From Dehalococcoidia bacterium (GTDB taxonomy: Bacteria > Chloroflexota > Dehalococcoidia > UBA2979): 64,000 nucleotides of DNA. The position numbers and the translations under genes are program-made. The stretch lies in assembly GCA_965219085.1 (NCBI GenBank), contig OZ244720.1:3168001-3232000 (forward strand), written 5' to 3'. Numbering within the stretch: position 1 is the stretch's first letter; each line of letters begins with the position of its first letter. Positions 1 to 64,000 of the stretch are shown here, in pieces. The notes below the pieces were generated by a model that worked only from the letters and a program-made list of their open reading frames with translations, did not search any database and was not told the origin of the DNA.

Positions 1-67
1 TGGGCGTTCGAGCGCGCCGCTGGCGCTAGAATCCGGCCGAAGCCAATTCCTATCCCGGGGGGTCACG

Positions 68-1168
68 ATGGAGATCAAGGCGGCGGTCCTCTACGAGGCG
101 AACACCCCACTGGTCGTCGAGCGTGTGCAGCTCGACGGCCCGAAGGACGGCGAGGTCCTCGTGCGCATCGCCGCCTCGGGCGTGTGTCACTCCGACTACC
201 ACGTGATGAAGGGCGAGTGGACGCCGCCGCTGCCGATGGTGCTCGGCCACGAAGCCGCGGGCGTCGTTGAGCAGGTGGGCGCGGGAGTCGGGCGGGTGCG
301 GCCAGGCGACCACGTGATCCTGAACTTCCGCCCGAACTGCGGCTGGTGCGACCACTGCAGCCGCGGAGAGCCGGTGCTCTGCAACGGAGCGGACAGCGAG
401 CGCTGGCTGCTGTTCGACGGCACCACACGGCTGCACACCAGCGGCGGCCGGGACCTCCATCACTTCGCGCGAGTCGCCTCGTTCGCGGAGTACGCGGTCG
501 TCCCCGAGTCGGGCGCGGTGCCCGTGCGCCGCGACGTGCCGCTCGACAAGGCGGCGCTCATTGGCTGCGCGGTGATGACCGGGGTCGGTGCGGTCATCAA
601 CACGGCGCGCGTCGAGGCCGGCAGCTCAGTGCTGGTGATCGGCTGCGGTGGAGTGGGCCTGAACTGTATCCAGGGCGCCGTGCTTGCGGGGGCAGAGCGG
701 ATCATCGCCGTCGACGTGAAGGCCAACAAGCTCGAGTACGCGAAGCAGTTCGGCGCGACCGACCTCCTCGGCCCGAGCGAGGGCGACACCGCGGCCCGGG
801 TGATCGAACTGACGGGCGGAGGCGTGGATTACGCGTTCGAGGCGATCGGCTTCTCCAAGACGATCGTCGACTGCTACGAGTCAACGCGGCCTGGCGGCAC
901 AACGGTGGTCGTGGGTATGGGGCCCGAGGACGACATGATGACTATCCCCGCGCTCTCGCTGCCGCGCACGGAGAAGGTGCTCCGCGGCTCGTGGTACGGA
1001 TCCGCCCGCCCCTGGATCGACCTCCCGAAGATGGTCGACCTCTACCTGGGCGGCCGCCTGCAGGTCGATCCGCTCCTCAGCCGCACCTACCCGCTCGATG
1101 AGATCAACGAGGCATACGCGGCTCTCGATCGCGGCGACGTGGCGCGCAGCCTGCTCCTCATGGACTGA
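68..1168 (+). CDS. Zn-dependent alcohol dehydrogenase (MDR superfamily, class III-like)
   Basis: GVCHSD and GHEAAG catalytic Zn motifs, CGWCDHC...C structural Zn site, GCGGVG Rossmann motif. Confidence 0.92.
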   Translation: MEIKAAVLYEANTPLVVERVQLDGPKDGEVLVRIAASGVCHSDYHVMKGEWTPPLPMVLGHEAAGVVEQVGAGVGRVRPGDHVILNFRPNCGWCDHCSRGEPVLCNGADSERWLLFDGTTRLHTSGGRDLHHFARVASFAEYAVVPESGAVPVRRDVPLDKAALIGCAVMTGVGAVINTARVEAGSSVLVIGCGGVGLNCIQGAVLAGAERIIAVDVKANKLEYAKQFGATDLLGPSEGDTAARVIELTGGGVDYAFEAIGFSKTIVDCYESTRPGGTTVVVGMGPEDDMMTIPALSLPRTEKVLRGSWYGSARPWIDLPKMVDLYLGGRLQVDPLLSRTYPLDEINEAYAALDRGDVARSLLLMD

Positions 1169-1251
1169 GCAGCGCACACAGCGGGATATTCGTCGACGCG
1201 CGGTTCCGCCGACGGGTGATCCATGACGAGGTCGAGCGCCGGCCAGGGTCG

Positions 1252-2334
1252 CTACGCCAAAGGCAGGCGATCCTCGAGGCCGAGTTCGGCCAGGATGCCG
1301 CGGAACCACTCGATCACCTCGGGGTGGTAGGGGATGCCGAGCTCGCGGCGGGCGGCCTCCTCCTCGTGCTCGGGCAGGCCGGCGTAGTAGACGCGCTCCT
1401 CGCCGGGCGCCGTCTTCGCATCACGCAGGCGCCGCAGGTAGGCGTCCATGTCGTCCTTGAACTGCTCGAGGTCGGTGAACGCATCGATGCGATAGGCGAG
1501 CAGGTGGTGCGCCTGGCGTGCGCGGCGGTCCGGCCCTCCCGCGCCGCCCGAGAGCAGACTCGTCAGCACCTCGACCATCACCGCGAGGCCGTACCCCTTG
1601 TGCGAGCCGATCTCACGCGTGCCGCCCAGGGGCAGCATCAGGTACGGCTCGGGGATCGGTCGCTCCTCCATGATCGGCGCACCGTCCTCGCCGGCAATCC
1701 AGCCCGGCATGGTGTCGCGGCCGAGGCGCTGCACGAGCCGCACCTTGTTGCCGGCGATCGAGCTCATCGAGCCGTCGAAGATGAACGGCGGCTCCTCGCG
1801 CGTGGGCACGGCGATCGCGATCGGGTTGAGGCCGACGAGCGGCTCGGCGCCGAAAGTGGGCGTCACGCTGACGCCGCCGGCGGTCATCGAGACGCCGATC
1901 ATGTCCTCATCGAGGGCCATCGCGGCGGTGTAGGCGGCGGCGCCGTAGTGCCCGCCGTTGTAGACGGCGACCGAGCCGATCCCGTACTGGCGCGCCCGCT
2001 CGATCGCGATGCGCATCGCCTCCGGCCCGATCACGCCGCCGTGCGCGCCGTCCGAGTCGATCGTGCAGGCGGCCGGGCTGTCGTGGGTGATGCGCCAGCG
2101 CGCCTGGAGGTTGATGCCGCCGTCGCGGATCGCGTCCACGTAGTAGCGCAGCATGTTCGAGACGCCGTGCGAGTCGATGCCGCGGATGTCCGCATACAGC
2201 AGCACGTCCGCCGACTGCTCGGCGTGGCCGCGTGGCATGCCGAGGGCGACGAAGAGCTCTTCGACGGCGCCGCGCATCACCGCAGGGTCGACTCGCACCT
2301 CGATCTCCGGGGGGACGTGGAAGCGTTCGAGCAT
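1252..2334 (-). CDS. Ldh_2 family oxidoreductase (type 2 malate/L-lactate dehydrogenase-like)
   Basis: ADIRGIDSHG, NGGHYG, GLNPIAIA and GSHKGYGL motifs; start placed at ATG 2334 (MLERFH). Confidence 0.88.
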   Translation of the reverse strand: MLERFHVPPEIEVRVDPAVMRGAVEELFVALGMPRGHAEQSADVLLYADIRGIDSHGVSNMLRYYVDAIRDGGINLQARWRITHDSPAACTIDSDGAHGGVIGPEAMRIAIERARQYGIGSVAVYNGGHYGAAAYTAAMALDEDMIGVSMTAGGVSVTPTFGAEPLVGLNPIAIAVPTREEPPFIFDGSMSSIAGNKVRLVQRLGRDTMPGWIAGEDGAPIMEERPIPEPYLMLPLGGTREIGSHKGYGLAVMVEVLTSLLSGGAGGPDRRARQAHHLLAYRIDAFTDLEQFKDDMDAYLRRLRDAKTAPGEERVYYAGLPEHEEEAARRELGIPYHPEVIEWFRGILAELGLEDRLPLA

Positions 2335-2475
2335 TGGAACCGCCTTACTGCCCGAGAGCCCTTGCTGTTCGGCCCGCGCGCCGGGGTACCGGGCGATGGT
2401 ACGACTACTGCCGTGAGGGTCCGCCGCGCCGGGACAGCGCGGTGGGATAGGAACTAAGCGCGGGCAGGACCAGCC

Positions 2476-2868
2476 ATGACTACGACCGTGAAAGCCACCC
2501 ACGCCAGCGGCGTACTCACGCCCTCGGAGCCCCTCGACATCGAGGAAGGCACGGAGGTGACGCTGTCGATCGAGGACGCGGGGTCGCCGAAGCGAGGGCT
2601 GGCCGGCATCGTTGAGGCAGTCCAGGAGCTTCACAGGACCATCCCGCCGGACGCGTGGGACGTTCTGCCGACGGACGGCGCGAAGAACGACAACCACTAC
2701 CTGTACGGCAGCCCGAAGGAAGAGGACTCATGCGAGTGGCCTACGCGGACGCGGGCTACCGGATCGCGCTGTGGAATTCCCGGGATCCGCTGCACCAGCG
2801 GCTGTTGGCCGTCGCTGGAACGTGGCGGCGGCTGCCGTCGTGACCACACAGATTGTCCGGTTGAGTAG
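2476..2868 (+). CDS. DUF104/AF2212-like antitoxin; core ends near 2730, ORF runs on over the broken toxin
   Basis: KATHASGVLTPSEPLDIEEGTEV N-terminus and LPTDGAKNDNHYLYG C-terminal motif typical of PIN-associated antitoxins. Confidence 0.65.
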   Translation: MTTTVKATHASGVLTPSEPLDIEEGTEVTLSIEDAGSPKRGLAGIVEAVQELHRTIPPDAWDVLPTDGAKNDNHYLYGSPKEEDSCEWPTRTRATGSRCGIPGIRCTSGCWPSLERGGGCRRDHTDCPVE

Positions 2869-2872
2869 CTGA
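2730..2872 (+). pseudogene. PIN-domain (VapC-like) toxin remnant
   Basis: MRVAYADAGYRIALWNSRDPLH matches PIN N-termini; shifts frame into VVTTQIV and then stops. Confidence 0.6.
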
Positions 2873-3275
2873 CGGCAGCAGGGGCGTGAGATACGGCATC
2901 GGGCGGGAAGCCGCCGAGCGAGCAGCGCCGATAGCATCTCACGTGCGCCGCCCGCATCCGGTGCCCGATGGTTGGTGGCGAGGCCCACTACGGCAACCCC
3001 GTCATTGCGTGCCAGGTTGTGCGCAGCGCAAGGCGGCACCAGCCCACCGTGGTTTCGCCAACTGGCCCCGTAAGTTCCTTCATCGGTGCCCGACCCGAAG
3101 CGCGCCGCACACCCTCCGATGGCACGCTGCCTGCCATATGGCGCTGATCTCGCAGCACAGGCGCAGAGGTCACAGCGTGCGGACCATGATCTGATGCCAC
3201 TCGAGCGGTTCCGATAATCCAGCGATCGGTGGTCCGGGGATCGAGCCTCCCGCGGCGCCCGCCTGCGGGCGAAGG

Positions 3276-3689
3276 CTACGAGGCCGACAAGACACGCCGA
3301 CCGTCAAACGGGCGGGGGGGCTTCACCCGGTCTTCGAGCCAGCTCACCAGCTCCGCGAACCGGAACGCGTTGGTCTCGAACAGCTTCATGAAGAACTCGT
3401 GGGCTGCACGGTCGTCGCAGTCGATGAAGTGGCCATTCCCGCGCAGGAAGACATCCGTGACGAAGAAGGCCACTCGCTTGTTCCCGTCCACGAAGGGGTG
3501 GTTCACGGCAAGGCTCTCCATGAGTGCCGCCGCCTCCTCGGTCAGGCTCTCCTAGTACCCGAGTTGCGGCCGCATCACTGCCGCCGCGAGGGCGCCTTCA
3601 TCACGGATCCCAGCACTGCCACCGAATTCGTCGATCAGGACGACGTGCATGGCCACGACTTCCTCGATCGTCGGGAAGTCGTGGGTCAC
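3276..3689 (-). pseudogene. doc: Doc (death-on-curing, Fic-fold) toxin with an in-frame TAG
   Basis: VTHDFPTIEEVVAMH...GIRDEGAL...RPQLGY*ESLTEEAAALMESLAVNHPFVDGNKR; stop at 3552-3554; GTGA overlap with the upstream antitoxin. Confidence 0.85.
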
Positions 3690-3913
3690 TTCGCCAAGAG
3701 CTCACCAAGGAGGCGATGTCGCTCGACACTCGCCCGGAAGTGCTCGATTATCTCCGGGCGGATCGTCTGGCGGGCCTTCTTCTCGAGATACCCACTCATC
3801 GCGTCTTCGAGCACTGCCTGGAAATGACGCCCTTCTTCCCGGGCAGCCGCTCGCAGCGCGGCCAGTAGCTCGGGCGATGCCTGGCTGGAAAACTTCTGGC
3901 GCGTCTGAGCCAT
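3686..3913 (-). CDS. Small antitoxin partner of Doc (RHH-like)
   Basis: 75 aa, KFSSQASPELLAALR; its stop overlaps the doc start. Confidence 0.7.
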   Translation of the reverse strand: MAQTRQKFSSQASPELLAALRAAAREEGRHFQAVLEDAMSGYLEKKARQTIRPEIIEHFRASVERHRLLGELLAK

Positions 3914-4054
3914 CGCGCACCCCCCTCGCTGGTTGCTGTCCCTATTGTCGCGTCGGGCGATCCCGTGTCAAGAACCAGCTTGACGCCACGAGCTCATCGA
4001 GGACATCGGCGAGTGTGAAGGAGTCACCCCCGCAGCGTAGCCCCGATTCGGCGG

Positions 4055-4327
4055 TTACTTGCGTCGGCGCTCGGTCCAGGTCGCGTGCCGCGGCTGACCG
4101 GCTTCGCGGACACGATCGCGAAGCCGCCCGAAGTAGTCCGCATCGGCGGTGACTGCCTGCGGCGACGCCGCGCCTTCGAGGAACGGGCCGCGTAGGCGCT
4201 GGCGATCCCGGTCCTTGCGGATTAACTCACCGACGTACTCGCTTGACGAGCTGTAGCCGCGGGCGCTGACCTGCTGGTCCACGAAGGCCTTAAGGGCCGC
4301 GGGGAGCGATATGTTCATCGTGCTCAT
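4055..4327 (-). CDS. parD: ParD-family (RHH) antitoxin; no intact ParE follows
   Basis: MSTMNISLPAALKAFVDQQVSARGYSSSSEYV. Confidence 0.8.
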   Translation of the reverse strand: MSTMNISLPAALKAFVDQQVSARGYSSSSEYVGELIRKDRDRQRLRGPFLEGAASPQAVTADADYFGRLRDRVREAGQPRHATWTERRRK

Positions 4328-4399
4328 GATGCAACGCTCGCAGGTTTGGCAAGCGTTGCCAATACGCCCCTCGGGCCTTGCACTGCGGATTCCCGGCGG

Positions 4400-4970
4400 A
4401 GGTCGCCAGCGCTACCCGACGGTGGGGCCAGGCGATCCGGTTGAACCGGCCGTCCTGCTGGAGATGCAGCGCCTGCTGCTCGCCCGGCACGCCGCTCGAG
4501 GAGCACGGCGGGCGCCTGCGAGACCAACAGAACTAGATCGGAGGCTCCGGGTACAACCCGTGCGCGGCGGCGTTCGTGCCGCCACCCCCGGAGGTCGTGG
4601 AGGACCTGTTCGACGACCTCTGCGCCTTCGCCAGCACCGATGCGTGGCCACCGCTGGTCCAGGCAGCGATCGCGCAGGCGCAGTCCGAAACCATCCACCC
4701 GTTCGTGGACGGCAACGGGCGCGTGGGCCGTGCCCTGATCCATTTGGTGCTGCGGCGCCGCGGGCTGGGGCTCCGGGTCCCACCACCCATCTCGCTGGTG
4801 CTGGCGACGTGGCCGTCGGCCTACGTACGTCGGGCCGCCCGACAGCGCCGGAGCGCGCGACGGCTTCGAGCACTGGGTGGAGCTCGCCGCCGCGGCGTGC
4901 CTGCGTGCGGCGGGCGATGCCGCACGTTTCGAGGAGCGGGTGCAGGCGCTCCAGGCGGAGTGGCTCGACC
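4400..4970 (+). pseudogene. Fic family protein remnant, paralogous to 57096-58283 and truncated by the IS1111-type element
   Basis: RDQQN*IGGSGYNPCAAAFVPPPPE...ETIHPFVDGNGRVGR; internal stop and frameshifts; start approximate. Confidence 0.8.
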
Positions 4971-5053
4971 GTATGGAGTGACCGGCTCCGAGTTCGCAAA
5001 CTCGCGGGTTACAGACGCGAGGCATGCAGAGCCGCATGCGAAAGGAGCCGGTC

Positions 5054-6166
5054 ATGGAGATGACTACCACATACGCAGGGATGGATGCACACGTGCGGGC
5101 GATCCACGTGGCGGTGCTGGCGCCGGGGGCCGAGCGGCCCGAGGAGTGGCAGTTGACGAACGAGTCGCGCTCGGTGAAGCGGCTCGCGCAACGCCTGAAG
5201 CGCATGGCGCCGGGGCCGGTCGTGGCCTGCTACGAGGCCGGTCCGGGCGGCTTCGCGCTGCAGCGCCAGCTCGAGGCCGAAGGCATCGAATGCCAGGTGA
5301 TCGCGCCAGCGCTGATCCCCAGGCGGCCCGGCGACCGCGTCAAGACCGACCGTCGCGACGCACGGAAGCTCGCCGAGCTGCTGCGCGCGGACCTGCTCAC
5401 GGCGGTGCATCCCCCCACCGTCGACCAGGAGGCGGTGCGCGACCTCTGCCGGGCGCGCGAGGACGCCGTGACCGACCGCACCCGCGCGCGCCACCGCCTG
5501 GCGAAGCTGCTGCTGCGGCGCGGCATCGCCTACGACGGGCGGAACTGGACGAAGCGGCACCGCAACTGGCTGCTGACGCTGCGCTTCGAGCACCCGGCCG
5601 CGCAGGCCACCTTCGACGACTACCTGCGCGCGCTCGAGGGCGTGGAGGAGCGGCTGCGCGCGCTGGAGCAGGAACTGGCCGCGTGTGCCGCCGGCGACGA
5701 CTACCGCGAGGCGGTGGGGCTGCTGCGCTGCTTCCGCGGCATCGACACGGTAACGGCGCTGACGGTGCTGGCCGAGCTCGGCGACATCACCCGCTTCGGC
5801 AGCGGGCGGCAGTTGATGTCGTACCTCGGGCTCACGCCCAGCGAGTACAGCAGCGGCGCCCGTCAGCGGCGGGGACCGATCACCAAGACCGGCAACGCCC
5901 ACGTGCGCCGGCTGCTCGTAGAGAGCGCCTGGCACTACCGCCACCCACCACGGGTGGGGGTGGCGCTCCGCAAGCGGCGCGAGGGCCAGCCGGGCTGGGC
6001 GGTGGCGCTGGCCGACCGGGCGCAAGCCCGGCTCCACCGTCGCCACCGGCGGCTGATCGCTCGCGGCAAGCCGTCGGTGGTGGCGAACGTCGCCGTGGCG
6101 CGCGAGCTCGCCGGCTGCCTGTGGGCGGTGCTGCACAACAGCGCGGAGCAGCGCGCGGCGGCCTGA
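5054..6166 (+). CDS. IS110/IS1111 family transposase (DEDD recombinase)
   Basis: GMDAH, CYEAG and KTDRRDA RuvC-like motifs; SEYSSG...ITKTGN Tnp domain; AAGGAG RBS upstream. Confidence 0.93.
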   Translation: MEMTTTYAGMDAHVRAIHVAVLAPGAERPEEWQLTNESRSVKRLAQRLKRMAPGPVVACYEAGPGGFALQRQLEAEGIECQVIAPALIPRRPGDRVKTDRRDARKLAELLRADLLTAVHPPTVDQEAVRDLCRAREDAVTDRTRARHRLAKLLLRRGIAYDGRNWTKRHRNWLLTLRFEHPAAQATFDDYLRALEGVEERLRALEQELAACAAGDDYREAVGLLRCFRGIDTVTALTVLAELGDITRFGSGRQLMSYLGLTPSEYSSGARQRRGPITKTGNAHVRRLLVESAWHYRHPPRVGVALRKRREGQPGWAVALADRAQARLHRRHRRLIARGKPSVVANVAVARELAGCLWAVLHNSAEQRAAA

Positions 6167-6361
6167 TGCAACGCGCCGCGGCGAAGGCGGAGACGGTGAT
6201 ACGCCGCTCCGGGGCTGGAGCGGATGGATGAGCGAGGACACGCTCAGGAGGATGCGCGGAAGCACTGTGCGGCAACGGCGCCTGGCGCCGCCAACCCGCG
6301 ACATCAGACGGCGAACCCTCCCGGCGAAGCACGGTCATGCGGCAAGGCCCCAGGCAACCCG
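6167..6361 (+). ncRNA. 5' part of the putative seek/bridge RNA of the IS1111-type element; continues at 7869-7965
   Basis: Two related units GAAGCAC..TGCGGCAA..CAACCCGCGA..ATCAGA; the second holds ACGGTC (reverse complement of left-end GACCGT, 4967-4972) and is split by the nested IS. Confidence 0.6.
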
Positions 6362-6377
6362 ACGTTCCTATAGAGAG

Positions 6378-7637
6378 TCAAGGGAGCGATCCGGCAGCCT
6401 CCCGCGCGGCGTGAGCGGCGAGGCGATTCGGGACAGAGGGATGCCCCGCTTCCAACCCCGCCCGCGCTGATCCGGGATCCGTGGATGCCCGTGTTGGCTG
6501 CCGTGGGTGCTCGCCGTCCACAGACGCGGGGGGCCCGCCCTCACAGGCGCGGGGGGCGCCGGGAGTCGAGCCGGGCGACAGCTGCGTGGCGTATCGCGCC
6601 AGATCGGCAGTGAGCGTTCGATAGAGCTGGCGAGCGACATAGCGCTTCAGGCAGCGGATGATCTCGCGTTTGGACTTACCCTCCGCAGTGCGCTTCGCCA
6701 CGTAAGCCCTGGTGCGGGCGCAATAGCGCAGGCGGACGAGCACGATCCGGTACAGCGCGCTGTTGGCCTGCCGGTCGCCGCCCGGGTTCAGGCGATGTCG
6801 CTGCGTGCGCCCGGAGGACGCCTCGAGGGGCGCGGCGCCGCAGAGCCGTGCGAAGGCGGCCTCGCTCGACAGCCGTCCGATGTTCTCGCCGGGGGTGACG
6901 AGTAACTGCGCGGCGTTCACGATGCCGACACCGGGCAGTGCGAGGGAGCCGGGTGCGACCCTCTCCACAAGTGACCGCAGCGCCTGGTCGAGATCGGCGA
7001 CCTCGCGGTCCAGCTCGGCGACGTGGTGAGCGACGCTGCGCAGCGCGAGCTTCGCGGCCTGTAGTGGTTGGTCGAGCCGGGCCCTGTCCGGACGGAATCG
7101 CGCGCACTGCCGCGCCTTCGCGGGCAGGGTCTGCTGCGGCAGCGCCTCGCGGAGTTCCGCCGGCGCCGTGGCGATCAGGTCGCGCAGCTGCAGCAGCGCC
7201 GCACTGCGGGCCTTGACCGCGGCTGAACGAGCATTTGCGAGGGTGCGGATCGACTCGACGACACCGTTCGTGGCCTTGGGCAGCACCTGCGCCGTACCCG
7301 CCAGCACCTGCCTCGCGGCGGCCTCGGCGTCGATCGGGTCTGACTTACCCTGGCGCCGGCGCGTGTGCCGGTGCGGCTGGCTGACCTCGCGCACATCCAG
7401 CCCCTGTGCGAGCAACCAGCGTGTGAGCCCGGCCCCGTAGGACGAGGCGCCCTCCACGGCGATCGTCGCGATCGTGCCGAACGCCTCCAGCCACTGGTGC
7501 AACTCCCGGTAGCCCCGCGCGGTCGCTGGGAACTCGGCATCCCCGAGTCTCTCTCCTCGATCGTCGAGTGCGACTGCGTGGTGCGTGCGGGAGTGGGTAT
7601 CCACCCCTCCGATGACACCGCTCCGCGTTTCCGGCAT
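6378..7637 (-). CDS. IS110 family transposase (bridge recombinase)
   Basis: GVDTH, VEG and GKSDPIDAE DEDD residues; PLEASSG, HRLNPGGDRQAN and IIRCLKRYVAR motifs. Confidence 0.93.
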   Translation of the reverse strand: MPETRSGVIGGVDTHSRTHHAVALDDRGERLGDAEFPATARGYRELHQWLEAFGTIATIAVEGASSYGAGLTRWLLAQGLDVREVSQPHRHTRRRQGKSDPIDAEAAARQVLAGTAQVLPKATNGVVESIRTLANARSAAVKARSAALLQLRDLIATAPAELREALPQQTLPAKARQCARFRPDRARLDQPLQAAKLALRSVAHHVAELDREVADLDQALRSLVERVAPGSLALPGVGIVNAAQLLVTPGENIGRLSSEAAFARLCGAAPLEASSGRTQRHRLNPGGDRQANSALYRIVLVRLRYCARTRAYVAKRTAEGKSKREIIRCLKRYVARQLYRTLTADLARYATQLSPGSTPGAPRACEGGPPASVDGEHPRQPTRASTDPGSARAGLEAGHPSVPNRLAAHAAREAAGSLP

Positions 7638-7659
7638 GCTCGCCGTACCTTCCTGCGGG

Positions 7660-7855
7660 GAGGTGTGTGACCGGGTCGTGGTGGGCGGACAGAACAGCGA
7701 TGAGGCAACTCTGAGCCAGGTTCCTATGAGGTCACGCCACCCGCGGCCCGGTCACTTGGTGGATGCGAGGAGGGCGGAGCCGACACGTCGGATTGAGGAC
7801 ACCGCTCGCGGTGGGTCAGCGAATATCTAGGTCAGGCTCCGTCCTTCTCGCTGTG
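7660..7855 (-). ncRNA. Putative bridge RNA (target-binding and donor-binding loops)
   Basis: Stems 7836-7850/7766-7780 and 7741-7755/7667-7681; loop segments match both target flanks and both element ends. Confidence 0.8.
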
Positions 7856-7984
7856 AGTATCTTCGCTGCGAATATCAGAGTGACACGTCGTCGAAGCAGC
7901 GCCCTCGTTCGTCCATCTCCCCCCGTTCCGGAGCCGGATCGCCACGACCACCGCCGGTGCTGCTTGACAGCCGGTCACTCCATA

Positions 7985-8859
7985 TCAGCTGTACGTCGCG
8001 AAGAGCGCGAGCTGTGAGCCGGGCGTCGGCTTCACGCGCCGCACGATGAGCCGCACCGCGCTGGCGTCCGCCATGTGCTGGAACGGCGTGTACGTCGTCT
8101 CGGCGACAGCGGCGCCGCCCGGCAGCCAGTACGGGATCGGCGTCCAGTCCGCTTCCGGTATCGCCTCGATCAGCGTGCGTACGTTCGGCTGCTGGCGAAT
8201 CGTGACCGAGAAGCGGACGTCCTGCTTGCGGCAGGCGGCGACGACCCCGTGGTTGTAGAAGCCGCTGTCGGCTCGCATCGTGAGCTGCCCGCTCGCCCCG
8301 GCGTCGCGGACCCGCGCCACCGTCTCACGCAGGAAGTGGGCGGCGCCGCGCCGGGTCCCGCTCCGGCCGCCCATGCGCGGGCGAGCAATGCGCGGCTGAG
8401 GCGGTCGAGCTGGCGGACGTGGCCCCAGCGGAAGCTGCGCAGGAAGGTCCCGAGGGTGGACGGCGCCTTCACGGTGCAGCCGAGCACGCGCCCGGCGCCG
8501 CCGGCGCGCATCGCATCGGCGTCGTCGATGCAGTCGCCGCCGGCGAGCGCCGAGGCGACCAGGGTCAGCAGCTTGTCGCCGGCGTTCGCCCGCCCCGGCG
8601 CGTCACCGAGGTCGAGATAGCGCTCGGCAAGATCGGGGAGACCGAGACGACCGGCGAGCGTGGCGGGGAGCAGCAGGCCCGCGTGGTCCACGAGGCGGTC
8701 GTCGTCGAAGGCGATGTCTATCCGGTCGGGGCTGCTCGCTGCTAGCATCGAATGGTTGCTCCCTGTGGCTCGGACGTGATTCGTACAAAACCATTGTCCC
8801 AGCTACAGCGAAGCACCCAACCTCAGCCGCTCATGAGCTCTTCTTCGGTGGATCAGGGG
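7985..8859 (-). mobile_element. IS1380 family remnant (internally deleted, 3'-truncated transposase)
   Basis: FDDDRLVDHAGLLL, GGDCIDDAD, APSTLGTFLRSF, MRADSGFY, RLIVRRVKPTPGSQL; terminal CCCTGATCCACCG near 8846-8858; cut at the right end of the IS1111 element. Confidence 0.85.
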
Positions 8860-8963
8860 TAAGCAGCATTGCCTATGGCCGATCGAGGTCGCAGTCGCCC
8901 AGTCCCTGAGGCGGGGGGCCTTCGCATCGGCCTCCGACGAGGCGACCATCACGTCGCGGCTGT

Positions 8964-9455
8964 CTAGTCTCGGTGCAACCAGCGCAACGGCAGAAGTACG
9001 CCGCCCGCCTGGAACTCGTGGCCCTCCGGCGGTCGACGCTCGCCTGGCGTAACCGCGGTCCGGTCGACGTATACCTCGCCATCGCGGACCTCGACGGCAA
9101 GGCGATCGAGACCGCGCGGCAAGGAAACGCGCGGGTGCGTTTCGTGGCCCGCCAGGTCGTACGTGAACGGCCGGCATGTGTCGAGACACCAGCCCGTGCG
9201 GCCGTGGAGCGAGAAGTCCGGGCGGTACGCCACGACGCACTCAGGGTCGGGATGGGGAACCCTGGCGACCAGCGCTGGGAGCTTGCCGGCGTCAACACGA
9301 ACGACGTGAAACGCCAACGGCTCGACGGCGTCGCCGAAGGGCGTGACCGAACCCGGAGGGAAGTCCTCGATGGAGCCCACGTCGACCCATGGATCCTTGC
9401 CTATCCACACGACGTTCCAGACCGGCGCCCTGGCTGAGGCGGTGAGCAGGCGCAT
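8964..9455 (-). CDS. Rieske-fold-like protein with degenerate metal ligands (possibly a pseudogene)
   Basis: WVDVGSIEDFPPGSV...TYDLAG...PRGLDRLAVEVRDGEVYVD; CxH and CxxH boxes not intact. Confidence 0.5.
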   Translation of the reverse strand: MRLLTASARAPVWNVVWIGKDPWVDVGSIEDFPPGSVTPFGDAVEPLAFHVVRVDAGKLPALVARVPHPDPECVVAYRPDFSLHGRTGWCLDTCRPFTYDLAGHETHPRVSLPRGLDRLAVEVRDGEVYVDRTAVTPGERRPPEGHEFQAGGVLLPLRWLHRD

Positions 9456-9543
9456 ATCGTCTGAGCAGAAATGCTGCCGGTGTCGCTACACTGGATGCCC
9501 AGCAACGACACCGCCCGGTGTCTGTCACACAAGGACGGCAGAG

Positions 9544-10101
9544 ATGGCCGAATGGTGGGAGGGGCTTACTGGCCCCCTCCAGGCGTTCTACATGATCGGG
9601 CTCGTCGCCGCCGCGTTGCTGGCCCTGCAGCTCCTGCTGCTCGCCTTCGGGTTCGGCGGCGATTTCGAGCTGGGTGACGATGCCGGACTCTCCGGGGCTG
9701 TGTCGTTCCGAGGGCTGACCGCGTTCTTCTTCGTGTTCGGCTGGGTCGGCGTGCTCATGGAGGAGACGAACGCGCCGCTCCCCGCCTCCGTGGCCGTTGC
9801 CGGCGTGGCCGGAGCGCTGGCCATGGCGGGTGCGGTCATCATGTGGCGCAAATTCGCCAGCCTCGAGGCGGACGGCTCTCTCGACTACGCCACTGCGGTT
9901 GGAACCGTTGGGAGTGTCTACGTCACTGTTTCCGACGAACGCGCCCGCCCGGGGAAGATCATGGTCATGGTGCAGGGCCGGCTTCGGGAGGTGGCCGCCT
10001 TCGCGGAGCCAGGCAGTGGCGCAGTGGCGCCCGGAGCGCGCGTCGAAGTCGTCGACACCATCGACCCGTCCACCGTGCTGGTTCGCCCGCTCTCGGGTTG
10101 A
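9544..10101 (+). CDS. NfeD-like membrane protein
   Basis: Hydrophobic N-terminal helices, C-terminal OB fold (AVGTVGSVYVTV..GKIMVMVQGRLRE); lies upstream of flotillin. Confidence 0.82.
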   Translation: MAEWWEGLTGPLQAFYMIGLVAAALLALQLLLLAFGFGGDFELGDDAGLSGAVSFRGLTAFFFVFGWVGVLMEETNAPLPASVAVAGVAGALAMAGAVIMWRKFASLEADGSLDYATAVGTVGSVYVTVSDERARPGKIMVMVQGRLREVAAFAEPGSGAVAPGARVEVVDTIDPSTVLVRPLSG

Positions 10102-10154
10102 CGAGCCAAAACGTCGTCTCAGTCTGTGCGCACAGACACAGAAAGGAACCTCCT

Positions 10155-11615
10155 GTGGAAACTATCGTATTAGTGAGCGGGCTTGCCGCGATCGTGCTGA
10201 TCGCCGTGCTATCCATCGCGTCGCGCTACAAGCGTTGCCCGTCAGACCGCGTGCTCGTCATCTACGGGCGCGTAGGCGAAGAGGGCGAATCGGCACGCTG
10301 CCTCCACGGCGGGGGCGCGCTGGTGTGGCCGATCGTTCAAGGGCACGAGTTCCTGGACCTCACCCCGCTGCCCATCGAGATCAAGTTGGAAGGCGCGCTG
10401 TCCCAGCAGAATATCCGGGTCAACACGCCGGCCACGTTCACTGTCGGCATCTCCACCGAGCCCGGCGTGATGCAGAACGCCGCCGAGCGGTTGCTGGGAC
10501 TCGGATTGGATGATATCGAGAGCCTGGCCCAGGACATCATCTTCGGTCAGATGCGCGTGGTCATCGCCACGATGAACATCGAGGAGATCAACGCCGACCG
10601 AGAGAAGCTGATCACCAACATCACCGAATCGCTCGAGGTCGAGCTGGCCAAGGTCGGATTGCGCCTCATCAACGTCAACATTCAGGACGTGACCGACGCA
10701 TCCGGCTACATCGACGCCCTTGGCCAGGAAGCTGCGGCGCGTGCCATCAATGACGCGAAGGTCAGGGTCGCCGAGCAGGAGCGCGACGGCGAGATCGGCG
10801 CCGCCGAAGCACATACCGCGCGCCGCGTGCGGGTCGCCCAGGAGAACGCGACCGCCACTGAGGGAGAGAACGAATCGCGAGTGGTTGTCGCCAATTCGGA
10901 TAGTGCGCGCCGCCAGCAGGAGGCGGACGCCGAGCGGGGCGCGGTCGCTGCTGAGCGGGTGGCATCCGCAGCTGCCGAGGAAGAGTCGTTTGCCGCCGAG
11001 GCCACTGCCGAGGAAGCCCGCGCCGCGCGCGACAGGGCCACGCAGCACGCGGACTCCGTCGTTCCCGCTGAAGTGGAAAAGGAGCGGATTCGCGTCCTCG
11101 CCGAAGCCGCCGCCCTGCGTGTCAGCATCACCCAGGAGGGTGAAGCCACAGGCAACCTCAAGCTCATGGAAGCCGAGGCCGACGGCCAGAAGGCGATCCT
11201 GTCCAAGCGCGCCGAAGGCATCAAGGACCTCGTCGCGGCGGCGGGGAACAACCCCGGGGATGCCGTTCTGCTGCTGCTGGCCGAACAAATGCCGGCTCTG
11301 GTGGAGCACCAGGCGAAGGCGATCTCCGGGATCGACATCGACAAGATCGTCGTCTGGGATAGCGGCGCATCCCGTGGCGCTGGCGCCAACGGCACCACCG
11401 CCGACTTCCTGCGCAGCTTCGGCGCCATTCTTCCCCCGCTCCACGAGCTCGCCGCGAGCGCCGGCATGGAACTGCCCGCGTTCCTCGGATCCGTCGCGCC
11501 GACCGATGGCGTCAATCCGCACGATCTCGCGGGAGCAGCGGACGGCGAAGGCGCCGACGGACCGGATGGCGACGACACGCTTGATCGCATGGGAGCCGCG
11601 GACAACGACCAGTAG
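10155..11615 (+). CDS. Flotillin/SPFH (band 7) family protein
   Basis: N-terminal TM, RYKRCPSDRVLVIYG, SPFH domain, Ala/Glu-rich coiled coil; GTG start with GAAAGGA RBS. Confidence 0.92.
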   Translation: METIVLVSGLAAIVLIAVLSIASRYKRCPSDRVLVIYGRVGEEGESARCLHGGGALVWPIVQGHEFLDLTPLPIEIKLEGALSQQNIRVNTPATFTVGISTEPGVMQNAAERLLGLGLDDIESLAQDIIFGQMRVVIATMNIEEINADREKLITNITESLEVELAKVGLRLINVNIQDVTDASGYIDALGQEAAARAINDAKVRVAEQERDGEIGAAEAHTARRVRVAQENATATEGENESRVVVANSDSARRQQEADAERGAVAAERVASAAAEEESFAAEATAEEARAARDRATQHADSVVPAEVEKERIRVLAEAAALRVSITQEGEATGNLKLMEAEADGQKAILSKRAEGIKDLVAAAGNNPGDAVLLLLAEQMPALVEHQAKAISGIDIDKIVVWDSGASRGAGANGTTADFLRSFGAILPPLHELAASAGMELPAFLGSVAPTDGVNPHDLAGAADGEGADGPDGDDTLDRMGAADNDQ

Positions 11616-11778
11616 ACAGCGTGCATCCATTTGCGTAGCCCCCTGCCGTGGTGTCTTCGCGGCAGGGCTACGCGAATCCCCTCGACGAGCGATGACGCCG
11701 AGAGGCGCAATCCCGCGGGCGGGCCGGCCGAGCAAAGGCATCCGTAAGGCGGACCATCGCACCACCTCGGTCCACCAA

Positions 11779-11824
11779 AAGACCGGCAGCGACGGCGCAC
11801 CAAGACCGGCAGCGACGGCGCACC
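11779..11824 (+). repeat. 23-bp perfect tandem duplication
   Basis: AAGACCGGCAGCGACGGCGCACC twice. Confidence 0.9.
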
Positions 11825-11854
11825 GCTACCGGCTCCCTGTCGCAGCGCTTGGCT

Positions 11855-12035
11855 TACCTCCAACCGCCCAGAGGTCGTGGAAGTCCTTCATCCGTGTGTT
11901 CGTGATGGCCAGGCGGACCATCGTCTCGAACTTCTCGGCCGCGACCGTCTCGCGTGGGGACGTCCTCAGCCGTGGGGCGGGAAAGTCGAGGAGTGTTGGG
12001 AATTCGGCCTCGATCGCGCTTGGAGTCACGCCGGA
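11855..12035 (-). pseudogene. AbiEii-like nucleotidyltransferase toxin fragment
   Basis: EFPTLLDFPAPRLRTSPRETVAAEKFETMVRLAITNTRMKDFHDL. Confidence 0.75.
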
Positions 12036-12619
12036 TCGTTCTCCACCGCGGCGAGGCTCGCCGCACGGCCGCGCTCGGCCCGGCCACACCGCTACGATCA
12101 CCGCCACTGTCACGCCGCCATCGGAGGCCTTCCTCCCATCAGCCGTATCGACAACCCGCCAGAGCACCCGCCCAGGGGGCGACCTCCTCCTCGATGAGAT
12201 CGTCGGCGATGCCGGCGACGCCACTGATGAACCCGGCATCGGCCCCGCCGGGCGCCGCCGGGCGCATACGCTATTGCCCGCTGGCGGTGCGGCAGCGGCT
12301 CCATCGCCCCACCGGCGGCGGTCTCGGCCGCGGCCGTGAGTCCACAACCAGCCAGATGAGCGGGCGCTCGCGCCTGTCATCGATCCCAGCGATGAACGCT
12401 CAGGCGCCCACGAGGAACGAGAGCGCCACTGTCACGAGACATACAAGGAATTGCCGGGACCAGCGATCCGTGAACGTCTGCTGAGCTTTCGCTGCGGCGC
12501 GCGGGTGCAGACCCCACTCGATGTCGAGCATCGCCTTCACGTCCACTGATGCCGCGCCTTGACGCGCACTCGGCGGCTTTGTCTGCGGCCCGGCCGGGGG
12601 GCCGCTCCGATCAGCCGGA

Positions 12620-12915
12620 CTACGGGAGCCGGAAGGACCGTATTTCGATGGTCACGACCGCACCATCGCGATAGCCGTAGATCTCCATGAAGCCGGAAGT
12701 CACGTCTCCTGCGGCGTTCCAGTCGAGCGGGGTTGCTGCGCCCTCGTAGTTGATGTGCTGGCCGCTCCGGACAGCGTTGAGAGCAGCCTGGACGCCTGCG
12801 GCATCGGCTATGAACACGCTGCCCGGAGGCCCTGAGATGCGCACAAGCTGGTCGCGGATGGCGGCGCCGTCAGTCGAGCCCGCGGCCTCGGCGGCGAGGG
12901 CGATCGCGACCACGG
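12620..12915 (-). pseudogene. C-terminal fragment of a branched-chain amino acid ABC substrate-binding protein
   Basis: IALAAEAAGSTDGAAIRDQL...INYEGAATPLDWNAAGDV; N-terminus absent. Confidence 0.75.
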
Positions 12916-12929
12916 CAGCGACCCCTTCC

Positions 12930-13164
12930 AGCCAGACATCTCCTTGGCGGTCCAGTCGCCATAGATGCGGCGCGTTGTCACGGTGCCGTACTTGGCAGCC
13001 CCGGCCAGCACGTGCTCCACGGACCAGTGCGATACGAGGATGACCCCTTCGAAGTTCTTTCCAAGGAACCGCCCGAGGCTGACAGCGACCGCCTCGGCGT
13101 CGATACGGCCGCTCAAGCCGAGGTCTTGCCGCAGCGCGGCGCCCCGTTGCTGCGCCCGGTTCAT
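12930..13164 (-). pseudogene. Possible ImmA/IrrE-like N-terminal fragment
   Basis: AALRQDLGLSGRIDAEAVAVSLG resembles ImmA N-termini; no HExxH remains. Confidence 0.3.
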
Positions 13165-13299
13165 CCCGCGCCTCGCGGCTTCCAGTCGTCGGGATCCGTT
13201 GCGCGGAACTCGATGATAGCTGCGGTCACGTCAGTCCGTGCGCTCAGTGCACACGGTCTCTGCGCCGCGGAGTCACCGATGCCCGCGCAACCCATTGGG

Positions 13300-14580
13300 C
13301 GACCGAGTTCTCGGCGCCAGCGTCCCCGCCTGCGTCGACTACAGGCGGCCCGTCACTCCTGGCGACTAACGGCGCCATGGGGGGCAGACCGTCGGCAAAC
13401 AGCTCGATGAATTCGCGATTCACGAAGTCCGGCGCTCCGAGGATGTAGGACACCCACTCCCCCTCGGCGAGGGCATAGAGGGCCGAGACGCCGAGCGCAG
13501 TCCTCAAGTGACTCGATGCTGCCGCCCCCGTAGACGACGAAGCTGAAGCCGATCGTGATCTCGCCGTGCGGGCAACTCGACCCCCGCAGGATCACGCGCT
13601 CCTTGTCGGTGACAGCGCCGGTGAAGGGATCCGCACTTGGAGGCCCGTTGCTCCCGGCGATTAGCGGCGTCACGGGCGGGATACCGTCCGCGTACAGCTC
13701 GCGGAAGTCCGCGTTCACGAAGTCGGGCGCGCCGACGATGTAGGGCGCGTAGACGCCGTTATCCAGCACATAGACGGCTACGACGTACCTGTTCACGGCG
13801 CAGACCACGAAGTCCTCAAGGCCGCCCCCTTTGTAGATGCCAAGACTGAAGCCCTCGAGCACATCGCCGCGGAAGCAGTCGGAGGCGGGGTCGCCAGGCG
13901 CTTCGTGCGCTGGACCGCACACGGTAGACACGCGTGCGATTCCCGTCGGCCGAGGTCACGGTGACGGTGATCTCGGAGCCCGCCGCCAAGGGCACCTGGT
14001 GGCCGTTCTCCGGGTCCTGGTCGGCATCCGAAGGTCTGATCACGACCGTCGCCCGGCGCTGCGTTGCCTCTGCCTCCACCGTCGTGGAGGACCCGATCGT
14101 CCGGAACGGCCCGTCCCCGCAAGTTGTGACGTACCGCATCCAGTTGCGCCGGCGTCCGAATCTCGATCAGCCCATCCCCGTCACTGTCGTAGTCCTTACC
14201 CACGGTCACGGTGAATCGCTGCGTTGCGCTCGAGTTGGACCCGCTCGCGTCTGTCGCCGAGACCGTGATGATCGACCGGCCCGCGGCGCCCGGCGTGATC
14301 GTGACCATCGAGATCGACACGCTCACCGTGGCGACGGAGGTCGAGGATGACGACGCCGTGTACGTCAGTGCGTCGCCGTCCGGCCCCTGAACGCGGCCGA
14401 CACGTCCACCACGACCGCGCTGGCGCCCAGAAGGAGCGTGCGGTCAGGCGGCCGCCGCTCAACGAAGGCCGCGGTCCGAACCCGACGACACAGCTCCCCG
14501 TGCTCCCAGAATCACCGGTGGTGGTTGTGGGCGGCACCGAGCCACGTCTGCCGGGCCTCCGTGGTCGTCGCCAGCCCTGA
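13300..14580 (-). pseudogene. Fragmented large surface protein (Ig/cadherin-like domains plus tandem C-terminal domain)
   Basis: ITVSATDASG, DYDSDGDGLIEIRTPAQLDAVRH, EITVTVTSADG, and two GFSxxxYxGG...YILGAPDFVN units homologous to 23380-23905; spread over several frames. Confidence 0.75.
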
Positions 14581-14794
14581 GCGTCGCTGCGCCCGTTCGT
14601 CATGCCATCGACATTGGGCTGGTAGCCGCGGTTGAGTAGAGCGCTGCTCACGGCGTCCTAGCAGAACAAGAGCGTGCGAACGCCTGAGGGTGTCCGCCTC
14701 GCGGGCGCGGCCGACACAGTGGTTCCCCCGATTGTTGCGATCGCGCGTGGCCTGGCACCGGGGGTAGGTTCGCCGGCATTGTGCGTCCGAATCC

Positions 14795-15005
14795 GGTCGA
14801 CGCTGCCGAGCAGGGGCTCGGGGCCGCCATCGGGCGCCCGGCGCTGATTGCGGACGAGCTCGCGCAGGGGGTGCTGGTTCCCGTGCTCGAGCAGCAGGCC
14901 GACGCCCCCGAGCGCTGCTGCCTCATCACCACCGCAGGCCCGCGGCGCAAACCAGAAGTCCAAGGCGTTCCGCCGGTGGATCATCGAGCAAGCCCAATCC
15001 CCGAC
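14795..15005 (+). pseudogene. LysR substrate-binding domain C-terminal fragment
   Basis: AAEQGLGAAIGRPALIADELAQGVLVPVL...PEV/KAFRRWIIEQA. Confidence 0.65.
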
Positions 15006-17525
15006 GCATCCAACGCGAGCACCTGTAGCCCGCAGCCCAGCACCCCGCCGCACCCCCAACGCAGTCCGCCAGCTGACACCAGCCCGCGATACGAGCCGAC
15101 AGCCAAGTAGGCACCCGTGCGGGGCGCGGGCGCCGCGGTGCAGCTCTCCCGGGCTCGATGATCTCCCTTGTTCGCGGGAACTCGCTCGTCTCGCTGGCCA
15201 AGGCTGCATTGGCCTGTGACCGATATATCTTATGTCATTGACCACGCGCATGTCCTCCTGTCCGATTCCTTCCGCGCAAGCGTTCCTGCGGGCCGAGTCG
15301 TGGAGGTTCCAGAGGTGCGTTCCAGGCGAACCCCGACCTGGGGCCTACCTCAGAAAGCGGGGTCAGCGGCAGCGCGTCCAGCGCCACCGTGCCTGCCGCC
15401 TGTAGCAGGATCAGTGGGTTGGCCGCACAGGATTTGAGCGACCCGAGCCGGCAATGCGCGACCTGTCTGTCCTGAGCTTCACCGACTACCCCAGCGGCTC
15501 TGCTGTGCTAGTCGATGATTCGGCGATCCAGATCATCACGACTGAACCAGGACCCACCTAATGGGCCAACCATCTTTGCGGGAGATTATGCGCACATCAA
15601 CTCCGTCCAATTGATCGATGGCCAGATCGTCACCTCGCTGCGTGGGTGTTCGAAGGTGCTGGGTATCGATGCGGAAAGCGGTGACGTGTTATGGCGGGTC
15701 GGCCGGAGCAACCTGAGCGAGGAGAAATGAGTCGCTCGCGACATCGGCCCAGCGTCGCTGTCCGTCGTCAACGATCCCGTGGGCGACTTCTGCGGACAGC
15801 ACGCGGCCCAGATTCTGCCAAACGGCAACCTCCTGCTGTATGACAACGGTGTTGAGTGCGTGTTCAGTCCATGGACGTTCGTTAGGATTGGCCGGGAGGG
15901 TAATGAGTACAGCCGGGCCGTGGAGTACGCGCTGGACTTCGTACACAACGAAGCCGTCTTTATGAGGGAGCACTCTCAGGACGGGGCGAAGAGCTACCTC
16001 GGATATTCCTCGGGCGGGGTCTCTGGGTTGCCCAATGGAGACTGGCTGATCCACTGGGGGTGGGTGGCGCCGAACGTCACCAGATCGGCAACAGCGGTCA
16101 CCCAGGTCGATCCTGCGACGGGCGAAGAGGAAGTTCGAGCTCCGGATCACCGACGCGAGCATGGACGAGCGAGACCGTCAGGCCGTTTCCCGCACGCCCG
16201 CCGAAGCACTGGCGCCGCAGCCGCAGCCGCTCGGGGCGACGCTGCCCCCGAGCGCTTTCACTTCGGTCTTCCACACCGGCACGAGCGACTCGCCGCAGGT
16301 CGCGGTCGCTTTCAACCGGCCCGTGGTCGACTTCGCCGCCGCCACGCCGTCGGTCACGGTCAGCGGCGCGAGCGTCAGCTCCCACGTCGTGGTCGGCGAA
16401 GCGGCCAACGCCTACATCTTCACGCTGACTCCAACGGGCAGTGGCGACATCACCTTCAGCCTGGTCGCGAACACGCCCTGCGACCCTGACGGCATCTGCA
16501 CCGCGGACGGCGCGGTGCTTTCCGAGGTTCCCGCGCCCCTGGTGATCCAGCCGCAGCCGACACTGAGCCTGACGGCCGATAGCACCGCAATCGCAGAGGC
16601 CGACGGGGGTGTAGCCGCGATCACCAACGGCATCACCCCCCCGACCCGCAGCAGATCGTGCTCTCCTTATCGGGCAGCGCCACGGCGGGCAGGGACTTCA
16701 CCTTCACCGACGCTGGGGGCCGGACGTTCACGAACCCCTTCTTGCTCAAGCTGCCGAGCGGGCAGAGCTCAGTCACGGGCGTCATCACCGCCGTCAACGA
16801 CAGCCGCGACGAGGGCGATGAGACGATCAGCGTCGAGGCCACCTACGCGGGGGCCACGATCGGCTCTGCGGTCACCGTGACCGCCAGCGACGATGACGCT
16901 GCGCCGGGGCCCGAGTTGGAGTCGCTCGCAGTTACGACGCCCTCGAGCCGGTCACTGTATCCGTCGTTCGACCCCGGCGTGCTCCACTATGCGGTTGGCT
17001 GCGAGAGTGTGGACCACGTTCTGCAGCTGAGCCTGTCGGCGAAGGACGCCGCTGTGCGACTCGCCGTCGACAGCATCCAGAGCGCGAGCCGCGATGCCAC
17101 GGTCAGGCGAAGCGGCCTGCACGCTGAGAGCGACATCGTGATCAGCCTCAGCGATGGTAGTGGCCAACATCGGACATACACGGTGCACTGTCTCGACGAC
17201 GACTTCCCCCAGGTCCGAGTGGAGAGACAGCCGCGAGCCTGGGACGGATTGTTGATGGGGACGTATGGCCCAGGCAGGAACGCCAGTTGGGCGTACTTGT
17301 GGATGATGGACAACAACGGCGTCCCCTGGCTTCGCCAGCGGCTTCCGAGCAGCCACGGCAGCCAATTTCAATTATCTTGGGAACGGTACGTATCCGTACG
17401 GGTACGTCGCCCGGGACACTACCACCGGTCTTCACGCGCAGTTGCTGGACGAGCATCTGCAACCTGCGGTCAAGGTGACGACGGGTGATGGGCATGTGAC
17501 CGGACCCCCTTCGCGAGTCCACCGC

Positions 17526-18350
17526 TTATGAGAGTCCAGCGTGTAGCTGAGTCTCCCAGCGCTCGGCGTAGGCAGCCGGAGCGAGCCAGCCCAGGCTGCT
17601 ATGCGGGCGCTTCGTGTTGTACTCGATCCGCCAGTCCTCGAGCAGCACCTGCGCCTCAAGCAGGCTGTCGAACTGCTCGACCGCCAGGAACTCGTCGCGC
17701 AGCCGGCCGTTGAACGACTCCACGTATGGGTTCTCCCACGGCGCACCGGGCTCGATGTAGCTGCTGCCCGTGCCGCTGAACCGGCACCAGTCGCGCAGCG
17801 CGTTGGCCGTGAGCTCGGGCCCATTGTCGCAACGGATGTACCCAGGCGCCGTCCCGCGCCGGGCGACGATCCCGTCGAGCGTTGAGGCCGTGGCGTCGGC
17901 GTTGATGCTCCTGGCGGCCACGATCGCCAGCGCCTCCCGTGTGTGCTCGTCGACGATGTTGAGCAGCTTCAGGACCCGCCCGTCCGCGGTCTGGTCGAAC
18001 TGGAATTCCAGCGCCCAGACGTGGTTCGGCCGCTCAGCGCGCAGCCTGGCGGCGGGCACCGCCGAGTCCCCCAGGCGCTGACGCTTGCGTCGTTTCACCG
18101 GGACGCGCAGCCCTTCCTCACGCCAGAGCCGTTGCACCCGCTTGCGATTCACGCCCCATCCCTCCTCGCGTAAGGTCGCCCAGGCCCGGCGGTAGCCCCA
18201 GCGGGGGTGGCCACGCGAGAAGGCGTGGAGTTCCGCGCGCAGCGCGTCGTCGCCGCGGCCGCGCGTCGGGAGGCGGCGCTGTGTGGAGCGGTGCTGGCCG
18301 GTGACCCGGCATGCCCGCCGTTCCGACAACTCGAGGCGGTCCTGCAACAT
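17526..18350 (-). CDS. IS3 OrfB (DDE integrase core); probably fused to OrfA by -1 frameshifting
   Basis: WGYRR, HVWALEF, DNGPE, PWENPYVESFNGRLRDE; slippery GGGAAAC at the end of OrfA; the usual first catalytic D appears as E (WALEF). Confidence 0.9.
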   Translation of the reverse strand: MLQDRLELSERRACRVTGQHRSTQRRLPTRGRGDDALRAELHAFSRGHPRWGYRRAWATLREEGWGVNRKRVQRLWREEGLRVPVKRRKRQRLGDSAVPAARLRAERPNHVWALEFQFDQTADGRVLKLLNIVDEHTREALAIVAARSINADATASTLDGIVARRGTAPGYIRCDNGPELTANALRDWCRFSGTGSSYIEPGAPWENPYVESFNGRLRDEFLAVEQFDSLLEAQVLLEDWRIEYNTKRPHSSLGWLAPAAYAERWETQLHAGLS

Positions 18351-18379
18351 GCAGACTGCCTCGCGCCGGCGCGACGGGC

Positions 18380-18658
18380 TTACCAGTTTCCCCGGGCGAT
18401 CTCCTTGAGCGCGTCGATCTCGAGTTCCTTGTCGGCGACGATCCGCTTCAGCCGGGCGTTCTCGCGTTCCAGCTCGCGCAGCCGTTTGGCGTCGTCGGCC
18501 TTCATCGCGCCGTACTGGTTGCGCCAGCGGTGGTAGGTCTGCTCCGAGATCTCGACCTGCTTCGCCGCCTCGGCGATCGTCTGCCCCTCACCGAGCAGCC
18601 GCTCCACCTCGCGCAGCTTGCGCACGATCTGCTCGGGCGTGTGCCTGCGTCGTTTCAC
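18380..18658 (-). CDS. IS3 OrfA (HTH)
   Basis: RHTPEQIVRKLRE...ISEQTYHRWRNQYG...LERENARLK. Confidence 0.92.
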   Translation of the reverse strand: MKRRRHTPEQIVRKLREVERLLGEGQTIAEAAKQVEISEQTYHRWRNQYGAMKADDAKRLRELERENARLKRIVADKELEIDALKEIARGNW

Positions 18659-21600
18659 CGTGATGTCCTCCTCTGCCCACTTTCATGGGCCAAAGGACTC
18701 TCATCAACGGTGGTCCCGTTTCAAGGGGTCGGGTCACATGACTTCGAACACCCCGAGGGCGACTCGATCTTCACTCTCGTCGTGAACGGGCAGGCTGTCG
18801 AGCGCGACTTGAGCGCCCTGACCATCAACGCCCCAACCCCTACGGCGCCACTGAAGAGTTGCAGGACCAGCTCGTCTACCGGGTGACGCATCAAGAGGGT
18901 CAGGCGGACGTCCTGAACTCCAAGGAACACGAACTCCTGTGGAATTCCTGAGACCACATGGCGGTGGAAGGCTGCACCCAGCATCACTTCGCCGGCGATC
19001 CTGATACACCGACTGTTCCTGGTTCAACTCGATCAAGGCAGTCGATGGCGACTACCTGCTGTCGATGCGTGGATGCGCGAAGGTATTGCTGATCGACGGC
19101 GAGACCGGCGATGTGATCTGGCGAATGGGCCGGACCAACCTGACCGATGCAGAGTGGGCGGCGAGCGGTACGGACATCAGCCCGACGACCGGCCCTGCGC
19201 CGCTCACCATCATCGATGATCTCTGGGCGAATTCTGTGGGCAGCATTCGGCGAGGATCCTCGGCAACGGCAACCTCCTGCTCTATGACAATGGCAGCCAT
19301 TGCGCGATAAACCTGGAGGACGGCAGAACCTGGCGAAGAAATAATCAGTTCACCCGGGTCGTGGAGTATTCCCTTGACCTTGAGCAGGGCGAGGCCACTT
19401 GGCTGCGTCAACACACGCTGCGGGGCCAGGAGAATGCGTTCTCTACCTCGAGCGGCTCTGTCGCGTCGGTTCCCAACGGGAACTGGCTGATCAGCTGGAG
19501 CAGACCCGCTGGCGGCTAGCAGCCACACGTCTGTGTTCAATCCCGGCGCGCCGCAGGTGGTGGTCGCCTTCAACCGGCCCGTGGTTGACTTCGCCGCCGA
19601 CACGCGCTCGGTTGAGGTCAGCGGAGCGACCATCGACAAGCGTCAGCCCACGCATCGTCGCCGGGGAAGTGGCGAATGCCTACATCTTCACGCTGACTCC
19701 GGAGGGCAGCGGCCACATCACGTTCCGCCTGGTCGCGAACAAGCCGTGCGCGGACGGTGGCATCTGTGCGGCGGACGGATTCCTGCTCTCCGTCGGCCTC
19801 TCCGTCACCACCTCCGCGGCGAACACGCCCGGAGAACGCGCTGGGGACGCCGTTCACCTACGCCGGTGGTGACGAGGTTGCAGGGCCCGAGTCGGGCGCC
19901 GCGACGAAGCGGAGTGCGCCCCAGGATCGCGAAGCAGGAGAACTTCTCAGGCACGCTCGACACCTACACGGCGACCGACCCCGAAGGGGTGACGACGTTC
20001 ACGTGGTCGCTCGAGGGTGACAATGCCAGCGACTTCACGATCGGCGAGAGCACGGGCGTGCTTCGGTTCATGGCTCCGCCCGACTTCGACATTCCCGGGG
20101 ACAGCGATCGGAACAACATCTACCTGCTGGCCGCGAAGGCGAGCGACGGGACCATGACGGGCGAGTACGCGGTGAGCGTGGAGGTCACTGGGGCCGACGA
20201 GCGTCATGGACTTCCCGGAGAACAGCCCCAGGACGAGGGTCGTCGGCCGCTACTCCGCGAGCGACCCCGAGCGCGAGGGGGTCACGTGGTCGGATCTTTC
20301 CGGGGCCGATGCGGGCAAATTCGAGCTCAACAACACCGGCCTGCTGACCTTCATGAACTCCCCGAACGACGAGGAGCAGCCGGAGTACGAGGTCACGGTC
20401 AACGCCTCCGACGGCGGCTTCACGGGCAGCCTCGACGTAACCGTGACTGTGAGCGATGTCAACGAGCCGCCAGTGGTCACGCGGCGGACGAACACAGGCG
20501 CGTTCAGCGTCGTCGAGCACAGCGGGACCTTGATCGGCGCCTTCAACGCCACGGACCCCGAGGGCGACGCGGTCAGGTGGTCGCTGACGGGGACCGACGC
20601 CGCCGACTTCGCGATCAGCAATGGCCCCGGCACGCCTGGCGAGCTCAGCTTCCGGGGCGCCTCCGGACTACGACAATGCGATCGACTCCAACAAAGACAA
20701 CGAGTACCACGTCACCGTGCAGGCCACGGAGGCGGACGACACCGACCCGCTGACTCGCGAGCTGACGGGCAGCCTGCCCGTGATCGTCAGGGTCACTGAC
20801 ATCGACGAAGTGCCAACCGTCACGGGGAATCTGACACCCAACGTGGCAGAGAACACGACCGCGGTCACGACCTACAGGGCCAGCGACCTCGACGGCGTCG
20901 AGATCACGTGGTCACTGGAAGGGGCCGGCGCCAGCAGCTTCACGATCAGCGGCACGGGCGCACTCTCGTTCCGGAGCCTCCCGAACTACGAAGCCCAGAC
21001 CCGGCACAGCGTGACCGTGCGCGCATCTGACGGGACCAACAACGTCGACCGCGCCGTCACGGTCACCGTCACCGACGTGGATGAGCTGGAGAAGCTCGTG
21101 CTCATGCCGCGCCGGCCGCTCATCGGCATCGACTACACGGCTGCCTTCCAGGAGGGGACGGGCGATGTCGTGCAGTCGGCGACGTGGGTGTGGGAGCGCT
21201 CCACCAACCACAACAGCGGCTGGACGACCATCAGCGGGGCGACGGCGGCGACGTACCGTCCGGTGGGCGCCGACCGCGACCACTACCTGCGCGTGACCGC
21301 CTTCTACAACGATGGGCACAGCGCGAAGACCCTGCTGGCGACCTCGGAGTTGAAGACGGCGCCGGACAGCACCACGAGCACCGCGCCGACGTTCCCGAGC
21401 CCGCTGTTCGCGGGCGGCGTGACCGGCCTCTCAGTCCGCGAGAACGCCGCCGCCGGCACCGACGTCGGGACCGCGCTGCCCGCGACCGACGCGCAGAACA
21501 GCCGCTCAGCTACTCCCTCGCGGTCACGGGCTTCACCAGCGATCCGCCGTTCGAGATCGACGAGCACACTCGGCAGATCACCGTCGCGACCGGCACCGTG

Positions 21601-24172
21601 CTCAACCATGAGGGGCAGGAGACGTACGGCGTCACGGTGACGGTGCAGGACGACTTCAACGCCACCGCCAGCGCCACGTTCAACATCGCCGTCGAGGACG
21701 TGAACGAGCGGCCGGTGGCGGTCCCAGACATCCCACCGGCGACCGACGAGGACACGGGCGACCACCTTCGCCGTCCTCGCGAACGACGAAGACCCCGACG
21801 ACGGCGACACCCTGGAAGTGACGCTGACGAGCAGCCCGGACCCCGGGCGCGTCGCGCTGGATCCGAGCACGCAAATGGTGACCTACACACCGGCTCAGAA
21901 CGACCACGGGACGTACACGTTCCGCTACACAGCCTCGGACGGGGTCCTTACCAGCGCCCCCCTGGTCACGGTCACGGTCAACCGGGTGAACGACGCGCCC
22001 GTGTCACCGAGTCGGCGCCCGCGCGATCCGTGTCTGAGGACGCCGAGGCCGACGCACCCGTCGGCGAACGTGTCGAGGCGACAGACGCCGACGAGGGCGA
22101 CACGGTCACGTACAGCCTCTCGGGTGCTGATGCGTCCCTCTTCGAGATCGACGCCGACGGTCAGATCACCGTCTCGAACAGCGCGATCCTCAACGCGACC
22201 ACCGACGCCACCGCCATGCTCATGCTCACCGTCACCGCCGATGACGGGAACGGAGGCGAGGCGACAGTCGAGGTGACCATCACCGTCACGGCCGGGCCGG
22301 TAGGACCACCGATCATCATCGGCGGTGGTGGTGGCGGCCCCTCCGGGCCCAGCCCGAGCGATGTCGACTTCGAGTGGAACGTGACGCGCGACATCGATGA
22401 TCTCGCCGGCGGGCAACACCATGGCGACCGGCCTCTGGTCGGACGGCGAGACGCTGGGTGGTCGACAACGCCGACGGCGCCGGCGACGCCGTCTACGCCT
22501 ACGACCTCGCGACGGGCGAACGCCTCGAGCAGCGCGAGTTCGAACTCGACAACGCCAACCTCGCGCCTCGCGGCCTCTGGTCCGACCCCAGCACCATCTG
22601 GATCTCCGACAGCGGCAAGGACAAGCTCTTCGCACACGACCTCGCGAGCGGCGAACGCCTGCCCGACTCCGACCTCGCACTGCACCCCGACAACAACGAC
22701 CCACGCGGCATCTGGTCCGACGGCTCGACCATGTGGGTCCTCGGCGACCACGACGACGCCCCCTTCGGCTACGACCTCGCGACCGGCGAGCTGGTCGCCC
22801 GGCACGCCCTCGACTCCGCCAACGACGACCCGCGCGGCCTCTGGTCGGACCGCGTCACGGTCTGGGTCTCCAACCACGACCCCAAGCGCCTCTTCGCCTA
22901 CCGCCTCGAGGACGGCGAGCTCGTGCGCAACAGCGACGGGGAGTTCGGGGATCTGAGCAGGGCCAGCAACAGCAGCCCGCGCGGCCTCTGGTCGGACGGC
23001 GACGTCATGTACGTCGCCGACAAGAGCGACGACAAGGTCTACACCTACAACATGCCCGACGCCATCGACGCCCGTCTCACCTCGCTCACCCTCAGCGGCA
23101 TCGACATCGGCGAGTTCCTGCCGGGTCGGACGGAGTACGAGGGCGTCGTCGCCGAGGGCGTGACGGAAACCACGGTCGAGGCCGAGCCCGCGCAGGACGA
23201 CGCGGGCGCTCCCACCCACCCGCCCGACGCCAACGAGGAGGCCGACGGCCACCAGGTGGCGCTGGACGGAGTCTCCGAGATCACCGTCACCGTGACCTCG
23301 GCGGACGGCAGCCGCGAACGCGTCTACCGCGTGGGGCTCGGCGATCCGGAGCGGGCAGCCACGAGCGAGCCCGGATTCGGCTGCTTCCGCGGCGATGTCG
23401 CCGTCGGCTTCAGCCTCCTCGTCTACGCAGGGGCAGCATCGAGGATCTGGAGGCTTGCGCGCGGGACCGGCACATCGTGGCCCTCTACGCGCTGCACGGC
23501 GGCGTCCACGTCTCCTACATCCTCGAAGCGCCCGAGTTCGTGTACCAGCCCTTCGTCGAGCTGTTCGCGGACGGCGTGCCCCCGGTCACACCGCTGACCG
23601 TCAGGAGCGACGGGCCGCCCTCAGCGGACCCGAACCCGGGCGCCGGCGACATCGTGGAGCCTGGGCAGGACTGCATGAGTGGCGACATCGTCGAGGGCTT
23701 CAGCCTCGTCGTCTACGAGGGCGGGAGCGTCGAGAACCTCCGGGCCTGCGCGCGGAGCCGGGGCGCCACAGCCCTCTACACGCTCGACGGCGGCGAGTTT
23801 GTCTCGCTCATCCTCGGTGCGCCGGACCTCGTCGACGACCCCTTCCGCGAGCTGTTCCCCGGCGGGCTCGCCCCGGTCACCCCGCTGATCGTCAGGAGCA
23901 ACTGACTTCCGGCAGCGAGGTCCAGCCAGTGACGTCACGGCGGACTGTCGGGGGAAGCGCGTACTGCGCTCCCCCTTCGCGCGCCAGGCAAGAGCCACGC
24001 TCAGGAGCAGCGGGACGCGCACGGTCATGTCGTCCTGGAGCAGCGACACCGATCACGAGCTAGATCTCGGCCGCGAAGCCCGCGACCACGAGCAGCGCGC
24101 GCCGGGCCCAGTCACCTCGCCCACCGCGGCGCGCCATTACCTATGATGGCCGCGCCGTCGAGGGGGTGGGCG

Positions 24173-24976
24173 ATGCCCGAGTTCGAGACGATTCGCTTCG
24201 AGGTCGAGGGGCCGCGCGCGACGATCACGCTCAACCGCCCGGAGCGCATCAACGCCTTCAACGGCGCCATGGAGCGCGAGATGCGCGACGCCTGGACGAT
24301 CGTGCGCGACAGCGACGCGATCCGCGTCGTGGTGCTGACCGGCGCAGGCGATCGCGGCTTCTGCTCCGGCGTCGACCGCCGCGCCGAGGACGGCGAGCGC
24401 CTCTCCCAGCAGTTGGCGACGAACCTGTGGAACCGCGAGGATGCCGGCGCGTTCCTCGGGCCGAAGAGCAACCGCGTCTACAAGCCGGTCATCAGCGCGG
24501 TCCACGGCATCGCCTGCGGCGGCGCGTTCTACATGCTCGGCGAGTCCGACATCATCGTCGCCTCCGAGGACGCCACCTTCTTCGACCCCCACACGACGTA
24601 CGGTCTGACCGCGGTCTTCGAACCAATCCTCGCGCGGCAGTGGCTCCCCTACGGCGAGGTGATGCGCATGGTGCTGCTCGGCAACGACGAGCGGATCAGC
24701 GCACGGCGCGCGCTCGAACTCGGGTTCGTGACCGACGTCGTGACCCGCGAGCAGTTGCTGCCGGCCGCCTACGGACTCGCCGAGCGCATCGCCGCGAAGC
24801 CACCGGCCGCCGTGCAGGGCAGCATCTACGCGCTCTGGGAGAGCCTCTCGCTGCCGCTCGGCGCCGCGATCCAGCAAGGCATGCCGCTCACCGACATCGG
24901 CAACGCGGCGGTACGTCCCGAGGAGGTCACGGCCACCTTCGGGGCGGGCGCGGACCGTACGTTCCGCGTGCGCTGA
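24173..24976 (+). CDS. Enoyl-CoA hydratase/isomerase family protein
   Basis: ITLNRPERINAF, GFCSGVD, KPVISAVHGIACGG. Confidence 0.9.
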   Translation: MPEFETIRFEVEGPRATITLNRPERINAFNGAMEREMRDAWTIVRDSDAIRVVVLTGAGDRGFCSGVDRRAEDGERLSQQLATNLWNREDAGAFLGPKSNRVYKPVISAVHGIACGGAFYMLGESDIIVASEDATFFDPHTTYGLTAVFEPILARQWLPYGEVMRMVLLGNDERISARRALELGFVTDVVTREQLLPAAYGLAERIAAKPPAAVQGSIYALWESLSLPLGAAIQQGMPLTDIGNAAVRPEEVTATFGAGADRTFRVR

Positions 24977-25091
24977 GGACAGCGTGATTCGGCAGGCCGG
25001 CGGCGACGGCTCGCTGCGTCGCCGCACATCGATGTGAGTTCGCGGCTGTCGCGAAGGGCGGACACCGTCCGCGGGTACGCAGGGGGACGCA

Positions 25092-26000
25092 GTGGTCACG
25101 ATCGGCGACATGTTCCACGTCATCCACATCTACGACGAGCTCCAGCCGCTCGACGACTGGTACGACAGGATCTTCGCGCCCAGGCGCTCGATGCTGGGCA
25201 ACTACAGCGCGACCGAGAAGCGCGACGCCTCGCTCTGCTACATCAGCGACTTCTGCATGGAGACGATGGCCCCGGCGCACCGGGTCGCGGGCGCGGCGGA
25301 CATGCCGGTCGGCCGGTTCCACCGGCGCTTCGGCAACCACCTGCACTCGATCGCGTGGTTCGTCAGCGACGGCATGCCCGAGCTCTTCGGGCGGTTGCAG
25401 GACGCCGGCGTGAGGCTCTTCACCGACGGGGGAGGCGCCGCGACCGACATCTCGCAGCTCGCCGCGGCGGCGTTCACGCACCCGCGCGACACGAAGCGCC
25501 AGTGGGAGCTGATGGCGGCGACGGGCGACCAGGCGGATCCGACCGCGCGCATCGGGGGCTGGTCCGTCGAGTTCTGGCGCGACGAGCACCCGATGGGCAT
25601 CCTCCCCTCGGCGTGGCACATCACCGTCAGCGTGCGCGACCTCGACGAGGGCGCCGGTCTCTACGAGCGGCTGCTCGGCGCCCACGTCGTACACGAGGAG
25701 GAGGACGCCGCGAAAGGCGCGCGCAGCCGCTACCTCAGCGTCGGCCAGAACACGCTGATCGAGGTGGCGACCCCCACCGGGTCCGACAGCCTGCTGGCAC
25801 GCGACCTCGACAGCCGGGGCGAGATCATCCACGCCGTCACATTCCGCACGAGGGACCTCGCCGCCGCGCGGCAACACGTCCTTGCGCAGGGCGTCGGCGT
25901 CGAGGAGGTCTCGCCCGAGACGTTCCTGATCAGCCCCGACGACTCGATGGGCGCCACCCTCTACATCAGCGAGCGGGCAATCCCCGGAGACCCTCGGTGA
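25092..26000 (+). CDS. VOC/glyoxalase superfamily protein (two domains)
   Basis: FHVIH...METMAP...LHSIAWFV; WHITVSVRDLDE...IEVATP...IHAVTF. Confidence 0.8.
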   Translation: MVTIGDMFHVIHIYDELQPLDDWYDRIFAPRRSMLGNYSATEKRDASLCYISDFCMETMAPAHRVAGAADMPVGRFHRRFGNHLHSIAWFVSDGMPELFGRLQDAGVRLFTDGGGAATDISQLAAAAFTHPRDTKRQWELMAATGDQADPTARIGGWSVEFWRDEHPMGILPSAWHITVSVRDLDEGAGLYERLLGAHVVHEEEDAAKGARSRYLSVGQNTLIEVATPTGSDSLLARDLDSRGEIIHAVTFRTRDLAAARQHVLAQGVGVEEVSPETFLISPDDSMGATLYISERAIPGDPR

Positions 26001-26055
26001 TGCACGGCCCCGCGCTCGCGGCGCGGCTGCGGACGGCAATGGCGAGGGGCGACGC

Positions 26056-28564
26056 GTGACGCTGACGCTGCCGCTCGACGGGCTCCGCATCGTCGACCTC
26101 ACGCAGGAGGCGATGGGGCCGTTCTGCACACGGCTGCTCGCCGACTACGGTGCGGAGGTCATCAAGATCGAGCCGCCGGCGGGCGATCCGGCGCGGGCGC
26201 TGCCTCCGTTCGCCGCCGACACGCCCGGACCGGAGCGCAGCGGGACGTTCCTGTTCCTCAACACCAACAAGCGCAGCGTGGTCCTCGATCTCGAGCTCCC
26301 GGCGGACCGTGAACGGCTGCTCGACCTCGTCGCCGGCGCGGACGCGGTGGTGGAGAGTTTCGCGCCCGGCACGCTTGACGCGCTCGGGCTGGGCTACGAG
26401 CGGCTCGCGGCGGTGAACCCCCGGGTCGTGCTGACCTCGATCACGCACTTCGGGCAGGACGGCCCCTACCGCGACTGGCAGGCGACCGACCTCACCGTCT
26501 ACGCGATGGGCGGGCCGATGCTCACCACCGGTCACATCGACCACGAACCGATCCGGGTCGCAGGCCGCATGGCGAGTTACCAGGTCGGCTACATGGCGGC
26601 GCTGGCGACCGCCGTCGGCCTGCACGCGGCGGAGGCGCGCGGCACAGGCGAGCACCTCGACGTGAGCGCGTTCGAGGCGCTCACGGACTCGATCGACACA
26701 CGCCTCACGCGGTTGCAGGGCTACCAGTACTCCGGCAGCCTCGCGCAGCGCGGTTCGCTCGCCCGGGGCGTTGGCATGGGCACGTATCCGTGCGCCGATG
26801 GCTTCGTGACGCTGTCCGGCGGATTGCCGGCGCAAATCCCCCGGCTCTTCCGCATGCTCGGCGTCGAGCACCTGCTGGAGCAGCCGGAGTGGAGCGCACC
26901 GGGCATGGCGTTCGACCCGGAGCGCGTCGACGCGTTCGCCGCGTACCTGCTCCCATGGACGCTCGCCCGCACGAAGCGCGAGGTTCGCGAGGCGTGCCAG
27001 GAGTACGGCGTGCTCGGCGCGCCGATCTCGACCGTCGCCGAGGTCCTCGACGACCCGAGCTTCGTCGAGCGCGGCTTCTTCCAGGAGATCGACCACCCGG
27101 AGACGGGCGCGGTCCGCTACCCCGGATACCACTTCACGCTGCATAGCGAGGACGGCCCGATGCCGCCGCGGCGCCGCGCACCGCTGCTCGGCGAACACAC
27201 CGACGAGATCCTCGGCGCCCTGCCCGAGCGCCGGCCTGCCGGCCGCCGGGGCGAGGACCGCCTCGGCGATCGGCTCCCGCTCGAGGGCATGCGCATCCTC
27301 GACTTCACCGTGGTGTGGGCGGGGCCCTACGCCACGATGCTGCTCGCCGACTGGGGCGCGGAGGTGATCCGCATCGAGTCCCGGCAGCACTTCGCGCCGA
27401 ACACGCGCGGCTTCATCGCCCACATGACGCGCGAGGTGGTGGCCGGCAATCCGGCGCTCGCATCGTTGTATCCGGACGGCGATCCGGGGGACGAGGCGTG
27501 GAACCGCAACGCACTGTTCAACGGGCACGGGCGCGGCAAGCGCTCGATGACGCTCGACCTCACGCGCCCCGAGGGCCAGGAGCAGTTCGAGCGGCTGGTC
27601 GCCATGGCCGACGGCCTGATCGAGAACAACCTGCCACCGAACATCGAGAAGCTCGGCATCACGTGGGAGCGGCTGTCGCGCATCAACCCCCGGCTCGTGC
27701 TGGTGCGCATGCCGGCGTTCGGCGTGAACGGCCCGTATCGCTCCTACCGGACGCTCGGCAACCACATGGAGTCGATTGCGGGGCACCCGCCGATCCGCGC
27801 CTACCCCGACCTCAGCCTCGAGTACGCGCCGACCGGCGTACCGGCCGACGCTGCCTCCGGGATCGGCGGCGCGCTCGGGTTCCTGCTCGGCCTTCGCCAC
27901 CGCGAGCGGACGGAGCGCGGCCTGATGGTGGAGCTCGCGACAGCGGAGAACATGGTGCCGTTCCTCGGCGAGTTCGTCATGGACTACGTGCTCAACGGCC
28001 GCGAGTGGGAGCACATGGGCAACGACCACTGGTGGCTCGCGCCGCACGGCGCCTACCCGTGCGCCGGCGGCGACCGCTGGATCGCGATCGCGTGCCGCAA
28101 CGACCAGGAGTGGCGGGCGCTGTGTGACGTGATGCTGCGCCCCGAACTCGCCGGGGACGTGCGCTTCGCCTCGATGGAGCAGCGCTACGCGAACCGCCGC
28201 GAGCTCGATCGCGAGATCGCCGCGTGGACGGCCGACGTCGAACCGACGTGGCTGATGGGCCGCCTGCAACGTGCCGGCATTCCCGCCGGCGTGCTGATGA
28301 ACGAGCACGACCTGTTGCACGACGAGCAGCTTCGCGCGCGACTTCTTCCAGTGGATCGACTCGCCATCGACCGGCCGCCAGCTGCACCCGACCCGGCCAT
28401 GGCGGGCCAGCCGCACGCCGGTGCGCCCGGTGCGGCACGCGGCGCGGCTCGGCGAGGACAACGAGTACGTCTACCGCGAACTCCTCGGCTTCACCGAGGA
28501 GCAGTACCGCCGCTTCGAGGAGCTGGGCCACATCGGCGCCGACTACGACCCCTCGGTGCCCTGA
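26056..28564 (+). CDS. Fused two-domain family III CoA-transferase (CaiB/BaiF) with an apparent frameshift near 28335
   Basis: PLDGLRIVDL and PLEGMRILDF domains; the C-terminus (DFFQWIDSP...AARLGEDNEYV) continues in another frame to TGA 28562-28564. Confidence 0.85.
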
Positions 28565-28641
28565 TCACCGGCTCACTCGGGAGGCAGTCAGGGAGATCGC
28601 GCGCTCTGAGGCGGCTCACGCCGGCGCCAGCGCCATCACGC

Positions 28642-30420
28642 TCACGGCGGCCAGACGAGCAGGATCAACGGTACGGCGACGACTGTGATCACGGCCTCGA
28701 GGGGCAGCCCCAGCCGCCAGTAGTCGCCGAAGCGGTAGCCGCCCGGGCCCATCACCAGCAGGTTCGACTGATGACCGATCGGCGTCAGGAACGCGGCCGA
28801 GGCGCCGACGGCGACGGCCATGAGGAAGGGGTCGGGTGAGGCGCTGAGCCCGCCCGCGACACCGAGCGCGATCGGCGCCATGAGCACGGCTGCCGCGGTG
28901 TTGTTGACCAGGTCCGACAGGAACATCGAGATCATCAGCACTGCCGCGACGCTCATCCAGAGCGGCAGGTCGGCGCTCACGGCGACGAGCGCCTCTGCAA
29001 CCTGCGCCGCCAGGCCGGTGTCCTCGAGCGCGCCGCCCACGGGGATCATCGCGCCGAGCAGCACGATCACCCTCCAGTCGATCGCCTCGTACACCTCTTT
29101 CGGCGAGACGAGCCCAACGAGTCCCATCACTGCCGCGGCGCCGGCCATCGCCACCTGGATCGGCAGCAGCCGGAGCGCGGCCGCCGTCACCAGGGCGCCG
29201 CCGAGGATCGACACGGCGAGCAGCGCACGGCGCTCTTGCCTGCCGATGCTGAGACCGCGTTCCGCAAGCGGTAAGCACTTCAGCGCATCGAGCACGGCCG
29301 GGAGTTCGCCGCGATTCGCCTGCAGGAGCAACACGTCGCCGACCTCGAGCAGTGTCTCCCGCATGCGCATGCGGGACTGCCGGCCGCGGCGCGAGACTGC
29401 CAGCACGTTCACGTGGTGGCGCCGGCGCAGATCAGCCTGCACCACCGTCCTGGCTCGCAGCGGGGAGTCGGGCATGACCACGGCCTCGGCCAGGACGACG
29501 TCGCCGCCAGCGAGTTCGTCCACGACGTTCGCTCTCCCGCTCGGGGTCTCCAGGCCCGCGTCGGCGACGAGCGCCTCAAGCGCATCGCCGCTGGCTTCGA
29601 CGACGAGCACGTCGCCCGCGCGCAGGAGCTCGAAGCTCGAGGGAAGCGCGATCCTGTAGTCGCTCCGCACGATCGCGACCACGACGAAGTCCGCCTGGGA
29701 CCCTCTGCCGATCTCGAAAATGCTGCGGCCATCCGTGGGGGATCCCTCCGGGATACGGAGCTCGAAGAGGTAGTCACTGATCTCGAACAGGCGTCCGCTC
29801 GCCCCTGCCTCCCGGCGTGGGATGAGCCGCCATCCGACCAGGGCGATGAACGCCAGGCCCGCGACCGCGACGCCGAGTCCGACCGGTGCGAAATCGAACA
29901 TCGCGAACGCCTCGCCGGAAGCTTCCGCGCGGAAGGTGGCGATCACGATGTTGGGCGGAGTTCCCACGAGCGTGACCAGGCCTCCGAGGAGCGAAGCGAA
30001 GGCGAGCGGCATGAGGACGGCCGACGGGCCAGCCCCGCCCTGGCGGGACATCCGGATCGCCGTGGGCATCAGGACGGCCAGCGCCCCGACGTTATTGATG
30101 AACGCCGACAGCCCCGCGGCCAGCCCGGAGGTCGCGGCTATCTGGCGAGTGGGCGAGGTTCCCGCGCTCGTGAGCCAGCGGGCCAGGAGATCGACGGCTC
30201 CCGAGTTCTCCAGGCCCCGGCTGGCAACGAGCACGGCTGCGACGGTCACGACCGCCGGGTGGCCAAAGTCGGCAAACGCCTGTTCACCGGGAATGACGCC
30301 GCCCAGCACGAGCGTCAACAGCGCGAGGAGCGCCACCGCGTCGTATCGCCACCGCCCCCACACAAAGAAGACGAACGTGACGGCGAGCACGAGGACGACG
30401 AGCAACTGATCGGTACCCAC
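28642..30420 (-). CDS. SLC13/CitMHS permease with TrkA-C domains
   Basis: SAFINNVGA, TLVGTPPN and FLTPIGHQSN motifs; two RCK-C segments. Confidence 0.9.
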   Translation of the reverse strand: MGTDQLLVVLVLAVTFVFFVWGRWRYDAVALLALLTLVLGGVIPGEQAFADFGHPAVVTVAAVLVASRGLENSGAVDLLARWLTSAGTSPTRQIAATSGLAAGLSAFINNVGALAVLMPTAIRMSRQGGAGPSAVLMPLAFASLLGGLVTLVGTPPNIVIATFRAEASGEAFAMFDFAPVGLGVAVAGLAFIALVGWRLIPRREAGASGRLFEISDYLFELRIPEGSPTDGRSIFEIGRGSQADFVVVAIVRSDYRIALPSSFELLRAGDVLVVEASGDALEALVADAGLETPSGRANVVDELAGGDVVLAEAVVMPDSPLRARTVVQADLRRRHHVNVLAVSRRGRQSRMRMRETLLEVGDVLLLQANRGELPAVLDALKCLPLAERGLSIGRQERRALLAVSILGGALVTAAALRLLPIQVAMAGAAAVMGLVGLVSPKEVYEAIDWRVIVLLGAMIPVGGALEDTGLAAQVAEALVAVSADLPLWMSVAAVLMISMFLSDLVNNTAAAVLMAPIALGVAGGLSASPDPFLMAVAVGASAAFLTPIGHQSNLLVMGPGGYRFGDYWRLGLPLEAVITVVAVPLILLVWPP

Positions 30421-30567
30421 GGGTGCGTAGGATAGGCGATCGCTCGTCGGCTGTTCGGTCGCTCCGGCCGAGCCCGAGCCCCGAGCACCGTCGGAGTTCA
30501 CGCCCGTGCGGGTCCCAGTCCTGCTCCTCGAAGCGGCGGCGGCCACTGCGCCAGGCAACTCAGACAT

Positions 30568-30615
30568 CGTTGGGGTTAATGCCCCGTGTGGGTTCGAGTC
30601 CCACCTTCGGCGCCA
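30568..30615 (+). tRNA. 3' half of a long-variable-arm tRNA (Leu-like); att-like fragment, not an intact gene
   Basis: GGGG-TTAATG-CCCC variable arm, GTGGGTTCGAGTCCCAC T-arm, CTTCGGCGCCA acceptor strand; no recognisable D-arm upstream. Confidence 0.75.
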
Positions 30616-30912
30616 ATGTTCGCAACGGTTTTCCGATCGGCCTTCGGCGAGTTGTCCTCAGCAGGGTCATCAGTCGTGGCAATCCTGTGGCTATCTTCGG
30701 ATCAGGTGTCGGCCAGGGCCGCCGACCGACTCCTGCACACCACGATCTTCACGTGTGCGCCGGCGCCGCGGCCCGCCCGCTCCATCTCCGGGATCGCGTA
30801 CTTGCAGGCGCAACCTCCGACTTCCGTAGCGACCGCAACGCCGTCGGCGCCCGTCGGCGCCCGGCGGCGCCGACGGGAGTCCGCTTCGCCGGGCCGCGAC
30901 GCCGACCGGCGC

Positions 30913-32370
30913 TCAGCGATGGCGCCAGGAGAGGAGCGGGAGCAGCTCCGTCACGTCGGGCTGCTCCTCGAGCGCCCAGACGCGGCGCTCCACCTCGCTG
31001 ACGCGCGCGTCGTCGAGGAGGCCGCTGGCGCAATCCTCGAACTTCTCCTCGACCTGCCGATCGGTCAGGGGGTTGTCGGGGCCGCCGCGGTAGGCCTCCC
31101 TGGCCTCGCGCTCGAAGCGACGGCCGTCCCGGGTCTCGAGCACGAGCCGTGAGCGAATCTTGTCGACGCCGCGGGCCTCGATCCCGGCGTCGTGGGCCGT
31201 CTCGACGCGGCGCTGCATCTCCTGGACGTCGGGCCTGTTCACGAAGTCGTCGGTGAACTCGTGCTTCCCCGCGCGCCCGGCGATGGCGATCGCCGAGAGC
31301 AGGAACGCCATCGAGAACTTCCCCTCGAGCTCGGTCGTCGCGACCCGGTAGCGGATCGGACCGAGGATGTTGTTGCCGGCGTAGAGGGTGATGCGGTCGA
31401 TGTCGCCGGAGGAGAGCCCCTCGTCCTGCATCAGCGCCAGGAGCGCGTCCATCGACGGGTGTGTGAGCACGCCGCAGGGGTAAGGCTTGATGGAGACGCC
31501 GGGGCTCTCGATGGAGAGGGGCGCGCCGAAGCGGCCGCGCACGAGCTCCGGCTCGGCGCCTCGGCCGGCGACGGCGAGGTAGCCCCACCGGCCGTCGATC
31601 GCCTCCTCGTGCGCGGTGAAGCCCTCGCTCGCGAGGAGCGCCGCCGTCACGCCGTTCTCGGCGGCGCGGCCGACGTGCAGCGGCTTGGTCATCGTCCCGA
31701 AGTTCACGCGGATCCCCGATGCCATCGAGGCGGCGATCCCGATGGTCCGCGCCGTCGTGGTCGCATCGAGCCCGAGCAGCTTCGCGGCCGCGGTCGCCGC
31801 GCCGAGCGTCCCGAACGTGCCGCTCGAATGGAAGCCACCGATGTAGTGATCCGGCGTCACCGCCTCGTTGAGCTTGCACTCCACCTCGAATCCGGCGACG
31901 AAGGCGGTGAGGAAGCGGCGGCCGCCGACGCCGCCTAGCAGTTCTGCCACGGCGAGGCAGGCGGCAAGCGGCGGCATCGTGGGGTGTGTGAGCAGCCCGT
32001 AGAGCCGCCCCTCCCCCTCGGAAAGCTGCGTGTCGTCCCAGTCCATCGCGTGGCCTGCCGTCCCGTTCCACAGCGCCGCGAGGTGGGCGGGGAGGCGCAC
32101 CGATGCGTCGCCAATGACGCGCGCCTGCGGTGCGCCCCCGACCTGCTGCACGTAGCGGGACAGCACCTCGATTGCGGGCTGCTCCGAGCCGGCGAGGGCG
32201 ACGCCGAGCCCGTCGAGGATGCAGCGGCGCGCGATCCGCAGCGCCTCGGGCGTGATCTGATCGAAGGTGAGGCCGGTGGCGAACTCGACGGCCTCCCGCG
32301 TCAGCCCCTCGCTCGGCTCTCCGCGCGCCCTCCAGCCCGCGTCATCCCGCGCCGTGGTCTGCTGCGTCAT
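30913..32370 (-). CDS. MmgE/PrpD family protein
   Basis: CILDGLGVALAG, GHAMDWDDT, GTMTKPLHVG, IKPYPCG. Confidence 0.92.
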   Translation of the reverse strand: MTQQTTARDDAGWRARGEPSEGLTREAVEFATGLTFDQITPEALRIARRCILDGLGVALAGSEQPAIEVLSRYVQQVGGAPQARVIGDASVRLPAHLAALWNGTAGHAMDWDDTQLSEGEGRLYGLLTHPTMPPLAACLAVAELLGGVGGRRFLTAFVAGFEVECKLNEAVTPDHYIGGFHSSGTFGTLGAATAAAKLLGLDATTTARTIGIAASMASGIRVNFGTMTKPLHVGRAAENGVTAALLASEGFTAHEEAIDGRWGYLAVAGRGAEPELVRGRFGAPLSIESPGVSIKPYPCGVLTHPSMDALLALMQDEGLSSGDIDRITLYAGNNILGPIRYRVATTELEGKFSMAFLLSAIAIAGRAGKHEFTDDFVNRPDVQEMQRRVETAHDAGIEARGVDKIRSRLVLETRDGRRFEREAREAYRGGPDNPLTDRQVEEKFEDCASGLLDDARVSEVERRVWALEEQPDVTELLPLLSWRHR

Positions 32371-32555
32371 CTGGCGCGCCCCTCCCCCGCGGCCCGGACC
32401 CGAGCGCCGATCATACGTGAGCCCTTCGGGCTGGCCCCCCGGCGAGGTCAAGCAGCCCCCGGCCTCCTCCGACCCCATATGAGACACGAATCAGCGCGGA
32501 TGACTCGACCGCAAGGAACGTGCCGGACTGCCGATCGATCCCGTACCCTCGACGC

Positions 32556-32900
32556 ATGACCGACTCATCGGGAGCCGCCCGGACAGCGACCGTCGTGACC
32601 GTGTACCCCATGACCGGCCGGCAGCTCTTCTTCAACGTCCCGCACGCCATCTGCGAGGAGTGCGACCTGACCGTCCGCCTCGTCCAGCGTGTCGCCTCCG
32701 ACCTCCCCTATGTCGAGGTTCGTATCAAGCCGTGGTTCAACCACCTCTTCGACGCCCTGCGCCGTGGCGGCTGGCACCCGCCGGTCGTGACGATCAACGG
32801 CAGGATCACCACCCAGGGGGTCGTCCCTGACGAGGACCGGCTCCGCCACGCCCTCGAGCGCGCCGCGCCTACCACGGTCGCCGGCGCCGATGACGCCTGA
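32556..32900 (+). CDS. Small thioredoxin-like protein (CxxC)
   Basis: ICEECDL and HPPVVTING cis-Pro region. Confidence 0.6.
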   Translation: MTDSSGAARTATVVTVYPMTGRQLFFNVPHAICEECDLTVRLVQRVASDLPYVEVRIKPWFNHLFDALRRGGWHPPVVTINGRITTQGVVPDEDRLRHALERAAPTTVAGADDA

Positions 32901-33798
32901 CGACGCCCCCGCTGCCACCGAGGCTCGACGCACCCTCCTCGGCGGGCAGCTCGCGGTCGGCTCCACCCGCGAGTGGCTTCGGGCCTGGGCAGCCATCCTC
33001 ATCCTGCTCGGTCCCGCGAGGCTCGTCCTTCGCCTCGCCGCGGCACTGCCGGACCGGGGCCCCGCGGGCATCCGTGGCCGGGCGGCCGTACGGGGCGCCG
33101 AGCGCTGGTGGGCTCGGCTCGCCGCCCGCTTCATCGGGCTGCGCCTGCACATCAGCGGCCTCGAACACATCGACCCGGACGAGCGATACGTCGTCGTCTC
33201 CCTCCACGAGGGCTTCGCCGACGGCCTCGCCCTCCTCCATCTTCCCCTCTCGCTCACCGCCGTCGCCCGCGACGAGCTCGCCACGTTCCCGTTCCTCGGC
33301 GGCCAGCTCGCGCGCGGGCGACACCTCTTCATCCGCCCCGAGCGCCCGCTCAGTGCCGCCCGCACGCTCCATCGCGGCGCCCGCGCTGCCATCGAGGCCG
33401 GCGACAGCGTCCTCTTGTTCCCGCAGGGCTCGATCCTCGGCATCGAGATCGCGTTCCAGCCTGGAGCGTTTCGCCTGGCGGGCCGCCTCGGCCGCCCGCT
33501 CCTCCCGATCGTCGTCACGGGCGGGCACCGTGTCTGGGAGCACCCCTTCACCCCCACCCTGCGCGCCAACCAGTCCATGAGCGTCGCCGTGCTCCCGCCC
33601 GTCCCGCCCGGCGAAGCCGTCTCCCGGCGAGCCCACATCGAGCGGTGCATGAGACAACTTGCGCTCGCCAGCGCCACGCCGCCTCGGCACTTCGACCCCA
33701 GCCGCGACGGCTACTGGGACGGCTACCGCTACGAGATCGACGACGCCTTCGCCGACCTCGCCCAACGGATCGCCAGCCATCGCCGCGGCGTCACCTGA
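32890..33798 (+). CDS. Lysophospholipid acyltransferase (PlsC-like)
   Basis: HEGFAD (HxxxxD), LLFPQGS, PIVVTG. Confidence 0.82.
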   Translation: MTPDDAPAATEARRTLLGGQLAVGSTREWLRAWAAILILLGPARLVLRLAAALPDRGPAGIRGRAAVRGAERWWARLAARFIGLRLHISGLEHIDPDERYVVVSLHEGFADGLALLHLPLSLTAVARDELATFPFLGGQLARGRHLFIRPERPLSAARTLHRGARAAIEAGDSVLLFPQGSILGIEIAFQPGAFRLAGRLGRPLLPIVVTGGHRVWEHPFTPTLRANQSMSVAVLPPVPPGEAVSRRAHIERCMRQLALASATPPRHFDPSRDGYWDGYRYEIDDAFADLAQRIASHRRGVT

Positions 33799-33819
33799 CG
33801 GCCTGTGTTCAGCGCCCCG

Positions 33820-34729
33820 CTAGCTGTCGCCGGCGAATCGCGGCATCACCTCGGTGGCAAAGGTCTCCAGGTTCCTCAGCGATTTGCTCAGCGGAATCCC
33901 CATGTGTGAGAACTCGACAAGCAGGTAGTCCAGGTGGCATATCTCCCGTAGCTCCTGGATCTTCTCCGCCACGTCATCAGGGGAACCGACAAGCAGGCTA
34001 CGCGGCTCCAGGAAGTCCCAGTCGAGCTTCACGTCGTCGCCCAGAACCTCGCCGGGGTTGGTGAACACCTGCCTGCCGCGAAACGGATCGTTGAAGATGA
34101 ATGCGGACATGATGCGTGCTTCCGCATCCCGCCGTGCCTCTTCCATCGAGGAGGCGACATACATGGATCGCATGACCGCCTGGTCTTCTCCCAGGGCGAA
34201 GGGTCGCCCCTCCCGCTTTGTCCTGACCTGGGCGTAGAGTTCCATCCGCTCCCTGATCCTGAGCGCAGGGGGCTGCCAGTAGCACGCCTTCAGTCCGAGC
34301 TCGGCCGCAGTCGTCACGGATCGGTCCGTGGAGACGGTCATCCACAGCGGCGGGTGGGGTTTCTGGTAGGGCCTCGGTGTCACCCGAAGCTTCGTGACCC
34401 GCTCCCCGTCCTGCCATTCAGGGTTCGGCGGATACAGCGGATGGGAGAAGACGGTGCCGTCGGCACGGAAGCTGTAGTTGGTTCCCTGGTATGAGAAGTA
34501 CTCGTTGGCCCAGATCCCCCTCGCTATCTCCACCGTCTCCTGGAAGAGCTCCCTGTTCTCCTTATCCAGGCGAGGGTCCGCGTTGGGATGGAACTGTGGA
34601 CCCTCGTACGGCCAGACTCCCCTGCCGAAGCCGACCTCCACGCGTCCGCGGGTCAGGTTGTCCAGGATCGCAACGTCTTCGGCGAGCCGTATCGGATGCC
34701 GCCACGGTCGTAAACGCCGCGAACTTCAT
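33820..34729 (-). pseudogene. LLM-class flavin-dependent oxidoreductase with an N-terminal internal deletion
   Basis: MKFAAFTTV jumps out of frame straight to HPIRLAEDVAILDNLTRGRVEVGFGRG; PRPYQKPHPP intact. Confidence 0.8.
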
Positions 34730-35072
34730 GCCTGGAACCTCCTGTGTGACGGGGCCTTGAGCGCCTCTGAACAGGTCGTGCCCGGCCTCCGGACCGCGAC
34801 CTGCCGGTGGGCCCGCGCGTACTGTACTGCGAACGTTCGAGTGGGCGGTGGCGTTGTAGCTGGCGGCACGCTCACGTCGCCCCGGCAGTGGGCTCACGCC
34901 ACGTCGGCGTTGAGCGCATGACCGCCCCTTCGCGAAGGGCGCGGCGGGCGCCCCCGCCGGGCGGTCGCTGCAACCGGCTTCCGGCACGAAGTGCGGTCCG
35001 ACGAGTGTGCGCAGGCGAACCCGCGTGAGACTGACCGCGGTCCACGACGTGGGCGTAGTACTCCAGGGACGG

Positions 35073-36125
35073 TCATGCGAGAGCGAGGATGTTGGCCGGG
35101 TTGTCCTCCGTAATCGCCCGAATCTCATCTCCCGAAAAGCCCTTGCGCCGCATCGTGGGAACGATGTTCTCGAGGATGTGGCCGTAGCCGTGCCCGCCGT
35201 ACGTCACCAGCCGGTGCTTCGTGAAGATGTCCTGCCCCATGACGACCCTGTCGGAGTAGCCCGCGTCGGCGATGCGCTTGATGACGTCCAGCCGCTGGGC
35301 GTCGCTGGGCATGTCGAGTGCGGCCTGGGGATAGTAAGATCCCTCATTGCCGAACAGATCCCATTCGAGGTAGCAGCCCGACTCGGCGATGCTCCGAAGC
35401 GCGTCGAACTCGAACACCGTGCGGTCCAGATGTCCCATGATTACCCGGGAAATGTCCGCGCCGCTGTTCGCCAGCAGTTCCAGTATCTGGGCGGGCGCAT
35501 CCTGATTTCGTCCCGGATGAATCAATATCGCCGCGCCTGTCTCCCGCTGCGCAATGGCCGCCGCCGCAAGCGACTTGCGCTCGTTCGTCGTGAGCGGCCA
35601 GCTGCAGCCGACCTCCCCGATGATGCCCGCCTTGATGCCGGTGCCGTCGACGCCTTCCGTCAGGTCGGCGGCAATCTCGAGCGCAAGATCCTCCGCACTC
35701 CGCTGATCCATACCCACGGGATGGACCGCGTCCACGTAGAAGCCGGCGCCCATGATGATGTGCACTCCCGATTCGCGGGAGACGCGGGCCAGCACGGCGG
35801 GGTCGCGCCCGATGCCCGCTGTCGTCGCATCTACGATCGCGCCGCCTCCGACGTCTCTGTACATCCTGACTTCCCGGATGGCGGTGTCCGGGTCCATCAA
35901 GTGCAGATTGGATTGGTTGCTGTAGTAGTTGCGCCGTATCCATCCCAGGTTATTCAGCGCTATGGGGGCGTCCTCCAGTTCCCGGGACGCCGAGAACTGG
36001 GCAGGGCGAAACAAGAACGAGAGGTCGGCATGGAGGTGCTCATGAGTCGTGGCGGGACCAAGCTTCGATGGTGGCACGGGACCCAAGACGGTCTGGATGA
36101 GACCTTGATTCTCTCTTCGTGGCAT
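35073..36125 (-). CDS. Phosphotriesterase family (amidohydrolase) protein
   Basis: IQTVLGPV, THEHL, GIIGEVG, LIHPGR, MGHLDR, GQDI. Confidence 0.92.
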   Translation of the reverse strand: MPRRENQGLIQTVLGPVPPSKLGPATTHEHLHADLSFLFRPAQFSASRELEDAPIALNNLGWIRRNYYSNQSNLHLMDPDTAIREVRMYRDVGGGAIVDATTAGIGRDPAVLARVSRESGVHIIMGAGFYVDAVHPVGMDQRSAEDLALEIAADLTEGVDGTGIKAGIIGEVGCSWPLTTNERKSLAAAAIAQRETGAAILIHPGRNQDAPAQILELLANSGADISRVIMGHLDRTVFEFDALRSIAESGCYLEWDLFGNEGSYYPQAALDMPSDAQRLDVIKRIADAGYSDRVVMGQDIFTKHRLVTYGGHGYGHILENIVPTMRRKGFSGDEIRAITEDNPANILALA

Positions 36126-36531
36126 GGGGTTGATCCTCGTGTAGCGTGCTCCACAAGTCCAACATGACCCGTTCAGCCGCGCAAGACTTCGCCTCTCGAG
36201 TCCGAGGTCGCGTCGGTCACTGGCGATCCCGCCCGAGGGCCGCAGGACGTAGTTGAGCACCAGCAGCATCGCGCCCTTCCGCCACCCTCGGGAGGTCGAG
36301 CGCCGCTCCGATCACGTCAACTCGGCGCGGACGGAATAATGGCGACGCACAGCCTCGAGACGAAGTACGCCAGGCGGGATCTCGCAGTGGCTTACCTGAC
36401 GCCGGCAGGTCTCCACTGCTCTCCGCGCGTGGCCGCGATATCTGACGCCGTGCTCTGGAGCAGCGACACCCGTGCACAGACGAGGCCCCCACCACGCGAC
36501 GCGACATGACCCCCTCGGCGTTCCCCGCTAG

Positions 36532-36682
36532 CAAGGTGCTGAAAAACCCCTGAAGGCGCGGAAACGGAGCGCTTGGAGCGCTGCGGAGCTACAAGAACCC
36601 CTTTAAAACAAAGGGTTTCGCGTGAGCCGCAATCAGCCGATTCAGGGCCGAGACCGCCCGGGAAGACTTTTTCAGCAGCCTG
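36532..36682. mobile_element. 151-bp MITE with IS5/IS1182-like ends
   Basis: Inverted repeats CAAGGTGCTGAAAAA / TTTTTCAGCAGCCTG (13/15); CTAG on both sides (36528-36531, 36683-36686); no transposase. Confidence 0.75.
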
Positions 36683-36686
36683 CTAG

Positions 36687-37286
36687 TTAGTCCTGTCCTG
36701 ACGCCGTGGTCCTTGCGGCCGCGCGGATCGCCTCCATGAGCGAGCTTCGCAAGTCCTCGCCCGTGCGGAACCGCGCGGGGTGCGCCTCGGACTGCTCCGC
36801 CCGCGCTTCTGTCGACTCGTCGGTGTCGCGGTCGTCCTCGGCGGCCCGTTCCGGCGTCTCGCCGTCGTTGAGCTGGTGGAACCACGCGTGCGGGGCCGGC
36901 AGTGCTGTTGCGGTCCACGGCTCCGCCGGGCCGTAGACGAGGAAGATGTCCCAGGCGGTCTGGTGCTTCCAGCCCAACCGGCGCGCCATCGCGCGGCCGA
37001 GCCGCTGCTCGGGATCGTGGAACGCCGCCATCCGGGAATCCGCGACTCGCGCGGCCTCTTCGCGCGCGGCTTCGAGGTTGTCGGCCGGCAGCATGTCGAT
37101 GAAGACCCGCGCCATGCGGAAGTCCAGCCCGGGTTCGTTGAGGAGCGGTTCGAGTGCCTCCCGGGCACCACTGACGCAGCGCTCTCAGGTCGCCGAGTTG
37201 ATCGCCACGAGGCGAGCAGAATCGCTGTGCGCGTTGAACCACTGTCGCAGCGGTTTCAGGCTGCCCGAGAGGTCGTGGACCATCAT
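36687..37286 (-). CDS. Thioredoxin-fold selenoprotein (UxxC), 199 aa
   Basis: AGGAGG RBS; MMVHDLSGSLKPLRQWFNAHSDSARLVAINSAT-TGA-ERCVSGA reads in frame into ORF 36687-37115; TGA at 37185-37187 followed by a hairpin. Confidence 0.8.
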
Positions 37287-37526
37287 GTCTGCGCCTCCTG
37301 CACGAACTGTAGCAACGCTCGCACCCTGCGTGCTCATCCTTCGCCGTCACTCCTGCTTCGCCCGGCGACCCCTCGTGAGCCGCGACCGGTCGTACGCTCC
37401 CGTTATGTCGGTTCGGGCAGCAGTTCCGAGCAGCCTGCACACCCGAAGGCGCTGTATGGGCACGCGCCCTCCCCAGCCGGCATGGCATCATGCGCAGGAT
37501 CGCGGCAGGCGAGAAAGGAGCCCGAC

Positions 37527-38354
37527 ATGTCCGATTGGGAATTCATCGAGGTAGAGCGGGAAGGGCGCGTCGGGATCGTGCGCTTCAACCGGCCGGATCG
37601 GATGAACGCGATGGGCGCCGAGCTGGGCTCCGAGGTCTACCACGCGCTCGAGGAGTTCAACGCCGACCCCGGCATCGGCGCGATCGTGACGACCGGCAAC
37701 GGTCGCGCGTACAGCTCCGGCGCCGACCTGAGCGCGCGCATGGGCGGCGACTTCGACACCACGCGGCCGCCGACGACGAACGTGAGCCCATGGGAGCCCG
37801 AGTTCCTCGCGCTCAGGTGCAAGCCGCTGATCGCCGCGGTCAACGGGGTCGCGCTGGGCGTCGGCATCACCTCACTCCTCTGGTACGACTCGATCGTCGC
37901 TTCAACCCAGGCGCGCTTCTCGATGCGCTTCGCGGCGATTGGCCTGACGCCCGAGCTCGGTTCGGCGTGGGCGCTGCCTCGGCTGATCGGCCTCCACAAC
38001 GCTAAGCAGATGATGCTCACGGGGCGGATCTACAGCGCGCAGGAGGCCTTCGAGTTCGGTCTGGTGCACCGGCTGGTCGAGCCCGACCAGCTCATGCCCG
38101 AGGCGGTCGCGCTCGCGCAGGAAATCGCCGCGAACCCCACGTCGACGTTGCGCACGATCAAGGAGCTGGCGTTCCGGGAGCTGTTCGCGCCCAGCCTGGA
38201 AGCGACGGAGCAGCGGTCCACCTCGACATTCAATGCAGCGCTCGAGACGCCCGAGCACCGCGAGGCGATCCGCGCGTTCGCGGAGAAGCGCGCGCCCCGA
38301 TTCCACGACGCTGAGCGCATGCGCGAGGTGGTCGAGGAGATGCGCGAGGGCTAG
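37527..38354 (+). CDS. Enoyl-CoA hydratase/isomerase family protein
   Basis: FNRPDRMNAM, AYSSGADL, KPLIAAVNG, GLTPELG. Confidence 0.92.
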   Translation: MSDWEFIEVEREGRVGIVRFNRPDRMNAMGAELGSEVYHALEEFNADPGIGAIVTTGNGRAYSSGADLSARMGGDFDTTRPPTTNVSPWEPEFLALRCKPLIAAVNGVALGVGITSLLWYDSIVASTQARFSMRFAAIGLTPELGSAWALPRLIGLHNAKQMMLTGRIYSAQEAFEFGLVHRLVEPDQLMPEAVALAQEIAANPTSTLRTIKELAFRELFAPSLEATEQRSTSTFNAALETPEHREAIRAFAEKRAPRFHDAERMREVVEEMREG

Positions 38355-38357
38355 CCG

Positions 38358-39545
38358 TTGGCGCAGCTGCCCGCATCCGCGCTGACGCACTTGGAGTGCT
38401 CGATCTGCGGCGCGCGCCACGAGTGCGACGAGTTGCAGACGATCTGCCGTGAGTGCGGCCGCGTGCTGTTCGCGCGTTACGATCTCGACGCCGCGAGGGA
38501 GACCCTGACACGCGAGGCACTGCGCGGACGCGAGGCCTCGATGTGGCGCTACGCCGAGGTGATGCCCGCGAGCGAGCTTGCAGGCTCGGTGTCCCTCGGC
38601 GAGGGCATGACCCCGCTGCTTGCCGCACCGCGGCTCGGGGCGGAGCTCGGTTGCAGCGATCTGCTGGTGAAGGACGAGGGCGGTAACCCGACCGGATCGT
38701 TCAAGGCGCGCGGCACTGCCGCCGCGATGGCCATGGCGGGGCGCCTCGGCGTGACCGACATCGGCATGCCGACCGCCGGAAACGCCGGCTCAGCCGCAGC
38801 CGCCTACGCCGCGCACAGCGGCATCACCGCCCACGTCGCGATGCCTGCCGACACCCCGGCGGCGATCATCCAGGAGGTGCTGAACCTCGGCGCCGATCTT
38901 CAGCTCGTCGACGGGCTGATCACCGACGCCGGACGGCTCATCGCCGAGCGCTGCCGCGAGCACGGCTGGTTCGAGATGTCGACGCTCAAGGAGCCGTACC
39001 GCGCCGAGGGCAAGAAGACGATGGGGTACGAGCTCTGGGAGCAACTCGATGGCGAGTTACCGGACGTGGTGCTCTATCCGACCGGCGGGGGGACCGGGCT
39101 GATCGGGATGTGGAAGGCGTTCGAGGAGCTGGAAGCGATGGGGTTGATCGGCAGCGAGCGGCCTCGCATGTGCGTCGTGCAGTCCGACGGCTGCGCACCG
39201 ATCGTGCGCGCCTGGAGCAACGGCGACGATCGCGCCGAGCCGTGGCAGGACGCGGCGACGGTCGCGCCCGGCATCCGCGTGCCCGCCCCGTTCGCCGACG
39301 ACCTGATCCTGCGCACCCTGCGCGAGAGCGGTGGCGCGGCCATCGCCGTCCCCGACGAGTCGATCGTGCCCGCGATGCGCCGCTTCGGCCGCACCGAGGG
39401 CATCGACGCCTGCCCCGAGGGCGCATCGACGCTCGTGGGGCTCGAGATGCTGCTCGTGGCAGGGACGATCCAGCCCGACGAGCGGATCGTGCTGTTCAAC
39501 ACTGGCACGGGTCTCAAGCACCCGGAACTGCGCCCGGAAGTCTGA
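38358..39545 (+). CDS. thrC: Threonine synthase-like PLP-dependent enzyme
   Basis: N-terminal CxxC..CxxC, SLGEGMTPL, NPTGSFKARG, EGKKTMGYE, TGTGLK. Confidence 0.82.
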   Translation: MAQLPASALTHLECSICGARHECDELQTICRECGRVLFARYDLDAARETLTREALRGREASMWRYAEVMPASELAGSVSLGEGMTPLLAAPRLGAELGCSDLLVKDEGGNPTGSFKARGTAAAMAMAGRLGVTDIGMPTAGNAGSAAAAYAAHSGITAHVAMPADTPAAIIQEVLNLGADLQLVDGLITDAGRLIAERCREHGWFEMSTLKEPYRAEGKKTMGYELWEQLDGELPDVVLYPTGGGTGLIGMWKAFEELEAMGLIGSERPRMCVVQSDGCAPIVRAWSNGDDRAEPWQDAATVAPGIRVPAPFADDLILRTLRESGGAAIAVPDESIVPAMRRFGRTEGIDACPEGASTLVGLEMLLVAGTIQPDERIVLFNTGTGLKHPELRPEV

Positions 39546-39578
39546 TGGGCCGCGTGCACTCTCCAGGCACGCAAGAGA

Positions 39579-39609
39579 CCGGGCCCACCGCATATGCGGC
39601 AGGCCCGGC
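39579..39609. terminator. GC-rich hairpin between convergent genes
   Basis: CCGGGCC-CA-CCGC-ATAT-GCGG-CA-GGCCCGG; no U-tract. Confidence 0.4.
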
Positions 39610-39633
39610 CTTGTGGTCGCTACCGATTGGCCG

Positions 39634-40863
39634 CTAGCCGCGCGGCAGCTGCAGTCCGCGCGTCGCGATGATGTTGCGCTGGATCTCGGACGAGCCGCCC
39701 GCGATCGTCATCACCACCGAGTGCACGTTCGTCTGCGTGAACTCCCCGTACTGCGCTGCGTGCGGGCTGTCCGGGTCCCAGACGTTCGAGTAGAGCCCGT
39801 ACGTCTTGATGCCGGTCCGCGAGACGCGCTGCATCAGCTCGGTGTTGAACATCTTCGTCGTCGACGCCTCGTAGTTCGGGATGAGGCCCCGTGACTGCAG
39901 CGAGATGACGCGGAACGAGAAGTTGAACATCACTTCCGTGTCGATGTAGTGCTGCGCGATGTCCAGACGCTGCCGCTGCAGGCCGCCGTGCTCGATCTGC
40001 GACATGCCGTGCTCGCTCTGCACGTTCTCGCGCAGGCGGTCGAGCTGCTTGCGGATCGCGATCGCGCCGTCCACGAACGAGCGCTCGTAGTCGAGCAGCG
40101 TGACGCCGACGTACCAGCCGCGGTTCTCCTCGCCGATGAGGTTCTCGGCGGGGACGTGCACGTCCTCGTAGAACGTCTCGTTGGTGGCGTGCTCCCAGCC
40201 CATCGAGATGATCGGGCGCACGTTGATGCCCGGCGTCGCCATGTCCATCACGAGGAACGAGATGCCGCGGTGCTTCGGCGCCGAGGGGTCGGTGCGGAAC
40301 ATGCCGAAGATCCAGTTCGACTTGTGCGCCGTCGACGTCCACATCTTCTGGCCGTTGATGACGTAGTCGTCACCGTCGCGCACCGCGCGCGTCTGTAGCG
40401 ATGCGAGGTCGGAACCGGCGCCCGGCTCGGAGAAGCCCTGCGCCCACAGGATGTCGCCGGCGAGTGTCGGCGCCAGCAGCTGCTCCTTCTGCGCATCGGT
40501 GCCGTGTACAAGCACGGTCGGTCCGAGCAGGCTGAGACCGGAGCCACCGATCTTCGGCGCCTCAAGCTCGGCCATCTCCTGATTGAAGATGAACTGCTCC
40601 ATCGTGCTCAGGCCGCCGCCGCCGTACTCCCTGGGCCAGTGCGGGGCGGACCAGCCACGCTCGAGCAGCGCGTCGGCCCATTCCTTGGCGGCCTGCTTGG
40701 CGTCGTCGTCGCCGTGGACGATGTCTTCCTGCCAGTCACCTTCGAGGCCGGCCGGGCGAGGATCGTCGCCCCTGGCCCGGTAGAACTGCGGCAGGTTCTG
40801 CTGGATGAATGTCCGCACGCCACTGCGGAAGTCTGCCTGCTCCTGAGAGTCGGCCCACTCCAT
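39634..40863 (-). CDS. Acyl-CoA dehydrogenase family protein
   Basis: WAQGFSEPGAGSDLASL, NGQKMWTS, IAGGSSEIQRNII. Confidence 0.93.
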   Translation of the reverse strand: MEWADSQEQADFRSGVRTFIQQNLPQFYRARGDDPRPAGLEGDWQEDIVHGDDDAKQAAKEWADALLERGWSAPHWPREYGGGGLSTMEQFIFNQEMAELEAPKIGGSGLSLLGPTVLVHGTDAQKEQLLAPTLAGDILWAQGFSEPGAGSDLASLQTRAVRDGDDYVINGQKMWTSTAHKSNWIFGMFRTDPSAPKHRGISFLVMDMATPGINVRPIISMGWEHATNETFYEDVHVPAENLIGEENRGWYVGVTLLDYERSFVDGAIAIRKQLDRLRENVQSEHGMSQIEHGGLQRQRLDIAQHYIDTEVMFNFSFRVISLQSRGLIPNYEASTTKMFNTELMQRVSRTGIKTYGLYSNVWDPDSPHAAQYGEFTQTNVHSVVMTIAGGSSEIQRNIIATRGLQLPRG

Positions 40864-41127
40864 GGTTGGTCTCCTTCGATGCTGCCGACGCCGAACCCGT
40901 CTCGCTGGCGTCGTGCGCACTATGCCAGACGCAGCCCCGGCCGTGCGAATGACGGCGACGCCACGCGCGCGGTTCGCCCGGGCGCGCATCGGCTACGATG
41001 CAGCCTCGCACCCGTCCCCGCGCGTGCACCTGCGCGCGGGAAGCCGGCCGGCGGGCCGTTGGAAGGCCGTCCAGTGGTAGCGGGTGTCCGCGACCCCATC
41101 GAGATAGCCGTCCTCTCGCACGACGGC

Positions 41128-42492
41128 ATGCAGGACGTCGCGCCGGGCGTGGCGGCCCTCGCGGGCATCACGCCCGCGGCGGCCGCGGCCTCGCCTGCGC
41201 GAGGGCGTCCGCGCTTCTTCTACGGCTACGCCATGCTCGGCTCGCTGATGGGCATCCACTGGTACATGAGCGCCGCGTTCGTGTACGGCTTCGGCGCGCT
41301 CTTCGTGCCCATTCTCGATACGTTCGGATGGAGCCGCGGGATCGGCTCGCTCGCGGCTTCGTTCCGGCAGCCCGTGGGCGGCGCGATGGGGCCACTCGTC
41401 GGGATGTTCGTCGACCGCTACGGGGCGCGGCCGGTCGTGATCTCGGGCGTGCTTATCACGTCGTTCGGGCTGGCGTCGCTGAGCTGGATACAGTCGCTGT
41501 GGATGCTCTTCGCGTCGTTCGGGATCATCTCGCTCGGCATGAGCGCGACGCTCGGCGTCGGCTTCAACTCGGCGATCGTGAACTGGTTCGTGCGCAATCG
41601 AGGGCGGGCACTCGGCATCGGCTACTCCGGCGCCATCCTGAGCGGGCCGTTCGTCGGCGTCGTCGTGTGGATGGAGTCGACCTACGGCTGGCGCGACACG
41701 GCGTTCATGACCGGGGTCGGGATGCTGCTGCTCGGCCTCCCGCTCTCGCTGATCGTGCGCACCCGCCCGTCCGACATCGGCCAGCTCCCCGACGGCGACG
41801 ACCCGTCCGACCCCGCGGCCGTCGAGGCGCAGCGGGTAGCCCAGTCCGGACCGCAGTCGAGCGCGGGCGAGGCATTGCGGGACCGCAACCTGTGGCTGCT
41901 CGGGCTCGTCTTCGGGCTGCTCTCGATGGGCGTCTCGGGGTTCATGCTGCACCAGATCCCGTACTTCGAAAGCCTGGGCTTCAGTCGCGCCGCGGCGGCG
42001 AGCACGCTGGCGTACTTCACCATCCTGAGCGTGGTCGGCCGCATCGGCACCGGCTTCGTCATGGACTGGATGGGGCGACGCGGCCTCGATCTGCGGCTCG
42101 TGCCTGCGGGACTGCTCGCGATCCAGGCAGTCGCGCTGTTTTATGTAGCGCACGTCCAGACCTACTGGCAGATGATCCCGTTCACGCTGCTGTTGGGCAT
42201 CTCATTCGGTGGCGGCATTCCGGCGAGGCCGATCCTGATCACACGCGTCTTCGGCCTGCGCCAGTACGGCACGATCCAGGGGACGCTCAATTTCCTCGTG
42301 ATCCCGTTCTCGGTCGTCTCGCCCATGCTGCTCGGGCTGTTCTACGACTGGCGCGGCAACTACTACGCCGCGGTGATGCTGCTGGCCGTGCTCACGACGG
42401 CCGGCATCGCCTCGGCGTTCCTGCTGCGGCTCCCGCCCGCGCCGGGTGAAGCGAGCGAGGCAACGGAGGACGGCGCGCCGAGCGCTGCCTGA
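41128..42492 (+). CDS. MFS transporter
   Basis: About 12 hydrophobic segments, VDRYGAR motif A, NWFVRNRGRA; start uncertain. Confidence 0.88.
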   Translation: MQDVAPGVAALAGITPAAAAASPARGRPRFFYGYAMLGSLMGIHWYMSAAFVYGFGALFVPILDTFGWSRGIGSLAASFRQPVGGAMGPLVGMFVDRYGARPVVISGVLITSFGLASLSWIQSLWMLFASFGIISLGMSATLGVGFNSAIVNWFVRNRGRALGIGYSGAILSGPFVGVVVWMESTYGWRDTAFMTGVGMLLLGLPLSLIVRTRPSDIGQLPDGDDPSDPAAVEAQRVAQSGPQSSAGEALRDRNLWLLGLVFGLLSMGVSGFMLHQIPYFESLGFSRAAAASTLAYFTILSVVGRIGTGFVMDWMGRRGLDLRLVPAGLLAIQAVALFYVAHVQTYWQMIPFTLLLGISFGGGIPARPILITRVFGLRQYGTIQGTLNFLVIPFSVVSPMLLGLFYDWRGNYYAAVMLLAVLTTAGIASAFLLRLPPAPGEASEATEDGAPSAA

Positions 42493-42516
42493 GCGCGGCA
42501 CGCCATCCCGTGGCGG

Positions 42517-44228
42517 CTACCGGCGCCACTCCGCGATGTTCCACAGCTCGCTGTCCCACGCGTTGATGCGCACGCCTTGCAGCGTGTCGAGGTGGGCCGA
42601 CACGAATCCTCGAAGGACCAGCGGGATCTCGGCGTAACCCTGCACGAGCAGGTCGTTGAGCTGGCGGATGAGTGTCGCTCGCTGGCCTTCGTCCGTGGTC
42701 TGCGTGAGCGCCTCGAAGACCCGGTCGTACGCCGGGTCGCACCAGCGCGGGATGTTGCCGTCGGCCCAGTTGTTGTCGCGCGTTGCGATGTGGCCGCAGC
42801 GCAGGCCGGACAGGTACTCCTGCGGGTCGATACCCGGCCCGGTGGTGTACATCTGCACGTCCGCGAAGAACCGCCGGTAGGTCGACTCCGCGTCGGTGAC
42901 GAGGTCGCCGCCGAAGAACAGGCTCGCGTCGTGGTGCATGAGTTCCGCCTCGATGCCGATCTCCGCCCACCAGTCGCGCACGAGCGCCTGTGTGTCCTGG
43001 CGGATCGCGTTCGTCGAGGTCTGATAGGTGATACGCAGCGGGACGCCATCGTACTCGCGCACACCGTCACCGTCGGCGTCGACGACGCCGCGCTCGTCGA
43101 GGAGCCGGTTGGCGCCCTCGATGTCCTGGGCGAGGCACGCGTCGTTCGCCGTCGAGGCGTAGCGCTGTGGGCCTGGTACCAGGTTGCACGCCGGCGAGGC
43201 CGCGAACCCGTAGAGCTCGCTGGCGATGCGCCCGCGGTCGATGGCCATCGACATCGCCTGCGTGATCGGCGCGAACGTCAGGAACGGGTGCGGGTTCGCG
43301 CCGCCGAGGTACTCCGAGCGGTCGTCACCGAGCACTGGGTCGGGATTCGTGTGGTTGATGACGATGCGCTCGGTGTCACCCGCGAACGCCGCCACGACGG
43401 TGCCGAGGCCCGCTGCCTCCATCGCCGCGAGGGTCTCCGGTGGGACCTGCAGGTTCCAGGCGTAATCCGCCGCGCCTACCTCCAACACGGCGGCCGCAGC
43501 CGCTTCGGCCGTACCGCCCCCGACGATCTCGACGCGGTCGAAGTACGGCGTCTCGCCCCGGTACGGGTTGCGCTCGTACGACGCGCCCTCGTTGTGGGTG
43601 AAGCCGACGATGCGGTACGGGCCGGTACCGAGCGGCGCCATGTTCTGCGCATCGCACGTCGTGGCTGCCGCGCCGCCGCAGTCCGCGAACTGCGCGCCGC
43701 TGATGATCGGCGTTCCCGCACCCACGAACGCGTTGTACGGATACGGCGTCGGCGCGTCGAAGGTGATGCGGACCGTGTGCGCGTCGACGGCCTCGACGGA
43801 GGCGATGCCGGAGAACGCGTCGCCGACGGTGCAGCCGGTCGCCTCGTCGACGCAGTAGCGCCACGTGAAGACGACGTCGTCGGCCGTCACGTCACTGCCA
43901 TCGGACCACTGGAGGCCCTCGCGCAGCGTCCACGTGATCGAGGTCAGATCCGCGGCCACACCACCATTTGCGACGGTCGGGACCTCGACGGCGAGTCTCG
44001 CGACGAGCTCGCCCTCCGGGCTGTAGCCCGCGAGCGGTTCGAGGGTGACGGCAGCGGCGTCGAGGTCCTTGTATCCGCCGGAGAGGTACGCGCTAGGATG
44101 GATGGCGCCTGCCAGTAGAGGATGGTCAGCACCCGCTCCGGCTCGGCGGGCGGTGCCTCGGCGTCTTCGCAGGCGGCCAGCAGCACGAGGAAGGCGCGGG
44201 CGAACGGGAGTCCGAGGGTCGTACGCAA
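42517..44228 (-). CDS. Peptide ABC transporter substrate-binding lipoprotein (family 5); frameshift near 44095, no adjacent permeases
   Basis: LLAAC lipobox, LYWQAPS, LREGLQWSDG, GTGPYRI, WNIAEW; start tentative. Confidence 0.8.
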
Positions 44229-44409
44229 GGAGGCTCCTGCGGAGGCGTCGGGCAACGTCGGCGCGTCGTATGTGACGGGCGTGATGATAGCGCCACTTGC
44301 GGTCGCGTCGAACGTAGTAGGCGGCGCGACTCGCGCAGGCGGGCGACCCCTTCTACGATTGCCCGGCCGGCGCCGCAGGGGCGCTGCTGGAGTACAAGGA
44401 GATCGCCTC

Positions 44410-44844
44410 ATGCCCACACCCGACGAAGTCCGCGCCGAACTCGCCACCGCCCGCAACGAGCTGGCCGCGGCCCTGAGCGCGGCCTCGGCCGACACCTGGG
44501 AGCGCAAGCCGGAAAGCGGCGACGGCGAGGACGCCTGGTCCGCGCGCGAGGCCGCGCAGCACGTCGTCGGCGCGGAGCTCTACTACACCAACGCCGTCTG
44601 CGAGGCGTGCGGCTACGACGGCCCCGAGAGCCCGTTCGCGGGCGGCCTCGAGCTTGCGAGCCCCGCGGAGGCGGGCGCAGCGCTGGCGCAAGCCATCGCC
44701 GCCGCCGACTCGAAGATCCAGCACGTCAGCGCGGGTGACCTCGAGCGATCGCACGAGGGGATGGGTCCGCTGCCGGACGTGTTCGAGTCGTGGAGCGGGC
44801 ACCTGCGCGACCACGCCGCACAGATCACCGCCGCGGGCGGGTAG
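44410..44844 (+). CDS. DinB-like family protein
   Basis: WSAREAAQHVVGAE ... HLRDHAAQI. Confidence 0.75.
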   Translation: MPTPDEVRAELATARNELAAALSAASADTWERKPESGDGEDAWSAREAAQHVVGAELYYTNAVCEACGYDGPESPFAGGLELASPAEAGAALAQAIAAADSKIQHVSAGDLERSHEGMGPLPDVFESWSGHLRDHAAQITAAGG

Positions 44845-44888
44845 CGAGCCGCCGGGCTACGGGCTGGCGAGGGGCGCGGATGAGCCGC

Positions 44889-44915
44889 ACCATCCACCTC
44901 GCCAACCCGTACGGG
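44889..44915 (+). repeat. 27-bp direct repeat of the 5' end of the deoxyribosyltransferase gene (second copy 45641-45667)
   Basis: ACCATC(C/T)ACCTCGCCAACCCGTACGGG, 26/27 identical; preceded by its own ATG at 44880. Confidence 0.85.
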
Positions 44916-44925
44916 GTGCGGTCGC

Positions 44926-45546
44926 TCAGGCCTGGCGTGCGCGTCGGCGGAAGGCACCCAAGGCGAGTCCTGCGAGGACGATGGTTACTGCTGCCACAAG
45001 GCCGATAGCCTGGCTATCCGTCGCTGATTGCCCCGACGCCATCCCGCTCCCTGTCTCGGGCGGGCTGGGAAGTGGTGACGCTACCGCCGGTTCCGGGTCT
45101 TCCGTCTCCGGTGCAGCCGCTGCTTGCCCGGGGATCTGCCCCTCCCCAAGGATCGCCAGGTCTTCCTGCGCGTACTCCAGGGGCAGGGTTCCGTTACAGA
45201 GCCAAACGCCGAGGAGGTCGCCGCCACCATTGGCGTAGACGAGGTACGCCCGTCCTGCTTCGAACGGGTACCCACAGTCCCCAGCACCCAGCGACGATGT
45301 CGTGAGGACGAGCGTCTCGGCGACAGGACCTTTCCATACACGAGCGACATCGAACGTCAGGACCACCGGGAATTCACCGTCTATCGAGACCAACTCACCG
45401 GAGAAGACTGCGGCGGACTGCTCCAGCGACACAAGGGGTGAATCGGGAGGCGCGCAGCTACACGCCATGGCCCGCTCGGTGCGCATGGCGGGTAAGAGCC
45501 CGAGGACCAGGGCGATGGCGGCGAGCCGTAAGACGCGGGAACGCAT
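44926..45546 (-). CDS. Exported TIMP/NTR-like (CSC motif) protein with a C-terminal membrane anchor
   Basis: Signal peptide ending AMA-CSC, AVFSG, VWKG, DCGYPF, YLVYA; PPETG, TM helix and RRRAR tail. Confidence 0.7.
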   Translation of the reverse strand: MRSRVLRLAAIALVLGLLPAMRTERAMACSCAPPDSPLVSLEQSAAVFSGELVSIDGEFPVVLTFDVARVWKGPVAETLVLTTSSLGAGDCGYPFEAGRAYLVYANGGGDLLGVWLCNGTLPLEYAQEDLAILGEGQIPGQAAAAPETEDPEPAVASPLPSPPETGSGMASGQSATDSQAIGLVAAVTIVLAGLALGAFRRRARQA

Positions 45547-45613
45547 GCGACTCAGTGTAGCTGTGTGAGACGGGGTTGGCTGAAGAGCGCGCGCGGCTAT
45601 ACTGACGCCCGCC

Positions 45614-46096
45614 ATGCCGAGCGCTCAGCAGCACCCGAAAACCATCTACCTCGCCAACCCGTACGGGTTCTCCGCCCAGCAGAAGGCCACGCTCCTCCCA
45701 CCTATCGTCGAGGCCCTCGAGTCGCTCGGGCTAGAGGTGTGGGAGCCATTCGCGCGCAATAACCAGGTCGACTTCCTCGAGCCGGGCTGGGCGTACCGCA
45801 TCGGCCAGGCGGACCTCCGCGACGTGGAGGAGTGCGACGCCATCTTCGCCGTCGTCAACGGCGTCCCGCCCGACGAGGGCGTGATGGTCGAGCTCGGCGT
45901 GGCGATCGCGCTGCGCAAGCCGACGTTCCTGTTCCGCGACGACCACCGACGCGCCACCGAGAGCGAGGAGTACCCGCTCAACCTGATGCTCTTCACCGGC
46001 CTGCCCGCCGACGCGTGGCGCGACTCGTTCTACACCTCGGTCGAGGAGATCACGGCGCCGGACAAGGCGCTGGCGCGCTGGGCGCGGGAGACGTAG
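45614..46096 (+). CDS. Nucleoside 2-deoxyribosyltransferase family protein
   Basis: IYLANPYGF, DEGVMVELG, NLML. Confidence 0.88.
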   Translation: MPSAQQHPKTIYLANPYGFSAQQKATLLPPIVEALESLGLEVWEPFARNNQVDFLEPGWAYRIGQADLRDVEECDAIFAVVNGVPPDEGVMVELGVAIALRKPTFLFRDDHRRATESEEYPLNLMLFTGLPADAWRDSFYTSVEEITAPDKALARWARET

Positions 46097-46103
46097 CCGC
46101 GGT

Positions 46104-47324
46104 CTAGCCGATCACGCCGTCGGCGCAGAGCCGCTCGTACTCCTCCTCGGGGACGCCGAGGAGGTCACAGAACACGTCGCGGTTGTGCTGGCCGAGCATC
46201 GGCGCGGGGCCGTAGGCGAGCTCGGGCATGGCGCTGAAGCTGCCGGGCATGCCCGCAACCTCACGAGGTCCGACCTCGGGGTGGTCGATCGGCGTGAGGT
46301 AGCCGCGCTCGCGCAGCGTGCCGTCGTTCGCGAGGTCGCGAGGGCCCCACGCCGGCGCGGCGGGGATGCCGCGCGCCTGGAGCAGGCGGGCGAGGTCGTG
46401 TGCGTCGTGGCCGCGCGTCCACGCGGTGATGCCTTCGTCGATGTCGTCGTGGCGCTCGCGCCGGCCGCGCGCCGTGGCGAGACCTGCGTCGAGCGCCCAT
46501 TCCGGGCGTCCCATCGCGTCGACGAGAGCACTCCACTGCTCATCCGTCTCGGTGGAGATGGCGATCCACGCGTCGTCGCCGGCGGTGCGGTAGACGCCCT
46601 GGGGGGCGAAGACGGGGTGGCGGTTGCCGTCACGCGTCCCGACGCGCCCGTTGAACTCGTGGTCGAACAGCGGCTCGGGCGTCATCGCCACGACCGTCTC
46701 GGCCATCGAGAGGTCGATGTGCTGGCCCTGCCCCGTGCGTTCGCGCTCGTGCAGGGCGACGAGGATGGAGAACACCATCTGCAAGCTGATCATGAAGTCG
46801 GGGTACGCGCCGCCGTAGGCGGCGGGCGGGCCGCCCGGGTATCCCGTGATCCACGGCAGGCCCGTGTAGGCCAGGGTCGTCGGGCCCCAGCCGGTGGCGG
46901 CGGCCTCCGGACCCGTGAGGCCGACGGGCGACCCGGAGAGCATGATCAGGTTCGGCCGCACCTTGCACAGCTCCTCGTAGCCAAGGCCGAGGCGGTCGAT
47001 GACGCCGGTCGAGAAGTTCTCGGTGACGATGTCGCTCTGCTCGACGAGCTGCAGCGCGAGGTCCTTCCCCTCGGGTTTCGCGAGGTTCAGTGTGACGCCG
47101 CGCTTGCTGTAGTTGAGGCCGTTGAAGGCGCCCGAGCGGTTGAGGCCCGCGACGCCGCCGACGCCGCGGTTCATGCCCTGCACGCGGAGCAGGTCGAGCC
47201 GCACCTCGGTCTCGACGCGGATCACGTCGGCCCCGAGCGTGCCGAGGTACGCGGTGGCGTGGGGCACCGAGAGGATCCAGCCGAAGTCGGTGACGCGGAT
47301 GCCGTCGAGTGGCTTGTTCTGCAT
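46104..47324 (-). CDS. Family III CoA-transferase
   Basis: PLDGIRVTDF, LGADVIRVE, APMLGQHN. Confidence 0.9.
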   Translation of the reverse strand: MQNKPLDGIRVTDFGWILSVPHATAYLGTLGADVIRVETEVRLDLLRVQGMNRGVGGVAGLNRSGAFNGLNYSKRGVTLNLAKPEGKDLALQLVEQSDIVTENFSTGVIDRLGLGYEELCKVRPNLIMLSGSPVGLTGPEAAATGWGPTTLAYTGLPWITGYPGGPPAAYGGAYPDFMISLQMVFSILVALHERERTGQGQHIDLSMAETVVAMTPEPLFDHEFNGRVGTRDGNRHPVFAPQGVYRTAGDDAWIAISTETDEQWSALVDAMGRPEWALDAGLATARGRRERHDDIDEGITAWTRGHDAHDLARLLQARGIPAAPAWGPRDLANDGTLRERGYLTPIDHPEVGPREVAGMPGSFSAMPELAYGPAPMLGQHNRDVFCDLLGVPEEEYERLCADGVIG

Positions 47325-47338
47325 GGTCCGCCTCCGGC

Positions 47339-48556
47339 CTACCCCTGGATCGCGCCGTCGCGGAAGAGCGCGAGGATCGCGTCGCGGTCGTAACCGATTT
47401 CCGACAGGACTTCCTCGGTGTGCTCGCCGAGCCGAGGCGCTGGGCGGTCGATCGCCCACCGCGACCCGGTTTGCTGCACGGGCGCGCCGGGCTGCACGTA
47501 TCGGCCCGCCTCGGGGTGCTCGACCTCGACGAAGAAGCCACGCGCCTGTAGCTGCGGCGAGGCGCGCATCTCGCTCGCCGAGTAGACGGGGAAGCACGGC
47601 ACCTTGTTCTCGATCGACATCCAGTAGAGCTCGTCGCGGGTGTGGTTCCGCGCCCACGCGCTGACGTGCGGCTCGATGTCGTTGACGTGCTCGGTGCGAC
47701 CCAGGCCGGTCAGGTACACCTCGTCGCGCGCCCACTCGGGGTCGCCCATCATGCGGCGCAGCGACAGCCACCAGTGATCGAGGCCGTACGGCGCGAAGAA
47801 GATGTGGCCGTCCTTGCACTCCAGCACCTGCCCGAACGCCGCCTTTTCGCGTCCGACCATGAGGTCGGGGTTGTACGCGAGCGTGTTCCACGTCATCCGC
47901 ACGTGGTTCGTGTTCGCCTCGACGCCGGACACGTCGACGAGTTGGCCGCTGCCGTACACGCGGCGATAGGTGATGGCGACCATCGTGTCGGCCGCGGCGG
48001 TGATACCGCTGAGGTAGTCCGCCTGCGGGTTGCCGGGGCTGAGCGGTGGCTCGTGCTCTGGGTCGGTCACGAACCCCGAGGGCGTCTCGCGGCCCATGCC
48101 GCTCATCTGGTAGACGGTGTGCGCGTTCCCCACCCAGTCCCGGTACGGCCCGGTGAAGCCGTACGGCGTCACGACCGTGACGACGAGCCGCTCGTTCGCC
48201 GCGAGGAGCGCGTCGACGTCGATGCCGAGCGCTTCGAGTTGCGTGCGCGGCCGGTCGAGGATGAGCACGTCGGCGTCGGCTGCGAGCCGCGTGAGCGCCT
48301 CGACGCCGCCGGTGTGCGTGAGGTCGAGCGTGATGCCGCGCTTGTTGCTGTTGAGGTAGAGGAACTGACCGCTGCGCTCGAGGTGCGGACGGTCGTCGGC
48401 GAAGGGGCCGAAGCGCCGCGAGGAATCACCGCCGGGGGGCTCGACCTTGATCACGTCGGCGCCGAGGTCAGCGAGCAGCTTGCCGCAGTAGGGTCCGGCG
48501 ACGCCGTCGGCGCACTCGATCACGCGGAGGTCGGAGAGCGTCGGAGAGCTGGCCAC
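47339..48556 (-). CDS. Family III CoA-transferase
   Basis: GPYCGKLLADLGADVIKVEPP, LNSNKRG, APRLGEHT. Confidence 0.92.
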   Translation of the reverse strand: MASSPTLSDLRVIECADGVAGPYCGKLLADLGADVIKVEPPGGDSSRRFGPFADDRPHLERSGQFLYLNSNKRGITLDLTHTGGVEALTRLAADADVLILDRPRTQLEALGIDVDALLAANERLVVTVVTPYGFTGPYRDWVGNAHTVYQMSGMGRETPSGFVTDPEHEPPLSPGNPQADYLSGITAAADTMVAITYRRVYGSGQLVDVSGVEANTNHVRMTWNTLAYNPDLMVGREKAAFGQVLECKDGHIFFAPYGLDHWWLSLRRMMGDPEWARDEVYLTGLGRTEHVNDIEPHVSAWARNHTRDELYWMSIENKVPCFPVYSASEMRASPQLQARGFFVEVEHPEAGRYVQPGAPVQQTGSRWAIDRPAPRLGEHTEEVLSEIGYDRDAILALFRDGAIQG

Positions 48557-48619
48557 GGCGCCTGCCTTGCTGCCGCTGAGCGGCGCCGTCAGCCTACGCG
48601 TGCAGCGGCGAGGCTTACA

Positions 48620-48915
48620 AGCCGGGGCCTGGCCCGTACCGGGAGATGCCTCTGGAGCGGCGCTGGAACGCCGTGGTCGAGCAGGATCCTCACGAGCCCA
48701 TCGCGTGCGACAGGGCGTTCACTTCGTGATTGAGGACGGCGTCCACATCCGCGCGCTCGACGCCCGGGAACCACTCGACGAACTCGTCAACCGTAGCGCC
48801 GGGCCGGAGGTTCTCGAACAATGCGTAGACGGGCACGCGCGTGCCTCGAAACACCCTTGCCGCTGACCTTGCCCGGATGACGGTCGACTGCCGGGCACGT
48901 CTCCCGGTTCGTCAT
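48620..48915 (-). pseudogene. DUF433 antitoxin (frameshifted) plus truncated DUF5615 PIN-like toxin
   Basis: VDRHPGKVSG..TRVPVYALFENL..GATVDEFVEWFP; overlapping VRILLDHGVPAPLQRHL. Confidence 0.75.
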
Positions 48916-48965
48916 GCCGTCACCTCGACTCTGGGCACGCTCGCCTCGATCGATCCAGGCGTACC

Positions 48966-50246
48966 TCAGACCGCGAGCGCGCCCGTTGCGCGCAGCTCCG
49001 CGAGCTCCTCGGCGGTGACGCCGATGTCGGTCAGCACCTCGTCGGCGTGGACGCCGAACGCCGGGGCGGCGCGCTCCGCGCCCGTCGGGCTGTACCGCAT
49101 CTTCACGATCGGGCCGACCATCCGCTCCGGCCCGGACACCTCGTGCTCGACGTCGACCAGGAAGTCCATCGCCTCGACCTGCGGGTCGTGCGTGAGGTCC
49201 TCGGGGATCTGGACCTTCGAGACCGGTGCGCCCTCCTTGTCGAACAGCTCGATCCACTCGTCCATGGTCCTGGTGAGCATGATCGAGCGGATGCGATCGC
49301 CGAGCTCCTCGATGATCGGGTCGTATGCCGGATCGAGCGCGTTGAAGTCAGGGCTCGCGCTGGGGTCGTCCTCGATGCCGATGGCCCGGCGCATTTGTTC
49401 GCGGTTAGCAGGCGTGAGGGAACCGAGGATCAGCGCGCCGTCCTTGACGCGGTACCCGGTGTAGTACAGCCGGAACGCCTTCCCGGTCGCGTTCGTGCTC
49501 TTGCGCACGTTGATGACCTCTTCGTAGGTCCCGCCGCGCTCGCGGACAGAAGCGATCTCGTCCATAACTGGGCGCTTCAGCAGCTCGTCGGAAACCGGCA
49601 GTTCGCTGATGTGCCCGCCCTGCAGCACGAGCGCCGACTGCAGCAGCGAAGTCTGGATGAACTCGCCCTTGCCCGTGATCGAGCGTCGGTACAGCGCGGC
49701 GCAGACACCCATCGCCGCCCCGAGCGCGGTCGCGAAGTCGGCGACGGCGCTGCAGGAGATGGACTGCGGCGCGCCATACTCGTCGATCTTGCCCTCGCCG
49801 GCCATGAGGCCCGAGTACGCCTGCGCGACGATGTCGGAGCCGGAGCGCCGCGCGCTCGGCCCGGAGGAGCCGTAGCCGGTGCTCTCGACGTAGATGAGGT
49901 CCTCACGGAACTGCTTCAACGTCTCGTAGTCGAGCCGCAGCCGGTCGGTCACGCCCGCGCGGGCGTTCACGAGGAACACGTCGAATTGCGGGATCATGCG
50001 GTGCACGAGTTCCTGGGCCTCGGGCTGCTTGAGGTCCAGCGCGATGCTGCGCTTGCCGCGGTTGAGGACGTGGAAGCCTTTGCTCTCCATTGGCGCGAAC
50101 GCGCCGATGACGCGCGTGCCGTCGCCCTGGGGCGGTTCGATCTTGACGACGTCGGCGCCGAGGTCGGCGAGGTTCACCCCCGCGAACGGCCCGGCCACGA
50201 TCTGCGTCAGTTCCAGCACCCGTACCCCGTCGAGCGGTCCCGGCAT
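48966..50246 (-). CDS. Family III CoA-transferase
   Basis: GPLDGVRVLEL, LNRGKRS, VADFATA. Confidence 0.92.
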   Translation of the reverse strand: MPGPLDGVRVLELTQIVAGPFAGVNLADLGADVVKIEPPQGDGTRVIGAFAPMESKGFHVLNRGKRSIALDLKQPEAQELVHRMIPQFDVFLVNARAGVTDRLRLDYETLKQFREDLIYVESTGYGSSGPSARRSGSDIVAQAYSGLMAGEGKIDEYGAPQSISCSAVADFATALGAAMGVCAALYRRSITGKGEFIQTSLLQSALVLQGGHISELPVSDELLKRPVMDEIASVRERGGTYEEVINVRKSTNATGKAFRLYYTGYRVKDGALILGSLTPANREQMRRAIGIEDDPSASPDFNALDPAYDPIIEELGDRIRSIMLTRTMDEWIELFDKEGAPVSKVQIPEDLTHDPQVEAMDFLVDVEHEVSGPERMVGPIVKMRYSPTGAERAAPAFGVHADEVLTDIGVTAEELAELRATGALAV

Positions 50247-50344
50247 TGTTTGTCCCCTCCCCCTGACGCGCCGTGCGCGGCGCGCGTGACGGGGATGCTA
50301 CCGGAACACGGCGGGATGGTGCAGGCAGGGGCGGGGGTCGCGCG

Positions 50345-50738
50345 CTACACGGACTCGATCGCGAGATCGGCGAGGCGCTCGAAGTGTCGCCGGTTGTTGG
50401 TGAGCAGGGTCAAACCGTGCCGGAGTGCGGTCGCGCCGATCAGGATGTCGAGGTCCCCGATGAGGGTACCTTCAGCCCGCAGTCGGTTGCGCTCCCGCCC
50501 GAAGATCCGGACACGTAGGCTCGTCGAGATCGACGATGGTCACACCCAGTACGAAGTCGCGCAGTCGCTGTTCGTCATCCTGCGGATTTCTCGTAGTGAC
50601 GAGTCCTTCGTGGAGTTCGGCGAGCGATATGATACTCAATCCTATGTCATCTGAGGCAAGTTCATTGATCCGGCGGACCGTCGGCCCGTACCCGTGCAGA
50701 TAGTCGATGACCCAGTCTGAGTCCAGCAGATACTGCAC
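50345..50738 (-). pseudogene. vapC: VapC PIN toxin with a 1-bp frameshift near 50510
   Basis: YLLDSDWVI...SIISLAEL... then IGDLDILIGATALRHGLTLLTNNRRHFER in another frame; span is 394 bp. Confidence 0.82.
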
Positions 50739-50742
50739 GCAG

Positions 50743-51042
50743 TTACAGGTTTGGCGGTTCACGCGAGCCGGTGATGCGGGCTTCATAGATCATTCGCTTG
50801 AGCTCCTCGGGATCGGAGTTACCCTTCCATCTCCCCGCCGCGGCTCGGAACGCCTCGGTTACTCGCCCGCGCGAGGCGCCTTCCTCGACTGCGCTCGCGG
50901 GGGCTGACTCTCCTTCCCCCTCGGTCGCATGCACCTGCTCTTCCACGAACACGTCCACCTGGGCGCCTTCTTCGAAGCCCAGCGGCTCCTCCGGCTCGAG
51001 GACGCCGTGCTTGTAGCGGGCCTTGATGCGCCTGAGCACCAT
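50743..51042 (-). CDS. DUF104-family antitoxin
   Basis: IKARYKHGVLEPEEPLGFEEG; lies directly upstream of vapC. Confidence 0.8.
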   Translation of the reverse strand: MVLRRIKARYKHGVLEPEEPLGFEEGAQVDVFVEEQVHATEGEGESAPASAVEEGASRGRVTEAFRAAAGRWKGNSDPEELKRMIYEARITGSREPPNL

Positions 51043-51135
51043 GATTCGCCTCCGTGGCTGGGGCCCATCATCGCACACGAAGGACGCGCAACCGCGGGGC
51101 AAACGTCGAATCCGGAAGTTGATGGGCGCTCGACG

Positions 51136-52551
51136 CTAGCGCGTCGCGACAGGGACGCGGGCGGCCGCGTCGGCAGCGGGCGGCTTGGGTCGCGGGCGCG
51201 CGTCGGGGTGTATCGGCTTCTTGGTGAACATGAAGATGAACGCGCCGAAGGAGGCGATCAGCGCCAGGCTCGCAAAGCCCAGCGTGTAACTCCCGAGGTA
51301 GTCGTAGCTGAACCCCGCCGCGAGCGGCCCGATGATGATGCCGATGGTGACTACCATCGAGGAGAAGCCGGTGATCGTCCCGTAGTACTTCCCGCCGAAG
51401 TAGTCGGCCCTGAGCGCCGTCGTCAGTGGGATGCGCGCGCCGAAGCCGATGCCGTTGAGGACCGCGAAGGCCACCACCATCCATACGCTCCCCGCGAACG
51501 CCAGCAGCGCGAGTGCTCCCGAGTTGAACAGCATCGCCACCACGATCAGGAGACGCTTGTCGTAGCGGTCGCCGAGGTACCCGCCGGCCATCTGCCCGAC
51601 CACCTGGGTGACCGTCATGATCGTCAACATCGAAGCCGCGATGGTCACCGAGAAGCCGAGGCTCTCGTGGACGTGTGCGATGAAGTGCACGTTGACCGCG
51701 CCGATGACGACGAGCGATAGCCCGTGACCGATGCCGATCAGCCAGAAGGCTTGCGTCCTGAGCGCTTGCCGGGCGTTGAAGCTGTACTCGCGCTCGGGCG
51801 CTGCCGGGGGCGCGCTCCCGGCCTCGAAGACGTTCATGCCCGAGTGCGAATTCGCGGCCTTGGGCGTCGTCTCACCGTCGGGCTTCCAGCCATAGTCCTC
51901 GGGATGGTGCCGGAGCAGTGAGGCGAGCGGCAGGCCCACAACCATGATGATGACGCCGGAGGCGAAAGCGAATGCGCGCCAGCCGAACGTCTCCATCGCC
52001 GCCGCGACCAAGGGCGCAGCGAGACCGCCCGCGGCGAGGCCGAGCATCATCCATGCGAGCGCCGTCGCTCGCCTCTTGATGAACCAGTTCACGACGGCAA
52101 CCGAGGCGGGCATGAACGAGCCGAGCGCCGCGCCGACTGCCAGCACGAGGAATGCCAGGTAGAACATCGGCAGACCGTTGGTCTGGCTGAGCAATATGAA
52201 CCCGATGCCGAAGAGGATGATCCCGACGAACATCATCTTGCGCGGGCCGAAGTGGTCGACGAGCCAGCCGTCGATCGGTCCCAGCAGACCGCTCTCGACG
52301 CGCTGAAGTGCAAAGGCCACGGCGAGGGTCGTACGGCTCCAGCCGAATTCGTCTTGCAGGAACACGACGTAGACGCCGAAGGCGTGGAACATGAGCGCGC
52401 CGCTCAGGGCCATGGAGCCGAAGCCGGCAGTCACGATCCACCAGCCGTAGAAGAATGGCGACTTGTGGCTGACGCCGCCTCCGCCGGCCCCGTTGAGGCT
52501 GACCGGGCCGGCGCCGTTGCGCCCCATCAATGAGCCAGGGCCGCCGTTCAC
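51136..52551 (-). CDS. MFS transporter
   Basis: FFYGWWIV, GWLVDHFGPR, about 12 TM segments; start uncertain. Confidence 0.9.
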   Translation of the reverse strand: MNGGPGSLMGRNGAGPVSLNGAGGGGVSHKSPFFYGWWIVTAGFGSMALSGALMFHAFGVYVVFLQDEFGWSRTTLAVAFALQRVESGLLGPIDGWLVDHFGPRKMMFVGIILFGIGFILLSQTNGLPMFYLAFLVLAVGAALGSFMPASVAVVNWFIKRRATALAWMMLGLAAGGLAAPLVAAAMETFGWRAFAFASGVIIMVVGLPLASLLRHHPEDYGWKPDGETTPKAANSHSGMNVFEAGSAPPAAPEREYSFNARQALRTQAFWLIGIGHGLSLVVIGAVNVHFIAHVHESLGFSVTIAASMLTIMTVTQVVGQMAGGYLGDRYDKRLLIVVAMLFNSGALALLAFAGSVWMVVAFAVLNGIGFGARIPLTTALRADYFGGKYYGTITGFSSMVVTIGIIIGPLAAGFSYDYLGSYTLGFASLALIASFGAFIFMFTKKPIHPDARPRPKPPAADAAARVPVATR

Positions 52552-52727
52552 ACGCGTGCTCCCACCGTCGCCCGGTTCACCTCACGCTCGCAGTGCGGCG
52601 CACGCGTGCGCCCGCCACCTTGCCGCTGACGTGAGTGTGAGGCGCAGTGTACCCCGATGCCGGGGTAAGCGGCGGCCTGCCCTCGATGCTGCCGAGGACA
52701 GGCGCATGGCGCCGCACCCGCAGGCAG

Positions 52728-52934
52728 CTAGTTCGGGACGAACTCGTCCGGGTTCGAGACGAACTGCATCCGGCACGCCAGGCTGTCGAAGTAGTACCAG
52801 ACGCCCTCATGGAAGCGCTTCGTGCCCTTCGAGGGGTCGGATTCCGGCGCACCGGACGTGGTCTGGTCGACGTGCGTATTGATGGCGTCCGAGTCGACAT
52901 CTCGACCGCAGACGGGATCCTTCACGATGGGCAC
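52728..52934 (-). CDS. YHS-domain protein
   Basis: KDPVCG ... YYFDSLACRMQF..NP. Confidence 0.78.
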   Translation of the reverse strand: MPIVKDPVCGRDVDSDAINTHVDQTTSGAPESDPSKGTKRFHEGVWYYFDSLACRMQFVSNPDEFVPN

Positions 52935-52968
52935 TGGCTCCTCCTTCGTTGCGTGATATGCCCGGCGG

Positions 52969-54045
52969 CTACGCGAGGACGGCGTCGGCGATGGCCGTGA
53001 CGGCCTCGCGCATGCCGCCCCAGCGCAGCGCGGCTTCCTTGCCGCGCCGGGTGTGGAACTGCAGGTCGTACTCCTTCATGAAGCCGATGCCACCGTGCAG
53101 CACGTGCGACCACATGGTCACGTCGGTGGCGGCGCGCGCCGTGATGCCGCGCACCAGCGACACCTGCGCCGGGTCGGCCACGCCCTCGCCGATCTGCCAG
53201 ATCAGCTCGTGCGTGAGGAAGCGCGAGGCCTCCACCTGGATCGCCATGTCCGCCACGCGCTGCTGCACCGGCTCGAACGCGCCGATCGGCCGTCCGAACT
53301 GCACGCGCATCTGCGTGTAGTCCACCGCCATATCGAGCGACTTCTGCGCGTGCGCGTAGCACTCGAACGAGGCGATCGCCGACCCCAGCCGGTGGAGGTA
53401 GTCGACCGCGTCCTGGCCGGCGATGAACGCGCTGGCCTCGGCGTCGGCATACGCGACAACGCTTTGCGGCGTGTCGCCGATGCTCTTCAGCCCACGCTCG
53501 ATCTGCACGCCCGGCTGGGAGGCCTCGACGACCGCGATGCCGGGCTCCCCGCCCTGCACGGCCGTCACAAGGTGCACCTCGGCGGCGGCGGCGTACTCGA
53601 CGAGGAACTTCGTGCCGTTGACGCGGCCGCCCTCGCACGACGTCTGCGGCGCGTCCGTCGAGTTGCCGCCGCGCTCAATCGCGGCGGCGGTGACGATCGC
53701 TCCGCTCGCGATGCGAGGGAGCAGGCTCTGCTTGAGCTCCTCGTCGCCATGCGCCTGCACGGTCGAGGCGGCGAGCACGCCGTTCTGGTACGGCGAGATC
53801 ATCGCCGCGCGGCAGAGCTGCTCGATCAGGATCGCGCAGTCGATGAGGGTGCCGCCCTGGCCGCCGTATTCCTCGGAGACCGGCAGACCTGTCCAGCCGA
53901 GGCCGGCCATCGCCCCCCACAACTCCGCGTCATGCTCCCCCGCGGCCTCAATCTCGCGGATGCGCGTCAGCGGCGCCTCACGCGCGAGGAACTCCTCGGC
54001 GTTGCTCTGGAGCAGCTCTTGAAACTCGGTCAGTCGCAGGTCCAT
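52969..54045 (-). CDS. Acyl-CoA dehydrogenase (short partner subunit type)
   Basis: EEYGGQG, RVQFGRPIGAF, HGGIGF. Confidence 0.9.
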   Translation of the reverse strand: MDLRLTEFQELLQSNAEEFLAREAPLTRIREIEAAGEHDAELWGAMAGLGWTGLPVSEEYGGQGGTLIDCAILIEQLCRAAMISPYQNGVLAASTVQAHGDEELKQSLLPRIASGAIVTAAAIERGGNSTDAPQTSCEGGRVNGTKFLVEYAAAAEVHLVTAVQGGEPGIAVVEASQPGVQIERGLKSIGDTPQSVVAYADAEASAFIAGQDAVDYLHRLGSAIASFECYAHAQKSLDMAVDYTQMRVQFGRPIGAFEPVQQRVADMAIQVEASRFLTHELIWQIGEGVADPAQVSLVRGITARAATDVTMWSHVLHGGIGFMKEYDLQFHTRRGKEAALRWGGMREAVTAIADAVLA

Positions 54046-54096
54046 CGTTCGCTCCCGCCTACCCGTTCTGCGGTGACTCGGCGCGGTTGAAGGGCG

Positions 54097-54399
54097 TCAT
54101 CGCCGCTCGCTGGCCTCACGCACCAGCAGCACCGCCGCGACCACGCCGAGCAGGCCCACGCCTACGAAGAGGCCGTCGGCAACCGAGACCAGCACGGTGC
54201 CCATTACCTCGTCGAACGGACGCTGATAGTCGAGCGCGACCCAGTAGCCGATCCACGCGCAGACGAAGCCGACCACGAGCACGATGCCGATCGTCCACAG
54301 CAGATAGCTGGGCTTGCCCAGTATCATCGAGAGAGCGGGGGATCCTGCTGACTCGCCGTCCCCCGCGGAGTCGTTGTCGCCGTTCATTTCTTCAGCCAT
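54097..54399 (-). CDS. Small two-TM membrane protein
   Basis: Two hydrophobic helices; GGAG RBS; sits between two acyl-CoA dehydrogenase genes on the same strand. Confidence 0.6.
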   Translation of the reverse strand: MAEEMNGDNDSAGDGESAGSPALSMILGKPSYLLWTIGIVLVVGFVCAWIGYWVALDYQRPFDEVMGTVLVSVADGLFVGVGLLGVVAAVLLVREASERR

Positions 54400-54409
54400 G
54401 TTCGCTCTC

Positions 54410-55582
54410 CTACCCGCGCGGCAGCCCGAGGCCGCGCGTGGCGATGATGCGGCGCTGGATGTCGTTGGTACCGCCGCCGAAGCGGGTGACCGGCGTGCCG
54501 CGGAACTCGGCCTCGAACCGGCCCTCGGCGACCGCGTCATCCTCGCTCTCGCCCTGGATGCCGCCGAAGCCGCCGAACAGGTCCATGCCGAGGCTGGTCA
54601 TGCGGTGTGCGGCCTCGGAGACCCACACCTTGCCGGCCGACGCCTGCATGGTCGGCACGCCGCCGTTGGCGATGATCGCCGCGTTCGTGACCGCCAGCGC
54701 GCGCGTGATCTCCACGTCCATGCGCGTCTCCGCCACCTGCGTGCGCACGTACGGATCCTCGAGCAGGTCGTCGCGCTCCGTCTTCAGGTAGTCGATGAGC
54801 CGGTCCCAGCGGCGCCGGGAGGGCGCGACCGGGCCGATCACGACGCGTTCGAGGTCGAGCGCGTTGGCTGCCATGTACCAGCCGCGGTTCTCCTCACCGA
54901 CGAGCGAGTCGGCGGGGATGCGCACATCCTCCCAGAACGTCTCGTTGGTGCGGCCGTCGCCCATCGTCCAGAGCGGGCGGACCATGATGCCCGGCGTCGT
55001 CATTGGCACGACGAACATCGAGATGCCGCGGTGCTTCGGCGCGTCCGGGTCGGTGCGGGCCGCCAGCCACACGTGCGTCGAGACGTGGGCGCTGGAGGTG
55101 TAGATCTTCTGCCCGTTGATGACGAAGTCGTCGCCGTCGCGGACGGCTCGCGTCTGTAGCGAGGCGAGGTCGGTGCCGGCGTTTGGCTCCGTGTAGCCCA
55201 GGGCGAAGGTCATCTCGCCGCTCTGGATCTTGGGGAGCCAATCCTGCTTCTGCTGTTCCGTCCCGAACGACATGATGGTGGCGCCGACGGACATGATGGA
55301 CATCGTGTCGAAGGGCAGGCCCCAGTAGCCGAGCTCCTCGACCAGGAGGTACGTGTAGAAGGCGCCCTTGCCCTGCCCGCCGTACTCCTCGGGCCAGGCC
55401 ATGGTCGTGTAGCCGGCTTCGTTCAGCGCCTTGCGGAACTTCTGCGCCTCGGGGCCGCGGCCGCCGCTCTCGGCGCCCGGCGCCTCGATCTCGGCTACCA
55501 GCTCCGGGGTGCGATGTTCAGCGACAAAAGCGCGCACCTCGCCCCGGAAGTCGTTGTGTTCCTGCTCCCAGCCGAACTCCAT
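54410..55582 (-). CDS. Acyl-CoA dehydrogenase family protein
   Basis: GYTEPNAGTDLASL, NGQKIYTS, GGGTNDIQR. Confidence 0.93.
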   Translation of the reverse strand: MEFGWEQEHNDFRGEVRAFVAEHRTPELVAEIEAPGAESGGRGPEAQKFRKALNEAGYTTMAWPEEYGGQGKGAFYTYLLVEELGYWGLPFDTMSIMSVGATIMSFGTEQQKQDWLPKIQSGEMTFALGYTEPNAGTDLASLQTRAVRDGDDFVINGQKIYTSSAHVSTHVWLAARTDPDAPKHRGISMFVVPMTTPGIMVRPLWTMGDGRTNETFWEDVRIPADSLVGEENRGWYMAANALDLERVVIGPVAPSRRRWDRLIDYLKTERDDLLEDPYVRTQVAETRMDVEITRALAVTNAAIIANGGVPTMQASAGKVWVSEAAHRMTSLGMDLFGGFGGIQGESEDDAVAEGRFEAEFRGTPVTRFGGGTNDIQRRIIATRGLGLPRG

Positions 55583-55710
55583 GCCCGGCCTCCTCCCTGC
55601 ACCAGCTCCTACGCTGGGCGCGGATCGAGCCGCAAGAGCGCGCACGTCCGCGCCAGCGCCGGTATGCTAGCACGCGACCGGGCGCATCCACGGCACGAGG
55701 AGGACACAGC

Positions 55711-57015
55711 ATGTTCATCGGCCACTTCACCGAGCGGCCCTACCAGGATCCCAAGGCCGGCGTCTTCGGCACCACCTCGGCGCCGGCGGACCTCGAACTC
55801 AGCAACGAGCTCTACGACCCCAAGGTCGGGGCCGACCTCTACCACCGCTACCTGGACGAGAAGCTCTACATCGAGGAGATGGGCTTCGACGGCATCATGC
55901 TCAACGAGCACCACTCGACGCCGTTCTGCATGGGCGGCGTGATGAACGTCGAGGCGGCGATCCTCGCGCGCATCACGCAGCGCGCGAAGATCGTGCTGCT
56001 CGGCAACGTGCTGCCGATCTGGGATGACCCCCTGTTCCTGGCCGAGGAGCTGGCGGAGATCGACATGATCTCGCGCGGCCGCCTCGTGACCGGGTGGGTG
56101 CGCGGCACCGGCCGCGAGAGCGTCTCCCACAACTCGCAACCGCCCTACAACTGGGAGCGCTTCCAGGAGGCCCACGACTTCGTCCTGAAGGCGTGGACGA
56201 CGCCCGGCCCCTATCGCTGGGAGGGCAAGCACTACAACTTCCGTTACGTCAACCCGTGGGCCCGCCCCTACCAGGACCCGCACCCCCAGATCTGGATCCC
56301 CGGCGTGATGAGCCGCAACACGGTGAAGTGGACCGCCGAGCACCGCTACCCGTACGTGATGCTCGCCACCGACCTCGAACCGACGCGCGGTTCGTTCGAG
56401 TACTACGCCGAGGTCGCCAAGGAGAACGGCTACGAGGCGCAGTCGCAGCACCGCGGCTACCTGTTCAAGGTGCACGTCGACGACACCGAGGAGCTGGCGT
56501 ACGAGACCGCGCGCAAGTACGTCTCCGGTCCGCCGAACCCGTTCCTCGAGGGCAACCAGGGCGAGATCCGGCCGTTCATCCAGAACCTGCCGGGCATGAC
56601 CTCGCGCACGAACGTGCTGCCGACGGCCGGCAACCTCGCCGCGCTGCGCGCGCGCGGCCGCGCCACCGCGCAGCCCACGCTCGACAAGCCCCCGTCGCCC
56701 GCGGGCGACGACGGCGAACCGGCCGAGGACGCGTTCGGCAGCTATGACGACCAGCTGAAGCGGCTCACAATCATCACCGGCACGCCGGACACGGTGATCG
56801 AGAAGGTCAAGCACGTCCTCGACTACCTGCGCCCGGGCAGCATCTTCTTCTGGGACGGCGACGGGTCGATGACCCACGACGACACGATGCGCAGCCTCAA
56901 GCTCATGGGCGAAGAGGTCCTGCCGGCGATCCGCGAGTACAGCGACGAGCTCGGCCTCAAGAGCCCGTTCGAGGTCTCCACGTACACGAACGAGCCGATC
57001 CCGCAGGAGGCGTAG
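55711..57015 (+). CDS. LLM-class flavin-dependent oxidoreductase
   Basis: GFDGIMLNEHH, LAEELAEIDMISRGR, PYQDPHPQIW. Confidence 0.93.
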   Translation: MFIGHFTERPYQDPKAGVFGTTSAPADLELSNELYDPKVGADLYHRYLDEKLYIEEMGFDGIMLNEHHSTPFCMGGVMNVEAAILARITQRAKIVLLGNVLPIWDDPLFLAEELAEIDMISRGRLVTGWVRGTGRESVSHNSQPPYNWERFQEAHDFVLKAWTTPGPYRWEGKHYNFRYVNPWARPYQDPHPQIWIPGVMSRNTVKWTAEHRYPYVMLATDLEPTRGSFEYYAEVAKENGYEAQSQHRGYLFKVHVDDTEELAYETARKYVSGPPNPFLEGNQGEIRPFIQNLPGMTSRTNVLPTAGNLAALRARGRATAQPTLDKPPSPAGDDGEPAEDAFGSYDDQLKRLTIITGTPDTVIEKVKHVLDYLRPGSIFFWDGDGSMTHDDTMRSLKLMGEEVLPAIREYSDELGLKSPFEVSTYTNEPIPQEA

Positions 57016-57050
57016 CGCACCGCGTTCTGCCTCGACCCTCGGACGAAGCG

Positions 57051-57077
57051 CTCGGCGCCACCATCGGTGGCGCCGAG
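57051..57077. terminator. Perfect 12-bp hairpin between convergent genes
   Basis: CTCGGCGCCACC-ATC-GGTGGCGCCGAG. Confidence 0.55.
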
Positions 57078-57095
57078 TTGTGTGCGGCGGGCGGC

Positions 57096-58283
57096 CTATC
57101 GCTCGCCGGCCTCGAGGCCCGCGATGAGATCGAGTAGTCCGGCGGCCTCCCATGCGCGGTTGCGCTTCGACGTGCCGAGCGGGATGAGCACGCCCGCCCC
57201 CTCGAGTTCGGCGATCCCGTTGTTGACGGCGGGTCGTGTCCGCCCGGTGGCGGCGACCCCGACGGCAACGCTGACGACCGGGTGCGCGGGCAGCGCGTCG
57301 ATGATCGCCCATGCGGCCGCGTCCGCACGTGGGTCCGAGTGCGCGCGGAGCTGCTCTCGCCATGCCTCCTGGGCGTCGGCGACGCGGCCTCGGTAATCGT
57401 CGGCGAGGCGGGCCGCTTCGGTTGTGGCGGTGGCGAAGATCGACACCCAATCGGCGACGCGATCTTCTCGAAACAGCGTGAGGCCCTCGATGTAGCGGTC
57501 ACGTCGGCGCGCTAACACGACGCTGATGGGCGGAACGAACGCCGGCGCGAGTCCGCGCCGGCGCAGCACCACCTGGACGAGCGCGCGTCCGGTCCTGCCG
57601 TTGCCGTCGCCGAAGGGGTGGATCGTCTCGAACTGAGCGTGCGCGATCGCCGCCTGCAGCAGCGGGGGCAACGCGTCGTCGTTGCAGAAGCTGCAGAGGT
57701 CTTCGGTGAGTGGCGTGACCTCCTCGGGCGGCGGAGGCACGAAGTCGGCGCCGCAGGGGTTGTAATCGTTGCCACCGATCCAGTTCTGCTCGTCCCGAAG
57801 CTCGCCCGGCTGCTGCCGGCCGGCATCGCCGGCGAGGAGGATGCGGTGGATGTCCCGCAGCGCGCCGGGCGTCACACGCTCCGCAGTCGCGGCCTGCTCG
57901 ACGGCCCACCCCATCGCGTCGATGTTGGCGATGATCTCGGCGGCTTGCGGGCCAATGTTGCGGCCCGTGTCCCGGTTAGCCTCGGCGCGAGCGAGGGCGC
58001 GCGCGTCGGATTGCATGCCCTCGACCTTCGAGGACGCAATCGACTCGGTGCGGAGCAGCAGGCTGCCGAGCGGGGCAAGTTCGGGTCCCGCCCTGCCGTT
58101 GAGGTCGGCAATCGCGTTCTCGGCGTCGGAGAGCAGCCCGGCGATGTCGCCGGGGAGATCGATAGCAAGTTCCGCGATGCGCCCGGGGACGAACGCGTCA
58201 TAGCTGCACGCCCGGCGATAGCGGGCGGGAGCGTAGAGGGCCGGGGCGTGCCGCCAGGTGCGGCGAATGTGGGCGCCTCGCAT
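57096..58283 (-). CDS. Fic family protein (N-terminal inhibitory motif, C-terminal HTH-like region)
   Basis: HPFGDGNGRTGR active site; SSKVEG motif. Confidence 0.9.
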   Translation of the reverse strand: MRGAHIRRTWRHAPALYAPARYRRACSYDAFVPGRIAELAIDLPGDIAGLLSDAENAIADLNGRAGPELAPLGSLLLRTESIASSKVEGMQSDARALARAEANRDTGRNIGPQAAEIIANIDAMGWAVEQAATAERVTPGALRDIHRILLAGDAGRQQPGELRDEQNWIGGNDYNPCGADFVPPPPEEVTPLTEDLCSFCNDDALPPLLQAAIAHAQFETIHPFGDGNGRTGRALVQVVLRRRGLAPAFVPPISVVLARRRDRYIEGLTLFREDRVADWVSIFATATTEAARLADDYRGRVADAQEAWREQLRAHSDPRADAAAWAIIDALPAHPVVSVAVGVAATGRTRPAVNNGIAELEGAGVLIPLGTSKRNRAWEAAGLLDLIAGLEAGER

Positions 58284-58374
58284 GCGAACCTTTCGTACGC
58301 AGCTTCGTTGGGAAAGGTTGCTACCTATCCTTTACTAACGGGGCTGCGACCGCAAGGGTACGGGCTGGTGCCCC

Positions 58375-59145
58375 TTACGCCGAGGGGCGCAGGTGCGAGA
58401 TGTGGTCGGGGACGGGTGGGGCCTCCTCGAGCGCCGTCATCAGCGGCTCGACCAGCGGCACGGCGCCGTCGACGGCGGTGCGCAGCGCGCTCCCCCAGTA
58501 CTCGCGGATGGCGGCCAGGTCTTCCGCCTCAAAACGGCGCTCGCTGACCTGGAACGTGTCGCGCCGATACAGCACACAGTCCACCGGCGGATCGACGTCG
58601 GAGGCGCAGGTGAAGGTCGCGTCGAACGCCAGCAGGCCGTCGCGGAGCGCGTTCAAGAGCGGCTGCTCATGGCTCCACGCGCGATCGAGGATCGGCTTCC
58701 CGTAGCGCGACTCGCCGATGATCACGAAGGGCGTCCCGGAACGCACCTCCACCCAGTTGCCCTCGGGGTACAGCAGGAACAGGTGCGGCTCCGTGTCGTC
58801 CTCCAGCTGCCCGCCGACCACGCAGTGCAGGTCGAACGCCAGTCCGCTTTCGACGAGCCAGCGCTCATCCTCGTCGCGCACGCGCCGCACCTCGGCCGCG
58901 AGCGCATTCGCGGCGCGGTAGAGCCGCGTGAGGTCCGACTCGTCGGTCTCCAGCCGCTCCTCGAAGTACGTCAGCGCCTTGTCGCGGATCGAGCGCAGTC
59001 CGCTCGTGAGGATGAAGAGGCAGTGCTGCTCGCCCTGGTGCACGAGGATCTTCTTGGCGATCGAGGTCTCCGTGCCGCTGGTGATGCGGGTGTCGGCGAT
59101 CGCCAGCAGGCCTTCCTCGCACTTCATGCCGAGGCAGAGCGTCAC
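58375..59145 (-). CDS. Proteasome-type Ntn protease (Anbu)
   Basis: (M)TLCLG N-terminal Thr, ADTRITSG, LYPEGNW, IGESRYGKPILDR. Confidence 0.9.
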   Translation of the reverse strand: MTLCLGMKCEEGLLAIADTRITSGTETSIAKKILVHQGEQHCLFILTSGLRSIRDKALTYFEERLETDESDLTRLYRAANALAAEVRRVRDEDERWLVESGLAFDLHCVVGGQLEDDTEPHLFLLYPEGNWVEVRSGTPFVIIGESRYGKPILDRAWSHEQPLLNALRDGLLAFDATFTCASDVDPPVDCVLYRRDTFQVSERRFEAEDLAAIREYWGSALRTAVDGAVPLVEPLMTALEEAPPVPDHISHLRPSA

Positions 59146-59164
59146 GTGCGAGCCTCTCCGGCGG

Positions 59165-59986
59165 TCACTGCTGTCCCTGGCTCGACGAGGGCGTCGAGCG
59201 CACCCTGACGACGGCGCTCCAGTGTTCGTTGGCAACGCCGCTGAACGCCCCACGCAGCGGCGAGATGTCATCGTAGTCGCGTCCCACGGCGGTGACCACG
59301 TAGCGCCCGTCCTGCGCGGCGTTGTTCGAGGGGTCGAAGCCATGCCAGCCGTCGGGCGCGAGCAGCTGCACCCACGCGTGTCCGGCCTCGCCGACATCCT
59401 CGCCTTCGTGCGGCGCGAGGTAGCCGCTGACGTAGCGCGAGGGGATGCCTTGCATGCGCAAGATCGCGAGCATGAGGTGCGTGAAGTCCTGGCAGACCCC
59501 GCTCCCCAGACGGATCAGGTCCAGTGCAGTCGAGCCGACATCGGTGTGGCCGATCTCGAATTCGAACTCCTCGCTCAGGAACGTGCAGGCCGCCTGGCCT
59601 GCCGCGACCGGGTCGAGGCCGTGCGGGATCGCCTCGGCGAGTTGGACGATGCCGGGATCGAACGGGGATCGCCCGGTCTCGCTGAGCAGCAGGTGGCGCA
59701 TGAGCGGTGAGATGCCGGGCTCCGGCACCGCCGACTCGGCGGTCTCCACCTCGGCTTCCACCGTCACGTGGATCTCGTCGACTTCTTCGACGAAGTCGAC
59801 GTGGTGGTACTCGTTGCCGAACGCGTCGAGCAGGCGTTGCGGGTTTGCGTGCGGTTCGAGTTGCAGCGAGGCGTTCAGGCGGCGCTGGCCAAAGGCGTCG
59901 GCCGGGAGCACACGCAACTCCGTGTGCAGCAACCTCACCGCCTGCGAGTAGCGGTAGAGCGAATCCCAGCGCACCCCGACCAGCAC
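59165..59986 (-). CDS. Transglutaminase family protein
   Basis: GVCQDF, RYVSGYL, HAWV and FDPSN catalytic triad motifs, GRDYDD. Confidence 0.92.
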   Translation of the reverse strand: MLVGVRWDSLYRYSQAVRLLHTELRVLPADAFGQRRLNASLQLEPHANPQRLLDAFGNEYHHVDFVEEVDEIHVTVEAEVETAESAVPEPGISPLMRHLLLSETGRSPFDPGIVQLAEAIPHGLDPVAAGQAACTFLSEEFEFEIGHTDVGSTALDLIRLGSGVCQDFTHLMLAILRMQGIPSRYVSGYLAPHEGEDVGEAGHAWVQLLAPDGWHGFDPSNNAAQDGRYVVTAVGRDYDDISPLRGAFSGVANEHWSAVVRVRSTPSSSQGQQ

Positions 59987-59995
59987 GCTATGAGC

Positions 59996-60964
59996 TTACG
60001 CGACGGAAGGCAGAACGTGAAATATGTGTTCGTGCACCAGTCGGTCGACATCGATCAGCCGCGCCTGGAAGTTCTTCATGAACTCGTGCAACCCCTGCCG
60101 CACCAGCGCCGCCTCGTCGACGGATTGGAGGTCGAGGTCAAGCAGCGCGAGCTCGCGCGCGACGTGGATCGTCTGGCCGGCTGGCGTGCGGTGCGAGGCG
60201 GCATCGAAGTGCCGGCGGAAGGCGCGGACGCAGAAATAGAGGCTGCGCGGGAACTGCTCGCTGCGCACCAGCATGGTCGCGACGCGCGGCCCGGTGATGG
60301 CGCCTCGATGCGTGATGCGGAACGCCTGCCAGGCGCTCGCCGATCGCAGTACGGACACCCACTGCGCGCGGTCGATTGCGCCGCCTATATCGTCCGCCGC
60401 GGGAAGCAGCACGAAGTACTTCGTGTCGACGATGCGGCTCGTCATGTCGGCGCGTTCGAGGTAGACGCCGCACCGGAACCAGTCGCGTCCCTCGTCCATG
60501 AGCACGGTGTTGTCGAAGAGCCCGAGGACGGAGGCGACGCCGCTCCGCACGGAGTCGCAGAACGCGTGCATGCCGTCCTGGAAGTCGCGGAAGTCGGTGC
60601 GCGTGGCGTGCACGTCGAGGTAGATGCGGTTGATCTCCTCCCACACCTCGCGCGAGAGCTGTTCGCGCAACTCGCGGGCGAGCGAACGCGCCATGACGAG
60701 CGTTCTGCGCAGCGAGTTGGGACTCGCCGAGGAGAGCAGCAGGAACTCGGCCGGCGACAGCAACGGATCCTCTCGGTGCGCCTCGGCGTACAGCTCGCGC
60801 GAGCCTGTGGCGGCGAGCACGGCGTCCCATGCCTGCTGTTCGCCGTCGACGCCGCCGGTCTCGACTGCCACGGCGTGCGAGACCTCCGCCATGCGCGCGA
60901 TGTTCTCGACGCGTTCGAGGTCGCGCCCCAGCCAGTAGAGGTTCTCGGCGACTCGGCTCAGCAT
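59996..60964 (-). CDS. Alpha-E domain protein (DUF403)
   Basis: MLSRVAENLYWLGRDLERVEN, LERADMTSR, FPRSL. Confidence 0.92.
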   Translation of the reverse strand: MLSRVAENLYWLGRDLERVENIARMAEVSHAVAVETGGVDGEQQAWDAVLAATGSRELYAEAHREDPLLSPAEFLLLSSASPNSLRRTLVMARSLARELREQLSREVWEEINRIYLDVHATRTDFRDFQDGMHAFCDSVRSGVASVLGLFDNTVLMDEGRDWFRCGVYLERADMTSRIVDTKYFVLLPAADDIGGAIDRAQWVSVLRSASAWQAFRITHRGAITGPRVATMLVRSEQFPRSLYFCVRAFRRHFDAASHRTPAGQTIHVARELALLDLDLQSVDEAALVRQGLHEFMKNFQARLIDVDRLVHEHIFHVLPSVA

Positions 60965-60966
60965 CG

Positions 60967-62430
60967 CTAGACCTCGGACGCGCGAGGGGGCCGCAGCACC
61001 CACGTGTCCTTGCTGCCGCCGCCCTGCGATGAGTTCACCACATACGATCCCTCGACGAGCGCGACACGCGTCAGCCCGCCCGGCAGCACCCACGTGTCCC
61101 GGCCCGTGAGCGCGAATGGGCGCAGGTCGGCGCGGCGCGCCCGCAGCCGGCCGTCGAGGAGCGTCGGGATGGAACTGAACTCCTGCAGCGGCTGCGCGAT
61201 CCAGTTGCGCGGGTCGTCGCGGATCCGTTCCTCGAGCGCCCGCAGCTCGGCGTCGGAGGCCTGCGGGCCGACCACGAGGCCGTAACCACCGGACTCGCCG
61301 GCGGGCTTCACGACCAGCTCGTCGAGGTGCGCGCACATCTGCTCGAGGTCCTCGGGGAGTACCGCCGCCAGCGTGTCGACGTTGCGGAGGATCGGCTCTT
61401 CGCCCAGGTAGTAGCGGATGAAGTCCGGCACGAAGCGGTACACGACCTTGTCGTCCGCGACGCCCACGCCCATCGCGTTGGCGAGCGTGACGTTGCCCGC
61501 GCGGTACGCGTCGGCGAGCCCGGCGACGCCGAGCACCGAGTCCGGGCGAAACGCGAGCGGGTCGAGGAAGTCGTCGTCGACGCGCTTGTAGATCACGTCG
61601 ACGCGTTCCAGGCCCGTCGTCGAGCGGAGGTACACCGTCTGGTCGTGGACGATGAGGTCGCGCCCCTCGACGAGGTCGACCCCCATCTGCTGCGCGAGGA
61701 AGGTGTGCTCGAAGTACGCCGAGTTGAAGCTGCCCGGCGTGAGGATGACGATGCGCGCCTCCTCGGGCGCGACGCCCTCCGGCCGCACCTCGATCAGCAT
61801 CTCCAGCAGGTGTTCGGGGTAGTCCGTGATGGGCGAGACGGCGCCCTCGGGGAACAGCTCCGGCACGGCTTCCAGCATCACTCGCCGGTTCTCGAGCACG
61901 TACGAGACGCCCGAGGGCGTGCGCACGTTGTCTTCGAGGATCCGGAACTCGCCGTGCTGGTCGCGGATCAGGTCGCTGCCGGCAATGTGGGTGTAGACGC
62001 CCTGTGGCGGCTCGAAGCCGACCATGCGCATGTTGAAGGCCGCGGCGCCGAACAGCACCTCGCCGGGGATCACCCCGTCGGTGACACAGCGCTGGTCGTG
62101 GTACACGTCGTGGAGGAACGCGTTGAGCGCCTGCACCCGCTGCTGGAGCCCGGTATCAATCGTCGTCCACTCATCGTGCGCGACGATGCGCGGAATGATC
62201 GAGAACGGGAAAATCCGGTCGACTTCCGCCTCGTCCTGGTAGACCGTGAACGTGATCCCGCTCGCGAGCAGGTCCATCTCCGAGCGCCGCTGACGGCCGT
62301 CGATGTGCTCGATCGACCACGCCCCGAGCCGGGACGCGAACTCGCTGTATGCGGGGCGAGGGCTGCCATCGGGAGCGAACATCTCGTCGGGCCCGGCGAG
62401 CTGTTCGTAGCCGCTGAAGGGGTCGGACAC
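60967..62430 (-). CDS. Circularly permuted type 2 ATP-grasp protein
   Basis: LEDNVRTPSGVSY, NSAYFEH, RVDDDFLDP, VVNSSQGGGSKDTWV. Confidence 0.93.
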   Translation of the reverse strand: MSDPFSGYEQLAGPDEMFAPDGSPRPAYSEFASRLGAWSIEHIDGRQRRSEMDLLASGITFTVYQDEAEVDRIFPFSIIPRIVAHDEWTTIDTGLQQRVQALNAFLHDVYHDQRCVTDGVIPGEVLFGAAAFNMRMVGFEPPQGVYTHIAGSDLIRDQHGEFRILEDNVRTPSGVSYVLENRRVMLEAVPELFPEGAVSPITDYPEHLLEMLIEVRPEGVAPEEARIVILTPGSFNSAYFEHTFLAQQMGVDLVEGRDLIVHDQTVYLRSTTGLERVDVIYKRVDDDFLDPLAFRPDSVLGVAGLADAYRAGNVTLANAMGVGVADDKVVYRFVPDFIRYYLGEEPILRNVDTLAAVLPEDLEQMCAHLDELVVKPAGESGGYGLVVGPQASDAELRALEERIRDDPRNWIAQPLQEFSSIPTLLDGRLRARRADLRPFALTGRDTWVLPGGLTRVALVEGSYVVNSSQGGGSKDTWVLRPPRASEV

Positions 62431-62480
62431 GAGGGGCTACTCCGTGGCGTGCGCGGCTCGCCCTCGAGCCGGGTGCACCG

Positions 62481-62630
62481 CTACCGAGCCTGCGGGCGAT
62501 AGAACCCTCCGGCCCGTGCCTGCTCGGTCGGCCGCGATCCGGCGCGCATCTGCTGGCTCACGACCCGCAGCCGCGGCTTCGTGACGGTGAGGCTGCCGCG
62601 GCTTTGTGTCGTCGTGCGCTGCCGCTGCAT
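62481..62630 (-). CDS. Candidate 49-aa Arg/Gln/Thr-rich peptide upstream of the ATP-grasp operon
   Basis: GGAGG about 8-9 nt before ATG; MQRQRTTTQSRGSLTVTKPRLRVVSQQMRAG...; no homology recognised. Confidence 0.25.
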   Translation of the reverse strand: MQRQRTTTQSRGSLTVTKPRLRVVSQQMRAGSRPTEQARAGGFYRPQAR

Positions 62631-62709
62631 GGCCGTTCCCTCCGGGCGCGGCCACAGCATTGCCGTCACGCATGACGGCCATGTTCCCATGATGTTGCCT
62701 TCGTGTGAA

Positions 62710-64000
62710 TCACGAATCGAGGCCTCCGTGCGACACGGGTTCGTGCAACCTCGCCGGCTCGAAGCGCAGCCGCGGCAGCCGCAGCAGGACGACGAAGAGC
62801 AGCGCCGCGACGGCAAAGGAACCGACGAACAGCACCAGCGCGAGGTCGTAGCTCCCCGTCACGTCGAAGATCCAGCCGACGATCGTCGGGCTGGTGACGA
62901 GTCCGACCTCCTCGACCACCACGATCGCGCCGAGGAGCGTGCCAAAGTGCGCGATGCCGAACATCCGCGTGAGCAGCATCGCCTCCATGATCGGCCCGCC
63001 GCCCGTGCCGACGACCCAGAACGCGATGAAGCAGGCAATGCCGATGTAGCCGGGGATGAGCAGGAGCGCGAGCATCGCGAAGATCAGCGAGATACACATC
63101 GCGATCACGACATACTCGAACCGTGAGACCCGATCGCCAATGAACCCGAACCCGACCCGTGAGAACGCGCCGCAGAGCGCGGCCGTCGAGACGATGAACG
63201 CGGCGGTACCCCTCGGCACACCGATCGATTCGTAGAGCGGGATCTGGTGGACGAGCATCCCGAAGAGCCCGAAGAAGAAGCTCGTGAGCGCGATCCCAAT
63301 CAGCCAGAAGTGCGGCGTCCTGAGCGCGGCCCGCAGCGAGAGTCCGCTCAGCTGCCGGGGCGAAGCGCCACCCTCCGGCACCGCGTCGCCGTCGGGCTGC
63401 GCGCCCACGTCGGCCGGGTCGTTGCGCACGAGCAGCCCCCCGATCGGGATGAACACGACCAGGATCGCGATGCCCGAGAAGACGAACGACGCCTCCCACC
63501 CGATGTTGTCGACCACCAGGCGCATCGGCGGCACGACCACGACGCCGCCGAGCGAGAACCCCGTCCCGAGGATGCTGAGCGCGACCCCTCGCCGGCGGTC
63601 GAACCACCTCGAGATCAACGCCTGGAACGGGATGAAGAACATCATCTGGCGGAACACGCCGTTGATGGCCGAGTAGACGTACCACTGCCACAGCTCGGTG
63701 GTCGTCGCGAGCAGGACGTAGGTTGCCGCCGTGGTGACCGCGCCGAAGAGGATGACCTGGCGCGCCCCGCGCGTGTCGACCCAGCGGCCGACGAACGGTC
63801 CCATGATCCCGCCGGTCAGCAGCACGATCGAGATGGCGCCGGACACCTCGCCGCGCGACCACCCGAATTGGGTCTCGAGGGGCTCGATGTAGAGGCCGAC
63901 CGACCAGAACGACACCCCGCTGCCGAGCGTCATCGCGGCGATCGAGCCCGCGAGGAGCCACCACCCGTAGTAGACGCCCCTCAGCCCGCGGGCGCGTGTC
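62710..64000 (-). CDS. MFS transporter (5' end beyond the window)
   Basis: VYYGWW, GRWVDTRGAR, RWFDRRRG; frame open to the window edge. Confidence 0.88.
   Translation of the reverse strand, partial: TRARGLRGVYYGWWLLAGSIAAMTLGSGVSFWSVGLYIEPLETQFGWSRGEVSGAISIVLLTGGIMGPFVGRWVDTRGARQVILFGAVTTAATYVLLATTTELWQWYVYSAINGVFRQMMFFIPFQALISRWFDRRRGVALSILGTGFSLGGVVVVPPMRLVVDNIGWEASFVFSGIAILVVFIPIGGLLVRNDPADVGAQPDGDAVPEGGASPRQLSGLSLRAALRTPHFWLIGIALTSFFFGLFGMLVHQIPLYESIGVPRGTAAFIVSTAALCGAFSRVGFGFIGDRVSRFEYVVIAMCISLIFAMLALLLIPGYIGIACFIAFWVVGTGGGPIMEAMLLTRMFGIAHFGTLLGAIVVVEEVGLVTSPTIVGWIFDVTGSYDLALVLFVGSFAVAALLFVVLLRLPRLRFEPARLHEPVSHGGLDS

Follow-up and report, generated by a model that had tools for sequence, protein, structure and literature searches.

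The window analysed here (64,000 nt of a Dehalococcoidia bacterium genome; contig OZ244720.1, positions 3,168,001 to 3,232,000) holds two nested insertion sequences. The outer one, hereafter the host, is an IS1111-like element on the plus strand (4967–7988; 1515 nt without the insert, delimited by an alignment of five copies), and the inner one, the invader, is an IS110-group element on the minus strand (6362–7868; 1507 nt, delimited by comparing two copies in the same genome with two empty sites). By reading the sequence and with scripts, we confirmed the original prediction that the IS110 element lies in the non-coding region of an IS1111-type element, between CAACCCG (6355–6361, plus strand) and CGAATATC (7869–7876, plus strand). 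Filled and empty sites differ by 1507 nt, and one base (G on the plus strand) is common to both junctions and the empty site; the limits of the invader are ambiguous by this terminal base, and 6361–7867 is equally valid. A fragment of a DDE_Tnp_1_4 insertion sequence (7989–8866, minus strand), the earlier landing place of this type of host copy, adjoins the host.

The host and its guide-RNA gene

The host ORF (5024–6166) encodes a DEDD and Transposase_20 recombinase (PF02371, 79.9 bits; PF01548, 72.3 bits). A 15-bp subterminal inverted repeat, TATGGAGTGACCGGC, is located at the left end (4972–4986, plus strand; complementary partner at 7970–7984), and the non-coding right end measures 315 nt from the stop codon (6166) to the terminus, insert excluded. 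Subterminal inverted repeats of 7–17 bp define the IS1111 group in the available text of PMC11208160, and the host was placed in this group by its recombinase domains, its subterminal repeats and its long non-coding right end with a guide RNA. Like ISEc11-type IS1111 elements (Siddiquee et al. 2024), as described in the accessible part of PMC11187229, it combines subterminal inverted repeats with a long non-coding stretch behind the gene and with RNA segments that match both target flanks, and it inserts without duplication; compared to that description, it differs in its two near-repeat RNA modules, in which the right guide is 5' of the left guide.

The insertion divides the bridge-RNA gene of the host. 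The 5' part (6207–6361, plus strand) carries the complete target-binding module together with the outer stem and the initial half of the donor-binding module, with the right target guide (RTG) region at 6260–6265, the left target guide (LTG) at 6302–6307 and the right donor guide (RDG) ACGGUC at 6331–6336, all on the plus strand. The 3' part (7869–7933, plus strand) carries the left donor guide (LDG) AUAUCAG (7872–7878) and the 3' strands of the module and outer stems, and RNA-library contigs connect 6360 to 7868. Each near-repeat module reads guide, UGCGGCA, hairpin, CAACCCGCGA, guide, and compensatory changes affect 15 of the 70 pairs in the consensus fold. Host copies have six distinct right target guides, each of which pairs with the right flank of its own copy. 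Variation in the right donor guide (ACGGUC/ACUGUC) follows that in the left end (GACCGT/GACAGT), and the left donor guide (AUAUCAG/AUACAAG) varies together with the right end of the host. As the four guide segments change in step with the ends and flanks of the host, we consider the 3' non-coding region a guide-RNA gene on the basis of sequence comparison.

The break falls in the inner stem of the donor-binding module, 3 nt ahead of the left donor guide. CAACCCG forms the 3' strand of this inner stem, and CGAATATC spans the stem end and the first 5 nt of the left donor guide. The target had originally been described as a scaffold motif of the host guide RNA, which is correct for the scaffold portion but not for the right half, where AATATC begins the left donor guide.

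The invader and its predicted bridge RNA

The recombinase gene of the invader (6378–7637, minus strand; 419 aa) encodes DEDD RuvC-like and Transposase_20 domains (PF01548, E = 1.3e-21, 77.4 bits against a cut-off of 29; PF02371, E = 3.2e-15, 56.7 bits against a cut-off of 21.3). A phmmer search of PDB gave weak matches to the ISCro4 and IS621 transposases, and the recombinase is a distant protein relative of the latter (E = 4.9e-4). Upstream of the gene, the left end is non-coding over 231 nt (7638–7868), and the right end measures 16 nt (6362–6377); no terminal inverted repeat was seen when the ends were read by eye. The domains, the long left and short right ends, the bridge-RNA guides and the site- and orientation-specific insertion place the element in the IS110 group. 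Insertion occurred without target duplication and in the same orientation in all copies. Read by eye, TTGACT is found 15 nt from the right terminus and GATACT at 7861–7856, and the two would be 21 nt apart in joined ends; this exceeds the spacing of a standard sigma-70 promoter, and a circle-junction promoter is at most a tentative reading of these ends.

A bridge RNA of about 185–200 nt with two stem-loops is predicted at 7658–7857 (minus strand) from the fold and from RNA-library contigs. The original prediction of two stem-loops with guide matches upstream of the gene was borne out: folding 206 nt recovered both (z = -4.33; 0 of 200 shuffles folded as well), with stems at about 7835–7851/7765–7781 and 7747–7755/7667–7675. 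The target-binding stem-loop (7765–7851, minus strand), whose basal stem is conserved in relatives, contains the left target guide GAUAUUCGC (7819–7827, minus strand; 9 nt, with the core C counted), which has the same sequence as the left target on its top strand. At the DNA level, GCGAATATC occurs both in this loop (7819–7827) and in the target flank (7868–7876), and the guide begins 41 nt from the left end of the invader, a distance of 41–45 nt in most listed relatives. The donor-binding stem-loop (7667–7755, minus strand), supported by the fold and by the anchor GUGACCUCAUAGGA in relatives, contains the left donor guide AUAGGAAC (7720–7727, minus strand), identical to the right end of the invader at 6364–6371 (GTTCCTAT at both places in the DNA), and the right donor guide UCGCUG (7695–7700, minus strand), which pairs with the left end CAGCGA (7868–7863). 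On the plus strand, CAGCGA is found at 7695–7700 and TCGCTG at 7863–7868.

The right target guide had been given as 7 nt long. CGGATTG at 7789–7795 is indeed complementary to CAATCCG, and the latter forms one G:U when paired with the flank CAACCCG (6355–6361). By homology, the pairing stands but the guide is shortened to 4 nt, UCCG (7789–7792, minus strand), which pairs with CGGG of the right target through three Watson-Crick pairs and one G:U. The CAA at 7793–7795 could add three pairs, but it is part of a CUCAA scaffold that is conserved in relatives.

The probability of chance matches was estimated with 5000 dinucleotide shuffles of the non-coding region of the invader. Of these, 11 had a 9-nt identity to the left target, 51 an 8-nt identity to the right end and 180 a 7-nt pairing to the left end, while none yielded all four guide matches jointly. 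Taken alone, the 7-nt pairing to the right flank lacks significance, as 8 pairs are attained somewhere in 3456 of the 5000 shuffles.

RNA-library contigs from three runs of two studies cover 7658–7843, 7662–7841 and 7665–7857, with strand and ends unreadable, and end where a DNA contig continues, a weak hint that the bridge RNA is expressed. In these runs most of the recombinase gene was without a contig, and this lack of cover carries no weight. An Rfam search of 4500–9000 with E up to 10 returned no bridge-RNA family and two unrelated sub-threshold matches.

The insertion site in related genomes

Copies were counted in three related Dehalococcoidia genomes, namely that of the window (G000), G015 and G022. 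All nine copies or fragments of the invader found there sit at the CAACCCG|CGAATATC junction and none elsewhere: both junctions are present in six full copies and the right one in two truncated copies, and the alignment of a degraded fragment (L029) crosses that right junction. Uninterrupted hosts read the 19-mer CAACCCGCGAATATC exactly in 7 of 7 empty copies of G000 and G015, and the original claim of a targeted insertion is upheld by these counts. In the genomes examined, the target sequence is confined to the 3' bridge-RNA gene of the host; with up to one mismatch, the target 15-mer marks only two empty hosts in the 3.3-Mb genome. A G022 flank reads GCGAGTATC with an unchanged guide, and this change is a tolerated U:G, not a compensatory one. 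Copies of at least 92% protein identity were located in only these three genomes. Further close relatives, compared at the protein level, are P0001 (97%; 87 member sequences), P0002 (94%), P0003 (98% across 74% of the query) and P0075 (95% across 51%). Among the 80 loci kept from metagenome contigs, no relative of the invader exceeded 57% identity.

The four inserts of G015 show no difference across 1507 nt and interrupt three host variants that are 85, 77 and 71% identical to copy C of G000. Identical inserts in such diverged hosts indicate that insertion was repeated, although independent events are few (at least three in G015, and one each in G000 and G022 if not inherited). A single ancient insertion, carried along while the host multiplied and diverged, would also place every copy at one site by descent. 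In keeping with this, both G000 copies share a near-identical block of 2.4 kb (6352–8731, two differences) that spans the insert, the right part of the host and the flanking insertion sequence, next to left host parts that differ by 7–21%. These two copies may derive from one insertion. The chimeric copy A may have arisen by gene conversion, by crossover or by recombinase-mediated exchange at the junction. In G015, only one base in 3067 separates the two filled hosts of type II, which could represent one composite that moved. However, an old insert would have diverged alongside its 71–85% identical hosts, the same host variants also exist empty, and the insert trees of G015 fail to mirror the host trees. 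We consider shared descent highly improbable as the general explanation.

Guides and flanks covary among relatives of the invader

Relatives of the invader with 45–57% protein identity were compared for guides and flanks. The 9-mer left of the left end matched the relative's own target loop without mismatch in 35 of 86 cases and with one mismatch in 30 of 86, compared to 0.5% and 7.9%, respectively, under permuted pairings. The 4-nt guide directly 5' of an A-N-N-Y-G-U-C motif paired fully with the core and the following three bases in 44 of 73 relatives (permuted 10.5%). An unanchored 7-nt search of the right flank was weak (13 of 75 perfect versus 7.9% in controls), and the right-flank evidence is clear only in the position-specific 4-nt test. 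The core base is C in 74 of 75 relatives, and the donor-loop anchor GUGACCUCAUAGGA is present in 128 of 139 upstream regions examined. In 54 aligned relatives, the basal stem of the target loop is maintained with compensatory changes (11 of 21 predicted pairs); RNAalifold recovered this stem and missed the donor-loop stem, which is probably caused by the alignment. The LTG/RTG/LDG/RDG layout of IS621-type bridge RNAs, proposed from the one locus, is thus backed by covariation.

These data also bear on an alternative explanation, in which the recombinase reads the shape or sequence of the DNA, for example a hairpin-prone host RNA gene, and the loop matches are incidental. The target does lie within stem-forming DNA, and the available text of a preprint (10.64898/2026.03.19.712850) reports an IS110 element that uses structure plus sequence. 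Against this, the four loop matches of the invader have the order and strand sense of IS621, as far as the latter is set out in the accessible text, in a combination that the shuffles failed to produce, and in relatives the corresponding loop positions change together with flanks that differ from those of the invader. Moreover, the first module of the host, with the same CAACCCGCGA but another continuation, was targeted in none of the nine copies or fragments. We regard recognition of DNA shape as very unlikely to account for the site.

Proposed mechanism and its consequences

We propose, at a probability of roughly 85%, that the two-loop bridge RNA of the invader targets the bridge-RNA gene of an IS1111-like element, and that insertion is RNA-guided at a single shared C. 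We observed the anatomy of the locus, the empty sites, the repeated insertion into diverged hosts, and the covariation of guides and flanks in both the relatives and the host. In the proposed reaction, AUAGGAAC and UCGCUG of the donor loop would recognise the right and left ends of the invader itself, whereas GAUAUUCGC and UCCG of the target loop would specify GATATTCG-C-GGG(TTG) in the orientation of the element. Recombination at the single shared C would then give an insertion in one orientation and without duplication, presumably with the RNA guiding the reaction as in IS621.

The insertion would abolish bridge-RNA production from the interrupted host copy, while the invader would gain a landing site that is multicopy, dispensable and mobile. 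It is reasonable to infer that the host is parasitised and disarmed, as its donor-binding module is split by the insertion, and intact host copies could supply RNA in trans to interrupted ones. Instead of a neutral safe harbour, the site could reflect an antagonistic arms race, in which bridge-RNA systems prey on each other and hosts of the G022 type are escape forms. The target includes 5 nt of the left donor guide of the host, and the host cannot freely change a stretch that must keep matching its own right end. In G022 hosts, both the guide with its matching end (AUACAAG) and the stem (GGTACCCCGCG) are altered and an insert is absent, and the invader persists in G022 as truncated relics only, in remnants of G000-type hosts. 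However, the argument would draw on three genomes and on sequence only, the 71% overall divergence of G022 hosts means that their changed site needs no special explanation, and interrupted hosts could still move with RNA provided in trans. An arms race appears unlikely.

Comparison with known systems

Repeats in which bridge-RNA elements are known to land include REP sequences, integron attC sites and Tn21 ends. An IS110-family element that homes to Tn3-family transposons resembles the invader in inserting, with a single orientation, at a conserved and functionally required sequence of a different transposon; its target is a protein-binding inverted repeat, whereas that of the invader is the donor-binding module in an RNA gene of the sister group, and, unlike that element, the invader belongs to the IS110 group. 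IS621 and the IS110 group (Hiraizumi et al. 2024; Durrant et al. 2024, PMC11208160), as described in the available text of the latter, share with the invader the DEDD and Transposase_20 domains, a guide RNA in the long left end, target and donor loops in which left guides equal the top strand and right guides base-pair with it, guide lengths of 9 nt (LTG) and 4 nt (RTG), and duplication-free insertion into a repeated sequence. According to the same text, the two differ in the crossover (a single shared C in the invader versus a CT core in IS621) and in the target (the guide-RNA gene of another insertion sequence versus a REP sequence). The original prediction had put forward the targeting relationship as one not known to be described, and our literature search, which left the supplementary target tables of the 2024 papers uncovered, likewise returned no report of an IS110 element targeting an IS1111 guide-RNA gene.

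The natural target in this case is the guide-RNA gene of a second bridge-RNA element, which shows that such RNA genes can be landing sites. Invader and host would be two orthogonal bridge systems that nature has paired within a single cell, in which conflict or hitch-hiking among RNA-guided transposons could be modelled in a simple form. About 90 natural guide/target pairs with 9+4-nt guides and a single-C crossover emerge from the clade analysis, and these could help to define targeting rules beyond IS621.

The invader is an IS110-group element with a predicted bridge RNA, inserted in a host element

The IS110-group element under study (6362-7868, minus strand; hereafter the invader) lies within an IS1111-like element (4967-7988, plus strand; the host). 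It encodes a recombinase of 419 aa (6378-7637, minus strand) with DEDD_Tnp_IS110 and Transposase_20 domains, the same two domains as in the host ORF (5024-6166, plus strand). With 6300-7930 as query, the window's own genome yielded a second full invader copy and two empty sites reading GGCAACCCGCGAATATCAGAG, in which the left flank, ending at 6361, is joined directly to the right flank, starting at 7868, with one base common. Because the empty sites join 6361 to 7868 in this way, the insert measures 1507 nt (6362-7868); there is no duplication beyond the single shared base, a C in the element's orientation. Alignment of five copies set the host limits at GACCGTATGGAGTGACCGG (4967) and CACTCCATATCAG (7988). 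The original prediction that an IS110 element splits a motif in the non-coding region of an IS1111-type element is confirmed. The host's subterminal inverted repeats are 15 bp long (4972-4986 and 7970-7984), and once the insert is subtracted 315 nt of non-coding sequence follow its gene; such repeats and a long downstream region are marks of the IS1111 group according to PMC11208160. The recombinase C-terminus (6378-6570) is about 65 aa longer than in homologues of 58-68% identity (350-390 aa), and the ORF ends 16 nt from the element terminus. A 90-aa ORF (4055-4327, minus strand) lies just left of the host; visual inspection of its N-terminus suggests a ParD/CopG-like ribbon-helix-helix antitoxin.

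The invader probably works as IS110-group bridge-RNA elements do, although its protein is a distant relative of IS621 and it crosses over at a single C. Two stem-loops form when the 5′ non-coding region is folded (z = -4.33 for 206 nt; 0 of 200 shuffles folded as well), and their guides follow the strand logic described for IS621 in PMC11208160. Loop 1 contains GAUAUUCGC, which matches the left target top strand exactly, shared C included, and, beyond a small hairpin, CAAUCCG, able to pair with the right target CGGGTTG. In loop 2, AUAGGAAC repeats the right end of the element, and UCGCUG is the complement of the left end CAGCGA. Across 5000 dinucleotide shuffles of the non-coding region, the left-target match recurred in 11, the right-end match in 51 and all four matches jointly in none; the right-flank pairing taken alone had no significance. 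The right target guide had been predicted as the 7-nt CAATCCG. At the position of this guide in relatives the invader reads UCCG, after a conserved CUCAA, so that the right target guide is 4 nt long; CAA is part of the conserved motif, and its additional pairs with TTG may contribute or not.

The target lies in the bridge-RNA gene of the host

The host 3′ region consists of two near-repeat modules, each comprising a variable segment, UGCGGCA, a hairpin, CAACCCGCGA and a second variable segment. Folding eight variants to a consensus gave 70 pairs, 15 of them with compensatory changes and 24 of 560 cells non-canonical; UGCGG/CCGCG forms the inner stem of each module. Six different variants of the 5′ variable segment of module 1 (target-binding) each pair with the right flank of their own copy (TACACC with GGTGTA, TACAGC with GCTGTA, CTCACC(C) with (G)GGTGAG, GCCTGC with GCAGGC, GGACAC with GTGTCC and GACCTC with GAGGTC), and the 3′ variable segment resembles the left flank, whose end is CTAG or TTAG. 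Module 2 (donor-binding) holds ACGGUC, complementary to the host left end GACCGT, or ACUGUC in copies with the left end GACAGT; its AUAUCAG is the sequence of the host right end and changes to AUACAAG together with it.

The invader splits the 3′ strand of the module 2 inner stem (between CCG and CG), three bases before the host's left donor guide. A scaffold motif of the host guide RNA had been proposed as the target; this holds for the inner stem, but the 9-nt left target guide of the invader also reads into the left donor guide. Because of this extension, module 1 is never hit, though it shares CAACCCGCGA. In a host copy of another Dehalococcoidia genome (L036 of G022, from about 2885 onward), the donor-binding module is cut two bases beyond the equivalent site by an unrelated element encoding an rve-type integrase (PF00665, E = 5.5e-24).

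Site fidelity and repeated insertion

A survey of 99 genomes of the order found proteins with 92% or more identity to the recombinase only in the window's own genome (two), in a second Dehalococcoidia genome, G015 (four), and in G022 (two, truncated), which also has a third, degraded fragment at 82%. The flanks of these homologues agreed with targeted insertion: GGCAACCCG and GCGAATATCAGAGTGAC border each of the six full copies; the right junction is preserved, with GCGAGTATC, in the two truncated ones, and the degraded fragment also aligns across it. In the window's own genome, the 15-mer target with at most one mismatch occurs only in the two empty hosts.

The four G015 inserts are identical over 1507 nt, and their hosts fall into three variants (85, 77 and 71% identical to copy C, a host copy of the window's genome) that differ just outside the conserved target motif. 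Empty copies exist for two of the three, and the anticipated empty host alleles were found in the window's own genome as well. Identical inserts in three diverged hosts, two with empty copies, require at least three separate insertions in G015. Its two filled hosts of type II, at different loci, show a single difference over 3067 bases and represent either two insertions or one composite that moved.

The window copy (A) is a chimera, and it and the other copy in its genome should not be treated as separate events. Copy A and copy B (G000:C1:1083090-1085470, at about 1.08 Mb) differ at only two positions over 6352-8731, a block that takes in the insert, the right part of the host and flanking DDE sequence, compared to 7-21% left of it; the left edge of the block is within 10 nt of the invader junction. 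Copy B is a clean triple nest, its host inserted in a DDE_Tnp_1_4 element between GGCGTGGTAG and CTGTACG, a site that its own right target guide fits. In copy A, the guides fit neither flank and the DDE element is missing its left part. Near-identity confined to the right, misfitting guides and the missing left part show that the right part of A came from a B-like copy. The DDE_Tnp_1_4 insertion sequence is about 1643 bp (intact at G000:C1:2005159-2006801), with eight or more other copies in this genome; the window copy (7989-8866) has an internal deletion of about 172 nt besides the missing left part.

Guides covary with flanks among relatives

The close relatives were too alike for covariation to be visible, and elements of 45-57% identity from genome and metagenome contigs were therefore used. 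Of the 139 upstream regions examined, 128, including two close copies from G015, carried the donor-loop anchor GUGACCUCAUAGGA; the close copies were set aside, and the 125 more distant anchor-bearing relatives were kept. In 86 of the 125, the complement of the right donor guide served to place the left end and the flank was available over 8 nt. The 9-mer ending at the left end recurred in the element's own target loop without mismatch in 35 of the 86 and with one mismatch in 30, compared to 0.5% and 7.9%, respectively, when pairings were permuted between loci. The left target guide starts 41-45 nt from the left end in most relatives listed (41 in the invader). In 75 of 86 relatives an exact copy of the left donor guide lies downstream of the gene, and two bases and then C follow it in 74 of the 75. 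Immediately 5′ of a conserved A-N-N-Y-G-U-C motif stand 4 bases that, in 44 of 73 cases, paired along their whole length with that C and the three flank bases after it (10.5% with permuted pairings). An alignment of 54 such regions yielded a target-loop consensus stem with compensatory changes at 11 of its 21 predicted pairs and did not recover the stem of the donor loop.

A 1358-nt IS110 relative (about 50% protein identity) has 14 copies in genome G043 and 5 in G042 (L062-L080), with flanks of roughly GGTCTGAGATCTGA/C/AGAGCC and with UCUGAC, GCUCUG, AUAGGAGC and UCCCUG in its loops at positions homologous to the invader's guides. Many of its copies adjoin another repeated element.

RNA-library contigs

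Contigs of 181-258 nt with one mismatch each, from three metatranscriptome runs of two studies, covered the predicted bridge RNA at 7658-7843, 7662-7841 and 7665-7857; a contig from a run without recorded library type, taken as DNA, continues across the lower boundary. These contigs weakly hint at a discrete RNA; they give neither strand nor true ends. In the same metatranscriptome runs (X15, X16, X17), contigs carrying 6268-6360 and 7868-7990 join 6360 to 7868 without the 1507-nt insert, so intact copies of the host RNA gene are represented in those libraries.

Discussion

Site fidelity, guide/flank covariation and the host RNA guides make targeted insertion of the invader into the guide-RNA gene of its host, as originally predicted, well supported. 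A literature search that included PMC11208160, PMC11187229, 10.64898/2026.08.14.744561 and 10.64898/2026.08.31.748434 turned up no account of an IS110-family element aimed at a bridge-RNA or seekRNA gene; a case listed in a supplementary target table could have escaped it. IS110-family homing into other mobile DNA is already known: PMC11208160 cites IS4321/IS5075 for Tn21 ends and IS1111-attC elements for integron attC sites. Functionally, the insertion may disarm the host element in cis, provide a safe harbour for the invader or reflect an arms race between the two.
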